A DNA stretch of 64,000 nucleotides, taken from positions 14,036 through 78,035 of the forward strand of contig SHVS01000006.1 of NCBI GenBank assembly GCA_009694135.1. The letters run 5' to 3'. Source of the stretch: Alphaproteobacteria bacterium. Its GTDB lineage: Bacteria > Pseudomonadota > Alphaproteobacteria > UBA6615. Below the pieces are notes generated by a model. That model was not told where the DNA came from and searched no databases. It saw only the letters and a program-made list of their open reading frames with translations. This document shows, one piece after another, positions 1-64,000 of the stretch (within the stretch, counting starts at the first letter, position 1; the number at the start of each line of letters is the position of its first letter). Made by a program: the position numbers and the translations under genes.

Positions 1-702
1 GGCGGCGAGGTCGCCCTCAGCCCGGAGCAGGCGCATTACCTGCGCCATGTCCTACGCCAGTCGCAGGGCGACTCGCTGCATCTGTTCAACGGGCGCGACG
101 GCGAATGGCTGGCGCGGGCCGGTGGCGGCGGCCGCGCCGCGAGCGCGCGGGTCGCAAGCCAGCTCCGGCCGCAGGCGGGAGAGGGCGATCTGTGGCTCGC
201 GGCGGCTCCGCTCAAACGCACGCCCTATGATTTGGTGGCGCAGAAGGCGACCGAGCTGGGCGTAGCCCGCCTGATCCCGGTCATGACCGAGCGCACCCAA
301 TCGACGCGGGTGAAGACCGACCGGCTGCGGGCGATCACGATCGAGGCAGCCGAGCAATGCGAGCGGCTGACGGTGCCCAAGGTCACCGACCCCTTTACCC
401 TTGCGCGGCTGATCGCCGACTGGCCGCGCGATCGCGCGCTGTTGATGGGGGACGAGACCGGCGGCGGGCGGCCGTTGGCCGAGGTCGCGGCGACACTAGA
501 GGGCCGCGCTATCGGGATTTTGATCGGGCCGGAGGGCGGTTTCGCCCCCGCCGAGCTTGACGCGCTGGCAGCCGAGGCCTTTGTTACGCGCATCGACCTC
601 GGCCCAAGAATAATGAAGGCCGAGACGGCGGCCTTGGCCGCGCTAGCGGTAGTGCAGGCGATTGCCGGCGACTGGCGGGCGGAAGCACCCCGCCCCACAT
701 GA
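1..702 (+). CDS. rsmE: 16S rRNA m3U1498 methyltransferase RsmE (5'-truncated by window edge)
   Basis: Frame 1 open from base 1 (HYLRHVLR...); motifs [34 protein letters not shown]. Confidence 0.95.
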
Positions 703-754
703 CATCGAGACGCACGCCAGCGGTTACCGCGGTGCCATACACGAAGGGGATAGG

Positions 755-2122
755 ATGTCGGGACCAGCCGTCGCGGATGCGACACCGATCGAAAGCAAGG
801 CGGATCTGGTCGCCTATGTCGCTTCCGGCGAAAAACCGGTCGAGCGCTGGCGCATCGGCACCGAGCACGAGAAATTCGCCTTCCGCGTCGCCGATAATCG
901 GCCGCTGCCTTATGCCGATGGGCCGGGAATCAAGGATGTGCTCGAAAAGCTGACCCGCTTCGGCTGGCAGCCGATCCGGGAAGGCGAAAACATTATCGCC
1001 CTCCTTGGCAAGAACAGTGAATCGGTCACGCTCGAGCCGGGCGGCCAAGTCGAGCTCTCGGGCGCGCCGCTCGCCACGATTCACGAAACCTGCGACGAGG
1101 TAAGCGAACATCTGCGCCAGTGCCGCCAAGTCGGCAAAGAGCTGGGCGTCGCCTTCCTCGGCATGGGGTTCCATCCGAAGTGGCGCTTGGCCGACATGCA
1201 CTGGATGCCCAAGGGCCGCTACAAGATCATGCGCGAATACATGCCCAAGCGCGGCGACCTCGGCCTCGACATGATGCTGCGTACCTGCACGGTGCAGGTG
1301 AATCTCGACTTCTCCTCCGAAGCCGACATGGCGAAGAAGTTCCGCGCCTCGCTGGCGTTGCAGCCGGTGGCGACGGCGCTGTTCGCCAATTCGCCCTTCC
1401 TTGAGGGCAAGCCGAACGGATATTTGTCTTATCGCAGCCACATCTGGACCGACACCGATCCCGACCGCTGCGGCATGCCAGGCTTCGTGTTCGAAGACGG
1501 CTTCGGCTATGAGCGCTATGTCGACTGGATGCTCGATGTGCCGATGTATTTCGTCTATCGCGACGGCAAATACATCGACGCCTCCGGCCAGTCGTTCCGC
1601 GCCTTCCTCGACGGCAAGCTGCCGGCGCTGCCGCGCGAAAAGCCGCGCTTCTCCGACTGGGCCGATCACTTGACCACGGCGTTCCCCGAAGTGCGGCTGA
1701 AGAAGTTCCTCGAAATGCGCGGCGCCGACGGCGGTCCGTGGCGGCGGCTGTGCGCCCTGCCGGCCTTATGGACCGGGCTGCTCTATGACCAGCCGACGCT
1801 CGATGCCGCCTGGGATTTGGTCAAGGATTGGACGGTCGAGGAAATGGTCGCGCTGCGCACCGAAGTCCCGCGCCTCGCGCTTGGCGCGCGCATCCGCAAC
1901 CACTCCGTGCTCGATTTCGCGCGCGAGGTCGTGACCCTGGCACGCCAAGGCTTGAAGAACCGCGCCAAGCTCGACATCTGGGGGCGCGACGAGAGCTATT
2001 TCCTCACCACGCTGGAGGAAATCGTCGATAGCGGCTGCACGCTCGCCGAAACTAAGCTCGCCGCCTATCACGGCCGCTGGCAGGGTAATATCGACCGCGT
2101 GTTCGAGGAAGGCGCGTATTAG
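755..2122 (+). CDS. gshA: Glutamate--cysteine ligase (alphaproteobacterial/plant type)
   Basis: [45 protein letters not shown]; ATG 755 after purine-rich AAGGGGATAGG. Confidence 0.95.
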
Positions 2123-2146
2123 GCGTTCAGGCTTCGGCGGGCACCG

Positions 2147-2886
2147 TCATTTCCCCCCATGGCGCGGGAAAGGAATCGTTTGCACCAGAACCGCGCTCGT
2201 CCCGCTATCCGGTAACTTGACTTTAAAATGCTTGGTCGCAACGAGAAGGGCCTTCAGTGTCCTGAAGCCATAGTCGCGGACGTCGAAATCGGGAAGACGA
2301 TTCTGAATAATTTGCCCGACCTGTCCAAGATTGGCCCATCCGCTCTCATCGGTCGCAGCCTCGACCACATTGCGCAGGATTCGGAGCGGAATTTGCACCG
2401 GTTCTGCAGACTTGGGCTCAATCGCGTCCGCGCTCTCAGGGCCGGAATTGCCGCCCAGAATGTCGACATAGATAAACTTGTCACAGGCCGAGACCAGCGA
2501 CGGCGGCGTCTTACGCTCGCCAAACCCGTAAACGAGAACGTCGCTCTCGCGGATGCGGATCGCCGCCGCGTGAAGTCGCCGTCGCTCGATACGATGCAGA
2601 ATGCGTTTAAGCGTTCCGAATGCAGCAAGTCCATCGCGTCGAGCACAAGACCGATGTCGCTCGCGTTCTTGCCCTTGGTGTTATTGCCGTGCTGCATGGG
2701 AACGGTCGAATGCGCGAGCACGGCGCTTTTCCATGGTGCTAGCGACGGATTCGTGAAGTCCCCGTAGGCGCGGCGCACCGTCGCGACGCCGAGCCCCGCG
2801 ATCTCAGCAAATAGCTTGTCGAGGATGGTGTGCGACGTGTTCTCGGCGTCGATCAGAACCGCGATACGGAGTGACTGGTCGGTCAT
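2147..2886 (-). pseudogene. NYN (LabA/DUF88) domain protein with C-terminal OST-HTH/LOTUS domain, frameshifted
   Basis: IAVLIDAEN, RRAYGDF, GKNASDI, IVSSDGDFT; a 1-nt loss near 2565 shifts into AIRIRESDVLVYGFGERKTP...ACDKFIYV, then GWANLGQVG...PDFDVRDYGF. Confidence 0.8.
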
Positions 2887-2928
2887 CGAGGTCTCCTCAA
2901 TGTTGCACGACTGCGCTTGATGGCGCTC

Positions 2929-3855
2929 TCAATATCCGCGCCGGGGATCGACGACATAGAGCGGCGCTTCTCCCGCATCGACGCGGCGGATATTTTCCGC
3001 CACCAGCTCGGCGGAGGAGCGCGGATCGGTCACGCTCGCCACATGCGGCGTGATCAGAATGCGCGGGTTGGTCCAATAGGGATGCCCGCGCGGCAGCGGC
3101 TCGACGCGAAACACGTCCAGCGCCGCGCCGCCGAGCTGGCCGGTATCGAGCGCCGGAATCAGGTCTTCCTCGACCAGATGCGCGCCGCGCGCGGCATTGA
3201 TGAGGCAGGCGCCGCGCGGCAAATGCGCGAACAGCTGGCACGATAAAATGCCTTCCGTCTCGCGCGTCAGCGGCAGCAGGCAGACCAGGATCTCGCAGCC
3301 CTTGAGAAACGCGGCGAGCGCGTCGTTGCCGGCGTAACTTTCGACGCCTGCAAGCGTCTTCGGCGTTCGGCTCCAACCGCGCGTGTGGAATCCATGCGCG
3401 GCCAGCGCCTTCGCCGCCGCCCCGCCCAACTCGCCCAGCCCCATGACGCAGACGATGCGCTCCTCGGGCAGCTTGATCGGCAGGCCCTTCCATTCGAAGG
3501 CATGTTGCTGGCGCTCATAGCCGGGCAGGTTGCGATGGAAGCGTAGCACATGCGTGAGCACATGCTCGGTCATGCCGCGGGTGAGGGCGCGATCGACCAA
3601 CCGGCACACCGGCACGCGCGGCAATGTCGGATCGGCCAAAAGGTGATCGACTCCGGCGCCGAGCGAGAAAATCGCCTTGAGATTGCGATAGCGGGCGAGG
3701 TCGCCAGGCTTCGGCTTCCACACCAGCGCGTAGGTGATCGCCGCCTCGTCGCCGACGTCGGGCCAGACGCGGAAGTCGAGGTCCGGGATGCGCTGCAGCA
3801 ATTCCTCGCGCCACCAATCGGCGCGGTCCCAGGAGGATTTGAACAGTAGCGCCAT
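2929..3855 (-). CDS. ghrA: Glyoxylate/hydroxypyruvate reductase A (D-2-hydroxyacid dehydrogenase)
   Basis: SLGAGVDH, GLGELG, LPLTRET, INAARG, LDVF..EPLP, ITPHVAS. Confidence 0.88.
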   Translation of the reverse strand: MALLFKSSWDRADWWREELLQRIPDLDFRVWPDVGDEAAITYALVWKPKPGDLARYRNLKAIFSLGAGVDHLLADPTLPRVPVCRLVDRALTRGMTEHVLTHVLRFHRNLPGYERQQHAFEWKGLPIKLPEERIVCVMGLGELGGAAAKALAAHGFHTRGWSRTPKTLAGVESYAGNDALAAFLKGCEILVCLLPLTRETEGILSCQLFAHLPRGACLINAARGAHLVEEDLIPALDTGQLGGAALDVFRVEPLPRGHPYWTNPRILITPHVASVTDPRSSAELVAENIRRVDAGEAPLYVVDPRRGY

Positions 3856-3875
3856 GGTTCAATTCCGCGCGCGGA

Positions 3876-5561
3876 CTAGGAGCGCACGACGCCGGTCTCG
3901 ACCGCTTCGAGGTCAAAGGCGGCCGCGAGCAGCGCCTGGGTGTATGGGTGCTGCGGCGCGTTGAACACGCGCTCGGACGGGCCTTGCTCGACCACCTTGC
4001 CGTCCTTCATCACGATCAGATCGTCGGACAGCGCGCGCACCACACGCAAATCGTGGCTGATGAACAGATAGGCGAGCTTGTGCCGCGCCTGCTCGTCGCG
4101 GAGCAGATCGATGATCCCCGCCTGCACCGAGCGATCGAGCGACGACGTCGGCTCGTCGAGCACGACGAAGCGTGGGCGCAAAACCATGGCGCGCGCGATC
4201 GCAACGCGTTGCCGCTGGCCGCCGGAGAACTCATGCGGGTAACGGTGGCGCATTTCGGGATCGAGCCCGACTTCGGTCATCGCCTGCACGACGCGCGCGT
4301 CGCGTTCGGCGGCCGAAAGCGAGCGTTCATGCACGCGCAATCCTTCTTCGATCACCTGCGTGATCGACATGCGCGGCGAAAGGCTACCATAGGGGTCTTG
4401 GAACACGATCTGCATTTCGCGCCTGAGCGGCCGGAGCGGCTTCGACGGCAAATTATGGATCTCGTGCCCCAGGAATAGGATCGGCCCTTGCGAGGAAATC
4501 AGCCGCAGCAAGGCGAGACCGAGCGTCGTCTTGCCCGAGCCGGATTCGCCGACCACGCCGACGGTGTGTCCCTCGCGGATGTCGATCGTCACGCCGTCGA
4601 CCGCCTTGATGTGATCGACCGTGCGCTTGAACAGGCCCTTCTTGATCGGGAACCAGACCTTGAGGTCCTTGGCCTGCATAATCAGCTTGGCTCCGGCGAC
4701 GCCGGCGGTCTTTTTCCCCTTGGGTTCGGATTCGATCAGATGGCGCGTGTAGGCGTGCTGCGGGCGCTCGAAAATCTGCTGCGTGTAACCCTGTTCGACG
4801 ACTTCGCCCTGGTTCATCACATAGACCCGGTTCGCCATCCTGCGCACGATCGACAGGTCGTGGGTGATGAACAGGATGGCCATGCCAAAGCGCGCCTGCA
4901 GTTCGCGCAGGAGCTTCAGGATTTGCGCCTGGATGGTGACGTCGAGCGCGGTCGTTGGCTCGTCGGCGATCAACAGCTCCGGCTCATTCGCCAGCGCCAT
5001 GGCGATCATCACGCGCTGACGTTGGCCGCCGGATAGCTCATGCGGATAGGCGTCGAGCCGGCTTTCGGCCTTGGGCAGGCCGACCAGGCGCAAGAGTTCG
5101 AGCGTGCGCGCGCGCGCGGCCGAGCGGGTCAAGCCCTTGTGGATGAACAGCACCTCGTTGACCTGCTTCTCGATCGTGTGCAGCGGGTTGAGCGAGGTCA
5201 TCGGCTCCTGGAAAACCATGGCGATGCGATTGCCGCGCACGGTCTGCAACAGCTTGGGCGTGGCGCCGACCAACTCCTGGCCGCGATAGCGAATGCTGCC
5301 CTTTGGGTGGCGCGCGACCGGATAGGGCAAAAGCTGCAAAATCGACAGCGCGGTGACCGACTTGCCCGAGCCGGACTCGCCGACGATCGCCACCGTCTCC
5401 GCCTCGCCGATGTCGAGATCGATGCCCCTGACCGCGTGCACCGTGCCGCGCGGGGTCGCGAAATCGACCGCCAGGTTACGGACCGAAAGCACGGCCGACG
5501 CCGGATCGACCGCGCCCGTGCGGCGCGCCCCGATTCCCGGGCGATTGGTCGCTTGGCTCAT
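3876..5561 (-). CDS. yejF: Peptide/microcin C ABC transporter, double ATP-binding subunit
   Basis: Two Walker A (GESGSGKS/T) and two signature motifs ([16 protein letters not shown]); last gene of yejABEF-like operon. Confidence 0.9.
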
Positions 5562-5585
5562 GTCCGCCCTTTCCCGCGCATCGGT

Positions 5586-6662
5586 TTAGCGTGGCACACT
5601 GGAGACCTGCTTGCGCGGGTCGAAGGCGTCGCGCACCGCCTCGCCGATGAAGATCAGCAGGCTCAACATCGTGGCGATGATGAAAAACGAGGTGAAGCCG
5701 AGCCACGGCGCCTGCAAATTGTTCTTGCCCTGCTGCAGCAACTCACCGAGCGAGGCCGATCCCGGCGGCAGGCCGAAGCCGATGAAATCGAGCCCGGTCA
5801 GGATCGTCACCGAACCCGCGGTGATGAAGGGCAGGAAGGTCATCGTCGCCACCATCGCGTTGGGCAGGATGTGCCGGAACATCAGGTAGAAATTCGGCAC
5901 GCCGAGGGCGCGCGCCGCACGCACATAATCGAAATTGCGCCCGCGCAAGAACTCGGCGCGCACCAAGCCGACCAGCCCCATCCAGCTGAATAGCAGCGTC
6001 AGGAACAGGAGCGAGAAGAAGCTGGGCGTTATCACGCTGGCGAGGATGATCAGCAGATACAGCCGTGGGATCGAGCCCCAGATTTCCATGAAACGCTGAA
6101 ATAGCAGGTCGAGCCAGCCGCCGAAATAACCCTGCGCCGCGCCGGCGATCACGCCGATGATCGAAGAGATGATCGTGACCGCCAAGCCGAACAGCACCGA
6201 AACGCGGAAACCATAGATCAGCCGCGCCACCACATCGCGCGCCTGATCGTCGGTGCCGATCCAGTTGCGCGCCGATGGCGGCGCCGGCGCCGGGGTCTTG
6301 AGCCCCTTGACGGCGGTATCGTAACTGAAGGGAATCAGCGGCCAGACCATCCAGCCCTTGGCGGTGATCAGCTCGATGACATAGGGGTCCGTGTAATCGG
6401 CTTCGGTCGCGAATTCGCCGCCGAACGCCGTCTCCGGATAGGCGATCAGCGCCGGCAAATAATTTTGACCGTCAAAGCGGACCAGGAGCGGTTTGTCGTT
6501 GGCGATCAACTCGGCGAACAGGCTGACGAAAAATATCGTCGCGAAAATCCACAGCGACCATACGCCGCGCCGGTTGGCGCGGAAATTGGCCAGCCGCCGC
6601 GCGGTCAAGGGCGTGATGGCGAAGCCAAGAAATGTGTCGCGGTTGTTTTGCGAGCGAGACAT
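5586..6662 (-). CDS. yejE: Peptide ABC transporter permease
   Basis: GTDDQARDVVARLIYGFR, VRAEFLRGRNFDYVRAARALG, GEAVRDAFDPRK. Confidence 0.9.
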   Translation of the reverse strand: MSRSQNNRDTFLGFAITPLTARRLANFRANRRGVWSLWIFATIFFVSLFAELIANDKPLLVRFDGQNYLPALIAYPETAFGGEFATEADYTDPYVIELITAKGWMVWPLIPFSYDTAVKGLKTPAPAPPSARNWIGTDDQARDVVARLIYGFRVSVLFGLAVTIISSIIGVIAGAAQGYFGGWLDLLFQRFMEIWGSIPRLYLLIILASVITPSFFSLLFLTLLFSWMGLVGLVRAEFLRGRNFDYVRAARALGVPNFYLMFRHILPNAMVATMTFLPFITAGSVTILTGLDFIGFGLPPGSASLGELLQQGKNNLQAPWLGFTSFFIIATMLSLLIFIGEAVRDAFDPRKQVSSVPR

Positions 6663-7792
6663 CAGACCTCGCGGGTCTCGAAGTCGATGCGCGGATCGAT
6701 GATTGTGTAAGTCAAATCGGAAATCAGACCGATGAACAGCCCAAGCAGGCTAAAGGCATACAGCGTGGCGAACATGATCGAATAGTCGCGATTGAGCGCG
6801 GCTTCGAAGCCCAAGAGCCCGAGTCCATCGAGCGAGAAAATCAGCTCGATGAACACCGTGCCGGCAAACAGGATGCCGATCAGCGCGCCGGGGAAGCCGG
6901 CGATGACCAGCAACATGGCGTTACGGAAAACGTGGCCGTAAAGCACGCGGCCATCGCTCAGTCCTTTGGCGCGCGCGGTGATGACATACTGCTTGTTGAT
7001 CTCGTCGAGGAACGCGTTCTTCGTGAGCATCGTCAGCCCGGCATAGCCGCCGATCACCATCGCCGAAAGCGGCAACGTAAGGTGCCAGAAATAGTCGCGG
7101 ATGCAGCCGAGGTCGGTGGCGCAGGCCGTGAAGCCGTATTGACTATATTCTGGCGACAGCAGCCCGCGCAGCGGAAACCAGTGGAAATACTGACCGCCGG
7201 CGAAGACGACGATCAAGAAAATCGCGAACAGGAACTCGGGAATGGCGTTGCCGATGATCACCGCCGCGCTGGTCCATACATCGAAACGCGTGCCGTCCTT
7301 GACCGCCTTGGCGATGCCGAGCGGGATCGCGATCAGATAGGTGAACAGCGTGGTCCAGAAACCGATCGTGATCGACACCGGGAATTTGTCGATGATCAGA
7401 TCGACCACCTTGCGATCACGAAAATAGCTGTTGCCGAAGTCGAAGCGCAGATAGCGGCCCATCATGTCGATGAAGCGGATGTGGATCGGCTTATCGAAGC
7501 CGAACTGCCTCTCGATTTCCTTGATGAATTCCGGGTCGAGACCGCGCGCGCCGCGATATTTGCTTGGGGCGCCGCGATCTTCGAGCGTCTGTTGCTGCTG
7601 CTGGTTGCGGATTTCGCCGCCTTCGCCGCCGCCGAAACGCGCCGTCGGGTCGACATACTCGCCCTTGATACGCGCGAGCAGGGTTTCGACCGGCCCGCCC
7701 GGGGCCGCTTGGGTGACGAAGAAATTGATCACCATGATCCCGAACAGAGTCGGGATCATCAGCAAGACACGGCGGGCGATATAGGCCAGCAT
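6662..7792 (-). CDS. yejB: Peptide ABC transporter permease
   Basis: MLAYIARRVLLMIPTLFGI, APGGPVE, YRGARGLDP, TARAKGL, DPRIDFETRE. Confidence 0.92.
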   Translation of the reverse strand: MLAYIARRVLLMIPTLFGIMVINFFVTQAAPGGPVETLLARIKGEYVDPTARFGGGEGGEIRNQQQQQTLEDRGAPSKYRGARGLDPEFIKEIERQFGFDKPIHIRFIDMMGRYLRFDFGNSYFRDRKVVDLIIDKFPVSITIGFWTTLFTYLIAIPLGIAKAVKDGTRFDVWTSAAVIIGNAIPEFLFAIFLIVVFAGGQYFHWFPLRGLLSPEYSQYGFTACATDLGCIRDYFWHLTLPLSAMVIGGYAGLTMLTKNAFLDEINKQYVITARAKGLSDGRVLYGHVFRNAMLLVIAGFPGALIGILFAGTVFIELIFSLDGLGLLGFEAALNRDYSIMFATLYAFSLLGLFIGLISDLTYTIIDPRIDFETREV

Positions 7793-7808
7793 TGATGTTT
7801 TGCGGGGC

Positions 7809-9680
7809 TTAGCGGAGCGCCGCGCGCCGCGCGGCCAGGCTTGCGTCCTTGGCCGGATCGACCCACCACGTGCCGAAGGCGGTGCCGCGTGACGGGATCA
7901 CCTCCGGCCGGCCGAAGTGGTCCCAATAGGCCAGGCGATCGGTCGCCAGATGCCATTGCGGCACGACGTAATGGCCCCACAGCAGCACGCGGTCGAGCGC
8001 GCGCGTGCGCTCGACCAGGCTCTTGCGGTCGGGGGCGGAGATCACCAGCTCGATCAGCTCGTCGATCACCGGGTCCTTGATGCCGGCGGTGTTGCTCGAG
8101 CCTTTTTCGGCGGCCGAGGCGGAGCCCCAGAACCCGCGCTGCTCGTTGCCGGGCGATTCCGACTGCCCCCAGCCGGTGGTCGTGATGTCGAAATCAAATT
8201 CATCCATGCGCCGCTGGTACTGCGGCACATCGACCGTGCGCACGCTGGCGACGATGCCGAGCCGCTCCAGGCGCTGCACGAATGGCAGGGTGTAACGTTC
8301 TTGGGTCGCATCATAGAGCAGGAATTCGATCTCGAGCGGCTGTCCGCTGCGGCTGTTGACCCGCTTGCCGTCGCGCACCACCCAGCCGGCGGCGTCAAGC
8401 AGCTCGCCGGCGCTGCGCAGATTGTTGCGATCGTTGCCGCTGCCATCGGTCTTGGGCGGCAGATAGGCCTTGGTGAACACCTCGGCCGGAATCTTGCCGC
8501 GCAAGCCTTCCAGAATCTTGCGCTCTTCGGAGTCCTGCGGCAGGTCGTCGAATTTGCCGAAGCTCGCCAGTGCGGAATTGGACCAGTAGCTCGGCGAGCG
8601 CGTATAGGCGCCGAAGAAGATATTGGCGTTGGTCCACTCATAGTCGAAGGCGTTATTCACCGCCTCGCGCAGGCGCGGGTCCTGGAGCTTGGCCTTGCGC
8701 GTATTGAACACGAACGCCTGCATGCCCTGCGTGCGCGAATGCTTGATCTCGTCCTTCTGGATCAAGCCCGCGCGCACGGCCGGCGTGTCATAGGCGGTCG
8801 CCCAATTGCGCGCGACGTTTTCGCCGCGATAGTCGAGATTGCCGCCCTTGAACGCCTCCAGCATGACGGTGGCGTCGCGATAGGTGTCGTAGCGGATTGC
8901 ATCGAAGTTATTGAACCCAACCGAGGTCGGAAGTTTGGCGCCCCAATAGTCCTTGACCCGCTCATAAGTGATCGAGCGGCCTGGATCGAGTTCCTTGATC
9001 TTATACGGCCCGCTGCCGAGCGGCGGGTCCATGGTTGAGGCGGTGAAATCGCGCGCCTCCCAGTAATGCCTTGGCAAAACCGTGAGCTGACCCATGATCA
9101 GCGGCAGCTCGAGATTGGTCTTATCCTCGAAGCTGAATTTGACCTTGTTTGCTCCGGTTTTCTCGACCTTGGCCACGCTCTTGTAATAGGCGCGGAAGCC
9201 GGGCGTGCCTTTCTCGCGCAGCGTCTCGAAGGTCCAGATCACGTCATCGACGGTGAGCGGCTTGCCGTCATGCCAGCGCGCGTCGCGGCGCAGGGTGAAC
9301 TCAACCCAGGAGCGGTCATCCGGCACCTCGACCGTTTCGCACAGGTGGCAGTATTCGCTGAAGGCTTCGTCCAGGCTGCTGACCATCAGGCTTTCATAGA
9401 TGCTGCCGATGCCGGCGGCCTTTACGCCCTTGACGATGAAGGCATTGAGCGTGTCGTAGGCCGAGATCGAGCCGAGGACGACTTTCCCGCCCTTGGGGGC
9501 GCTGGCATTGACGTAGTCGTAATTCTTGTAGTCCTTCGCGTATTTCGGCGCGCCATGCATGGCGATGCCATGTGCCGGGCCATTGGTGCCGCCGGCGGCG
9601 AGGGCTTTGGGTGCCAAGCCCGCGGTCAGTAACGCCGCCAGGGAGGCCGCTGCAAATGCCGCAATGCGCGTTGTCAACAT
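7809..9680 (-). CDS. yejA: Peptide ABC transporter substrate-binding protein
   Basis: Signal peptide; HGIAMHGAPKY, APKGG, PLGSGPY, SPGNEQR, ALDRVLLW. Confidence 0.9.
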   Translation of the reverse strand: MLTTRIAAFAAASLAALLTAGLAPKALAAGGTNGPAHGIAMHGAPKYAKDYKNYDYVNASAPKGGKVVLGSISAYDTLNAFIVKGVKAAGIGSIYESLMVSSLDEAFSEYCHLCETVEVPDDRSWVEFTLRRDARWHDGKPLTVDDVIWTFETLREKGTPGFRAYYKSVAKVEKTGANKVKFSFEDKTNLELPLIMGQLTVLPRHYWEARDFTASTMDPPLGSGPYKIKELDPGRSITYERVKDYWGAKLPTSVGFNNFDAIRYDTYRDATVMLEAFKGGNLDYRGENVARNWATAYDTPAVRAGLIQKDEIKHSRTQGMQAFVFNTRKAKLQDPRLREAVNNAFDYEWTNANIFFGAYTRSPSYWSNSALASFGKFDDLPQDSEERKILEGLRGKIPAEVFTKAYLPPKTDGSGNDRNNLRSAGELLDAAGWVVRDGKRVNSRSGQPLEIEFLLYDATQERYTLPFVQRLERLGIVASVRTVDVPQYQRRMDEFDFDITTTGWGQSESPGNEQRGFWGSASAAEKGSSNTAGIKDPVIDELIELVISAPDRKSLVERTRALDRVLLWGHYVVPQWHLATDRLAYWDHFGRPEVIPSRGTAFGTWWVDPAKDASLAARRAALR

Positions 9681-9747
9681 GGGGAGCTCCACCGTTTTCG
9701 CCACGCTCGGACGCTACATTAACACAAGCCGTGGCGAGCGCTAAAGC

Positions 9748-10539
9748 TCAAGCCGCCCCGGTCAACAGCGCTTGCGCGGGCGCCAGCAGCCGCAGGTCGC
9801 CGACCGCCAGAACCTGCCCGCTGCTGGCGGGCGTGATCGCGCGCCCCTGCCAATCACGCAGCGCGCCGCCGGCACCGTCGATCACCGGCGCCAGCGCCAT
9901 GAAATCGGTGGCGTCCAGGTCGGTTTCGACCACGAGATCGGCCCAGCCGCTGGCGACCAGCCCATAGGCATAGCAATCCGCGCCATAGCGCACGCGCTTG
10001 ACGCGCTGGCGCACGCGGCCGAAGGCTTCGCGCTCGGCGCCTTCGAATAACTCCGGATCGGTTGTGAACAGCTGCGCGTCTTCCAGGCGCGCGCAGGGGC
10101 GGCAGCGGGCCGGCGCGCCGTTAAAGGTCGTCGAACGGCCGCTGAGCCCGATCCATCGCTCGTTGAGCGCTGGATGGTCGATGATGCCGAGATAGGGCCG
10201 CCCTTCGCGCGCTAAGCCGATCAGGGTGCCGAACAGCGGCACGCCGGCGATGAAGCTCTTGGTGCCGTCGATCGGGTCGAGATACCAGACGAACTCGGCA
10301 TCGGGCCGCTCACTGCCATGTTCCTCGCCGACGATGCCGTGCTGTGGATAGGCGCGCGCGATCTCGGCGCGCATGGCCGTTTCCGCCTCGCGGTCGGCGA
10401 TGGTGACCGGCGTGGCGTCGGGCTTGTCGATCACCGCAAGGGCGCTACGAAAATAGCGTCGAGCGATCGAGCCGGAGATTTCCGCGAGGCGGACGCCGAA
10501 CGCGACCAGCGCGTCCGGGTCCGCGTCGCTCGAAGACAA
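9748..10539 (-). CDS. hisN: Histidinol-phosphatase, inositol monophosphatase family
   Basis: PVTIADREAE, GEEHG, LDPIDGTKSF, GADCYAY. Confidence 0.8.
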   Translation of the reverse strand: MSSSDADPDALVAFGVRLAEISGSIARRYFRSALAVIDKPDATPVTIADREAETAMRAEIARAYPQHGIVGEEHGSERPDAEFVWYLDPIDGTKSFIAGVPLFGTLIGLAREGRPYLGIIDHPALNERWIGLSGRSTTFNGAPARCRPCARLEDAQLFTTDPELFEGAEREAFGRVRQRVKRVRYGADCYAYGLVASGWADLVVETDLDATDFMALAPVIDGAGGALRDWQGRAITPASSGQVLAVGDLRLLAPAQALLTGAA

Positions 10540-10568
10540 TGGCGGCGGCGAAAAGGTGCCGCGCGGCG

Positions 10569-11147
10569 CTACTTGAGGGACTTGAAGTAAGCGATCAGAT
10601 TGACACGATCCGCCTCACTTTTCAGCCCGGCAAAGGTCTGCATTGGCGTGCCCTCGATAAGCGGCTTCGGATCTTCAAGGAACTCAGACAGATCACTTTC
10701 GGTCCAGGTCTTGTCCAAGCCCTTGAGCTTCGACTTGTAGTCATAGCCGGGCGCCGTGCCCGCCTTGCGTCCGACGACACCAAGTAAGTTGGGACCGACG
10801 CCATGCTTGCCAGTGTCAGCCACGCTGTGGCAGGCAATGCACTTCACGAAGACTTTCTTGCCGGCCTCGGCGTCGCCCGCGCCGACTGCGGCCATCTGTG
10901 CGCCGCCGGCAGCAGGCGCGGCGGCTGGTGCTGCTGCGGCTGGCGCCGGAGTGGCGGCCGGAGCCGGAGTCGTCGCCGGACGAGCGGCCACGGCGGGCGC
11001 CGGCGCGGCGCGCGCGGGCGCCGGGCTATGCGTGCCAACCGTTTCCTTCTCCGGGATGAGAAAATCGGCGATATGGCCGATCACCTCGGACGCCAACAGC
11101 GTCACCAGCACCGCACCAAGGATCTTGTTGATGTCGCCGGCCGACAT
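10569..11147 (-). CDS. Membrane-anchored class I cytochrome c (CycM/cy-like) with Pro/Ala linker
   Basis: N-terminal NKILGAVL anchor, long PAAAPA linker, heme motif CIACH, VGPNL, axial Met in GTPM. Confidence 0.9.
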   Translation of the reverse strand: MSAGDINKILGAVLVTLLASEVIGHIADFLIPEKETVGTHSPAPARAAPAPAVAARPATTPAPAATPAPAAAAPAAAPAAGGAQMAAVGAGDAEAGKKVFVKCIACHSVADTGKHGVGPNLLGVVGRKAGTAPGYDYKSKLKGLDKTWTESDLSEFLEDPKPLIEGTPMQTFAGLKSEADRVNLIAYFKSLK

Positions 11148-11471
11148 CGATCCCGCCCCAGCTTGACCGTGATTCATTCCCCGCGCCCCAATGTTTTGTC
11201 GAACGCCAAGTTTCGTCGAACGTCCAATCGCCACACACCGACCGACTGCATTTGCAGAGGGCCAAATTCGTGCCGAGATATGAAGTCGGCCTCAGCCAAG
11301 GTCAAATCCCCTGCGGGATGCGCCCGGCCCGTCCCAAAAACCTTCCCCTACACAACGGCGGCGCGAGATTATACAGCGCGTCCGACCGAGTCCATGGCCT
11401 CGCGGTAAAATCGGTTTGCCCGGATTTCAGCGCTGCCGCATGGTCCCGGTCGAAGGAAACAAGGGGGAACT

Positions 11472-12215
11472 ATGCATCCGATGGTCGTGATTCCGGCGCG
11501 CATGGCGGCCATGCGCCTGCCGGGCAAGCCCTTGGCGATGATCCACGGCCGGCCGATGATCGTTCATTGCTGGCAGCATGCGGTAAACGCTGGGCTCGGG
11601 CCCGTGCTCGTGGCCGCCGGCGATGCGGAAATCGTCGCGGCGATCGAGGCCGCCGGGGGCAATGCGCTGTTGACCGATCCGGCGCTCGCGTCCGGATCGG
11701 ACCGCGTTCATGCGGCGATGGAAGCGGCTGATCCCGGCGGAAGTTATGATGTCGTGATCAATTTGCAAGGCGACCTGCCGACCATCGACCCGGCGATCCT
11801 CACGGCGGTTCTTGGCCCGCTCGCCGACCCGGCGGTGGATATCGCCACGCCGGCGGCGCCGATCACCGATATGAGCGAGCACGACGACCCTAATGTGGTG
11901 AAGGCAGTGGTGTCGCCGCACGCGCATGGCCGCGGCGGGCGCGCGCTTTATTTCAGCCGGGCGGCGGTACCGTCGGGCGAGGGGGTCCGCTACCACCACA
12001 TCGGCGTCTACGCCTACCGGCGCGCAGCTCTGCGGCGCTTCGTCGCGCTGCCGGCGAGCGTGCTCGAAAAGCGCGAGCGGCTGGAGCAGTTGCGCGCGAT
12101 GGAGGCCGGAATGAGGATCGATATCGCCTTCGTTGACTCGATTCCGCGCGGTGTCGATACTGCCGCCGACCTTGAACGCGTGCGCGAGCGTCTGCGGCCC
12201 CCCGCCTCGACTTAG
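11472..12215 (+). CDS. kdsB: 3-deoxy-manno-octulosonate cytidylyltransferase
   Basis: IPARM..RLPGKPLA, SGSDR, INLQGD, ALYFSR, HHIGVYAY, LEQLRAME. Confidence 0.95.
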   Translation: MHPMVVIPARMAAMRLPGKPLAMIHGRPMIVHCWQHAVNAGLGPVLVAAGDAEIVAAIEAAGGNALLTDPALASGSDRVHAAMEAADPGGSYDVVINLQGDLPTIDPAILTAVLGPLADPAVDIATPAAPITDMSEHDDPNVVKAVVSPHAHGRGGRALYFSRAAVPSGEGVRYHHIGVYAYRRAALRRFVALPASVLEKRERLEQLRAMEAGMRIDIAFVDSIPRGVDTAADLERVRERLRPPAST

Positions 12216-12241
12216 AGCCTAGGAGCGGATTTCTCACCATC

Positions 12242-13138
12242 ATGGCTGCTCGCAAGAAACCTGGCCGCGCCCAAGCGGCCCCCGCCCGCAGCGCTTCGGC
12301 GTCGAAAGCGGGCGTGATCGCCTTCCAGGGCATCCTCGGCGCCTATTCGCATCTCGCCTGCCGCGAGGCCTATCCGGCTTTGACGCCGCTGCCGTGCCCG
12401 TCGTTCGAGGACGCTTTCGCCGTGGTCGAGGACGGACGCGCCGAATGCGCCATGATCCCGATCGAAAACTCGCTCGGCGGGCGGGTGGCGGACATCCACC
12501 ACCTGCTGCCGGCGTCGTCGCTGTACATCATCGCCGAGCATTTCCAGCCGGTGCATCATTGCCTCCTGGGCGTGAAAGGCGCGACGCTGGAAGGGCTTAA
12601 GCGCGTGCTCAGCCACGAGCAGGCGCTCGCCCAATGCCGCGGCCAGCTCAAATCGCTTGGCCTGGAGCCTGTGCTGCGCGCCGATACCGCCGGCGCGGCC
12701 AAGGAATTGTCAGAATCCGGCGACAAGACGACCGGGGCGATCGCCTCGGCCTTGGCCGGCGAAACCTATGGGCTCAAGGTCTTGCGCACGCGCGTCGAGG
12801 ACCGCATCGGCAATACGACCCGTTTCGTGATCATGTCGCGCCGGCGGATCGATCCCGACCCGAAGGATGGCCCCTGCCTGACCGCGCTGATCTTCCAGCT
12901 GCGCAGCGTGCCGGCGGCGCTCTACAAGGCGCTCGGCGGCTTCGCCACCAGCGGCATCAACATCACCAAGATCGAGAGCTACCTGTCCGGCGACCGGTTT
13001 TCCGTGGCCCAGTTCTATGCCGAGATCGAGGGCCACCCCGCCGACCTCAAGGTCGCGCGCGCGCTCGAGGAATTGGACTATTTCTCGACCACATTGCGCA
13101 TCCTTGGCTCGTTCCGGGCGCATAAGTTCCGGCAATAG
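12242..13138 (+). CDS. pheA: Prephenate dehydratase
   Basis: AFQG..GAYSH, PIENS, SHEQALAQC, NTTRF, C-terminal ACT domain (TKIESY). Confidence 0.93.
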   Translation: MAARKKPGRAQAAPARSASASKAGVIAFQGILGAYSHLACREAYPALTPLPCPSFEDAFAVVEDGRAECAMIPIENSLGGRVADIHHLLPASSLYIIAEHFQPVHHCLLGVKGATLEGLKRVLSHEQALAQCRGQLKSLGLEPVLRADTAGAAKELSESGDKTTGAIASALAGETYGLKVLRTRVEDRIGNTTRFVIMSRRRIDPDPKDGPCLTALIFQLRSVPAALYKALGGFATSGINITKIESYLSGDRFSVAQFYAEIEGHPADLKVARALEELDYFSTTLRILGSFRAHKFRQ

Positions 13139-13164
13139 GGTGTTGCCGCAAGCCGCCGTCCATC

Positions 13165-13173
13165 TGCTATAGT
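13165..13173 (+). promoter_or_regulatory. Extended -10 promoter element (TGcTATAGT) for ffs
   Basis: TGn-TATAGT 7 nt upstream of the SRP RNA 5' end. Confidence 0.5.
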
Positions 13174-13180
13174 CGGTCCT

Positions 13181-13272
13181 GGGAGTCCGGGGCGGACGGG
13201 CGCCTTGCGAACCCGGTCAGGTCCGGAAGGAAGCAGCCGTAGTGATTAGCGCCCGGGTCGTGCCGGGCTCCC
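13181..13272 (+). ncRNA. ffs: Signal recognition particle 4.5S RNA
   Basis: Conserved core CCGGTCAGGTCCGGAAGGAAGCAGCCG; terminal stem GGGAGTCCGG/CCGGGCTCCC; usual position upstream of dnaX. Confidence 0.96.
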
Positions 13273-13296
13273 ACTTTGTTTCCCCTGGGCGCGCTT

Positions 13297-14985
13297 ATGA
13301 ACAACGACTCCGAACCCGTGGCATCCACGCCCGAGCTGTTCGGCGGCGGCGCCGCGCCCCCGCCTTACCGCGTGTTGGCGCGCAAGTACCGGCCGCAGGA
13401 CTTCGACGCGCTCATCGGACAGGACGCGCTGGTGCGCACGCTCACCAACGCCTTCGCCACCGGGCGCATCGCGCATGCCTTCATGCTGACCGGCGTGCGC
13501 GGCGTGGGCAAGACCTCGACCGCGCGTATCATCGCCAAGGCGCTCAACTGCACCGGCGCGGATGGCAAAGGCGGCCCGACGGTCAAGCCCTGCGGCGTGT
13601 GCTACAATTGCCGCGCGATCGCCGAGGACCGCCACGTCGATGTGCTGGAAATGGATGCCGCCAGCCACACCGGCGTCGACAATATGCGCGAGATCCTCGA
13701 TGGCACGCGCTATCGGCCGGTGATGGGCCGGGCCAAGGTCTACATCATCGACGAAGTGCACATGCTGTCGAAGGTTGCCTTCAACGCGCTTCTCAAGACG
13801 CTTGAAGAGCCGCCGCCGCATGTGAAGTTCATCTTCGCCACCACCGAAACGCGCAAGGTTCCGGTCACCGTCTTGTCGCGCTGCCAGCGCTTCGATCTGC
13901 ACCGCATCGAGACCGCGCGGCTGGTCGAGCATTTGGCCGCGATCGCCAAGCGGGAAGAGGTGACAGCCGAGGATATGGCGCTGCGGCTGATCGCGCGCGC
14001 GGCCGATGGTTCGGCGCGTGACGCGCTTTCGCTGCTCGATCAGGCGATCGCGCATGGCGATGGCAAGGTCGAGGGCGCGGCGGTGCGCGCCATGCTGGGG
14101 CTCGCCGAAGGCGGGCGCGTGCTCGAACTCGCGGACACGATCTTTCGCGGCGACGCCAAAGCGGTGCTTGGCTTGCTCCGTCGGCTGTATGACTCCGGGG
14201 CCGAGCCGTTGACCGTGCTGCAGGATTTGCTCGACCTCACGCATTGGCTGACACGGCTGTTGCTGGCGCCCGAAGAGGCCGCGAGCGAAGCGACTTCGGA
14301 TGAAGAGCGCGCGCAGGGAAAGGCGATGGCGGCCAAGCTATCGGTGCCGCTGCTTAGCCGTGCCTGGCAGATCCAGCTGAAGGGCTTGAGCGAGGTGCAA
14401 GCCGCGCCTTCGCCGATCGACGCCGCCGAGATGGTGCTGGTGCGCTTATGTTTTGCCGCCGCATTGCCGACGCCGGCGGAGATGATCGCGCGCCTCGATG
14501 AAAAGGCCGCGATGGCGTCGCCCGCGCCCGCCGCCACCGCGACGCGTCCCAAAGAGTCCACGAAAGAGCCAAGCAGTTTTGCCGAAATCGTGGCGCTGTT
14601 TGGCCTGCACAAAGAGGCGCGGCTGCGCAACGAGCTCTACCACCACGTCGAGCCGGTGGCACTCGTCGCTGGACGGCTGGAAATACGCTTGCGGCCGCAG
14701 GCGCCGCGCGATCTGCCCGCGCGCGTGCAGGAGAGGCTGCGTGCCTGGCTCGGCGCGCAATGGCAGGTCGCTTTGGCCGCCGCCGGGGCTTCGGTGGCGA
14801 CTCTGGCCGAAGCGGAGCGCGTGACAGCGGAAGAGCGCAAAGCGCAGGCGGCGGAGCATCCACTGGTCAAAGCGACATTGGAGGCCTTTCCGGGCGCGAC
14901 CATCGTGCGCGTGCGCGCGCTTGACGGCGGCGCGGGCGAGGGCGTTGACGCCGCGGAATCCGATCTGGATGGAGCCGAGAGATGA
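13297..14985 (+). CDS. dnaX: DNA polymerase III subunit gamma/tau
   Basis: YRVLARKYRP, GVRGVGKT, Zn-binding Cys cluster, IIDEVHML, SRCQRF. Confidence 0.97.
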   Translation: MNNDSEPVASTPELFGGGAAPPPYRVLARKYRPQDFDALIGQDALVRTLTNAFATGRIAHAFMLTGVRGVGKTSTARIIAKALNCTGADGKGGPTVKPCGVCYNCRAIAEDRHVDVLEMDAASHTGVDNMREILDGTRYRPVMGRAKVYIIDEVHMLSKVAFNALLKTLEEPPPHVKFIFATTETRKVPVTVLSRCQRFDLHRIETARLVEHLAAIAKREEVTAEDMALRLIARAADGSARDALSLLDQAIAHGDGKVEGAAVRAMLGLAEGGRVLELADTIFRGDAKAVLGLLRRLYDSGAEPLTVLQDLLDLTHWLTRLLLAPEEAASEATSDEERAQGKAMAAKLSVPLLSRAWQIQLKGLSEVQAAPSPIDAAEMVLVRLCFAAALPTPAEMIARLDEKAAMASPAPAATATRPKESTKEPSSFAEIVALFGLHKEARLRNELYHHVEPVALVAGRLEIRLRPQAPRDLPARVQERLRAWLGAQWQVALAAAGASVATLAEAERVTAEERKAQAAEHPLVKATLEAFPGATIVRVRALDGGAGEGVDAAESDLDGAER

Positions 14986-15302
14986 AAATGCTCAGCCAGC
15001 TCTTGCAACAAGCGCAAGCCGCGCAGGGTAAGATAGCCGCCGCGCAGGAACGCTTGGCGAGCGAAGAGGTCGAAGGCCACGCCGGCGGAGGGCTGGTGAC
15101 CATCGCGATGAATGGCAAAGGCGAGGCGAACCGCGTCCACATCGATCCGTCGCTGCTCAAGCCGGATGAGGCCGACAGGCTTGAGGCGCTGGTCCTCGCG
15201 GCGCTCAGGGATGCGCGCGGCAAGCAAGAGGCGCTGATGTCGGCGGCGATGAAGGACGCGACCGGAGGGTTGCCGCTGCCGCCCGGGCTGAAGTTGTTCT
15301 AG
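14982..15302 (+). CDS. ybaB: Nucleoid-associated protein YbaB/EbfC
   Basis: EVEGHAGGGLV...IDPSLL...TGGLPLPPGLKLF; lies between dnaX and recR. Confidence 0.92.
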   Translation: MKMLSQLLQQAQAAQGKIAAAQERLASEEVEGHAGGGLVTIAMNGKGEANRVHIDPSLLKPDEADRLEALVLAALRDARGKQEALMSAAMKDATGGLPLPPGLKLF

Positions 15303-15332
15303 CACTCCTGACCCGCGCCAAGCGCAGCGCCC

Positions 15333-15926
15333 ATGCCCGCACCGGAAATCGAGCGGCTGATCCAGCTTCTGGCCAAGCTGCCGGGACTCGGGCCGCGTTC
15401 GGCGCGCCGCGTCGCGCTGTATCTGGTGCGGCACAAGCCGGACGCGCTCGATCCCCTCGCCGATGCGATGAGCCGCGCGGCGGCGGCGATTCGCGCCTGT
15501 TCGACCTGCGGCAATCTCGACGCTTCCGATCCCTGCGCGATCTGCGCCGACCCGAAACGCGATTCCAGTTACGTCTGCGTGGTTGAAACCGTCGCCGATC
15601 TTTGGGCGCTGGAGCGCGCCGGGGCCTGCGAGGGGCGCTATCATGTGCTGGGCGGGGCGCTATCGGCCTTGGATGGCATCGGGCCGGAAGAACTCCGCAT
15701 CGGCCAATTGGTCGAACGCGCGCGCGCCGGCGAGCTCAAGGAGGTGGTGCTGGCGACCAACGCCACCGTCTCCGGCCAGACCACGGCGCATTACATCGCC
15801 GAGCGGCTGATGGGCGCGGGCGTCGCCGTCACCGGCCTCGCGCATGGCGTGCCGTTGGGCGGCGAGCTGGATTACATGGATGACGGAACCCTGGTCGCGG
15901 CGCTTAAAGCGAGGCATCGTATCTGA
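15333..15926 (+). CDS. recR: Recombination mediator RecR
   Basis: [12 protein letters not shown]4 zinc finger, [20 protein letters not shown]. Confidence 0.97.
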
Positions 15927-15951
15927 AGCGGCGGCAAGCGGAGGACGGGTC

Positions 15952-17151
15952 ATGCGAAGGGCGATTGTTGGCGCGCTGACACTTTCGATCCTGAGCGGCG
16001 TGGCGCACGCCGCAGAAGTCGCGGTCGGGCCGGACGCGCGCGCCGGGCTTGCCGTCACGCTCTATCGCGATCTGGCTTTCGTGCGCGATGCGCGCCGGAC
16101 GACGCTCATCCAGGGCTTGAATGAGCTGGCTTTTCCCGGCGTGAGCCGGGTGCTTCAGCCGGAAACCGTGCAGCTTTCCGCGCCCGGCGTGCGCGTTGTC
16201 GAACGCCGCTTCGAGGCCGATGTGGTCACGCTGTTGATCGACAGCCCGCGCGCCGGACCGGCCGAGATCGAACTCGGTTATCTTACCTCCGGATTGTCAT
16301 GGCGCGCCGATTACGTCGCATCGCTCGATGCCAGCGGCCGGCGCATGCGGTTGGAACTTTTGGCGACCGTCGCCAACGAAAGTGGGGCGGACTATCCGCG
16401 TGCGCGGCTGGCGCTGATCGCCGGCGAGGTTGCGCGCGCCCAGCCCCCTGTGGCGCCGGTGCAACGCGGCGTTGTCGCCATGGCGGCGGAAATGGCGCCG
16501 GGCGTGGCCGAAGCCCCAGCCGGCGATTATCGCCGTTTCGCCGTGGAGCGGCCGGTGGATTTGGCGCGGGGCGCGCGCACGCAGGTGGCGCTGCTGTCCG
16601 CCGTCGACGTGCCGGTCGAGCGCATCTATCGCCTGAGCGGAAGGCCGAGCATGACCCGCCCCGCGCCCAGCCCGGCGCCGGTGCCGGTCGATGTGCTCAT
16701 CGCCTTCGCCAACGCCGAGGCCGCCGGGCTTGGGCTGCCGCTGCCGGCGGGGACGCTGCGGGTTTATTCTACTGGGACTGACGCGGCATTTCTCGGCGAG
16801 GCGCCGCTGCCGGCGACGCCCAAGAACGAGCGCGCCGAGCTTTTGATCGGTCGCGCCTTCGACGTAACCGCGCGGCGCAGCGTGACCGATTATCGCGAGG
16901 AGGGGCCGCGCAACGCGCTCGCGATTGAAACCACGCAGCGTATCGTGCTGTCGAACGCCAAAGCCGAGCCGGTGACGGTCGAAGTGGTCGAGTCCCCACT
17001 GGGCGAAGGTAACCTTTTCGAGGAAAGCCAGCGGCACGAGGCGCTTTCGGCGCTGCAACATGTCTGGCGCGTTGCCGTGCCGGCGAATGGCTCCGCGACG
17101 CTCAGCTATCGCGTGCGGGTGAACGTCGTCGCGCCGGGCGAGCGACGCTAG
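15952..17151 (+). CDS. Exported DUF4139-family protein (compact form)
   Basis: Signal peptide; VTLY..LAFVRD.R, YLTSGLSWRADYVA, GLGLPLPAGTLRVY, GRAFDVT. Confidence 0.75.
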   Translation: MRRAIVGALTLSILSGVAHAAEVAVGPDARAGLAVTLYRDLAFVRDARRTTLIQGLNELAFPGVSRVLQPETVQLSAPGVRVVERRFEADVVTLLIDSPRAGPAEIELGYLTSGLSWRADYVASLDASGRRMRLELLATVANESGADYPRARLALIAGEVARAQPPVAPVQRGVVAMAAEMAPGVAEAPAGDYRRFAVERPVDLARGARTQVALLSAVDVPVERIYRLSGRPSMTRPAPSPAPVPVDVLIAFANAEAAGLGLPLPAGTLRVYSTGTDAAFLGEAPLPATPKNERAELLIGRAFDVTARRSVTDYREEGPRNALAIETTQRIVLSNAKAEPVTVEVVESPLGEGNLFEESQRHEALSALQHVWRVAVPANGSATLSYRVRVNVVAPGERR

Positions 17152-17155
17152 GGGC

Positions 17156-17584
17156 TTACGCCTTTTCGACGATCAGCAGCGTGCCATCGGCGCCGGTGAT
17201 GCGCACGCGCGCGCCGGCCGGCAAATCCGGGCCGGAGACTTGCCACACGCTGTCGCCCAGCCGCGCCCGGCCGCGCCCATTGACGATGGCCGCTTCGAGC
17301 GCAACCAGCTGGCCGACAAAGTTCTTGGTGCGCAAGTTGAGATTCGGCTCCTCGGTCGCAAACGGATGGCGGCGCAGGTAACGCCAGGAAACGACCACCG
17401 ACGCCACCGACAAAATGGCATAAAGCGCGACCTGCCACTGCCAGAGCATGTCCTGCACCCAGAACACGATCACCCCGACGATCAGCCCGGCGATGCCGAG
17501 CCAGATGAGGAAGATTCCGGGTGCGAGGATCTCCAGCGCCATCAAAGCGACGCCGAGGATCAGCCAGATCCAGTAGGCGCTCAT
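17156..17584 (-). CDS. NfeD-family membrane protein (YbbJ-like)
   Basis: WLILG..LEILAPG.F.IW, C-terminal OB fold ([18 protein letters not shown]); partner of the SPFH gene. Confidence 0.9.
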
Positions 17585-18747
17585 GTGTTGCCCCAGATCG
17601 GCAGGTCCTTCCCGTCCGCGCCTTTGCGCCGTGCGACCGGCACCGACGAGGCTGGCTTGCCGGCGTTCGACGCGGAGCCGGCCGAGGATTGGGTGCCGGC
17701 GCTTGACGCCGATCCGGCCGAAGATTGCGACCCGGCGGAGGATTGCGACCCGGCGGAGGATTGCGACCCGGCGGAGGAGGGCGTGCGCAGGCGCCCGCCG
17801 CTTGGCGGCAGACCGCCTCCGCCGTGCGGCGTATCGCCCCCGAAAGCGGCGCGCACCAGTTCCGCGATGCCGCCGATCGAACCGATCAGGCTCGAGGCTT
17901 CGAGCGGCATCAGGATGACGCGCTGATTGGGTGCGGAGGCCAGCGCGCTCAGCGCTTCGACATATTTCTGAGCGACGAAATAGTTGATCGCCTGCACATT
18001 GCCGCCGGCAATGGCCGCCGAAACGGATTCGGTCGCCTTGGCTTCGGCGGCGGCTTCGCGTTCGCGCGCCTCGGCATCGCGATAGGCGGCTTCGCGGCGG
18101 CCTTCGGCGGCGAGGATGGTCGCCTGCTTCTCGCCTTCGGCCTTGAGGATCGCCGACTGGCGCAGCCCCTCGGCTTCAAGGATCGAGGCGCGCTTGTCGC
18201 GTTCTGCCTTCATCTGCCGCGCCATGGAATCGACCAGATCGCGCGGCGGGGCGATATCCTTGATCTCGATGCGCGTGACCTTGACGCCCCAGGGGTGGGT
18301 CGCGTGGTCGATCACGGTCAGCAACTGGGCGTTGATCTTGTCGCGCTGCGACAGCAGCTCGTCGAGATCCATCGAGCCCATCACGGTGCGGATATTGGTC
18401 ATCGTCAGGTTGACGATCGCCGGCTGGAGGTTGCGCACCTGATAGGCCGCCTTGGCCGCGTCGAGCACCTGATAGAACACCACGCCATCGACCCCGACCA
18501 TGGCGTTGTCCTTGGTGATCACCTCTTGCGTCGGGACCTCGAGCACTTGCTCCATCATCGACAGCTTCTGGCCGATGCGATCGACAATCGGCACGATGAA
18601 GTTGAGCCCGGGTTTCAGGCTTTTGATGAAGCGGCCGAAGCGTTCGACGGTGTATTCGTTGCCTTGCGGAACGGACTTGACCCCGCCGAGGATGAGCGCG
18701 ATTGCCAGCGCGACCAACACTATGACGAAGATTGCCGAGCCGGTCAT
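17581..18747 (-). CDS. qmcA: SPFH/band 7 stomatin-like protein (QmcA-like) with Ser-rich repeat tail
   Basis: [46 protein letters not shown]. Confidence 0.88.
17723..17776. repeat. 18-bp tandem repeat, 3 perfect copies of GATTGCGACCCGGCGGAG, plus degenerate copies down to about 17665
   Basis: Seen directly; encodes (SSAGSQ)n on the minus strand. Confidence 0.95.
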
Positions 18748-18796
18748 TGCACTGTCCCCTGTGTTAAGTGTCGCGCCAGTCTTATAGCATGCGCCG

Positions 18797-20128
18797 TCAA
18801 TTGGGCGAGCCGGAAGCGGGCGGGGCGAGCCGCATCGTGTCCTCGGCCTCGCCTTCGATCAATAATCCAGATTCCTGGGTCACGACCTGGAATGACGGCA
18901 GAGGCGCGGGCAGATCCTTGCCCGCACTTGGGCGCACGCCCAGGTCGATGATCATTTTCGCGCGCGGCAGCAGGCGTTGGTTGAGCGAACTCCCCAGCTT
19001 TTGAAAGGCGTCGGCGGCGCTTTTGATTCCCTTGCCCACCTTGTCGAGATAGCCGAAGGCGACCGGGATTGCCTCCAACAACGCGCGGCTCGCCTCGACG
19101 ATGCGCTCGCGGTTCATCGCTTGGCGGCCAAGGTCGATCTCCACCCGCGCGAAGCCGATCAGCGAGGCGAGGCCGGCCGGTCCGACCAGGATGATCTCCG
19201 CCTTGGCGGCCTTTTGCACGAAATCCTGATCGGCGTTGGCCAGACGTTCGAGCGCGCCTTCGTTGGGCAGATACATCACCGACAGGATTCGGCGCGGCTC
19301 GCGGCCATTGAGCGACTGCCGGTAGTCGCCCTCGACCGCGCTGCGATAATCCTTCGCCGCCAGCGCTTTCAGATGCTTGTTCATGGTCGCGGCCAACCCG
19401 GCGGCAGCGGCGGCGGCGCCGTCCTCGTCCTTCGCGGCGGCATGTTCGAGAAGATACTTGGATGCCTTGCTGTCGATCACCAGAACGGTGTCGCCGGGCA
19501 TGAACACCAGCGCGTCCGGGCGCAGCCGCGCGCCTTCCTCCCCGGCGACGGTGGCTTGCAGGCGGAAGTCGCGGCCGGGCTCGAGGCCGAAGGTCTTGAG
19601 GGTGTTTTCCAGCCCGATTTCGGCATAGCTGCCGGCGCCGCCGGGGCTGAGCAACGCGCGTTTGACGGTTTCGACCGTGTCCTGGTTCTTCGCCACCTGG
19701 CTGTTGAGCGCGGAGACCGAGGCGGTGACCTTTTCCACGCTTTGATAGAGCTTCTCGGTCGCGAGGCGCACCCGTTCCTCGGCTTCCTTGCGCTGCAACT
19801 CGGCTTCGCGCTTGTGGTCGTCGATCAGCTTGGCGGACAGCTCGCGCGAAGAGGCGAGCGCCGCCGCCTGCGCCGTCACCACCGCGTCCTTGCGCGCCTG
19901 GTCGAGGTCGCCCATCCGCGCGCGTTCCAGCGCCACCGCTTGCTCCGCCAGCGCTTGGGCGCGTTCGGCGTCGATGCGTGCCGCCTCCGCGGATTCGGCA
20001 CGTACGCGGTCGGCGGCGGCTTCGCGGGTGAGCCGCGCCGCCTCGCCACGGGCGCCGAGCAACAAGGTTAACGCGACCGCGAGCGCGACCAGAGCCGCGG
20101 CCAGAAGCACGGCCAAAGTGATAATCAT
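18797..20128 (-). CDS. rmuC: DNA recombination protein RmuC
   Basis: N-terminal TM helix, coiled coil, nuclease-like motif RLRPDA...VIDSK, MYLPNE. Confidence 0.88.
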
Positions 20129-20224
20129 CGACAACCTCCAGCGCGTATCCTAGCTGATCGCGCCCGCGAAGCGCATACCGTCCTGACCTTGACGCGGCCG
20201 GGGACGGCTCATAGGTAAACCGCC

Positions 20225-20767
20225 ATGGCACTGCGTACGATCATTAAGGCGCCCGACCCGCGCCTCAAGCTTAAAGCTGCGCCGGTCGGCACGGTCACGC
20301 CCGACATCCGCCAGCTGATGGCTGATATGCTGGAGACGATGTATGCGGCGATCGGTATCGGGCTGGCCGCGCCGCAAGTCGGCGTGCTTGCGCGGGTCGT
20401 GGTGGCCGATGTCGCCAAGCGGGACGCGCCCCGCCAACCACTCGTGCTGGCCGACCCGGAGATCCTGTGGCGCTCGGTCGAGCGCGCCTCCCATGAGGAG
20501 GGCTGCCTGTCTTTCCCCGAGCAATTCGCCGAAGTCGAGCGGCCGGCGCGGGTGCGCATCGGCTATCTGGACGAGACGGGTTCACGGCGGGAGCTTATGG
20601 CCGATGGATTGCTGGCGACTTGCCTGCAGCACGAGATCGATCACCTGTCCGGCGTGGTCTTCGTCGACTACGTGTCGCCGCTCAAGCGCAACATGATCTT
20701 GCGTAAACTGCGCAAGGCCAAGCGTTTGGAGGCGCCGGCGGATGAGGAGGAGCGCGCCGCGCTCTAA
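20225..20767 (+). CDS. def: Peptide deformylase
   Basis: GIGLAAPQVG, EEGCLS, QHEIDHL. Confidence 0.97.
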   Translation: MALRTIIKAPDPRLKLKAAPVGTVTPDIRQLMADMLETMYAAIGIGLAAPQVGVLARVVVADVAKRDAPRQPLVLADPEILWRSVERASHEEGCLSFPEQFAEVERPARVRIGYLDETGSRRELMADGLLATCLQHEIDHLSGVVFVDYVSPLKRNMILRKLRKAKRLEAPADEEERAAL

Positions 20768-20783
20768 GGGTTGAGTTAGGCCC

Positions 20784-21698
20784 ATGCGCCTTGCCTTTCT
20801 CGGTACCCCAGATTTCGCCGTTCCGGCGCTGGAAGCGCTTCTCGCCGCCGGCCATCAAATCCTGCGCGTCTATAGCCAGCCGGCGAAACCGGCCGGGCGC
20901 GGGATGGCGCCGCGCATGTCGCCGGTGGCGCGCGCCGCCGAGGCGCATGGCATTACGATCGAGACCCCGCGCAGCCTCAAGGATCCCGCCGTGCAACAGG
21001 CGTTCAGATCCCTCGGCCTCGATGCGGCCGTGGTCGCCGCCTATGGGCTGATCCTGCCCCAATCCATGCTCGATGCGCCGCGCTTCGGCTGCATCAATAT
21101 TCATGCATCGCTGCTGCCGCGCTGGCGCGGCGCGGCGCCGATCCAGCGCGCGCTGCTGGCCGGGGATGCGAATACGGGCATCACCATCATGCGCATGGAT
21201 GCCGGACTCGACACCGGTCCAATGCTGCTGGCCGAAGGCTTCCCGATCGCCGCGGACGACACGACCGGCACGCTGCATGATCGCCTGGCGGCGCTGGGCG
21301 CGGAATTGATCGTCACCGCGCTCGCCAAGCTGCACGCGGGCGAACTCGCGGCCAGGCCGCAGTCGGCAGCCGGCGTGACCCTCGCGCCCAAAATCAAGCC
21401 TGAGGAAGCGCGGCTGGTGTGGACCGAACCAGCGCGTGACCTCGCCCGCCGCGTGCGCGCCTTCGCCCCGCAGCCGGGAGCGTTCTTTTATCTGGGCGAT
21501 CACCGTATAAAGGTTTTTGCCACCAAGCTTGCCCCGGGCGAAGGCCCCCCGGGGACCGTACTCGACGAGCATCCGACCATTACCTGCGGGCATGGAGCGC
21601 TGCGCTTGCTAATGCTGCAGCGCGAGGGCAAGCGCGTCCTTCCAGCCGCCGAATTCCTGCGCGGGATGAAGCTGCCGCCCGGGGCGAAGCTTTCCTGA
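20784..21698 (+). CDS. fmt: Methionyl-tRNA formyltransferase
   Basis: [35 protein letters not shown]. Confidence 0.97.
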
Positions 21699-22459
21699 TG
21701 CCACGCTATCGGTTGCTGCTCGAATACGATGGCGGACCCTTCGCCGGCTGGCAGCGGCAGGCGAATGGGCCGTCGGTGCAAGGCGCGATCGAGGATGCGG
21801 TCTTCGCCTTTTGCGCCGAGCGGGTGACGGTGATTGGCGCCGGGCGAACCGATTCCGGCGTGCATGCCGCCGGCCAGGTAGCGCATCTCGACCTGACCAA
21901 GGAACTGCTTCCGGGGCGGCTGCGGGATGCGCTCAACAATTTTTTGCGCCCGATCCCCGTGGCGGTGCTCGAAGCTACGCTGGCGCCTGCGCGCTTCGAT
22001 GCGCGCCGCTCGGCGATCGGCCGCCGGTACCTCTATCGGATCCTGTCACGGCGACCACCGCCGGCGCTTGGACGCGGGCGGGTGTGGTGGGTTGCGCGCG
22101 CGCTTGATCCCAAGCCGATGCAGGCGGCGGCGTCCTTGCTGCTCGGCAAGCATGATTTCACCAGCTTCCGCTCGATCCAGTGCCAGGCCAATTCGCCGCT
22201 GCGGACACTCGACCGGCTGGAGGTCGAACGCGTCGGCGACGAGATTCATATCACCGCCGAGGCGCGCTCGTTCCTGCACAATCAGGTGCGGATTATGGCC
22301 GGTACGCTTGAACAAGTCGGCGCCGGACGCTGGAAGATCGCCGATGTGGCTGCCGCGTTGGAGGCGCGCGATCGGCGCGCCGGCGGCCCGACCGCGCCGC
22401 CGGACGGTTTATGCCTGATGGAGGTGCGCTACGCCGACGACGTGCTTACGCGCGAATAA
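21698..22459 (+). CDS. truA: tRNA pseudouridine(38-40) synthase
   Basis: [35 protein letters not shown]. Confidence 0.97.
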
Positions 22460-23006
22460 GCAAGGCGTCGCTGACGCGGGCGATCAATTGCCAGATCAGC
22501 ACGCTGAGAAAGACCACGCCGGCGGCGGTGAAGCCATCGATCTCGAGCGCGACGCGCGCGACATACCAATCATAGGCCAGCATGGCGAAGAAGGCGATTA
22601 CATACAGCAGAGTCGCCGCCCAGCCGCCATAGGCGCTTAAGACGGCCAAGGGAATCAGCAGCGCCGTCTGCAACACCGAGCACCAATTGGCGGCGACGAT
22701 ATAGCCGACATAGCGCGCGCGGCGGTCGATCAGGTCGCAGATGCCGGTCATGGCCAAGGGAAATGTGACCCAGCCGATCACATAGGCGATCAACCAGACA
22801 GCGATTTCGCGCCACAGCGGCGCGGCGATAGTCTTGTCCTCCAGAAAATTAAAAATCGCATGGCCGGGCAGCACGATCGCCGCGGCGACAAAGGATTTCC
22901 AGAATCCTTCCGGCGTCGCCTCGAACAGCGTCATGCCGCGCCGATCAAGCTGCGCCAATCGCCAGGCGCCGTTAAGCGCGGCGGCGACCTCGGTCGTCGT
23001 GATCAT
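22446..23006 (-). CDS. Conserved hypothetical membrane protein
   Basis: Several hydrophobic helices; GAWRLA, GFWKSF, YIVAANW; overlaps the dapE stop (ATGA). Confidence 0.75.
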
Positions 23007-24148
23007 GCCTTGGCGGCGAAAAATCGCTCGAGCACGCGCTCATAGACCCGCGCCAGCGCTTCGATGTCCTTGACGCTGACGCGCTCGTCGACCTTGTGCA
23101 TGGTCGCGCCGACCAGGCCGAATTCGACCACCGGGCAATGGTCCTTGATGAACCGCGCGTCCGAGGTGCCGCCCGATGTGGAGAAATCCGGCCGGCGGCC
23201 AAGCGTCTCGGCGACCGCACCCGCGACCAGCTCGGCGAAACCGCCCGGCGGAGTCAAGAAACTCTCGCCGCTCACGCTCACCGCCAGCTCATAGCCGCCG
23301 CCGACCGCGTCGAGTTGCCGGCGCAAATGCGTTTCGAGCGATGCGCCGCTGTGCAAGTCGTTGAACCGCGCGTTGAACATCGCGTTCGCGCGCGCCGGGA
23401 TGACATTGGTCGCGATATTTCCGACATCGACGCTGGTGATTTGCAGCGTCGAGGGCTCGAATGCCTCGCTGCCCAGATCGAGCGGTTCCTTGAGCAGCGC
23501 CGACAGCATGGCGACCAGCCGGTGCACCGGATTGTCGGCCAGATGCGGATAGGCCGCATGGCCCTGGACACCCTCGACCGTCAGCACCCCGTTTAGGCTT
23601 CCGCGGCGGCCGATCTTGATGGCATCGCCGAGCGCCTGTGGGCAGCTCGGTTCGCCCACGACGCAGGCGTCCAGCTTTTCGCCGCGTGCCTTGAGCCAGT
23701 CGAGCACCTTCTTCGTGCCATTGACCGCCGGGCCTTCCTCGTCGCCGGTGATGAGCAGGCTGATCGAGCCTTGCGGGCGGCCCTTGGCGACAATACGCGC
23801 CGCCGCACCGACAAAGGCGGCGATCGCGCCCTTCATGTCGGCCGCGCCGCGTCCCCACAGCGCGCCGTCGCTGATTTTGCCGGCGAAAGGATCGACCGAC
23901 CACTGTGCGCGCGCGCCTTCCGGCACAACATCGGTATGGCCGGCGAAGCAGAAATGCGGCGCGCGATCACCGAAGCGAGCGTACAGATTCTCGACCGGTG
24001 GGGTGCCCTCGGCCTCGAATCGCAGTCGATTACAGGTAAAACCGAGCGGCGTGAGCGTGCGCTCGAGCAGATCGAGCGCGCCGCCTTCGTGCGGCGTGAC
24101 CGATGGGCAGCGGATCAGCGCCTGGGCGAGCGCAACCGGGTCGGTCAT
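23003..24148 (-). CDS. dapE: Succinyl-diaminopimelate desuccinylase
   Basis: [42 protein letters not shown] (all metal ligands present). Confidence 0.96.
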
Positions 24149-24987
24149 TAGTCTCGCAACAGCTCGTTGATCGCGGTCTTGGAGCGCGTGCGCTCATCCA
24201 CTCGTTTGACGATCACGGCGCAGTATAGACCGGGTCCCGGCGTTCCGTCGGGGAAGGGTTTGCCTGGCATGGTGCCGGAAACCACGACCGAATAGGCCGG
24301 CACGCGGCCGTAGTGCACCTGGCCCGTGGCGCGATCGACGATTTTGGTCGAGGCTCCGATATAAACGCCCATCGACAACACCGAGCCCTGTTCGACAATG
24401 ACACCCTCGGCCACTTCGGCGCGGGCGCCGATAAACACGTCGTCCTCGATCACCACCGGACCGGCCTGCAGCGGCTCCAACACGCCGCCGATGCCGGCGC
24501 CGCCGGAGATATGACAGTTCTTGCCAATCTGGGCACAGGAGCCAACCGTCGCCCAGGTGTCGATCATCGTGCCGCTGTCGACGCGCGCGCCGAGATTGAC
24601 GAAGGCCGGCAACAGCACAACGCCCGGGGCGATATAGGCTGACCGGCGCACGATGGCTCCCGGCACGGCTCGAAATCCCGCGGTCTTGAAGCGGGCCGCA
24701 TCCCAGCCGACAAATTTGGACGGGACCTTGTCCCACCAATTGGCGCCACCCGGGCCGCCGGCGATCACGGCCATGTCGTTGAGGCGGAAGGAGAGCAGCA
24801 CCGCCTGCTTGAGCCATTGGTTAACGCGCCATTGACCATCCTGCTTTTCGGCCACGCGGACGGTGCCGGCATCGAGCAGGGCAAGCGTCTGCTCCACGGC
24901 GTCGCGCACGGCGCCCTTGGTGGTCAGCGAAATGGTATCGCGCTGCTCCCACGCGGATTCAATCGTGGCCTTGAGTTCGGCAGTCAT
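24148..24987 (-). CDS. dapD: Tetrahydrodipicolinate N-succinyltransferase
   Basis: [45 protein letters not shown]. Confidence 0.97.
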
Positions 24988-25173
24988 GGTTCGACGGGAC
25001 CCTTGTCTGTGGGCGGTGGCCGAACATGGCGCGCGCGCCGCATTGGCGCAAGCCGATTTCCGGCGTGTGCCGGGCCGTTGCGGGCCAGGCGTTACGGTCG
25101 GTTAAGCGCCGGTCGCTAAGGTGCCGTGGCCCCCGAAAGTCGTTTCGGCGCGTAATTTTCATTGGTCCGAAGC

Positions 25174-26886
25174 ATGGCGCAGACCGAGCCCCAGCCGCCC
25201 GAGGCCGCTGCGCCGCCGTCTGTCGTGGACGGGCGGCTGCCGCCGCTCAGTGGCGTCGCCGCCACGCTGCTGGCCGCCTATCCCGATCCGGTGCTGATAC
25301 TTGGCGAAGATGGCGCGCCCGTTGCCGGCAACGCAGCGGCGAGCGCGCTGATCGAACGGCTCGGCGATGACTGCGCCAAAGTGCTCGCCACCCTGGCCGA
25401 ACTGTGCCGCGTAGCGCTGCAGAGCGGCAAGCCCGGCCGCGGCGTTCTCTCGACCACCGGCGGTGACATCGCGCTCGATATGCTGGTCCTGCCGCAAGAC
25501 GGCATTGGCGCTGGGCCGTGACACGCGGACCGAAACCGTCGTGCGCCAAGCCTTGTTCGAATCGCGCCAGCGCTACAAGGAACTGGTGGAGATCGCGAGC
25601 GACTTCTCTTGGGAGACGAATGCCGCCGGCGAGATCGTGTTCGTTTCACCCAAGGGCGCGCTTGGCTTCACCGCCGCCGAACTGGTCGGTCGTCCGGTGC
25701 AGAGCCTGTTGAGCGACGTCGCGGCGCTCGGCGGTCATTCGCCCTTCGCCGCGCGCGAGCCGGTCGCCGATGTCGAACTCTGGGCAACGGACAAGGCCGG
25801 CAATCCGGCTTGCCTGATCACCACCGCGCGGCCGCTTAACGACAGCGCGGGCGCGTGGCGCGGGGCCCGCGGGCTGTCGCGCAACGTGACGCGCGAGCGT
25901 CTAGAGGCGTTCGCCCGCTCGAAACGTGACGGGCGTGAGCGCGTGGTCGCGCACATTATCGAGCAGATTCGCGACGGCGTCGATCCGCTCGAAATGCTCG
26001 AGCGCGCCGTCGAGGCGCTGTGCGGCGCGCTGGCGGCGGATGGCGTCGCGATCATGCTGACCGACGATGCCGGCGGCGAGCTCATTCTGCGGCGCGGCGC
26101 GGATGCTGCGGTGGCGGCCGCCTCTTCCGCCATGATCGCGTGCAGGTGAACAATGGCCCAGAGTCGCTTGTCGAATCGGGCCATGCGCTTCTTGTTTTCC
26201 GCACGCGGTTTCGCGGCGGCTCGAATGGCGTCGTCGCGCTCGCGCGCATGGAGGCAAACGCCGCCTGGAGCGCGGATGATCGCGCCTTGGCGCGGGCGGT
26301 CGAGGCGCAGCTTGGCGTGATCTTGGCGCAGTTCACGCAGCAACGCCGGCTGGAGACGTTGTCGCGCACCGATCCGCTGACAGGTCTGCTCAATCGCCGC
26401 GCCTTTATCGAGGAGGTCGATCGACAACTCGCGCGTGACAGCCGCGAAGGGCATTCCGGCGCGCTATTTTATGTCGATCTCGACAACTTCAAGCCGATCA
26501 ACGACCGTCTCGGCCACGCCGCGGGCGACGAGGCGTTGATCAAGGTCGCGGCAGCGTTGAAGGGCAACGCGCGTCGTTACGATCTGGTGGCGCGGATCGG
26601 CGGCGATGAATTTGCCCTGTGGCTGTCGCACGCCGACCAGGCAACGGCTCTCCGCCGCGCGCAGGCCTTGAGCGAAAACATCGCCGCACTTGTGCCTCCC
26701 AACGCTGGCGATCTCCCGTCGCTTGGCGCGTCCATCGGCGTCGCTTGCTGGACGCCAGCTCAGGTCGAGCCCGCCGAGTTGCTCCTCGCGCGCGCCGATC
26801 GCGCCATGTATATCGCCAAGAACGAAGGCAAACAGCGCATTTTCGCTGATGAGCCGGTTCCGGCGGCATCCGGGAGCGCGGCATGA
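25174..26886 (+). pseudogene. PAS/GAF sensor diguanylate cyclase split by two frameshifts
   Basis: Three consecutive frames: 25174-25521, PAS segment (ASDFSWETN) and GGDEF segment (TDPLTGLLNRR, DLDNFK, RRYD..GGDEF); shifts near 25500 and 26120. Confidence 0.8.
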
Positions 26887-27222
26887 GCGATTCCGTGCGC
26901 AAGCAACTAGGCAGCGCCATCAATCGCCGAGGCCAAGCTCCTCGCGCGCGATACTGACGCGGCGGTGCGCCGTCGGGTCGCCGCGCGTACGGACGTTCCG
27001 CCCGAGCTCCTACCTGGCGGCCGATCCGGCGCCCGAAGTGCGGCGCCTGAAGTGCGGCGCGAAGTGGCGCGCAACCCACAGGCGCCGCGTCACGCGGATT
27101 TCGTGCTTGCGGGCGACGCGGACGGCGAGGTGCGCTCAGACTTGGCCGCCAAGATCGGTCGTTTGTTGCCCGGGTTGCAGCCAGGCGAACGCGAGCGTTT
27201 GCGCAAGGTCGCCCTGACGTGA
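26883..27222 (+). pseudogene. Truncated, frameshifted DUF2336-type helical-repeat protein remnant
   Basis: AKLLARD..AVRRRVAAR...LAADPAPEVRR...DLAAKIGRLLPGL; internal duplication of GAAGTGCGGCGC; early stop. Confidence 0.65.
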
Positions 27223-27296
27223 AAGGCGAATTTGAGCATGCGGCTCGCGCCTAAAGATATGGTGTGGCAGATCCAGTTCTTGAGCGAGGCAAAAAC

Positions 27297-28205
27297 CTAG
27301 TCGGGCCAGATCGCCGTGCCCATGCCGGGGTCGGTGAAGATCTCCAACAGCAGCGCATGCGGGATGCGCCCGTCGATGATCACCGCCGCCGCCGCCGAGC
27401 CCATCACCGCGGCGATGCAGGTCTCCACCTTGGGAATCATGCCGCCGCTGATGGTGCCGTCTTGGATCAGCGCGCGCGCCTCGCTGACTTTCATGTCGGG
27501 AATGAGCGTCTTCTTCCGGTCGAGCACGCCGGTCACATCGGTCATCATCAGCAGCCGCGTGGCTCCGATCGCGCCGGCGACCGCGCCCGCGACCGTATCG
27601 GCGTTGATGTTGTAGGTCTCGCCCTTCGGCCCGACGCCGATCGGCGCGATCACCGGAATGATGTCGGAGTGCGTCAGCGTCTCCAGCAGGTGACGGTTGA
27701 TCGTGCGCGGTTGGCCGACGAAGCCCAGGTCGAGCACGCGCTCGATATTGCTGTCGGGGTCGGCCTGGCGCCGCTCCAACTTCTCCGCCGAGATCAGATT
27801 TCCATCCTTGCCGGACAGCCCGATCGCCAACCCGCCGGCGGCGTTGATCGCGCCGACGATCGATTTGTTGATGGCGCCGGACAGCACCATCTCAACGATC
27901 TCAACCGTTGCCTGATCGGTGACGCGCAAGCCCCCGACGAACTCGCTCTTGATTTTCAGCCGCTCGAGCATGCGGCCGATCTGCGGCCCGCCGCCATGCA
28001 CGACTATCGGATTGATGCCGACCTGCTTGAGCAGCACGATGTCGCGGGCGAAGCTTTCCGCCACGCTTTCGTCGCCCATGGCGTGGCCGCCGTATTTGAC
28101 GACGAAGGTCTTGCCGGCATAGCGCCGCATGAAGGGCAGCGCCTCGGACAAGACACTCGCCTTTTGCAGGCGGTCATCGGCGATTTCGGTCTGCGGCCCG
28201 GCCAT
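27297..28205 (-). CDS. argB: Acetylglutamate kinase
   Basis: [35 protein letters not shown]. Confidence 0.97.
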
Positions 28206-28231
28206 ACTATCCCTCCCTTGGCGCGCCGAAC

Positions 28232-28903
28232 CTAAGCGTTCGCCGCCGGCAAGGCCAGACCCGCCGGCAAGGCGAGGGCCGCCAGCTCGGCGCGCAACAG
28301 GGCAATGCCCGCCCCGGTGCGCGCGCTGGTCGAGATCAGGCGCGGGTGCAGCGCGCCGTGCCGGGCGAGAGCGGCGAATTCACGCTTCCGGTCCTCGCCC
28401 TCGGCCTGATTGATCTGATCCGTCTTGGTCAGCACGAGCTGGTAGGACACCGCGGTCTCGTCGAGCAGATCCATGAACTCGATATCGCTCGGCTTGGTGC
28501 CGTGGCGGGAATCGATCAGGATGCAGACGCGGCGCAGATTGGCGCGGCCGCTCAGATAGGTGCGCATCATCTCGGTCCAGGCGCGGATTTCGCCTTTCGG
28601 CGCCTTGGCGAAGCCATAGCCGGGAAGATCGACCAGCCCCAGCCGTCGTCCCAGCTCGAAGAAATTAAGCTGGCGGGTGCGGCCGGGCGTCTTGCTCACG
28701 CGCGCCAGCGTCGAGCGGCCGGTGAGGGCATTGACCAGCGACGATTTGCCGACATTCGAGCGGCCGGCGAAGGCGATCTCCGGCAGATGCGAGACGGGGA
28801 TCTTCCCATCGCCGGTCACGCCGGCGATGAAGCTGCAAGACTGGGCGAACAGAATCCGCCCGGCCTCTTCGTCCATGATCTCGTCGTCGTTGGTCGCAAG
28901 CAT
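28232..28903 (-). CDS. engB: Ribosome biogenesis GTPase YihA/YsxC
   Basis: [24 protein letters not shown]. Confidence 0.96.
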
Positions 28904-28923
28904 GCGGGCCAATCAGCCGAGGA

Positions 28924-30654
28924 CTATTCGGCCGCCTTCTTCCGCGCGGGTTGGGGCGGGGAGGCGGCGCCACCGATCGGCACGCCCATGCTGCGCATGA
29001 TCACATATTGCTGCGTGATCGACAGCAGGTTGTTCCAGGTCCAATAGATCACCAGCCCAGCCGGGAACATCGCCATCATCGGCGTGAAGATCAGCGGCAT
29101 GAAGGCGAACATCTTGGCTTGTACCGGGTCGGGCGGCGCCGGGTTGAGCTTGGTCTGGAGAAACATCGTCACGCCCATGACGAACGGCCAGGCGCCGATG
29201 GTCGAAGGCAGCAGCAAGGTCTCCGGCGGCGCCCAGGGCAGCAGGCCGAACAGGTTGAAGACCGAGGTCGGGTCGGCGGCCGACAGATCGATGATCCAGC
29301 CAAAGAACGGCGCGTGGCGCATCTCGATGGTGACGAACAGCACCTTGTAGAGCGCGAAGAACACCGGCACCTGGACGACGATCGGCAGGCAGCCGGCGAG
29401 CGGATTGACCTTCTCGCGCTTGTACAGCGCCATCATCTCCTGCTGGAGCTTGAGCTTGTCCTCTTCGTAGCGCGCGCGCAGTTCGAGCAGCTTGGGCTGC
29501 AAGGCCTTCATGCGGCTCATCGAGCGATACGACTTGTTCGCCAGCGGGAAGAACAACGCCTTCACGAAGACGGTGAAGACGAGAATCGCCAGCCCGAAAT
29601 TGCCCAGCCACTCGTGCAGCGTGAGCAAGGCATAGAACATCGGCTTGGTGATATAAAAGAACCAGCCGAAATCGATCGCCAGATCGAAGCGGGCGATGCC
29701 CAACTCCGCGCTGTAGCGGTCGAGCAGCCGCACTTCCTTGGCGCCGGCGAACACGCGCTGCGTTGCCACGACCGAAGCGCCCGGTTCCAGCCGGCGCTCG
29801 CGACCGAGCGTCTCGACCGTATAAGCGTCGACGCCCGCTTCGACGGCATGCGCGAAGCGCGCCGTGACCGGCTCGGCTTGATCGGGGATCGCGGCGGCGA
29901 GCCAATACTTGTCGGTGATTCCGATCCAGCCGCCGGTTGAAGCCATCTCGATCTTCGGCGTCGCGTCGAGATCCTTGTAATTGACCTCCTTGAGCGTCGC
30001 GTTGAAGACGCCGAGCGGGCCCTCGTGCAGGATGTAGTAGCCGTCGGTCTTCGGCCGACCGATGCGCCGCACTTGCGCGAATGGGACCAGGGTCTGCGCC
30101 GCCGTTCCTTCGTTGACCACGGTGTCGGTGACGGTGATCAGGAAATCCGCATCGACCGCGATCCGGCGGGTAATGGAAAGCCCTTCGGCCGAGCGAAAGA
30201 CCAGGACGGCCGCGTCCTTGGCGCCCGCCTGCGCGGGGGCGGCGGTCCACAGCGCGTCCGCGCCCAATTCGCGCCCGGCGGCATCGCGCCAGCCGACGGC
30301 GGCGTAATACGGGGCGGCAGTGCCAAGCGGGGAGAGGAGTTCGATCTCGCTGCTCTTCGGATCCGTGGTTTCGCGATAGTCCGCCAGCGTCAAATCGTCG
30401 AAGCGCGCGCCGGCCAAGTTGATCGATCCATGCACGCGCTGGCCCATGATCGGGGCGCGTTTGGTTTCACCGAGCACCGTGGCGCGCGGGCGCGGCGCGG
30501 CGGCGACCGGGGCCGCCGGCGTCAGGGCCGGCAGGGCCAGTTCCGCCGGGGACGGCGGCACGGGCTTGGGGACGATCGAGGAGATGTAGTACTCCCAGCC
30601 CACCAGCACGAGCACGCTCAAGACCAAAGCGATGACGAGGTTGCGCTGTTCCAT
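28924..30654 (-). CDS. yidC: Membrane protein insertase YidC
   Basis: YILHEG, GITDKYW, IDFGWF, NPLAGCLP, GLVIYWTWNN. Confidence 0.97.
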   Translation of the reverse strand: MEQRNLVIALVLSVLVLVGWEYYISSIVPKPVPPSPAELALPALTPAAPVAAAPRPRATVLGETKRAPIMGQRVHGSINLAGARFDDLTLADYRETTDPKSSEIELLSPLGTAAPYYAAVGWRDAAGRELGADALWTAAPAQAGAKDAAVLVFRSAEGLSITRRIAVDADFLITVTDTVVNEGTAAQTLVPFAQVRRIGRPKTDGYYILHEGPLGVFNATLKEVNYKDLDATPKIEMASTGGWIGITDKYWLAAAIPDQAEPVTARFAHAVEAGVDAYTVETLGRERRLEPGASVVATQRVFAGAKEVRLLDRYSAELGIARFDLAIDFGWFFYITKPMFYALLTLHEWLGNFGLAILVFTVFVKALFFPLANKSYRSMSRMKALQPKLLELRARYEEDKLKLQQEMMALYKREKVNPLAGCLPIVVQVPVFFALYKVLFVTIEMRHAPFFGWIIDLSAADPTSVFNLFGLLPWAPPETLLLPSTIGAWPFVMGVTMFLQTKLNPAPPDPVQAKMFAFMPLIFTPMMAMFPAGLVIYWTWNNLLSITQQYVIMRSMGVPIGGAASPPQPARKKAAE

Positions 30655-30672
30655 GGATTTCGCTCTGGGCGC

Positions 30673-30912
30673 TTAGGCGCGTGGAACGGGGTCGAAGCCG
30701 GCCCCGCCCCAGGGGTGACAACGGAGGATCCGACGCAATGCAAGCCAGGACCCGCGCTTGGGCCCGTGCCGCTCGATCGCCTCAAGTGCGTATTCGGAAC
30801 AACTGGGTGCGTAACGGCAGGCAGGGCCAAAGAGGGCGGCGAAGCCATAGCGCCAAGCCAGGATCACGGCGCGCAGCCCGGCGCGGAGCCCCCGCTCAAC
30901 ATGCTGCATCAT
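30673..30912 (-). CDS. yidD: Membrane protein insertion efficiency factor YidD
   Basis: [28 protein letters not shown]. Confidence 0.93.
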
Positions 30913-31334
30913 GCTCCCCCACGGCTTTGCTCGCCGTCCGCACGCCACAGCCCGAGCCGCCGCAGTGCCTGTTCCAGGTCGGCGAGCAGCAGCGGGAAGG
31001 GTCGCTCAACCGTGGCCGAGCGGCCGACCAAGACATAATCGAAGCCGGATTGGGCGTGGATGGGCATGACCCTCTGTACCACGGCTCTGAGGCGACGCCG
31101 CGCGCGATTGCGTTGGACAGCGCCGCCGACCTTGCGGCTCACCGTGTAGCCGACCCCCAGCTCCTCGGCAATGCGCCCCGGGGCCGGAAGGCGCGGCGCC
31201 ACTTGCAGCACAAGCCCGGGCGCGGCGAACCGCCGTCCGGCGGAACTTACGCGCAGAAACTCGGGTCGCCGGCGCAGCCTGGACAACTGCGCGCCCGGCA
31301 CCGCTACAGGGGGTGCGGGTTGCGGCATCGGCAT
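30909..31334 (-). CDS. rnpA: Ribonuclease P protein component
   Basis: [33 protein letters not shown]. Confidence 0.95.
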
Positions 31335-31453
31335 TCCCAATCGACATAAAGCACGGGGGGCAGGGCAGCCCGGCGCGGCCTCCCGCCTGGCACCCCCGGC
31401 GACTACCGACAGGGAAGTCGAGTCCGGAGGCGTCGGTCGGCCGTAGCGAGAGT

Positions 31454-31597
31454 CTAGTCGCTGATCAGGTGTTTGCGGCCCTTGGCGCGACGGCGCGAGA
31501 GCACCAGACGCCCGCCGACCGACCCCATGCGCGCGCGGAATCCGTGCCGACGCTTACGGACTATCTTGCTCGGCTGCCAGGTGCGTTTCTGAGCCAT
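31454..31597 (-). CDS. rpmH: 50S ribosomal protein L34 (47 aa; absent from the ORF track)
   Basis: Hand translation [47 protein letters not shown]; upstream of rnpA. Confidence 0.97.
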
Positions 31598-31829
31598 GTT
31601 CACAAGCCTCAATAGCGGGTGACACCGGGACCGACGGCTCCGGAAGCCAGAGCGCGAGGTTGTATCGAGCGCGGCGAAGGCTTGTCAACGAATCCCGCGT
31701 GCGGAGCCCGGCGGCAAGCCATTCGCCGGCAGCATGCCCCTGAACGCTTGACAGCGGCCGCGCAATAGGGACGCCTCTATTCCGGCCCGCAAATGCGGGC
31801 AAATGCCGGAACGACTGGGTATCGCGGAC

Positions 31830-32558
31830 ATGGATTTTTCGGGGCTCGTCCTTGTCCTCAAGCGGGGCTGGCCGTTGCTGGCTATCGCCACCGGCGTCGC
31901 GCTGTATTATTTTCTAGGTCTCGACCGCTATTTCGGCATTGAGGCCCTGCGCGCGAATCGGGTCGGGCTGACCGCCTGGGTCAACGATAACGGGCTGTGG
32001 GCGCTCGCGGCTTTCGCCGTCGTTTATGCCGTTATGGTCGCCCTGTCGGTCCCGGGCGCTGGCGTGATGACTCTTGCCGGCGGGTTCATGTTCGGGGTGA
32101 TCGTGGCCACAGCGGTCATCGTTTTCGCGGCGACTGCGGGGGCGACGCTGCTGTTCCTTGCCGCGCGCACCGCGCTGGGCAAGCCGTTGCGTGCACGCGC
32201 CGGTCCTTGGCTGCGCACGCTCGAAGCCGGCTTCGCCGAGAACGCGCTCAGCTACCTGCTGCTGCTGCGGCTGATGCCGATCTTCCCCTTCTGGCTGGTC
32301 AATCTCGCGCCGGCTTTTTTGCACATTCCGATACGGACTTATGTGTTCGGCACATTTTTCGGCATCATCCCGGCGACGCTCGTCTATGCCTGGGTAGGCA
32401 GCGGCATCGGCCATGTGCTGGACCAGGGCGGGGAGCCCGATCTGCACATGATCTACTCGCCGAATGTCCTTGGCCCGATTCTGGCGCTGGCGGCGCTCGC
32501 GACGGTGCCGATCGCCTACAAGCGCTACCGCCGCTCGCGGGAACGGGCGCGTGGCTGA
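31830..32558 (+). CDS. TVP38/TMEM64 (DedA/YdjX) membrane protein
   Basis: LSVPGA..MTLAGGFMFG, LRLMPIFPFWLVN, GIIPAT. Confidence 0.88.
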   Translation: MDFSGLVLVLKRGWPLLAIATGVALYYFLGLDRYFGIEALRANRVGLTAWVNDNGLWALAAFAVVYAVMVALSVPGAGVMTLAGGFMFGVIVATAVIVFAATAGATLLFLAARTALGKPLRARAGPWLRTLEAGFAENALSYLLLLRLMPIFPFWLVNLAPAFLHIPIRTYVFGTFFGIIPATLVYAWVGSGIGHVLDQGGEPDLHMIYSPNVLGPILALAALATVPIAYKRYRRSRERARG

Positions 32559-33978
32559 AACCCTTCGCCCCGATCTGTGTGTGATCGGCGGCGGATCGGG
32601 CGGGCTTACGGTTGCCGCCGGCGCTGCGCAGATGGGGGCCTCGGTCGTGCTGTTCGAGCGCGACCGCATGGGCGGCGAATGCCTGAACACCGGCTGCGTG
32701 CCGTCGAAGGCGCTGCTCGCGGCGGCGCATGCGGCCGAGTCCGCGCGGCGCGCGCGCGCCTTCGGGGTCTCCAGCCCGCCGACAGTCGATTGGGCGGGCG
32801 TACGCACGCATATCGACCAGGTGATTTCCGCCCTCGCGCCCCATGATTCGGTCGAGCGTTTCGAGAAACTCGGTGTGCGCGTGGAGCGCCAAGCGGCGCG
32901 ATTTACCGGCCCGGATGAAGTCGAAGCCGCCGACGGCACGCCTGTGCGTGCCCGTCGTTTCGTCATTGCCACCGGCTCCGAGCCCTTGGTGCCGCCGATT
33001 CCCGGCTTGGCGACGACGGGCTTCCACACCAACCAGACGATCTTTACCCTGCCAGAGATGCCGGCCCATCTCCTGGTGCTTGGCGGCGGGCCGGTCGGCG
33101 TCGAGCTGGCGCAGGCGTTCCGCCGCCTTGGCGCTCAGGTAACGATGGTCGAGCGGGCGACGATGCTCGCGCGCAGTGATCCTGAACTGGTCGCGGTGCT
33201 GCGCCAGCGCCTGTTGGCCGAAGGTGTCGTGCTGCACGAAGGCGCGCGCGTCGAGCAAGCTTCCGCCAAGGGCGGGGGGGTTACGCTCGTTGCGCGCTTG
33301 CCCGGCGGCGCCGCGGTCGAACTCACCGGCAGCCATGTGCTGGTCGCGGCCGGACGGCGTCCGCGTCTGGACGGGCTCGGGTTGGAGCGGGCCGGGGTCG
33401 CATTCACGCCGCAAGGCGTCACCGTCGATCGCGGCCAGCGCACCAGCAACCGACGCGTGTTCGCCATCGGCGATGCGGCCGGCCCGCCGCAATTCACCCA
33501 CAGCGCCGCGCATCAGGCCGGCATCGTGCTGCGCCGCGCGCTGTTACGCTTGCCGGCGCGCAGCGAGACGCGCGCCATTCCCGCCGTCACCTATACCGAT
33601 CCGGAGTTGGCCGAGGTCGGCATGAGCGAGGCCGCTGCGCGCGAGCGCCACGGGCGCGTCACGGTCCTGCGCTGGCCATTCAGGGAGAACGATCGCGCCC
33701 AGGCGGAACGAACGACCGAAGGCATGGTTAAGCTTTTGGTCGATCGCCGCGGGCGGGTTTTAGGCGCGGGCATCGTCGGTGCGCGCGCGGGCGACCTTTT
33801 GCTGCCCTGGGTGATGGCCGTAGCGCAGCAGCAGCGCGTCGGCCGCCTGGCGGGGCTGGTCGTGCCTTATCCCACGCTGGGTGAGGCAGGCAAGCGCGCT
33901 GCGGGCAGTTATTTCACCCCCTATTTGTTCTCGGCGGCCATGCGCTGGCTGGTGCGACTAATTTCATGGCTGGGATGA
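32551..33978 (+). CDS. Pyridine nucleotide-disulfide oxidoreductase (dihydrolipoamide dehydrogenase/MerA-like family)
   Basis: GGGSGG, GGECLNTGCVPSK, GGGPVGVE, TYTDPE, PYPT; GTG start overlaps the TVP38 gene end. Confidence 0.88.
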   Translation: MAETLRPDLCVIGGGSGGLTVAAGAAQMGASVVLFERDRMGGECLNTGCVPSKALLAAAHAAESARRARAFGVSSPPTVDWAGVRTHIDQVISALAPHDSVERFEKLGVRVERQAARFTGPDEVEAADGTPVRARRFVIATGSEPLVPPIPGLATTGFHTNQTIFTLPEMPAHLLVLGGGPVGVELAQAFRRLGAQVTMVERATMLARSDPELVAVLRQRLLAEGVVLHEGARVEQASAKGGGVTLVARLPGGAAVELTGSHVLVAAGRRPRLDGLGLERAGVAFTPQGVTVDRGQRTSNRRVFAIGDAAGPPQFTHSAAHQAGIVLRRALLRLPARSETRAIPAVTYTDPELAEVGMSEAAARERHGRVTVLRWPFRENDRAQAERTTEGMVKLLVDRRGRVLGAGIVGARAGDLLLPWVMAVAQQQRVGRLAGLVVPYPTLGEAGKRAAGSYFTPYLFSAAMRWLVRLISWLG

Positions 33979-34014
33979 ACGGCGACCTTCTGCCGCACGA
34001 CGCGATCTGCTAAG

Positions 34015-35448
34015 GTGGCCCGCATGCGTCCCGGCGGACCCAAAGATTTGCCGCATGGGCTGAGGAGTCTCTCGGCCCGTCTGCTGCTATTCACCCTCGG
34101 CTTCGTGATGCTGGCCGCGGTGATGATCTATGCCCCCTCGGTTGGCCGCTATCGCGACGACTGGCTCGTACAGAAGATCGCCGCTGCTCATTTGGGCGTG
34201 CTGGCGCTCGAGGCCGTCCCCGATGCGACCGTCAACGAGGAGTTGAAGCAGGCGCTGTTGATGCATGTCGGCGCCTACGCCATCGTGCTGCACAAGGCCG
34301 ACGCGCGCGTGCTGATCGCCCAATCCGCCCTGCCAATGATGGATCAGCAGGTGGTGACCGGCAGCAGCACCTTGCTGGAACACATCTGGGATGCATTTGG
34401 CACGCTGCTGCATGGCAACCGGGTGATCCGTCTGCTCGGGCCATCGCCGCGCGAAGCCGATGTGACCATCGAGGCCTTGATCGACGAGCATCCCTTGCAA
34501 CTGGCCTTGCTCGGGTTTTCCGGGAATATCCTACTGGTTTCGGTCGCCATCTCCCTGTTCGCCGCGATTCTGGTCTATGCCAGCCTGCACTGGCTGCTGG
34601 TGCGGCCGATGCGCCGCCTGACCGACGGCGTGATCGAGTTCGCCGAGCATCCCGAAAATCTGCAAGCCGGGGTCAAACCCTCCGGCCGCGCCGATGAAAT
34701 TGGCGCCGCCGAGCGCGTGCTGGCGGCGATGCAGGCCGATGTGCGCGCCGCGCTGCGGCAAAAAGATCACCCCGCGGCGCTGGGGGCTGCGGTCGTCAAG
34801 ATCAGCCATGATTTGCGCGGGATATTGTCCACCGCCGTGCTGATCACCGATCGGCTGGCGACGTCCGCCGATCCGCGCGTGCGGCGCACCGTCGGCCCGC
34901 TGTTGCAGGCGATCGAGCGCGCCATCGCTCTAGCCACCAGTACGCTCGACTATGCGCGCGATGCCGCGCCCGAACTCGCGCTCAGCCGCTTCCGCATCGA
35001 GGATTTGATCGAAGATGTCGGTCGTGATCTGTCGGTGACGGCGCCCGCAGGGGTGCCCTTGGCGGTCGAGGCTGGTGGCGAGCTCGAACTTTTCGCCGAT
35101 CGCGCCCAGCTCTATCGCGTGCTCGCCAATCTGGCGCGCAACGCGGTCGAAGCCGGGGCCGATCGGGTGCGGATCGTCGCCAGTACTGGCACCGAGGGCA
35201 TGGCGATCGATGTCGCCGACAACGGCCCCGGCTTGCCGGAGAAGGCGCGCCAGGGCTTGTTCAAGCCGTTCAGCGCCTCGACGCGCAAGGGCGGCAGCGG
35301 GCTGGGGCTTGCCATAGCGCGCGAGGTGATGCGCGCCCATGGCGGCGACATCGCGCTGGTCGCATCCAGCGACGCCGGCACGCGCTTCCGCCTTACTCTG
35401 CCGCATAAGAAAACGCGCGTCAGTCGAGCTGCAGCACCTGAAGCTTGA
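34015..35448 (+). CDS. HAMP-domain sensor histidine kinase (orphan)
   Basis: 2 TM helices, HAMP (DEIG), H-box SHDLR, N-box NLARNA, G-boxes DNGPG and GSGLGL. Confidence 0.9.
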   Translation: MARMRPGGPKDLPHGLRSLSARLLLFTLGFVMLAAVMIYAPSVGRYRDDWLVQKIAAAHLGVLALEAVPDATVNEELKQALLMHVGAYAIVLHKADARVLIAQSALPMMDQQVVTGSSTLLEHIWDAFGTLLHGNRVIRLLGPSPREADVTIEALIDEHPLQLALLGFSGNILLVSVAISLFAAILVYASLHWLLVRPMRRLTDGVIEFAEHPENLQAGVKPSGRADEIGAAERVLAAMQADVRAALRQKDHPAALGAAVVKISHDLRGILSTAVLITDRLATSADPRVRRTVGPLLQAIERAIALATSTLDYARDAAPELALSRFRIEDLIEDVGRDLSVTAPAGVPLAVEAGGELELFADRAQLYRVLANLARNAVEAGADRVRIVASTGTEGMAIDVADNGPGLPEKARQGLFKPFSASTRKGGSGLGLAIAREVMRAHGGDIALVASSDAGTRFRLTLPHKKTRVSRAAAPEA

Positions 35449-36604
35449 GATAGGCGCTTTCCGGCAGCAGCGGATGCACCGGGTGATCGGCTCCGGCGCC
35501 GGCATTGCGCAGGATCCGCCCCGTTCGTCCGGCGGTGGCGATGCCGGCCGCGATCTCAGAGGCGAAATCGCTTGCCGGGACATGGTGCGAGCATGAAGCG
35601 AGCACGAGGAACCCGCCGGGCGCCACGACCGACGCCGCTAGCCGCGCGAGCTTGCGATAGCCGCGCAACCCGACCGCTAGATCCTTCTTCGCCTTAACAA
35701 AGGCGGGCGGATCGCAGATCACGGTGCCCCAGTGGCGTTTCTCACGGGCGGCCGATTCGAGCACGCCGAAGGCCTCGCCCTTTTCGAACCGCAGCTGGCC
35801 CTCGACGCCGTTGAGCCGTGCCGCCGCGGTCGCCAGCGACAAGGCGGCTTCGGAGCTATCCACGCCAGTTACCTCGGTCGCGCCGGCCAGCGCGGCGGCA
35901 ATCGAGAAGCCGCCCGAGTAGCAATAGAGATCGAGCACATCGAGCCCGGCGGCGAGCGAGGCGACGAAGGCGCGGTTGTCGCGCTGGTCATAGAACCAGC
36001 CGGTCTTCTGCCCGGCGGTCAGCGACGCCAGGGCGCGCAGCGAACCTTCATGCACTTCGATCGGCCGGTCGGCGTTGCCGCGCACGACTTCGACGCGCAG
36101 TTCGAGACCTTCGAGCGTGCGCACCGGCGCGTCGGCGCGGATCACGACCGTGCGCGGCGCAATCACCGCATCGATCGCGGCCAGCATCGGCGCAAGGAGC
36201 ACCTCCGCCCCGGCGGTATTGACCTGGATCGACAGCGCGTCGCCGAAGCGGTCGATGACGAAGCCGGGCAGTCCGTCGGCCTCGGCATGCACCAGCCGAT
36301 AATAGGGCGTGCCGTAAATACGGTCACGCAGGGCAAGCGCGCGCGCCAGCCGGTCCTGCACGAAGCGCCAGTCGATCGACGCATTGACGCTCGGCGTCAT
36401 GATACGCGCCGCGATCAGGGAATGCGGGTTGAAGCTGGCTAGGCCGAGCGGCTTGCCCTCGGTTCCCACCCGCACGATACCGCCAGGTGGAAGCGCCTTG
36501 GTGGCCGCATCCATCTCGATCTCGTTGGAGTAGATCCAGGGGTGGCCGGTCCGGGCGCGCCGGGCGTGGCCCTTCATAACGTGAATGGTCGGAATCTCGA
36601 TCAT
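35420..36604 (-). CDS. rlmI: RlmI/RlmK-family SAM-dependent rRNA methyltransferase
   Basis: GHPWIYSNEI, EADGLPG, GQKTGWFYDQR, DPPAF, SCS, YLK. Confidence 0.85.
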   Translation of the reverse strand: MIEIPTIHVMKGHARRARTGHPWIYSNEIEMDAATKALPPGGIVRVGTEGKPLGLASFNPHSLIAARIMTPSVNASIDWRFVQDRLARALALRDRIYGTPYYRLVHAEADGLPGFVIDRFGDALSIQVNTAGAEVLLAPMLAAIDAVIAPRTVVIRADAPVRTLEGLELRVEVVRGNADRPIEVHEGSLRALASLTAGQKTGWFYDQRDNRAFVASLAAGLDVLDLYCYSGGFSIAAALAGATEVTGVDSSEAALSLATAAARLNGVEGQLRFEKGEAFGVLESAAREKRHWGTVICDPPAFVKAKKDLAVGLRGYRKLARLAASVVAPGGFLVLASCSHHVPASDFASEIAAGIATAGRTGRILRNAGAGADHPVHPLLPESAYLKLQVLQLD

Positions 36605-36753
36605 GGGCGAGGAGTGATAGGGAGCGCGGCAATCTGGCGCAACTGGCGCGGTGTGTTGCGGCGCGGGCGCCGTTAGTTAGGATAGCCTCCGGCTACGCCG
36701 CCATGAGCCGCCTGCGGGGCAAGACGTCAGGGCGGAAAGGGACCATCGAGTCG

Positions 36754-37502
36754 ATGAGCAACACGCGCGCCGAGCCGCCCCAGCGTCAGCAGAGCAGCGC
36801 TCTTCCGACAAGATTGCCGCCTGCGCCGCCTGCCGTGTGCGCGACCTAGGCATGTGCGCGGCGCTCACCCAGCCCGATCTCACCGAACTGGCCGGGATTA
36901 TGACAGAAGTGAGTTATCCCGCCGGCAAGATCGTGTTCGATGAGGGCGAACCGGCGGATGCGCTGTACAATATCACCGGCGGGGCGGCCAAGCTCTACAA
37001 GCTGATGCCTGACGGTCGCCGGCAGGTCACCGGGTTCCTGCTGCAGGGCGATTTGCTCGGCCTGGCGCAGAACGGGCGCCACTCCTGCTCGGCCGAGGCC
37101 ATTGGGCAGATGCGCGCGTGCCGTGATGTGCACGGCCGCTTCGACGCCCTGGTGGAGCGCTTTCCCGATCTGCGCCGGCGGCTGCATCACGATGCGGTTG
37201 ACGAACTGGTCGAGGCGCAAAACCACATGCTGCTGTTGGGGCGCAAAACGGCCGTCGAACGTGTCGTGTCGTTCCTGCTGCGGCTGTCGCACCGGCAATT
37301 GCGGCATGGTTTTACGGCCCAGCCCGTGCGACTGCCGATGACGCGGGCGGATATCGCCGATTATCTCGGTCGGACGACCGAAACGGTGAGCCGCACGATC
37401 ACCAAGCTGAAAACGCAGGGGGTGATCCGCCTGCGGCCCGAGAGCGAGGTCGAGTTGGTGGATGCAATTCGCTTGTCTGCTCTGGCCGGAGGCGAAGCAT
37501 GA
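36754..37502 (+). CDS. Crp/Fnr regulator of the FnrL/FnrN type; 5' end apparently frameshifted
   Basis: CAACRVRDLGMC cluster, DGRRQVTGF, LPMTRADIADYLG, recognition helix ETVSR; no in-frame ATG upstream of the Cys cluster, and ATG 36754 is out of frame. Confidence 0.8.
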
Positions 37503-38464
37503 GCGACATTCCGGCCCCGGTGCGCGTGCGCATGACCCCGCAGATCGAGGCGCGCGTGGCAGAGCGCCTGGTGCGGCGGATCGACGCGCGGACGGGCGAG
37601 CTGGTCGAGCTGGCCCGCGCCCTGATCCGCGTTCCGACCGTCAACCCACCTGGAGAGCGCTACCCCGAGGCGGTGGCGCTCATTGGCGAGCGCTTGGCGG
37701 GGCGCGGTTTCGAGGTGGTTTATGAGCGCGCCCTGGGCGCCCCGGGCGACAGCGAGGCCTATCCGCGCAGCAATCTGATAGCGCGGGTGGAAAGTCGCGT
37801 CGCCGGCCCAACCGTGCATATCAGCGGGCGGATCGACGTTGCGCCGCCGGGAGTCGGCTGGAGCGTCGATCCCTTCGCCGGCGAGTTGCGCGGTGGGCAG
37901 CTTCTCGGTCGCGGCGCCGCAGCGGTGAAGGGCGGGTTGGCCGCCGCCATCATCGCGCTCGAGACGCTCAAGGAGGAGCTGCCGCGCCTGCCCGGCGCCA
38001 TTGAATTATCGGTGACCGTCGATGGGCTCAGCGGCGCCGCAGGCGGGCTGGGCTTTCTCGGGCAGCTCAATTACCTGGAGCCGCCGCGCGTCGATCATCT
38101 GATCCTGCTCGAAGCCGGCGGGGCCGAGGCGGTAGCGGTGGCGGCCGCGCCGGGCGCAACCGAATCCCCGGTCTTGCTGGCGCTCGAACAGGCGGCCGCG
38201 CGGGCGGGAGCCCCCCCATTACGGCGAATTCCGCTACCGGATGCATCCGGGCTGCATGCGCTCGCGCGGGCAGGCCTGATCACGAGCCTGGCCGCTTACG
38301 GGCCGGGCACGCCGGGCGCGGGCGACGCCGCCGACGAGGCGGTCGTGGTGGCCGAATTGGTTCTGGCGGCGAAGATTCTGGCGCTGGCGGCGCATAAGGT
38401 GCTCAGCTCGGCGCCCGATGCCGCCAGCGGACCGCAGCCCCCGATGGGATCACAGCCCGATTAA
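37499..38464 (+). CDS. M20 (ArgE/DapE-like) homolog lacking catalytic residues and dimerisation domain
   Basis: PTVNPPGE, GAPGDSEAYPR, DPFAG..GRGAAAVKGG, YGPG; open frame, coupled to the Fnr stop by ATGA overlap. Confidence 0.8.
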   Translation: MSDIPAPVRVRMTPQIEARVAERLVRRIDARTGELVELARALIRVPTVNPPGERYPEAVALIGERLAGRGFEVVYERALGAPGDSEAYPRSNLIARVESRVAGPTVHISGRIDVAPPGVGWSVDPFAGELRGGQLLGRGAAAVKGGLAAAIIALETLKEELPRLPGAIELSVTVDGLSGAAGGLGFLGQLNYLEPPRVDHLILLEAGGAEAVAVAAAPGATESPVLLALEQAAARAGAPPLRRIPLPDASGLHALARAGLITSLAAYGPGTPGAGDAADEAVVVAELVLAAKILALAAHKVLSSAPDAASGPQPPMGSQPD

Positions 38465-38560
38465 CGCGGCGCGAGGGTGTCGGCCAATCCGGTTGTTGGT
38501 CGGGCCGAGCGCGCATAGTCTGAATATTTCAGACCGTTACGGCGTAGGAGACGTGGATTG

Positions 38561-40015
38561 ATGCGCGTAGTGACTTGGATCGTCGCGGCCTTGCTGCTGG
38601 CGACCGGGGCCTCGGCCAAGGATATGCTGACGCTGGGCGTGACGCTGGAGCCCGACCATCTCGATCCGACTGCCGGCGCGGCGGCGGCGATCGACGAAAT
38701 CGTTTATGCCAATGTGTTCGAAGGCCTGACGCGTTTTGACGAGACGGGCGCGGTCAAACCGCAGCTCGCCACCAGTTGGACCATCTCCGGCGACGGCCTC
38801 ACTTACACCTTCGCGCTCAAGCCTGGGGTCAAGTTCCACGACGGCGCCGCGCTGACCTCAGCCGACGTCAAATTCTCGTTCGACCGTGCCCGCGCGCCGG
38901 ATTCGGTCAATGCGCAAAAGGGTTTATTCGCCGCCATCGATAAGGTCGAAGCGGTCGATCCGCAGACTGCGCGTGTCACGCTCGCAAGGTCGGAAGGCGC
39001 GCTGCTATTTAATCTCGCCTGGGGCGATGCGGTGATCGTTTCGCCAGCGAGTGCTGCGGGCAATAAGACAAACCCGATTGGCACCGGCCCGTTTCGCTTC
39101 CAGCGCTGGGTCCAGGGCGACCGCGTCCAGTTGGTGCGTGCCGATGCGCGCGCCAAGCTTGCCGCCGCCACCTTCAAATTCATCCCCGACCCGGCGGCGC
39201 AGGTCGCGGCGCTGCTCGCCGGCGACATCGACGTGCTGCCCAATGCCGCCGCGCCCGAGGCGCTGCAGCAGCTGTCCGTCGATCGCCGCTTCGAAGTGGC
39301 GGTCGGCACCACCGAGGGCGAGACGATTCTCGCCATTAACAATGCGCGCAAGCCATTCGACGATGTGCGTGTCCGCCAGGCGCTGTCCTATGCCGTGGAT
39401 CGCAAGGCGATCATCGACGGCGCGATGTATGGCTATGGCACGCCGATCGGCACGCATTTCGCGCCGCATCATCCGGCCTATGTCGATTTGACCGGCCTGT
39501 ATCCCTATGATCCGGCCAAGGCGCGCGCGCTGTTGCAGGCGGCCGGGCTTGCGCAGGGCTTCAAGGCGACACTCAAGCTGCCGCCGCCGTCTTATGCCCG
39601 CCGCGGTGGGGAGATCATCGCGGCACAGCTCAAGCAGATCGGCGTGAGCGTCGAGATTGTGCCGGTCGAATGGGCGCAATGGCTCTCGCAGGTATTTCGC
39701 GACTCCGATTTCGATTTGACCATTGTTTCGCACACCGAACCGATGGACATCGAAATTTACGGCCGCGAAAAATATTACTTCAACTATCGCTCCGATCCGG
39801 TGCGCGCGGCGCTGCGCGCGCTCGACCGCACGCCGGGCGAGGCCGAGCGCTTTGGGCTATATCGCCAAGTCGAACGCTTGATCGCCGAGGACGCGGCCAA
39901 TGTCTTCCTGTTCCAGCTCGCCAAGACCGGCGTTTGGCGGCGCGGCCTCGTCGGGATGTGGCGCAGCAGTCCGGTGCAGGCCAATGACCTGACCGGGGTC
40001 TATTGGCTCGAATAG
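38561..40015 (+). CDS. Family 5 (peptide/nickel) ABC substrate-binding protein
   Basis: Signal peptide; LEPDHLDPT, VKFHDG, PIGTGPF, VRQALSYAVDR. Confidence 0.92.
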   Translation: MRVVTWIVAALLLATGASAKDMLTLGVTLEPDHLDPTAGAAAAIDEIVYANVFEGLTRFDETGAVKPQLATSWTISGDGLTYTFALKPGVKFHDGAALTSADVKFSFDRARAPDSVNAQKGLFAAIDKVEAVDPQTARVTLARSEGALLFNLAWGDAVIVSPASAAGNKTNPIGTGPFRFQRWVQGDRVQLVRADARAKLAAATFKFIPDPAAQVAALLAGDIDVLPNAAAPEALQQLSVDRRFEVAVGTTEGETILAINNARKPFDDVRVRQALSYAVDRKAIIDGAMYGYGTPIGTHFAPHHPAYVDLTGLYPYDPAKARALLQAAGLAQGFKATLKLPPPSYARRGGEIIAAQLKQIGVSVEIVPVEWAQWLSQVFRDSDFDLTIVSHTEPMDIEIYGREKYYFNYRSDPVRAALRALDRTPGEAERFGLYRQVERLIAEDAANVFLFQLAKTGVWRRGLVGMWRSSPVQANDLTGVYWLE

Positions 40016-40043
40016 CGGGCCCCGTCCGCGGCGCCGCGCAGCA

Positions 40044-40991
40044 ATGCTGACGCTGCTCGGCCGACGGCTGATCGGGGCATTGCTCGCGCTCCTGCTGGCG
40101 AGCCTGATTGTCTTCGTGGTGCTCGAAGTGCTGCCCGGCGACGCCGCTCAGCTGATGCTTGGGATCAACGCCGATCCCGCGGCGCTCGCGGCGTTGCGCG
40201 CCGAACTCGGACTGGATAGGCCGGCGCCGGCGAGGTTTCTGCTTTGGCTCGCGGAGTTGCTGCAAGGCGAGCTCGGCCGCAGCCACACCAATGCGCGACC
40301 GGTGGCGGCGCTGATCGGCGAGCGCCTGGGAGTAACGGTGCCGCTGGCGCTGTTCGCCTTTCTGTTGTCGACGAATTTGGCTGTGCCGCTCGGTTTTCTT
40401 GCGGCGTTGCGGCGCGACCGCGCTGGCGACGTCGTGGTGATGGCGCTCTCACAGCTCGGGCTGGCGGTGCCAGAGTTCTGGCTCGGGTTACTCTTGATTC
40501 TGCTGTTCGCCGTCTCGCTCGGTTGGTTGCCCGCGGGCGGTTTCCCCGGCTGGCAGGGCGGGGTGGGTGGCGCGCTTGCCGCGCTGCTGCTGCCGGCGGT
40601 CACGCTCGGCCTCAACCAGGCGGCGATTTTGGCGCGCGTTGCCCGTCGTGCGGCGATCACCGCGCTCGCCGCCGATCATGTGCGCACGGCGCGCGCCAAG
40701 GGACTGTCCGAGCCGCGTGTCATTCTCGGTCACGTTCTGCGCAACACGCTGGCGACGCTGCTCGCCCTCATGGGCTTGCAGCTGGCCTTTTTGCTTGCTG
40801 GCGTCATCGTAGTCGAGAACCTGTTCTATCTCCCGGGTCTCGGTCGCTTGCTGCTGCAAGCGGTGACGCAGCGCGATGTCGTGGTGGTGCGCGACTTGGT
40901 GCTGCTCTTCGTGTTCGTGGCGATCGCGCTCAATTTTCTGGTCGATGTTTTGGTCGCGGTGATCGATCCTCGCCCGCGGGCGACGGCATGA
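40044..40991 (+). CDS. ABC transporter permease (DppB-like)
   Basis: LPGDAA, LGLDRP, RTARAKGL, IDPR. Confidence 0.9.
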   Translation: MLTLLGRRLIGALLALLLASLIVFVVLEVLPGDAAQLMLGINADPAALAALRAELGLDRPAPARFLLWLAELLQGELGRSHTNARPVAALIGERLGVTVPLALFAFLLSTNLAVPLGFLAALRRDRAGDVVVMALSQLGLAVPEFWLGLLLILLFAVSLGWLPAGGFPGWQGGVGGALAALLLPAVTLGLNQAAILARVARRAAITALAADHVRTARAKGLSEPRVILGHVLRNTLATLLALMGLQLAFLLAGVIVVENLFYLPGLGRLLLQAVTQRDVVVVRDLVLLFVFVAIALNFLVDVLVAVIDPRPRATA

Positions 40992-41818
40992 CGACGCATC
41001 GTGCTCCGCTCAATCTGCTGCTCGGCGGCGGGCTGGTTGTCCTGCTTCTGGCGTCGGCCGCGCTGTCGCTCGTGTGGACGCCCTATGCGTATGATGCGAT
41101 CGACATCGCCGCGCGGCTTGATCCGCCGAGCGCGCGCCACTGGCTTGGCACCGACCCGTTCGGGCGTGACGTGCTGTCACGCATCCTTGTTGGCGCGCGC
41201 ATGTCGATCGCTGTCGGGTTTGTCGCGGTCGGCGTCGGGCTCTTGGCCGGGGTTGCGCTCGGCGGGCTGGCGGCGGCGCGGCGCGGCTGGGTAGACGAGT
41301 TGGTCATGGGGTCGAGCGATGTGGTGTTTGCCTTCCCGGCGATCCTCTCGGCGCTGCTGATCACCGTGACGCTCGGGCCCGGGGTCGTGAATGCCGTGCT
41401 TGCCATCGGCATTTTCAACATTCCGGTGTTCGCGCGCGTGACGCGGCGCGCCGCGCTTGGCATCTGGGCGATGGATTACGCCCGCGCCGCGGCGGCGCTC
41501 GGGCAGGGCGGCTTGGCGGTGACCTGGCGGCATGTGCTGCCCAATGTCGCGCCGCTGTTGATCGTGCAGGCGAGCGTGCAATTCGCGATCGCAATACTGG
41601 CCGAGGCGGCGCTGAGCTATCTCGGCCTTGGCGCGCAGCCGCCGATCCCGTCTTGGGGGCGGATGTTGTATGACGCGCAGACTCTGCTGGCGCTGCAACC
41701 AACGCTGGCGCTGTTCCCTGGGCTGGCGATCATGCTCGCCGTGCTTGGGCTCAATCTGCTCGGCGATGGGCTGGCTGATCGGCTCGACCCGCGTTTGCGT
41801 GCCGTGCGGCTGGTTTGA
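40988..41818 (+). CDS. ABC transporter permease (DppC-like)
   Basis: [34 protein letters not shown]. Confidence 0.9.
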
Positions 41819-41835
41819 TGTTTAAGGAACTAACG

Positions 41836-42938
41836 ATGACCCGCGCTCCGAGCGACTCACCCATCCTGCTCACACCCGGGCCATTGACCACGGCGCAAGC
41901 GGTGCGTGACGCCATGGCGCGCGACTGGGGCTCGCGCGACCCCGGCTTTATCGAACTCACCGCGCGTGTGCGCGCGGGCTTGGCGGGTTTGGTCGCGGCG
42001 GAGGAGGGTTTCACCGCCGTTCCGATCCAAGGCAGCGGAACCTTCGCCGTCGAGGCGATGCTCGGCACTTTCGTGCCGCCCAAAGGCCGGCTGCTGGTCG
42101 CGAGCAACGGTGCTTATGGCCGGCGCATGGCCAGCGCCAAGGGCGTGCGATTGCCATGCTGGAAAGCCCGGAAGAACAGCCGCTAGTCTGCTGCTGGCGC
42201 TGCGCGCGGACCCAGCCATCACCCATGTCGCCGTGGTGCATTGCGAGACCACCACCGGCGTCTTGAATCCGCTCGGAAAGATTGCGACTGCGGTCGGGCG
42301 CTACGGGCCGGCGACTCCTCGTCGATGCGATGCGCAGCCTCGGGGCGCTGCCGGTGAATGCACGCGATCCGATCGACGCCATCGCGGCTTCGGCCAATAA
42401 ATGCCTGGAAGGCGTGCCGGGCGTGGCTTTCGTGCTGGCGAGCGAGCGGGCGCTCATGGCGGCGCGCGGCCAGGCACCGTCGCTGAGCCTCGATTTGCAC
42501 GATCAATGGTCGGGCTTCGCTGAAAAGGGCGAATGGCGCTTCACCCCGCCGACGCAGGTCGTGGCCGCGCTGGCCGCTGCGCTCGACCGCCATGCGGCCG
42601 AAGGGGGTGTCGCCGCGCGTGGGGAGCGTTATCGGCAAAATTGTGCGGCGCTCATTACAGGCATGCGGGCGCTCGACTTCGCGCCGCTGCTCGCGCCCGC
42701 GCATCAGGCGCCGATCATCGTTACCTTCTGCATGCCGGCCGATCCGCGCTTCGCCTTCAAGCCGTTTTACGACCAATTGGCCGCGCGCGGGTTCCTGATC
42801 TACCCCGGCAAATTGACGGCCGGTCCGAGTTTCCGCATCGGCTGCATCGGCGCGATTGACGAGAGCGACATTCGGCTTGCGCTGGCGACCGTCGCCGCCA
42901 GCATGCAAGCGTTGGGGGTCGCGAGCGGCGCTCCTTAA
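41836..42938 (+). pseudogene. phnW: 2-aminoethylphosphonate aminotransferase (PhnW/AepZ-like), broken
   Basis: [61 protein letters not shown] spread over three frames, with deletion/shifts near 42130-42190 and 42300. Confidence 0.88.
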
Positions 42939-43620
42939 TTGCTCTGCAGGAATTCCTGAAAGCGGCGCGCCATCTGCGGCGGCGCAATCGTCGGGCGGCC
43001 AAGCTTGGCCAGTGCTCCGGGCGCGATCCGCAGATGGATCAGATGCGGCCCGTCGCTTGCCAATGCGTCGGTCAGCGCCGATGCGAAACCCGCCAGCTCA
43101 TCGACGCAGGTTCCACTCGCATAACCGCAAGCGAGAGCGACGTCGGCGAAATCAACGCTGGCTGACACGGTGCGCTGCCCGCCGGTCGAGTCATGCACGC
43201 CGTTGTCGAGCACCAGATGCACCAGGTTCTTCGGCGCGCGCGCTCCGATTGTGGCGCAATTGCCGAGCTTCATCAGCGCCGCCCCGTCGCCGTCGATGAC
43301 TACGACTGGTCGGGCGACATTGAGCGCGACGCCCAGCCCCATCGCCGCGGCGCAGCCCATCGAGCCGACCTGGTAGAGGTGCTGCGGCCGGTCATTGAGA
43401 GTGAACAGCTCGCGCCCGGTCTTGCCGGTCGTGGCGATCACCGCCGCGCGTTCGGGCAAGAGTTCCAGCAACCGCGTGAGCGCCGCCGCGAGCGTTGGCG
43501 CGATCTGAGCGGGCTGCTCGGGAAATAGCTGGTGGGCGACGCGCAGGACATCCAGGAGCGGGCCGGTCGCTTCGCCCATGAGCGCGTGCTGCGGCTCGTC
43601 CTTGAGCCCCGGTTCGCCGC
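42935..43620 (-). pseudogene. ppd: Phosphonopyruvate decarboxylase remnant (N-terminus and an internal segment deleted)
   Basis: RGEPGLKDEPQH..MG, ATTGKTGRELF, VGSMG, ThDP motif DGDGAALM...LDNGVHDSTGGQ. Confidence 0.85.
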
Positions 43621-44626
43621 GCACGTCGAGCATGCATTTCGGCCGGTCAAGCGTAAGCGCGCCCAGCGCCTCGCCACGCGACGCCGCCAGCACGATCGCG
43701 CGCGCGCGGCGCGACCGCGGTCAGGTAGTGGCGCTCGGCCTCGCGCAGCTCCGCGTCATTGGTCAGGGCAAAGACATCGCGCACGCTGGCAAGCTCGCCT
43801 TGGACGCCCGCGATGCCTTCGTCGCGCGCCATGCGTTGTGCGACCGCGCGCATCGCCTTGATGGATGCGCGCAGCGTTTGATTGCCCTCGATCGCCAATG
43901 ACACGCCCGCTTCGCGATAGCGTTCGGCCGGAGTATGCGCATAGGTCGTCGGCACGATCACCAGCGGGGCGCGTTAGGCCCAGAGCCGGGCGAAGGCAAG
44001 GATCTCACCGGCCGTCGGCGCCTTGGAATGGATCAGGATCGCGTCCGCTCCGGCGTCGTGATAGGCTGCGGCGCGTGCCAGAGCTTCATCAAGGCTGCGC
44101 CCGGCGATCAACGCCTCGACGCGCGCCACAAGAACGAAATCTGGATTGGTCTGGCTGTCCTTGCCGGCTTTGATCTTGCCGCAAACTCCTCGACGTCGGC
44201 TAACGGCTGCGCCTCGCCGATGAAGGAGTTGGTCCTGGGGAACAGCTTGTCCTCGATGCACACGCCGGCGATGCCGCGCTCGCAGAGCTTGCGCAGCAGC
44301 CGCCGCAGATTGTTGAAATTGCCGTAGCCCGTGTCGCCGTCGACTAAAATCGGGATGTTCGTCGCGTCCGCCATGAACTCGAGGGTCTCGAGCACCTGGG
44401 TCTAGGACGCTTCATTGCTGTCGCGCACGCCCATGGCGGCGGAGATCGCCAGCCCCGAGGCCCAGATGCCGGGAAAACCGGATTCCTCGACGATCTTGGC
44501 CGAAAGACCATTATGCGCCTCCATGATGAAGCGCAGACCGGGTCCGGCCAACAGCGAGCGCAGCGCCGCCGCCTTACCGATGCGGGCCGCGTGCGCCTCG
44601 ACCGCTTGCGATGAGAGCAGGCTCAT
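43621..44626 (-). pseudogene. ppm: PEP mutase with stump of a fused nucleotidyltransferase domain, broken
   Basis: [54 protein letters not shown]; TAG 44402-44404, TAA near 43975, shift near 44180; then IVLAASRG...DRPKCML. Confidence 0.9.
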
Positions 44627-44630
44627 CAGG

Positions 44631-44645
44631 CTAATTTCCGGTTAA
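44631..44645. promoter_or_regulatory. CtrA-like box upstream of ppm (TTAA-CCGGAAA-TTAG on minus strand)
   Basis: One mismatch to TTAA-N7-TTAA; ends 4 nt before the ppm ATG. Confidence 0.45.
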
Positions 44646-44704
44646 AGGTCATCGGGGCTACATAGCGCTGGTGTGCCGGCCTGTCCATGCGGGCCGATCA
44701 AAGA

Positions 44705-44732
44705 GAAACGGCGGTCCGTTTCCAGACCGCCG
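44705..44732 (-). terminator. Rho-independent terminator, copy 2
   Basis: Stem CGGCGGTC/GACCGCCG followed by TTTCTCTTT on the minus strand. Confidence 0.7.
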
Positions 44733-44769
44733 CAGGCGATGCGTTCAGGGAGCGCGCCGCCAAACAGGC

Positions 44770-44806
44770 AAAAAGCGAAACGGCGGTCCGTTGCCGGACC
44801 GCCGTT
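44770..44806 (-). terminator. Rho-independent terminator, copy 1, after the histone-like gene
   Basis: Perfect 12-bp stem AACGGCGGTCCG/CGGACCGCCGTT with 4-nt loop, then TCGCTTTTT. Confidence 0.8.
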
Positions 44807-44836
44807 GCGTATTCGAGTGCCGATCAGCTTGGGCCG

Positions 44837-45307
44837 CTAGATGATCTTGCGGCTGCCGAACCGGTCGTAAACGACGAGCGTTGGCCCGACAACAGGGGCC
44901 AAGTGGCCCCGTCGTGCAGAAGCCTTCTTTTTCGCCGAACTGCGTCGTGCGCCAGGCTTGCGCGTGGACGCCTTCTTGGAGCGCCGGGCAGTCTTGCGGA
45001 CGGCCTTGCGCGCACCCGTCTTGCGGACGGCTTTGCGAACGCCAGTCTTGCGTGCGCCGGCAGCGCGACGCGTGCTCGCGCGACGGCCGGCCGCCTTGCG
45101 GGTACCGGTCTTCGCTTTCGCGCGCCGCGTCGAAGTCTTACGCACGGCAGCCTTGGTCGACTTGCGCGTGGTCTTCTTCGACTTGACGCGACGGGTCGTC
45201 TTGACGCTGCTCGAGCGGGCAGACTTGCTCTTGCCAGCGCGAGACTTGGACCAACGCGACTTGGAAGTCTTGCTCATCTTACGCTTAGAAGTTTTGGCTC
45301 TAGCCAT
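44837..45307 (-). CDS. Highly basic histone-H1/protamine-like protein (156 aa)
   Basis: GGAGG RBS 8 nt before the ATG; 60 K+R, 1 acidic residue; RKAVRKTG repeats; own terminator. Confidence 0.8.
   Translation of the reverse strand: MARAKTSKRKMSKTSKSRWSKSRAGKSKSARSSSVKTTRRVKSKKTTRKSTKAAVRKTSTRRAKAKTGTRKAAGRRASTRRAAGARKTGVRKAVRKTGARKAVRKTARRSKKASTRKPGARRSSAKKKASARRGHLAPVVGPTLVVYDRFGSRKII
44991..45052. repeat. 27-bp imperfect tandem repeat (GTCTTGCGGACGGC...) inside the histone-like gene
   Basis: Encodes RKTGVRKAV-RKTGARKAV-RKT. Confidence 0.75.
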
Positions 45308-45367
45308 CTCTTGTCCCTCCGATTGACCAGCAGGCAAACCCCATCTCTCGGGTCAGAGAACGTTTCA

Positions 45368-45396
45368 TTAAGTTAACACTCTTAACGAAAGGTTAG
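45368..45396. promoter_or_regulatory. AT-rich promoter region with CtrA-like box (TTAA-CGAAAGG-TTAG) and two extra TTAA half-sites
   Basis: TTAA at 45368, 45373 and 45382; TTAG at 45393; 60-90 bp upstream of the histone-like gene. Confidence 0.55.
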
Positions 45397-45510
45397 ATTT
45401 CCATGGCTGGCGATACAGTTTTATTTCCCCCGCGCCGCGTAGATGGCGCGACAAGCACGACTTCTAATGTACGGAATGCCACGCGCACAAGCCCTACGCC
45501 ACTATTTCGC

Positions 45511-46752
45511 TTACGCGAACAGCGCCGAAATCCGCTGCAACAAAAATGTGACGCTGACAAAAAATCCTGTCATGGGAACCCAACGCGGCAGGTCGAGCGC
45601 GCCTTTGGGCGATGGTCCGCGTCGCTTGAGCGCGAGCAGCGCGAGGTTCATGAGCGCAAAAATTCCGAGCATGATCACTGAAGACGCGCGCGCCAGTGCC
45701 GCAAGCGGCAGCACAAGCGCGACGGCTGCGGTGATGCTGGAAACCAGCGCCGTCGCGAAGAGTGGCGTGCGCGTGCGCGTGTGCACGCTAGCCAATTCCT
45801 TCGGCAGCGCGTCTTGTCGTGCCAACCCATAGACGACGCGCGTCGCCATGATGATCATCACCAGCGCGCCATTGACGGTGGCGATGGCGGCGACGACGCT
45901 GAATGGCGCGGACGACATCCCGCTCGCGCGCTCGAACACGAGAGCAAGCGGCGCTGCCGAGGCGGCGAGCTCTGCCGGCGCGACGGTGAGCACGGCGATG
46001 CAGGTGATCGCGCCATAGAGCAGCGTGGTGATCAGCAGGGTTAGCATTATTGCCCGCGGGAGTGTCCGCGCCACGTCCTTTACTTCCTCGGCCAGATTGA
46101 CCATGGCCTCGAAGCCGATGAAGGCGAAGAAGGCAAGAAGTGTACTGCCAAGTATTGCGCTCCAGGCGGCAGTGGTCGCTGGCGGCAGCAATTCCGTGAG
46201 GCGAGAAGCAAGATCGGGAGTTCCGAACGCGCCGGCAAGTATGACCGCGATCAAGCCGCCTGTTTCCAAGACGGTGATCAACGCGATCATCAGGGTCGAT
46301 TCGACAATGCCCCAGGCAGCGAACAAACCGAGACCGAGAGTGATCGCGAGCAGCGTCGGAGCGCGCGGCAGCGGCAGCAGTTCCTGTATGTAACCGGTCG
46401 CGCCATTGATGATCGCGGCTGAAGACACGATCCCGGCCAAAGCGGTCAAAAGCCCGACCGCCAGGGCGAGATCGGCGCGACCGAAGGCTTCGCGGACATA
46501 AACCGCCTCGCCGCCGGCTTGCGGGTGGCGCGTGCCCAGCTCGGCGAAGGTCAGGCCGGTGAACAGGACAAGAATCGCGGCGACGAAGAATGACACCGGC
46601 GCGTACAGGCCGGAGGCGCCGGCCATGCTGCCGATCAGGACATAAATGCCGGCGCCTATGGTGGTACCAAGACCATAGAGCGTAAGCAGACCGAGGCCGA
46701 GACCGCGCTTGAGTTCCGCGCCACTCATCGCGTCGAGATTGAGACGATGCAT
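45511..46752 (-). CDS. APC-family amino acid permease
   Basis: GLGTTIGAGIY, AGGEAVYV, FFAFIGFE, RTRTP; multiple TM helices. Confidence 0.9.
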   Translation of the reverse strand: MHRLNLDAMSGAELKRGLGLGLLTLYGLGTTIGAGIYVLIGSMAGASGLYAPVSFFVAAILVLFTGLTFAELGTRHPQAGGEAVYVREAFGRADLALAVGLLTALAGIVSSAAIINGATGYIQELLPLPRAPTLLAITLGLGLFAAWGIVESTLMIALITVLETGGLIAVILAGAFGTPDLASRLTELLPPATTAAWSAILGSTLLAFFAFIGFEAMVNLAEEVKDVARTLPRAIMLTLLITTLLYGAITCIAVLTVAPAELAASAAPLALVFERASGMSSAPFSVVAAIATVNGALVMIIMATRVVYGLARQDALPKELASVHTRTRTPLFATALVSSITAAVALVLPLAALARASSVIMLGIFALMNLALLALKRRGPSPKGALDLPRWVPMTGFFVSVTFLLQRISALFA

Positions 46753-47103
46753 CTAAGGCTCGACGTGTGTCTTGACGTCGCCACGCTGGACACGAACGTA
46801 ATCCTCAAGCTGGCGCGTGATGGCGTCGAAGGCGTCGCGAATGGCGACATAGACGTCTTCATGCGCATGATCCTTCGACCCGTTGCGGTTGGCGACGAAT
46901 TCCTTGCCTGGAACGCTCAGGTCGATACGCACGCTATAGAGCTTGCCCTTGCGCGAGTGCCGGTGCGGCGCCTCGATCACCACGCGGCAGCCGATGATTC
47001 GGTCAAAAATATGGTCAAGCTTCCCCGCCCGTTCGCGCAACCGTTCCTCGACCGCGGGCGAATGGTCCATGTTGTGAAAGTCGATCTGCAACGAATTCTG
47101 CAC
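46753..47103 (-). CDS. HPF/RaiA-family ribosome hibernation protein
   Basis: QIDFHNMDHSPAVE...CRVVIEAPH...HEDVYVAIRDAFD...RQL; GGAG RBS before the GTG. Confidence 0.88.
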   Translation of the reverse strand: MQNSLQIDFHNMDHSPAVEERLRERAGKLDHIFDRIIGCRVVIEAPHRHSRKGKLYSVRIDLSVPGKEFVANRNGSKDHAHEDVYVAIRDAFDAITRQLEDYVRVQRGDVKTHVEP

Positions 47104-47171
47104 GCGGTGCTCCTCTGCTTGCGCCGAGATCCGATGCGATGAACCCTAAACCTGGGTGCCGGCACCGAGCC

Positions 47172-47185
47172 TTGAGGCGCGTCAA
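47172..47185. promoter_or_regulatory. FNR/FixK-type box TTGA-GGCGCG-TCAA
   Basis: Palindromic TTGA-N6-TCAA about 70 bp upstream of the HPF gene. Confidence 0.55.
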
Positions 47186-47197
47186 GTGCGGGGGCGC

Positions 47198-48502
47198 CTA
47201 AAGGTCGTAGGCGCTCTCCCCATGCGCCGTGAGGCCGAGGCCCTGGACCTCGGTCTCCTCTTCGACACGTAAGCCCACGGCCGCGCGCGTGACCGCGATG
47301 ATCGCAAGTGTCGCGATTGCCGACCAGGCGCCGACCGCGGCGAGCGCAAGCAGCTGCACGCCGAGTTGGCTGGCCATGGTCATGCCCTCGGCATAGCCGA
47401 CGCCGCCGAGCGCCTCGGAGGAGAGGAAGGCGAGCAGCACAGTGCCGAGCGCCCCGCCGACGCCATGCACGCCGAATACGTCGAGCGCGTCGTCGATCTT
47501 CAGCCGCTGCTTCACCAGCGCCGTGACCCAAAGGCAGACGACGCCGGCGGCGGCGCCGATGATCAGCGCGCCCACCGGCCCGATGAAGCCGGATGCCGGG
47601 GTGATGGTCGCAAGTCCGGCAACCGCGCCGGTGACGGCGCCGATAAGGCTCGGTTTGCCGAAGCGCTGCCATTCGATCGCCGCCCAGACAATGGCGCCGG
47701 TCGCGGCCGAAATATGCGTGACCAGTATCGCCATGCCGGCGGAGCCATTGGCCGCCACGGCCGAGCCGCCGTTGAACCCGAACCAGCCGATCCACAACAT
47801 GCAGGCGCCGGTCATCACCATGCCTGGGCTATGTGGCGGGCGCATCTCTCGGGGGAAGCCGCGGCGCGGTCCGAGCGATCGGGCAAGCAGCAGCGCCGAT
47901 ACGCCGGCGGTCAGATGCACGACGATGCCGCCGGCGTAATCGCGCACGTTCATTTGTGCCAGCCAGCCGCTCCCCCACACCCAATGCGCGACCGGAACAT
48001 AGACGAGCATAAGCCACAGCGCGCTGAACATTAGAACGGCCGCAAAGCGGATACGCTCGGGATAGGAGCCGATGATCAGCGCCGGGGTGATAATGGCGAA
48101 AGTCATCTGGAACATGAAATAGACGCTTTCCGGCAGCGTTGGCGCGAGATCGGACAGGGTTTCCGGGCGGATGCCGGCAAGAAAGGCCTTCGATAACCCG
48201 CCCAACAGCGGCGCATTGCCGTCAAAAGCGGGCGTGTAGCCGAAGGCAAGCCAAAGCACCGACACGATGCAGGCGACGGCAAAGCAGTGCATCAAAACGG
48301 ACAAAACATTAATCGAGCGGACCAGCCCGCCGTAAAACAGCGCCAGCCCGGGCAGAGTCATAAAGAGTACGAGGGCGGTGGCGGTGATCATCCAGGCGGT
48401 ATCGCCACTGTCGAGACCCGTGGCCCAGGCCGGTGCCGTCGAAAGTCCCAGCGCCAGGCCGGCGCCGAACACCGATCGTACGATATCCCGAGCAAGCCGC
48501 AT
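47198..48502 (-). CDS. amtB: Ammonium transporter (no adjacent glnK)
   Basis: DTAW, PGLALFYGG, FQMTFAIIT, HWVWG, DYAGG.VVH, GWFGFNGGS, DVFGVHG. Confidence 0.95.
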   Translation of the reverse strand: MRLARDIVRSVFGAGLALGLSTAPAWATGLDSGDTAWMITATALVLFMTLPGLALFYGGLVRSINVLSVLMHCFAVACIVSVLWLAFGYTPAFDGNAPLLGGLSKAFLAGIRPETLSDLAPTLPESVYFMFQMTFAIITPALIIGSYPERIRFAAVLMFSALWLMLVYVPVAHWVWGSGWLAQMNVRDYAGGIVVHLTAGVSALLLARSLGPRRGFPREMRPPHSPGMVMTGACMLWIGWFGFNGGSAVAANGSAGMAILVTHISAATGAIVWAAIEWQRFGKPSLIGAVTGAVAGLATITPASGFIGPVGALIIGAAAGVVCLWVTALVKQRLKIDDALDVFGVHGVGGALGTVLLAFLSSEALGGVGYAEGMTMASQLGVQLLALAAVGAWSAIATLAIIAVTRAAVGLRVEEETEVQGLGLTAHGESAYDL

Positions 48503-48602
48503 GTCTTCCCCAAAGGCTTTTGTGGGCGCCGTTTAACGCTGGCGCACTGTTCACGCTTGGCCGTTTGCGTACGCTGCCGCTCAGGGCGAGACAAGCTGGC
48601 GC

Positions 48603-48618
48603 TTAGTGAAACATTAAC
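48603..48618 (+). promoter_or_regulatory. CtrA-like box TTAG-TGAAACA-TTAAC
   Basis: One mismatch to consensus; 50 bp upstream of the CZB-GGDEF gene. Confidence 0.55.
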
Positions 48619-48668
48619 CAAGCGGCGCGCAATCCTGGCAGGATCGATCCGGATCGGGGGACCGGGCT

Positions 48669-49577
48669 ATGGATCTACACTTCGTACGCGCCGTCGACGC
48701 CGGCTTGCCGGCCGAGTTCGAAGCGGCGCTGGCCGATCACCGGCAGTGGCTGCAGCGCTGGCACAGCGCGCGGCTGTGCGGCGCGATCCCGGGCAATGAT
48801 ATTGTAGCAACCGATCCAGCCGAGCATTGCGCGATCGGCCGTTGGCTGCAGCACCAGACCGCGCGGATGACTCCATGGCCTGGGCCGTTTGCCTCCCTTG
48901 CCGATGCGCATGCAGCGCTGCACGCCCAGGCGCGCCAGCTTGCTTTGGCGGAGCCGGGACCATTATCCGTGCCCGATTATGGCCTGCTGTTGGCTGCGGT
49001 CGAGGCTTTCGAACAGCTCGCCCGCCCGATTCAACTCGCCTTCGAACGGGCCCTGTCCGATCTCGATCCCTTGACTTGGCTTTTAAATCGGCGCGGCAGG
49101 CGCGTGGCGCTCGAGCGCGAACGCGCGCGGTCCCGGCGCGGCGGATTGGCCGCGGCGATCGCCATCGGCGATCTGGATTATTTCAAGTCGATCAACGACG
49201 CCCATGGCCACTCGGCCGGCGATCATGTGCTGCAATCCGTGGCCGAAGTGTTCCTGACCGAGCTTCGCCCCTATGACAGCGTTTATCGCTACGGCGGCGA
49301 GGAATTCCTGTTTTGTCTGCCGAGCACAGACGGCGTGACGGCGCAGCTCGTGCTCGATCGTCTGCGCGCCGGACTGTCGGCGCTCACCGTGCCTGAAATC
49401 GGCGGCGACGCGCGTATCACTATGTCTTTCGGCATTGCGCCGATAGAGGCGGATGTGACCGTCGAAGAAACGATCGAGCGTGCCGATCGCGCGCTTTATG
49501 CTGCCAAGCGGGCTGGGCGCAACCGCGTGGTGAGCTGGCACGGCCCGGTGCCGATTGCCATCGGCGCGGTGGCTTGA
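48669..49577 (+). CDS. CZB (zinc-binding) domain diguanylate cyclase, DgcZ-like
   Basis: CZB motifs HRQW, HCAIGRW, HAALH; RPYD I-site; GGEEF. Confidence 0.85.
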   Translation: MDLHFVRAVDAGLPAEFEAALADHRQWLQRWHSARLCGAIPGNDIVATDPAEHCAIGRWLQHQTARMTPWPGPFASLADAHAALHAQARQLALAEPGPLSVPDYGLLLAAVEAFEQLARPIQLAFERALSDLDPLTWLLNRRGRRVALERERARSRRGGLAAAIAIGDLDYFKSINDAHGHSAGDHVLQSVAEVFLTELRPYDSVYRYGGEEFLFCLPSTDGVTAQLVLDRLRAGLSALTVPEIGGDARITMSFGIAPIEADVTVEETIERADRALYAAKRAGRNRVVSWHGPVPIAIGAVA

Positions 49578-49634
49578 CCGCGGCGGAGTCGGCCGCGCAC
49601 CTTCCATCTACTGCTGCAGTCAGGAGTTCGGCGT

Positions 49635-50483
49635 ATGGCGCGCATCGCCTATGTCAATGGACGCTATGTGCCCATGTCTTCCGCCGCCATCGCGGTCGAG
49701 GATCGCGGGTTGCAATTCGCCGATTCGGTTTATGAGGTGGTCGCGGTCGCCGGCGGACGGCTGATCGACGAAGACCCGCATCTCGACCGCCTCGATCGCT
49801 CGCTCGCCGAAATTCGCCTCTCGGCGCCGATGTCTCGCCCCTCCTTACGCCGCATCATGCGCGAAGTGGTGCGGCGCAACCGGATCGGCTCCGGCATGCT
49901 CTATGTGCAGGTGACGCGCGGTGTTGCGCGCCGCGACCCGATCTTTCCCGCCCACGCTCGACCGACGGTGATCATGACCGCGCGCCGCATGAAGCCGCAG
50001 GAGCCGAAGGCGCTGGCGGCCGGAATCGCGGTCGAATGCGTGCTGGACCCGCGCTGGCGCCGGCGCGACATCAAAACCGTGGCATTGTTGCCCAATGTGC
50101 TGGTGCGCAATGCCGCGCGCGCGCATGGCTTCGCCGATGCCTGGCTGGTCGATGACGACGGGTTGGTGACCGAAGGCACGTTCTCCAACGCCTGGATCGT
50201 GACCGCCAAGGGCCAGATCGTGACGCGGCCCAAGAGCCAGGATATCCTGTGGGGCATCACGCGCGGCGTGATGCTGGCTCTGGCCGCCGAGCTCAAGCTC
50301 AAACTCGTCGAGCGGCCGTTCAGCGTGGCCGAGGCCAAATCCGCCTCCGAAGCGTTCATCACCGGGGCAACGTCTTTTGTCACCCCGGTCACGCGCATCG
50401 ACGAAGCAGTGCTGGGCAGCGGGACCATCGGCCCGGTCACCAAGCGCCTCGCCGAGCGTTACGCCGCGCATATGGCGGCGTAA
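49635..50483 (+). CDS. dat: D-amino-acid transaminase (class IV PLP)
   Basis: AYVNG, EDRGLQFADSVYE, RRDIKT..LLPNV, VTEG..SN, ILWGITR. Confidence 0.88.
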   Translation: MARIAYVNGRYVPMSSAAIAVEDRGLQFADSVYEVVAVAGGRLIDEDPHLDRLDRSLAEIRLSAPMSRPSLRRIMREVVRRNRIGSGMLYVQVTRGVARRDPIFPAHARPTVIMTARRMKPQEPKALAAGIAVECVLDPRWRRRDIKTVALLPNVLVRNAARAHGFADAWLVDDDGLVTEGTFSNAWIVTAKGQIVTRPKSQDILWGITRGVMLALAAELKLKLVERPFSVAEAKSASEAFITGATSFVTPVTRIDEAVLGSGTIGPVTKRLAERYAAHMAA

Positions 50484-50502
50484 CGCTGCCGGTTACGGCG
50501 CG

Positions 50503-51376
50503 TTAGTTTGCCGCGCGCTTGACGAAGCCTTCGAGCGACACGGTGCGCGGGCCGTTGCCGTCCGAAAAGCGGATACAATATTGGGTTGGATAGTAGCCCG
50601 CGACTTCCCAGCTTTTCGGCTGCTTGATCGGGCTGCATTTATTCGGATTGGTGGCCAAATAGGCGCTGGCGATCATCGGTTCGTAAAAGATCACATGGGC
50701 GTCGTTCGATCCGATGACGAAGGTGCGCGAAAAGGCCGGGCCGCCGGGCGCGAGCTCGGGCGATTTCACGTCGATCAAATGGTTGCCCATGGCCGGCACC
50801 GCCGCGCCGACGTCGATATGGTCGGCGTGCACATACTGGCCCGGAACCGGCTTCTGCGCCTTTTCGAAATCAGCGCAATCGAGCAACTCGCTGCATTTTT
50901 CCTGGGCGCAGCGCTTCGACCGATGCGCGGTCGGCGACATAAAAATGAAAATCGAAATGCGGCTTCGCCCACGGCGGGGGCGCGGGCGACGCGTGGCCAT
51001 GCGGATTCCAGTTGATCATCGCCCATTTGAAGGGCGCGAGCGCCTTGTTGGCGTCCGCGTCCGGCAGCTCGAATTTCAGCGTATAGTCGCCGAGACATTC
51101 CAAGTTCACATCGACGCGGCCGTCGCCGTTTTTGTCGAAGCAGATGCTCTTCGGGTTCAACTCGGCCGGCAGGCCGTCGAGCGCACCCTTGGTAAAACTG
51201 AAGCCGAGGGCGACCGGCGCGCCCTTGTCGTCGATCGCCGCGTACATCACCGCCGAGCCTTGGCCGAGCTTCTGGCTCTTGCTGACGTAAGTTTTGAATG
51301 GCGCGGCCAGCGCTGGCGAACCCACAGCCAAGGCCGCCAACAGAACGCCGATCGCTAGCAGCACGTGTTTACGCAT
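50503..51376 (-). pseudogene. Exported DUF5602/TTHB210-like protein split by a homopolymer frameshift
   Basis: Signal peptide; NWNPHGH..P..PHFDFHFY in one frame, VPAMGNHL...FYEPMI in the next; A5 run at 50896-50900 where A4 restores PGKCSELLDC. Confidence 0.7.
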
Positions 51377-51410
51377 GTCACCCTCGTTTGAACCCGTTAT
51401 GCCGTCCGGT

Positions 51411-52919
51411 TCAGCCCGTCGGCCCGAAGCTTATTCCTTGCGCCAGCGGTAATGCGAGCGAGTAATTGATCGTGTTGGTCGCGCGGCGCATGTAGGCCTT
51501 CCAGGCTTCCGAGCCCGCCTCGCGCCCGCCGCCGGTCGCCTTCTCGCCGCCGAAGGCGCCGCCGATCTCCGCGCCCGAGGGGCCGATATTGACATTGGCG
51601 ATGCCGCAGTCGCTGGCGGCGATGAATCGCTCCGCTTCGCGCAGGTCATTGGTGAAGATCGCGGACGCCAAGCCCTGCGGCACGTCGTTGTGCAGGGCGA
51701 GCGCTTCGTCGAATTCGGAATAGCGCAGCACATACAGGATCGGCGCGAAGGTTTCGCGCCGCACCAGCGCGCTTTGTTGCGGCAGCTCGACAATCGCCGG
51801 GCGGACGTAAGCGGCAGCGGGAAAGCGCTCGGCGAGCAGGCGTTCGCCACCATGGATGACGCCGCCTTCGGCGCGCGCTTCGGCCAGCGCCGCTTGCATC
51901 GCATCGAAGGCGTTCCGGTCGATCAGCGGCCCGACCAGCGTGCCGGGCTCGCGGGGATCGCCGACCGTCGCCGTGGCGTAGGCCGTCTTCAGCCGCGCGA
52001 CCAGCGCATCCGCGCTATTCGCATGCACGATTAGCCGGCGCAGCGTGGTGCAGCGCTGGCCGGCGGTGCCGATGGCGGAGAACAGGATCGTGCGCAGCGC
52101 CAGATCGAGTTCGGCCGAGGGGGTGACGATCATGCCGTTGTTGCCGCCCAGCTCCAACAGCGCACGGCCGAAGCGCTGCGCCACGCGCGGCGCCAATGTT
52201 GCGCCCATGCGCGTCGAGCCGGTGGCGCTGACCAGCGGGACGCGCGGATCGTCGGCGAGCGCCTGGCCGATGGACGCGTCACCTTGTGCGACCTCGATCA
52301 GGCCTTCGGGTGCGTCGCCGAAGCGGCGGCAGGCGCGCGCGAACAGGGCCAGCACGGCAAGCGCCGTGAGCGGGGTTTTCTCCGACGGCTTCCATACCAA
52401 AGCGTCGCCGCACACGAGCGCGAGCATCGCATTCCAGGCGAACACGGCGACCGGAAAATTGAAGGCCGTGATGACCCCGACGACGCCGAGCGGATGCCAA
52501 GTCTCCATCATGCGATGGCCCGGACGTTCCGACGCGATCGTGAGGCCATAGAGCTGGCGCGACTGACCGGTCGCGAACTCGGCCATGTCGATCATCTCCT
52601 GCACTTCGCCTTCGCCTTCGGCGCGGATCTTGCCGGCTTCGAGCGTGACCAGGGCGCCGAGCGCTTGTTTGTGCGCGCGCAACTCCTCGCCCCAAAGACG
52701 GACCAGCTCGCCGCGGCGCGGGGCCGGGATCGCGCGCCAGCGTCGCTGAGCGGCCTCGGCGCGCGCGATCTTTGCGGACAGGGTTGCGGGCGTGTCGGCG
52801 GGCAAGCGGCCCAGGACCGCGCCATCGATCGGCGAGCGCGCGAGCAAATCGCCGGCGGCAAACCGAGCCGGATCGAGGCCAAAAGATTCAAACAGGGAGG
52901 CGAGGGATGGGGCGGTCAC
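51411..52919 (-). CDS. amaB: Aldehyde dehydrogenase family 7 (piperideine-6-carboxylate dehydrogenase-like)
   Basis: GEVQEMID, TAFNFPVAV, KPSEKTP, LELGGNN, GQRCT, GAEIGGAFGGEK. Confidence 0.85.
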   Translation of the reverse strand: MTAPSLASLFESFGLDPARFAAGDLLARSPIDGAVLGRLPADTPATLSAKIARAEAAQRRWRAIPAPRRGELVRLWGEELRAHKQALGALVTLEAGKIRAEGEGEVQEMIDMAEFATGQSRQLYGLTIASERPGHRMMETWHPLGVVGVITAFNFPVAVFAWNAMLALVCGDALVWKPSEKTPLTALAVLALFARACRRFGDAPEGLIEVAQGDASIGQALADDPRVPLVSATGSTRMGATLAPRVAQRFGRALLELGGNNGMIVTPSAELDLALRTILFSAIGTAGQRCTTLRRLIVHANSADALVARLKTAYATATVGDPREPGTLVGPLIDRNAFDAMQAALAEARAEGGVIHGGERLLAERFPAAAYVRPAIVELPQQSALVRRETFAPILYVLRYSEFDEALALHNDVPQGLASAIFTNDLREAERFIAASDCGIANVNIGPSGAEIGGAFGGEKATGGGREAGSEAWKAYMRRATNTINYSLALPLAQGISFGPTG

Positions 52920-53026
52920 GGTCGCATTGGACAGAATTGGCTCCCGGCGGACAGGGACTCGATCACGCTCCGGAGTATAAGCCAGGGCTCGCCCGCCGTC
53001 AGGCGGCGTAAACGCCGCTCACACGC

Positions 53027-53061
53027 GAAAGCCGCGAACGACCGGGGTCGCCGCGGCTTCG
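53027..53061 (-). terminator. Hairpin terminator downstream of rpsU
   Basis: AAGCCGCG...CGCGGCTT stem with inner CGACC/GGTCG stem; short T tail on the minus strand. Confidence 0.55.
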
Positions 53062-53117
53062 AAACAGCGTAGTGCTCTGGAAAGGCTGTGGGGGAGAGCC
53101 CCACAAAAAACCGAAGG

Positions 53118-53324
53118 CTAGTAGCCTTCGCGTTCCATGCGCTTGCGCATCAGCTTGCGCGCCCGGCGGATCGCCTCGGCCTTTTCGCGCGCGCGGCGCT
53201 CGGACGGCTTTTCGAAGGAGCGGCGCAGCTTCATCTCGCGGAACAACCCTTCGCGCTGCATTTTCTTCTTCAGCGCTTTCAACGCCTGCTCGACGTTGTT
53301 GTCGCGAACGATCACCTGGACGAT
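53118..53324 (-). CDS. rpsU: 30S ribosomal protein S21 (start codon non-canonical or uncertain)
   Basis: [34 protein letters not shown]; RBS GAGGAGGT at 53339-53332. Confidence 0.96.
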
Positions 53325-53469
53325 GGCTGTTACCTCCTCGCTCCGCTCAAAAAGCACGCGCCCGAGAGGGGCGCGCTCGCTTTTCCATCGATATGTCGCG
53401 CGGCCCCGGATGGCCCCGCCGGATTGGGTTCTAACACGGGTTTGGTTAGCTTGCCAACCCACTAAGAGA

Positions 53470-54378
53470 CTAACGCAGGCGCGTCGCCCGTGCGCGGGGG
53501 TCAAGCGCGTCCTGCAGCCCGTCGCCCAGGAGGTTGAAAGCAATCACGGTCAGGAAAATCAGCAGCCCCGGGTAGGTCGCCAGCCGAGGGGAGGCGTAGA
53601 TCAGCTCCTGCGCGTTGGTCAGCATATTGCCCCAGCTCGGCACCGGCGGCTGAATGCCCAGTCCAAGGAAACTCAGTACGGATTCCAATAGGATGATCGC
53701 CCCGGCGCTGAGCGTCGTCGCGACCACGATCGGCGACGCGATGTTGGGCAGGATATGGCGGAGCATGATCCGCAGTGGCTCCGCCCCGAGCGCTTGGGCT
53801 GCTCGCACGTACTCACGCGTGCGGGCCGACAGGGTCGCCCCGCGCACCAGCCGCGCGACCGTAGTCCAACCCACCAGGGCGATGATCACCACGATGCGAT
53901 AGAGGTTGACGCTTTCCGAGCGCACCCAATCGGCGGGCAGCGGCAGTTTATGCAGATCGACTGCCGCCAGGATAATCAACAGCGGCAACAGCGGCAGCGC
54001 GATCACCCCGTCGGTGAAGCGCATCAGGAAGCGGTCGAGCCGTCCGCCATGATAGCCTGCCGCCAGGCCGATGGCGGTGCCGATGGCGGCGGAGGCGAGC
54101 GCGGTCACCAGCCCGACGAACAGCGACACCTGCCCGCCATAGAGCAGCCGCAGCAAAAGGTCGCGCCCGGCTTCGTCCGTCCCGAGCGGATGCTGAGCAT
54201 CGGGTGCGGCGAAGCGGTTGAACAGATCGACCTGCCGGGCGTCGATACCCATGCTCGCCTCGACCAGCGGCGCGGCCAGGGCCAGCAACGCAAACAGCGC
54301 CAGCAACAGGGCGCTCGCCACCGCCAGCCGGTGCTCGAGGAATCGCCGCCACAACGTCTGGCTGCGCGCCTCGGTCAT
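53470..54378 (-). CDS. Peptide ABC transporter permease (OppC-like)
   Basis: [38 protein letters not shown]. Confidence 0.92.
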
Positions 54379-55346
54379 CGCTGCTCCTCAAGCGAGCGGA
54401 AACTCACGCGCGGATCGAGCGCGACATAGCCGACATCGGCGAAGAAATTGCCGACCAACACGACCAGCGTCGCGAACAGCAATCCGACCAGGGCCAAGTT
54501 GAAATCATTTCCGATGATCGCGTCATAGATCATCTTGCCCATGCCGAGATAGGCGAACATCGTTTCCGTCACGAGCGCGCCGGAAAACAGCGCGCCGAAA
54601 TCGAGCGCGATGATCGTCACCACCGGCAGCATCGCGTTGCGCAGCGCGTGGCCCAAAACGACGCGCTGGGGCGAAGCGCCTTTCGCCCGCGCCGTACGCA
54701 CATAATCCTGGCGCAGCGCATCCAGCATCGACGCGCGCATGAAGCGCGTGAAGGATGCCAGACTGGCGATGGTGAGCGACGTAACAGGCAGGATCATGTA
54801 GCGCAGATGGGCCAAAAGCCCGCCGCCATCGACCGGGCCCATGCCGCCGGCGGGCAGCCAGCCGAGTCCGACGGCGAACACCAGGATCAGCACCAGCGCA
54901 AGCCAGAAGGACGGAACCGACACACCGGCGAAGCACAGCAGGTTAATTGCTTCGTCAAACAGCCCATGCGCGCGCAGCGCCGCCCACATGCCGAGCGGGA
55001 TGGCGATCAGAATGGCCAGGAGCGAGCTGCTGCCGAGCAGCAGCACGGTGTTGAGCAGCCGCGGCCCAAGGATATCGAAAACCGGGCGGTGAAAGCTGCG
55101 CGAATAGCCGAAATCCCCCCGCAACGACGCACCGAGCCACTCCAGGTAGCGGTCAATGATCGGACGATCGAGGCCATAGATTGCGCGCAAGACCTTGGCG
55201 TCGGCGGCGGTGAGTTTCGGATTGGAGGCGATCATCACATCGATCGGATCGCCCGGCATCAACCCGATCAGCCCATAGATGATGAACGACATCAGCGCCA
55301 AGACGGCGAGCGATTCCACCAGCCGCGTGCTCAGAAAACGGCTCAT
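54375..55346 (-). CDS. Peptide ABC transporter permease (OppB-like)
   Basis: MPGDP, YGLDRP, GDFGYSR, DYVRTARAKG, LDPRV. Confidence 0.92.
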   Translation of the reverse strand: MSRFLSTRLVESLAVLALMSFIIYGLIGLMPGDPIDVMIASNPKLTAADAKVLRAIYGLDRPIIDRYLEWLGASLRGDFGYSRSFHRPVFDILGPRLLNTVLLLGSSSLLAILIAIPLGMWAALRAHGLFDEAINLLCFAGVSVPSFWLALVLILVFAVGLGWLPAGGMGPVDGGGLLAHLRYMILPVTSLTIASLASFTRFMRASMLDALRQDYVRTARAKGASPQRVVLGHALRNAMLPVVTIIALDFGALFSGALVTETMFAYLGMGKMIYDAIIGNDFNLALVGLLFATLVVLVGNFFADVGYVALDPRVSFRSLEEQR

Positions 55347-55357
55347 CGTCGCGCCGG

Positions 55358-57019
55358 CTACTGCCAGCGCCAATCCTCGACCCACAGCGTCGAAGGGTTC
55401 TGGTGGCCGGTCGGACGCACGCCCTTGAGCTGCTTCGGCAAGACGTAGGAGTTGGTGCGGAAATAGAGCGGCAGCACCGGCAGCTCCTCGGCGTAGAGCG
55501 ACTGGATGCGGCTCCACAGCTGCGCCTGCACGTCGTCAGCGCATTCGACGCGGACGCGCTCAAGCACCGTATCCATCTCGGCATTCTTGAAGCCGGTGTA
55601 GTTCTGCCCGGACCAATTATTGGCCGCGGTTGGGATCATCGAGGAATGCAGCGTGGTGTATGGGATGTTCTTCGGGCTGGAACTCCAGGCAAACATGCCC
55701 ATGGCGTTGAATTTGCGCTCGCGCATGGTCTGGCCAAAGAACACCTGCGCCGGCTCGTTCTTGATCTTGATGTCGACGCCGATCTTCTTCAAGTCGCTCT
55801 GGATCACGGTTTCGACCAACTCGCGCACGCGATTGCCGGCGGTGGTCATCAGATCGAGCGAGAGCGGCTGGCCAGCGGCGTTGCGCCGGATTCCATCAGC
55901 ACCCGGTTTGAACCCGGCGGCGTCGAGCAGCGCGGCCGCGCGGCGCGCATCAAACGGATAAGAGGGCGCCTTCGGATCATAGACTACGTCAAGCGGATTG
56001 ACGCCGCCCTGCGCGACCGGCTGCTTGCCTTCGAACAGCTTCGCGCTGATCGCTTCGCGGTCGATGCCCATGAGCAAAGCCTGGCGCACGCGCACATCGG
56101 CGAGCAACGGGTTTTCCAGGAACAGATCGATGTGCTCATAGATCAGGCCTGGCTTATAAACCACGTTGAAGCGGTCGCCGTTGCGCTTCTCGAAGGCGAG
56201 CGCCTGGTCGAGCGTGAGCCCGTCCTCGCCGGCGATGTAGTCGATCGCGCCCGATAAGAGATTGGCTTCGAGCGCCGCAGTGTTTTCGACGACGCGGAAG
56301 ATGATGCGGCGGAACGCGGCCGGCTTGCCCCACCAGTTGGGATTGCGTTCCAGCACGATGGTCGCGCCCGGTTCGATCTTGGTTACAACATAAGGGCCGA
56401 ACCATAGGCCGGGATTGGTCGGTTGCGTCTGATAAGACGTTCGATTGCGATATTCCTTTGCGCCTTGCTGATAGATCGGCTTCTCGAGATGCGCCGGGAC
56501 CAGTTCGAAGTCGCCTAGGCGCTGGTAATCGCACTCGCGCTTATTCGTATAGACCGTGAATTTGCGCTCGTCCTTGACTTCGAGTTTTTCGAACGTCCGG
56601 TACATTTCCTGGTTGTTGGCGCCGGCGTCGGGGTTACGGCCGACGTCATAGACGAATTGCACGTCGCGCGTGGTGATCGGCGTGCCGTCGCCCCATTTGG
56701 CACGCGGATCGATCGCATAGTCGATCGCCCAGCCCGGCTTGCCGTCGGGCGTGGTCCATTCGCGCGCCGTGCCCTTGGCCCGGTCGGGCAACTCGGTGCA
56801 CAGCATGCAGATCAGCTTCCAATCGGGGTCATAGGCCGTGAACGGTCGCTGCGTCATGCCGAGAATGAGACTCTGTACGACGTGGCTCTCCAGGTCGGGG
56901 TGAAGGGCGGCCGGGAATTGGCTGACGCCGATGATGAGATCGTCTTTTTGCTGGGCGGGTGCGGGTGAGGATAGCGGTAAGAGCGCGAGCAACGCGATGG
57001 CAAGACGAGTTCGGACCAT
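55358..57019 (-). CDS. Peptide ABC transporter substrate-binding protein
   Basis: Signal peptide; AKWGDGTPIT, FGPY, VRQALLMGIDR, EELPVLPLY. Confidence 0.92.
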   Translation of the reverse strand: MVRTRLAIALLALLPLSSPAPAQQKDDLIIGVSQFPAALHPDLESHVVQSLILGMTQRPFTAYDPDWKLICMLCTELPDRAKGTAREWTTPDGKPGWAIDYAIDPRAKWGDGTPITTRDVQFVYDVGRNPDAGANNQEMYRTFEKLEVKDERKFTVYTNKRECDYQRLGDFELVPAHLEKPIYQQGAKEYRNRTSYQTQPTNPGLWFGPYVVTKIEPGATIVLERNPNWWGKPAAFRRIIFRVVENTAALEANLLSGAIDYIAGEDGLTLDQALAFEKRNGDRFNVVYKPGLIYEHIDLFLENPLLADVRVRQALLMGIDREAISAKLFEGKQPVAQGGVNPLDVVYDPKAPSYPFDARRAAALLDAAGFKPGADGIRRNAAGQPLSLDLMTTAGNRVRELVETVIQSDLKKIGVDIKIKNEPAQVFFGQTMRERKFNAMGMFAWSSSPKNIPYTTLHSSMIPTAANNWSGQNYTGFKNAEMDTVLERVRVECADDVQAQLWSRIQSLYAEELPVLPLYFRTNSYVLPKQLKGVRPTGHQNPSTLWVEDWRWQ

Positions 57020-57097
57020 GGCGGGACCCCTCCGGACGACAGGACAGCGCTAACTTTCACCATCCTGCTGCCGCCACCGCCCGCGCGTCAAAGATCC

Positions 57098-57775
57098 TTA
57101 GCCGCCCTTGGAGGCGCTCCATCCCGCCGGGTCGCGTAGGTAGGCCTCGACGGCGTTAAGCGTCGCGGGGGTGAAGGCGTTGCCTTCGCGCGCCGCGGCG
57201 AGCACGTCCCACCAGCTCGCCAGCCATAACAACTTCAGGTCCAGTTCCTTGAGCCGCGTCTCGGCCTCGGGGAAGATCCCATAGTAGAACACGACCAGCG
57301 CGTGACTTACCTCGGCCCCGGCTTCGCGCAGCGCGCCGACGAAACCGGCCTTGCTGCCAGCATCGGTCGCCAAATCCTCGACCAAGAGCACCCGCGCGCC
57401 CGGCTTGAGCACGCCTTCGATGCGCTTGCCCTTGCCAAAACCCTTCGCTTCCTTCCGGACGTAGAGCATCGGCAGGGACAGGCGCTCGGCCAACCAGGCC
57501 GCGAAGGGGATGCCGGCCGTTTCGCCGCCGGCGATGGCGTCAATCGACTCGAAACCGACCTGCTCCTTGATGCAGGTTGCAGCAAAATCCATCAAAGCCG
57601 AGCGAGCGCGTGGGAAGGAAATCAACTTCCGGCAGTCGATATAGCTGGGAGATACCCGTCCCGATGTGTGGCGAAAAGGTGACTCTGGTCGAAAATCGAC
57701 CGCGCCGACCTCCAGGAGAATGCGCGCCGCTAGGCGCTCGGCCGTGCGACCGGATGGCGAAACCAGTTCCGTCAT
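57098..57775 (-). CDS. pyrE: Orotate phosphoribosyltransferase
   Basis: TSGRVSPSYIDCRK, AGGETAGIP, YVRK, PRPP loop LLVEDLATDAGS. Confidence 0.93.
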   Translation of the reverse strand: MTELVSPSGRTAERLAARILLEVGAVDFRPESPFRHTSGRVSPSYIDCRKLISFPRARSALMDFAATCIKEQVGFESIDAIAGGETAGIPFAAWLAERLSLPMLYVRKEAKGFGKGKRIEGVLKPGARVLLVEDLATDAGSKAGFVGALREAGAEVSHALVVFYYGIFPEAETRLKELDLKLLWLASWWDVLAAAREGNAFTPATLNAVEAYLRDPAGWSASKGG

Positions 57776-57872
57776 ACGGGTTTTTTCCATATAGTGAGTC
57801 GTAAGCCGACACTGTGATGTCGCGCGCTCCCGGGGTGATGTCAATTCGCCACACCTTCTTGGTCGGCGCGGC

Positions 57873-57908
57873 GCACGAGACGCGGCACGAGACGCGGCAG
57901 GAGACGGC
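57873..57908. repeat. 12-bp tandem repeat GCACGAGACGCG x2 plus a degenerate third copy
   Basis: Seen directly in the divergent pyrE / SH3-gene spacer. Confidence 0.8.
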
Positions 57909-57951
57909 AACTTTGCGTGCGCTGGGGTACGCAATGCGCCGGCATCGGGCC

Positions 57952-58548
57952 ATGATACCGACATCAGTCTTAGGAATCGCCTTTATTGGCGTGAGCTTGG
58001 CGCTCGCGACGGCCCAGACTCTGGCTGCCGAGGCGCTTGATAATGTCGCCGCGGGCAAGAGCGAGCCGATCCGCGCGCCCAAGGTTTGGATGGCGACGGT
58101 CAACGCCAATAAACTCAACGTCCGCAGTGGTCCGGGCGACGGCTTCAAGGTCGTCGAGACCCTGGAAATCGGCGCCAGCGTCGGCGTCGTCTCCCAATCG
58201 GGCACGTGGGTTAGGCTCGATCGCCCGATCGAGGCCTGGGTCGCGCGCGTGTTCCTCAAACTGCCCAGCGATTTCCTCTCCCCGCTGTTCCGCGACACCG
58301 ACAATGCGTTCCTCGACTGGGCGGCGGCGACCGGCAATTTCGAGGAGCTGTCGGTCGAGGCCGAGGGGCGCCTGTCGGTGATCCTGGCGCGGCCGCTTTA
58401 TGACGACATGGGCAAGCTGGAGAAAATCGCGCGCGACACCGCCTGCGCCTTTCGCGACCGCACGACCTATCCCGGCGTCGTACAGCTGACAGTGTGGGCG
58501 CCCGACGGCCCCTCCGCCGGTTTGGTTCGCCAGGTCAATTGCCCGTAG
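57952..58548 (+). CDS. Exported SH3b-domain protein
   Basis: Signal peptide; LNVRSGPG...V...WVRL...WV; unrecognised C-terminal domain with two Cys. Confidence 0.78.
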   Translation: MIPTSVLGIAFIGVSLALATAQTLAAEALDNVAAGKSEPIRAPKVWMATVNANKLNVRSGPGDGFKVVETLEIGASVGVVSQSGTWVRLDRPIEAWVARVFLKLPSDFLSPLFRDTDNAFLDWAAATGNFEELSVEAEGRLSVILARPLYDDMGKLEKIARDTACAFRDRTTYPGVVQLTVWAPDGPSAGLVRQVNCP

Positions 58549-58571
58549 GGCATCAAGCTTCCGCCGCGGCG

Positions 58572-59767
58572 ATGAGTTCTTCGACGCGCGCTCGTCTGCC
58601 GCGCGCGGTGATTGCGCTTGGACTGGTCAGCCTGTGCATGGACGCGAGTTCGGAGCTGATCCATTCGCTGCTGCCGCTCTTCATGGTCGGGACGCTCGGC
58701 GCCAGCGCGGCCGTGGTTGGGCTGGTCGAAGGCCTGGCGGAAGCAACCGCCGCCTTTGTCAAAATCGGATCCGGCGCGGTTTCCGACTGGCAGGGGCGGC
58801 GCAAGCCCCTGACCGTGCTCGGCTACGGGCTCAGCGCGGCGTCGAAAGTGATTTTTCCGCTGGCGAGCAGCGTCGGGCTGGTGTTCGCCGCCCGGTTTAT
58901 CGATCGCATTGGCAAGGGCATCCGCGGCGCGCCGCGCGACGCGCTGGTGGCCGAAGTCACCCCCCCCCGGAGCTGCGCGGGCGCGCATTCGGGCTGCGCC
59001 AGGCGCTCGATAGTGTCGGCGCGGTGATCGGGCCGCTGTTCGCGGTTGCGCTCATGCAGATGTTCGACAGCGATTTTCGCGCCGTGTTCTGGTTCGCGCT
59101 GATCCCCGCTTGGGGCGCGGTCGCGGTACTGGTCTTCGGCGTACGGGAGCCGTCGGCCGCGCCGGCGCGCGCATCCAAGCCGCGCATGACGCTGATCGGC
59201 AATTGGCGCGCGCTGCCGGTTCCGTTCTGGGCCCTCATGGCTGTGGTGGCGTGTTTTGGTTTCGCCCGCTACGGCGAAGCGTTTTTGATCCTGGCGGCGG
59301 AGGAGGGGGGCTTATCCCCGGGCTAGGCGCCGCTCGCCCTCGCGCTGATGAGCGGAATCTATGCTGTCACCACCTATGTCGCCGGGCGTCTGTCGGATAG
59401 ATCGGGCCGCACGCGGCTGCTGGGTGCTGGCCTGATCGTTTTGGCGCTTGCCGATGTGATGCTCGGCCAAGCGCACGCTCCTTGGCTGGCGCTGATTGGC
59501 GCGGCGCTGTTCGGCCTGCATATGGGCCTATCGCAAGGGTTATTGGCGGCGCTGGTCGCCGATGTGTGCGGGACGGAGGCGCGCGGGCTTGCCTTCGGCT
59601 TGTACAACGCCGTCTCCGGCGTGGCGCTGCTGATCGCCAGCCTGGGCATGGGCGAGATATGGACTTTTTCCGGGCGCGGGCCGGCCTTCAGCTTAGGCGC
59701 CGTGCTGGCGCTTGTGGCGGCCGCTACATTGCTTTTACGGGCGCAGCGTTATCGCGGCACCGCCTGA
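58572..59767 (+). pseudogene. MFS transporter, frameshifted, with an internal stop
   Basis: SSELIHSLLP, DRIGKGIRGAPRDAL, GRAFGLRQALD; C9 run at 58960-58968 shifts the frame; TAG at 59324-59326. Confidence 0.85.
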
Positions 59768-60456
59768 CTGCGCCAGATATCGCGCGCGCGCGATTCGTAT
59801 TTGGTCGCTTCCTCGTAGCGCCCCTGTTCGAGATAGAGCCGCGATAAGTTATACAGCCAGGTTGCGACTTTCGACGGGTCGCCGCCCTCGGCCGCTTCCA
59901 TGATCGCGATCGCGCGGGAGCCGAGCGCCTCCGCTTCGACGTTGCGCCCCTGAATGCGAAACAGCCCGGCCAGATTGTTGAGGCTATCGGCGACTTCCGG
60001 GTGGGTTGGGCCCAGCCGACGTTCGCGAATCTGCAGCGAGCGCAAATACAGCGGCTCGGCCTTATCGAAGGCGCCGGTCTCGCGATACAGCCCGGCCAGA
60101 TTATTGAGCGTGAGCGCGACGTCGAGGTTATCGCTGCCAAGAGTTTTTTCTTGCAGCGCCAGCGCGCGCAGATAATGCGGCTCCGCCAGGGCCAGCCGAC
60201 CCTCGGCGCGCAGAATATAGCCCAGATTGTGCAAAGTGCGCGCGAGCCGCGGGTCGCGATCGCCGAAACTCTCCGCGATCGCCAGCGCCTTGGTCAGCTC
60301 GGCCTCGGCATCGGCGAGGGAGCGCCGCTTGAGAGCAGCGGTCGCCGCCATCATGCGCTGCGACCATTGCGTTTCCTGAGCGTATGCCGGGTGGTCAAGC
60401 GCCGCGCCCGCTCCGCTCAGGAAAGCGAGGACCAGAAGAAACCGCGCGACGTTCAT
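59749..60456 (-). CDS. Exported TPR protein (42-aa kinesin-light-chain-type repeats)
   Basis: Signal peptide MNVARFLLV; repeats A.TL.NLA.LY...G...AEPLY.R.L. Confidence 0.85.
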   Translation of the reverse strand: MNVARFLLVLAFLSGAGAALDHPAYAQETQWSQRMMAATAALKRRSLADAEAELTKALAIAESFGDRDPRLARTLHNLGYILRAEGRLALAEPHYLRALALQEKTLGSDNLDVALTLNNLAGLYRETGAFDKAEPLYLRSLQIRERRLGPTHPEVADSLNNLAGLFRIQGRNVEAEALGSRAIAIMEAAEGGDPSKVATWLYNLSRLYLEQGRYEEATKYESRARDIWRSQAVPR

Positions 60457-60521
60457 GCCAAACTGCCGTCCACTCGCCACAGGGCGATGATAGCAGCTTT
60501 GTAAGCGGGCGACTACGGACT

Positions 60522-61649
60522 TCAGCGGCGGCCCTTGGTCCTTCCAGCGCCACCGATCCAGCCTTGCCGGCGGAAATAAACCAGCAGCCCGCCAACCACC
60601 CCGGCCATCACCATGAGCGCGAGCGGGTAGCCGAAGCGCCAGCCGAGCTCGGGCATGTTCCACGGCGAGATGCGGTCGAAGTTCATGCCATACAGGCCGG
60701 TGATGAAGCCCAAGGGCATGAAGATCGTGGCGATCACCGTCAGTACCTTGATGACCTCGTTCATGCGCACATTGAGCGCCGACAGATGCAGCTCGACCAG
60801 CCCGGCGGCGATTTCGCGATCGGTTTCGACCAGATCGGTGAGCTGCACGACGTGATCGTAGCAGTCGCGCAGGAAAATGCGGGTGGCATCGGTCACCCAG
60901 GCGCCGCTGTCGCGCGACATCTGGTGCAAGAGTTCGCGCTGCGGCCAGATCGCGCGCCGAAGCACCAACAGGTCGCGTTTGAGCCCGTGAATGGCGCGGA
61001 TTTGCTCCGACCCGCCATTGGCGCCGACCGTCCCTTCGAGCGCTTCCAACCGCTCGCCATAACTTTCCAGCACCGGAAAGTATCCATCGACGGTGGCATC
61101 GAGCAGCGCATAAGCCAGGTAATCGACGCCGCCGCCACGCAAGCGACCGCGCCCTTGACGGATGCGTGCGCGCACCGGTTCCAAGCTGTCGCCCGGCTCC
61201 GCCTGGAAGGTGAGCAGGTAGCCATGGCCGAGAAACATCGCCAGTTGCTCGGTCGCCGGCGCCTGCTCGGCCCGGATCATGCGCGTCACGATGAACAGGT
61301 GATCGGCATAGAGTTCGAGCTTGGGCCGCTGATGGGTGTTGAGCGTATCCTCCAGCGCCAGCGCATGCAGGTTGAAGACGGCGCCGAGCGCGCGCACCAG
61401 GTCGAGATCGGCCAATCCTTCGACATCGACCCAGACCACGGGAAAGCGCGTCATCGCCGCGCGGATGCCGGCGAGCGAGTCCTGGCCGATGAGCGTGTGC
61501 TCCTCGCAGCCCTCCGGTCCATAGCCCATCAGCCGCACCGTCGGCGCATGCGCGTTCGGGTGGGCGATCAGCGTGCCCGGCGGGGAGCCGGGCGCGGCGC
61601 GCGCTTGACGGCGGCGGCGCTGCGACTCGCCCGATCGGTGCGCGCTCAC
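60522..61649 (-). CDS. corA: Magnesium/cobalt transporter CorA
   Basis: [32 protein letters not shown]; GTG start overlaps the apt stop. Confidence 0.95.
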
Positions 61650-62161
61650 GTGTCGTAGGACAACAGGGCCGCGACCGGAACATCGAGCCGTGCGCGTCCC
61701 TTGAGGCTGGTAAGCTCGATGATGAAGGCCGCGGCCTCGACCTTGGCGCCCATCTTGCGCAGCAGAGCGATCGATGCCGCCGCCGTGCCGCCGGTTGCCA
61801 GAAGGTCGTCGAGCAATACGACGCGCTGGCCCGACTGGACCGCGTCCTCTTGCAGCTCGATCGTATCGCTGCCGTATTCGAGCTGATAGCTGTGGCGCAC
61901 GGTGCGGCCGGGTAGCTTGCCCTTTTTGCGGCACATGACGAAGCCGCAGCCGAGTTCGAGCGCCAGCGGCGCCGAAACCAGGAATCCGCGCGATTCGATC
62001 CCGACCAGCAGGTCGGGCTTATAACCGCGCACCGTCTCGGCCAGTTGATCGACCGTCGCCCGCCATGCCTTGGGGTGTTTGAGTAGCGTCGAGATGTCGT
62101 AGAACAGGATCCCCGGCTTGGGAAAGTCCGGGATCTGGCGGATATGAGTGCGGATGTCCAT
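61646..62161 (-). CDS. apt: Adenine phosphoribosyltransferase
   Basis: [41 protein letters not shown]. Confidence 0.97.
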
Positions 62162-62258
62162 GCCGTGCCTGCCGTTGGAGCGGAACGCGCGCGACTCTAG
62201 TGGCCGCGCCGCACGCGCGCAAAGCCGGGGTGGCCAGACCCGCGTGGCTAGCCCGCCA

Positions 62259-62273
62259 TTAACCAAAGATTAC
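62259..62273 (+). promoter_or_regulatory. CtrA-like box TTAA-CCAAAGA-TTAC
   Basis: One mismatch to consensus; about 50 bp upstream of the kinase-like gene. Confidence 0.5.
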
Positions 62274-62325
62274 CGGACAGGGGGTTAGCCTCGACTCTCG
62301 GCGTTTCGCGGGGGCGGACAAGGCA

Positions 62326-64000
62326 ATGGCGACCAGCGATCAAGACGAGGCCGCGGCAGCGGGAAAACCCGCGGCCGACCGGCCGGCGACCGTCACCATC
62401 GACGGCCGCTTCGAGGTCCAGTTGGGCGCCCGCCTGCCCGAGATGTGCGGCCCGACGGCGGAAGCATTCATCGCCAGCGACAGCAAGACGGCGTCGAGCA
62501 CGCTGGTCGCGTTGGTGATCGATCCGCGCCTGCCGGCGCGCCAGGCCATCGCGAGCCAGATCGAGCGTCGCGCTCCCGAGGGAATTCTTCGTCCGGTCTT
62601 TCGCGGCGTGGCGGCCTGGCCGGGCGGCGACCGCTTCGTAATCATCGTCGAGCACCCACCCGGCGTGCGCTTGGCGCCGCCGCTGGGCGAGGCATTCACG
62701 CCATTCACCATCGAGCGGCTGTTGGCGGAAGTGGCGTTTCCGATTCGTCGCATCCTGGAGAAACTTGCCGAACTTCGCATCGCGCACCGCGCCATCCGCG
62801 CCGACAATTTATTCTACGGCCCGGGCGGACTCGGAACGCTCGTCATGGGGGAGTGTTACTCCGCGCCGCCCGGCTATACGCAGCCGTCGATTTATGAGCC
62901 GGTATCGCGCGCTTTGGCGATGCCGTCCGGGCGGGGGCAGGGGGGAGCACCGACGATCTGTTCGCCCTCGGCGTGACGCTGGCCGTTCTGCTGCGGGGCG
63001 GCGATCCGCGCCGTGGAGTGAGCGACGACGCATTTCTCGACAAACGCATCGCCGATGGAAGTTACGAGGCGCTGCTCCACGGCCTCAATCTCCATGTGCG
63101 GCTCGTGCCGATGCTGCGCGGGTTGCTCGAAGACAATGCGCTGACGCGCTGGACGGTCAACGACCTTGGGCGTTTCCTCGATGTCGGCACGGTCACGTCA
63201 CCGCAGCATCCCAAGCTACGCCGCGCGACGCTGCCCTATTCCTTTAATGGAAAAACTCATTTCACGCCGGTGCCGCTGGCGCGCGCGCTGGCGCAAAATT
63301 GGGCGGCCGGCCTGGAAGCGGTGCAGAGCGATGACCTGTACGACTGGATGGCGCGCGGGCTGGTCGAGTCCAAACGCATGGAGGTCGTTAAGCGTCAGGA
63401 TAAGTATGGCAGCGCTGCGCGTCATGGCCGTGCCGGTTCGGCCGATGTGGATCTGGCGCGGGCCATCATGCTGCTCGACCCGGACGGGCCAATCCGGCTG
63501 CGGGAGTTTTCCGCCCATCCCGACGGGTTGGCGTGCGCGCTCGCCGATAGCATGACGAAGCAGACGCAGGCTCGCGACGGCGCGCTCATTCTTCAAGCGC
63601 AGTTGGTCGAGTTCTGGGCCAAACAGCAAAAGCAAGCGCTCGGCAGCAACGTTTTGGAGCTGCTCGTGAACCAGCCGCGGCTGGCGTCTTATGCGCAACG
63701 CCCGGGGATCGGTTTCGGGCCCGATCGCTGCGCCTACGATCTCAATGCCGATCTTGCCTGCCAGAGCCCCCTGCTTGGTTCGGGCGCGGTGTTCGATGGG
63801 CCCGGCCTGCTGCAATCTCTCAACGCCCGCGCCAGCGCCGACGGCGAGATATTCGATCACCATATCGCGGCTTTCTTGGGCGCGCGCATCGGCAACCAGG
63901 CCGATCGCTTGTTGACCGATCTCGCCGCCGCCAGTGGCGACCGGGCGGCATTGATGCTGGCGCGGCTGCGCCTGTTCGCCGCTGCGAATACGAGCGCGGG
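62326..64000 (+). CDS. Ser/Thr protein-kinase-fold protein (probable pseudokinase); frameshift at G run 62940-62945; runs off the window
   Basis: HRAIRADNL catalytic-loop analog, GEC at the DFG position; after the shift DDLFALGVTL...GLLED...RW. Confidence 0.72.

Follow-up and report, generated by a model that had tools for sequence, protein, structure and literature searches.

A histone H1/Hc2-type basic protein with a conserved C-terminal hairpin motif in uncultured Alphaproteobacteria

Introduction

Most of the known histone H1/Hc2-like polycations come from Chlamydia, Coxiella, Pseudomonas and Burkholderiales, and Hc2 has a role in nucleoid condensation. A small, extremely basic protein is encoded in a 64,000-nt stretch of DNA from an Alphaproteobacteria bacterium (GenBank assembly GCA_009694135.1, contig SHVS01000006.1; the whole stretch is hereafter called the window). 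The locus raises three questions: whether the repetitive reading frame is a gene at all, to what type of protein its product belongs, and what that product binds and under whose control. A preliminary description made from the letters of the window had answered the last question with a DNA-condensing protein timed by the cell-cycle regulator CtrA. Here we report a computational analysis of the gene, its relatives and its upstream region.

Results and discussion

An intact gene for a very basic protein

The reverse-strand frame at 44837-45307 is intact and represents a real gene, whose product is very basic. The gene and its immediate surroundings carry the following features.

44837-45307 (-), coding sequence of the 156-aa basic protein, from the ORF and its codon-position bias against the ortholog L059; start ATG at 45307-45305, stop (included) at 44837-44839
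44879-45304 (-), body rich in K/R/S/T/A and predicted to be disordered, residues 2-143, which contains the 27-nt repeat array; from composition and AlphaFold2
44840-44878 (-), C-terminal motif LVVYDRFGSRKII, residues 144-156, predicted beta-hairpin; from conservation over 34 loci and AlphaFold2
45315-45320 (-), Shine-Dalgarno sequence GGAGGG, 7 nt 5' of the ATG
44779-44806 (-), terminator hairpin 1 with a T-run, predicted
44708-44733 (-), terminator hairpin 2 with a T-run, predicted, a near-duplicate of hairpin 1

Much of what the preliminary description had read from this gene could be verified, namely the intact 156-aa frame, the GGAGG ribosome-binding site (GGAGGG at 45320-45315), the many Ser and Thr residues and the short non-repetitive C-terminal tail as it was quoted. 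Script counts equalled the earlier hand counts: the protein has 30 Lys and 30 Arg (60 of 156 residues, 38.5%), a single acidic residue (Asp; Glu is absent), 38 Ser plus Thr (21 and 17, respectively) and 24 Ala, which gives a net charge of about +59 across 156 residues. The RKAVRKTG repeats form a tandem array at 44989-45052, where Tandem Repeats Finder reports a 27-nt unit in 2.4 copies with 83% matches. The two terminators are also there, as near-identical hairpins with T-runs 3' of the stop codon. They lie 73 nt apart (44708-44806), their 15-nt core was found nowhere else in the assembly, and an Rfam search of 44600-45700 gave only sub-threshold matches, on these hairpins. Contigs from a second study cover parts of the basic ORF and are identical to it there.

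Two close orthologs were compared with the window gene. The metagenome contig L059 encodes a 158-aa ortholog with 109 of 148 aligned residues identical (74%) and has the same permease gene upstream as the window. Differences between the two genes are distributed 31/22/52 over the three codon positions, so that third positions change most, and the codon differences comprise 32 synonymous and 39 non-synonymous ones. The second, L036, is a syntenic ortholog in the 4.6-Mb genome G423, with a tail identical to that of the window protein, LVVYDRFGSRKII. It stands directly before an intact 554-aa PEP mutase/NTP-transferase gene (pepM), in the same way as the window gene stands before a pepM remnant. 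The Shine-Dalgarno sequence is kept in L059, L036, L029, L025 and L026.

An antisense ORF of 229 aa (44687-45376, +) spans the whole gene as a by-product of the repeat composition, and homolog loci have similar antisense ORFs. It is very unlikely that the sense frame is only a chance-open frame in a repetitive GC-rich stretch or that the antisense ORF is the real gene: the antisense ORF is the longer of the two, and an exact look-up in a collection of 15 billion proteins found neither the product, nor its TTG-start form, nor the antisense ORF, but the tail motif is kept at the amino-acid level in 34 loci with synonymous codon variation and a fixed stop distance, a correctly spaced Shine-Dalgarno sequence stands upstream of the ATG, the terminators are placed on the sense side, and the third-position bias falls in the sense frame. 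Because that collection holds neither the true product nor the antisense ORF, gene callers may skip or mis-strand genes of the group described below.

A C-terminal motif that defines a small group

The window protein ends in PTLVVYDRFGSRKII with the stop codon directly after it, which places the pattern [PS][ST][ILM]VVYDRFGxRx[IV][AIV] at its exact C-terminus. The first match to this tail came from a six-frame search of 40 relatives, as a repeat ORF ending in ...PVLVVYDRFGGRRVA in a genome of another GTDB family (G025); no ortholog was found among the 24 same-family genomes in that search. Degenerate DNA for VVYDRFG was then scanned over 401 class-level genomes with the reversed pattern as control, and hit six places in five genomes, five of the six being repeat ORFs, against two places for the control. 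A longer pattern, scanned against all GTDB species genomes and JGI metagenome contigs, gave 19 matches with 12 family ORFs and 29 matches with 22 family ORFs, respectively. These degenerate-DNA scans yielded 34 loci at which a K/R/A/T-repeat ORF terminates in [ILM]VVYDRFGxRxxx exactly at the C-terminus, some of them duplicates of one another (25 distinct tail DNAs among the 27 tabulated).

The stop codon falls exactly 13 codons past the first motif residue in 34 of 34 family ORFs and in 0 of 14 non-family pattern matches. That VVYDRFGxR never varies is in part built into the search, since this pattern was the means of retrieving the loci. Three properties were not imposed by it: all synonymous codons are used at the constrained tail positions, the flanks are conserved (P/S at -15, S/T at -14, I/V at -2 and A/I/V/M at -1), and the stop codon has a fixed place after the tail. 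The group is further characterized by a K/R/A/T(S)-rich body in which acidic residues number a few at most, as found in the window protein (K+R 38.5%, D+E = 1). Among members K+R ranges from 36 to 46%, length runs from 149 to 315 aa with differing amounts of repeat sequence, and 16 of 18 full-length proteins have no acidic residue other than the motif Asp. The hosts of the 34 loci are mostly Alphaproteobacteria MAGs by title, or unnamed metagenome contigs; titled carrier records are MAGs labelled Alphaproteobacteria, Rhodospirillaceae, Sneathiellales or Proteobacteria.

Homologous-protein searches with the whole window protein and with residues 112-156 gave no matches, and a PHROGs search with the window protein gave none either. 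Diverged members, if any, would go unseen, because a profile of 11 tails run against 1.84 billion representative proteins added only one 42-aa fragment of the L029 type, together with one spurious repeat protein. In the literature searched we found neither VVYDRFG nor such a protein in Alphaproteobacteria. We concluded that the tail defines a coherent small group in uncultured Alphaproteobacteria that is present in no library or paper searched. Away from the C-terminus and on its own, the motif is not diagnostic. By chance, the N-terminus of a zinc-type alcohol dehydrogenase/quinone oxidoreductase (L016) contains VVYDRFG, as do internal stretches of unrelated proteins (L037 and other non-family matches).

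A body of the HC2 type, predicted to be disordered

The window protein is a disordered polycation of the bacterial histone-H1/Hc2 type. By itself it has no Pfam family match even at E ≤ 10 and stays below the gathering cut-off of PF07382 (HC2, 40 bits); its only NCBIfam match is to NF038053 (hist_H1_lk_Burk) at 9.8 bits (E = 0.85) against a cut-off of 80, a likeness to the Burkholderiales histone H1-like protein in composition only. PF07382 was matched at E ≤ 0.01 by 14 of 15 aligned group members, and 7 of 10 tested relatives passed its cut-off, with the following scores in bits.

Above the cut-off: L036 201.4, L066 86.9, L029 86.0, L044 83.9, L019 80.8, L021 65.6, L069 48.5
Below the cut-off: L047 36.5, L049 28.4, L059 21.1

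The earlier idea of a protamine/H1-like polycation is thus borne out both by composition and by these same-tail relatives. The accompanying remark that no described equivalent was recognized holds for the tail-defined group, which is undescribed in the libraries and papers searched, and fails for the basic body, which falls in Pfam HC2. The HC2 matches of the relatives cover the repeats only, not the tail, and have no alignable unique region in common with Hc2. Resting as they do on low-complexity repeats, they may reflect convergence rather than descent.

AlphaFold2, run with a 15-row alignment, returned coil throughout (mean pLDDT 56) save in the tail, where strands at residues 145-147 and 153-155 (pLDDT 73-78) form a beta-hairpin. 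A four-copy complex prediction of the 40-residue tail scored 0.01 and returned no answer, which counts as evidence in neither direction. The best ESM Atlas values, which serve as leads only, were to unnamed clusters, at 0.89 with the whole protein and 0.80 with the tail, and an HC2 cluster reached 0.87.

Comparison with known basic proteins

The closest likeness in body is to chlamydial Hc2 (HctB; PF07382). Both are repetitive, rich in K/R/A/T and nearly free of acidic residues, both lack a globular domain and vary in length by repeats, and 7 of 10 same-tail relatives score 48-201 bits against the cut-off of 40. They differ in that the window protein goes undetected by the model, that all tail-defined members have the conserved 13-residue C-terminal hairpin outside the HC2 match, and that the tail-group hosts, judged by title or GTDB class, are not Chlamydiota but Alphaproteobacteria of free-living type, recovered from metagenomes of freshwater and of other origin.

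The L021 homolog, used as query, retrieved 28 proteins, each with PF07382 and 14 of them also with the HU domain PF00216; the repeat module is therefore often appended to DNA-binding proteins. Such HU-family proteins with HC2-type C-terminal extensions, as in actinobacterial HupB/Hlp, use nearly the same repeat units (TTARK, PARK), but the HU fold is absent from the window protein and the VVYDRFG tail is absent from all 28 proteins. With eukaryotic linker histone H1 and protamines the window protein shares charge density and the disorder of the H1 C-terminal domain. Unlike linker histone H1 it has no winged-helix globular domain (none was found by Pfam, and the AlphaFold2 model has no such fold), and unlike a protamine it is not Arg-dominated (30 Lys, 30 Arg).

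What the protein may bind

Our best reading, in which our confidence is moderate, is that of a nucleic-acid-binding disordered polycation whose hairpin would serve for docking or self-association. The target of the K/R-rich body would be nucleic acid of any sequence, most likely the chromosomal DNA, and by neutralizing charge the body would compact or coat the polymer. The 13-residue C-terminal beta-hairpin, apparently the only part under strict sequence constraint, would give a specific contact, either self-association, which would turn the polycation into a bridging protein, or docking onto a partner. The gene is probably monocistronic with its own terminators, and its conserved leader, through which regulation may run, suggests tight control of a potentially toxic product. 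Five carrier genomes were inspected for other polyanions: PPK1 was detected in three of the five, PPK2 in one and PhaC in two, and none of the three was found in the present assembly, which is 79% complete. As the carriers do not share these enzymes, nucleic acid is the only polyanion certainly common to them, a weak argument given that the genomes are incomplete.

The same composition would suit an RNA- or ribosome-binding disordered protein acting as a translation regulator, RNA chaperone or hibernation helper, a reading that we consider unlikely. A disordered H1-like region of PhaF is reported to bind RNA and activate translation (PMC12818456); a gene for the ribosome-hibernation factor HPF/RaiA (46753-47103) lies two genes away, and charge alone cannot let a polycation tell DNA from RNA. 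Against this, the neighbours of the gene change from lineage to lineage: only the L029/L025/L026 lineage has a DsbA-like gene in common, pepM follows in another lineage, and a cross-lineage comparison found no neighbour gene common to all lineages. Moreover, no ribosomal or RNA-binding domain was found with Pfam and NCBIfam, and a PDB profile search returned only low-complexity matches to bL9 (E ≥ 0.31, the best at 0.31).

Slightly less probable again is a granule scaffold resembling AlgP, PhaF or PhaM, in which the body would bind polyphosphate or tether PHA granules to the nucleoid and the hairpin would hold the granule or an enzyme. Polyphosphate is bound by any polycation, three of the five carrier genomes have PPK1, and the H1-like AlgP of Pseudomonas is reported to be located on polyphosphate granules, which it spaces (PMC9239181; cited in PMC13052382). 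What these proteins have in common with the window protein is a basic, repetitive region that is disordered and of a kind reported to bind polyanions (PMC9239181 and PMC12818456). Theirs, however, is a basic tail joined to a sizeable second domain, whereas the window protein consists of repeat plus 13 non-repeat residues, with the N-terminal phasin/AlgP-like domain absent. Nor are ppk and phaC common to the tail-group carriers: PPK1 and PPK2 are missing from G427 and PhaC from G423 and G426, all incomplete MAGs, and the failure to find PPK1, PPK2 and PhaC in the present assembly is likewise weak evidence from an incomplete genome.

The upstream region and the question of CtrA

Upstream of the coding sequence the following features were located.

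45308-45404 (-), conserved leader/promoter-proximal region of about 97 nt, ~89% identical to L059
45368-45385 (-), cluster of three TTAA starting 78, 69 and 64 nt before the ATG; L059 retains two of them
45382-45396 (-), CTAAC-CTTTCG-TTAA(G) element, which is the TTAA-N7-TTAG box, 75-89 nt before the ATG
45461-45494 (-), second block conserved in the alignment with L059 (GGGCTTGTG...CATTAGAAG), a possible promoter

The leader is more alike between the window and L059 (about 89% identity) than the coding sequence (76%). It clearly matters; it may act as promoter, as operator or at the RNA level. A consensus fold of the two sequences paired the Shine-Dalgarno sequence with the AUG, with no compensatory changes. 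The matching leader/upstream stretch of L059 lies at 1415-1576 of that contig and is more conserved than its coding sequence. A sigma-70 scan of 44400-45700 in the window did not find a promoter-like site. In the L021 clade, an almost invariant upstream region of ~200 nt has a promoter-like pair, TTGACT...TAGAAT, ahead of GTAAC-N6-GTAAC.

The AT-rich upstream region with three TTAA and a TTAA-N7-TTAG box, on which the proposal of CtrA timing was built, is present as described: GC is 0.46-0.48 at 45300-45449 against 0.65-0.66 for the genome and the window. The 1.6-Mb assembly has only 891 TTAA and 5 perfect TTAA-N7-TTAA sites; the window has no perfect box and 6 boxes with one mismatch, against 1.16 expected from shuffles. 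The specific claim of a CtrA-timed condenser nevertheless came out mostly negative, on two lines of evidence.

The first line concerns the site. The proposed check, that homologs keep the TTAA-N7-TTAA box, went against the proposal: in the 320 nt upstream of the five full-length homologs tested, the box with at most one mismatch was found in none; the close ortholog L059 keeps the one-mismatch form ATAA-N7-TTAA. L036 and the L021 clade carry GTAA-N7-GTAA, and across four lineages the first half-site begins with C, A or G, never with T. Instead of the canonical box, an element nTAAC-N6-kTAA recurs upstream of the window gene, L059, L036 and the L021 clade, a pattern read post hoc from the same sequences in which it was counted. 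The individual forms are as follows.

Window: CTAACCTTTCGTTAA
L059: ATAACCTTTCGTTAA
L036: GTAACCATTTAGTAA
L021 clade: GTAACTTTTTGGTAA

TAAC-N6-kTAA has 10 occurrences in the whole assembly with both strands counted. By k-mer count, seven of the nine upstream sets contain a TTTnGTAA core, a number that none of 30 shuffles attained. Readings of the element as an EcfG-type, sigma-54, LexA (GTTC-N7-GTTC) or sigma-70 site were discarded by eye for wrong spacing or letters.

The second line concerns the regulator, for which we used model NF045991 with its cut-off of 350 bits, passed by a Caulobacter control genome. In this assembly nothing exceeded the cut-off; the best match, at 178.2 bits, is a regulator that fits PmrA/QseB-type models better. 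Because the assembly is 79% complete, the absence of CtrA is likely, not proven. CtrA exceeded the cut-off in two of five other carrier genomes, those of L021 and L034 (419-421 bits), and was not found over it in the remaining three (the 4.6-Mb G423, which holds L036, G426 and G427). Within the GTDB family of the window CtrA is patchy, with 12 of 31 genomes over the cut-off, and nine same-family genomes of 97-100% completeness, most of them among the smaller, lack it.

A cell-cycle- or dormancy-timed nucleoid condenser activated by CtrA~P at the TTAA-N7-TTAG box and the TTAA half-sites is thus very improbable. In its favour one can cite the one-mismatch box (75-89 nt before the ATG) and the three adjacent TTAA, the likewise one-mismatch form in L059, the CtrA of the L021/L034 genomes, and GTAACCAT at the same place in L036, which agrees in 7 of 8 letters with the CtrA half-motif TTAACCAT. 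These points are set against the missing regulator and the variable first half-site given above, and the element may furthermore sit within the transcribed leader. We concluded that CtrA control of the gene is not supported, there being no good sign of it among these data.

A frame junction between body and tail in a sister lineage

At L025, L026, L054, L055 and L064 (five of five loci, about three sequence types) body and tail lie in different frames. An A8 run stands at the body/tail junction, 90-101 nt before the tail-frame stop; the body frame stops 1-2 codons past the run, and the conserved tail is in the -1 frame. The tails of L025 and L026 differ by five synonymous changes and one non-synonymous change, and the tail is thus evidently translated. 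The junction could be explained by -1 frameshifting at A AAA AAA/G, by slippage in the transcript or by a homopolymer length that is systematically miscalled.

A more speculative extension of the nucleic-acid reading, to which we give a low probability, is that the hairpin serves as a switchable cross-linking or docking module that makes the protein bridge the nucleoid or tether a partner, with the dose of tailed protein set by the structured leader in the window and by -1 frameshifting or slippage at A8 in the sister lineage. If true, a hairpin switch with a controlled dose of tailed protein would represent a novel way of regulating chromatin proteins in bacteria. The conserved C-terminal hairpin also offers a handle on what such disordered proteins attach to. 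Hc2-type nucleoid proteins may be under-counted in metagenomes, because the products are absent from two very large protein collections and gene callers apparently miss the genes.

Neighbouring genes and a decayed phosphonate region

Just upstream on the same strand as the basic-protein gene lie the HPF/RaiA ribosome-hibernation gene (46753-47103) and an ammonium transporter gene (47198-48502), with an amino-acid permease between the basic-protein gene and HPF/RaiA; this arrangement is not conserved in other lineages. At locus L038 (G000:C7:56466-59693), one frame encodes a DegP/HtrA-type protease (residues 2-407) together with an OmpR-type response regulator without the first ~40 receiver residues, which may be a fusion, a deletion or a mis-assembly.

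The preliminary description had also set the intact basic gene against decayed phosphonate genes next to it, and for pepM the decay is confirmed. Compared with the intact 554-aa ortholog beside L036, the remnant has a TAG at 44402-44404 in place of the Trp of the ortholog, a second stop (TAA) at about 43973-43975 and at least two frame changes, and it has lost most of the NTP-transferase part; contigs from the second study show the same letters at both stops. Elsewhere in the phosphonate region (41815-44626), a TPP-decarboxylase-like ORF (42935-43693) and aminotransferase-like ORFs (41815-42186 and 42282-42938) look fragmented as well.
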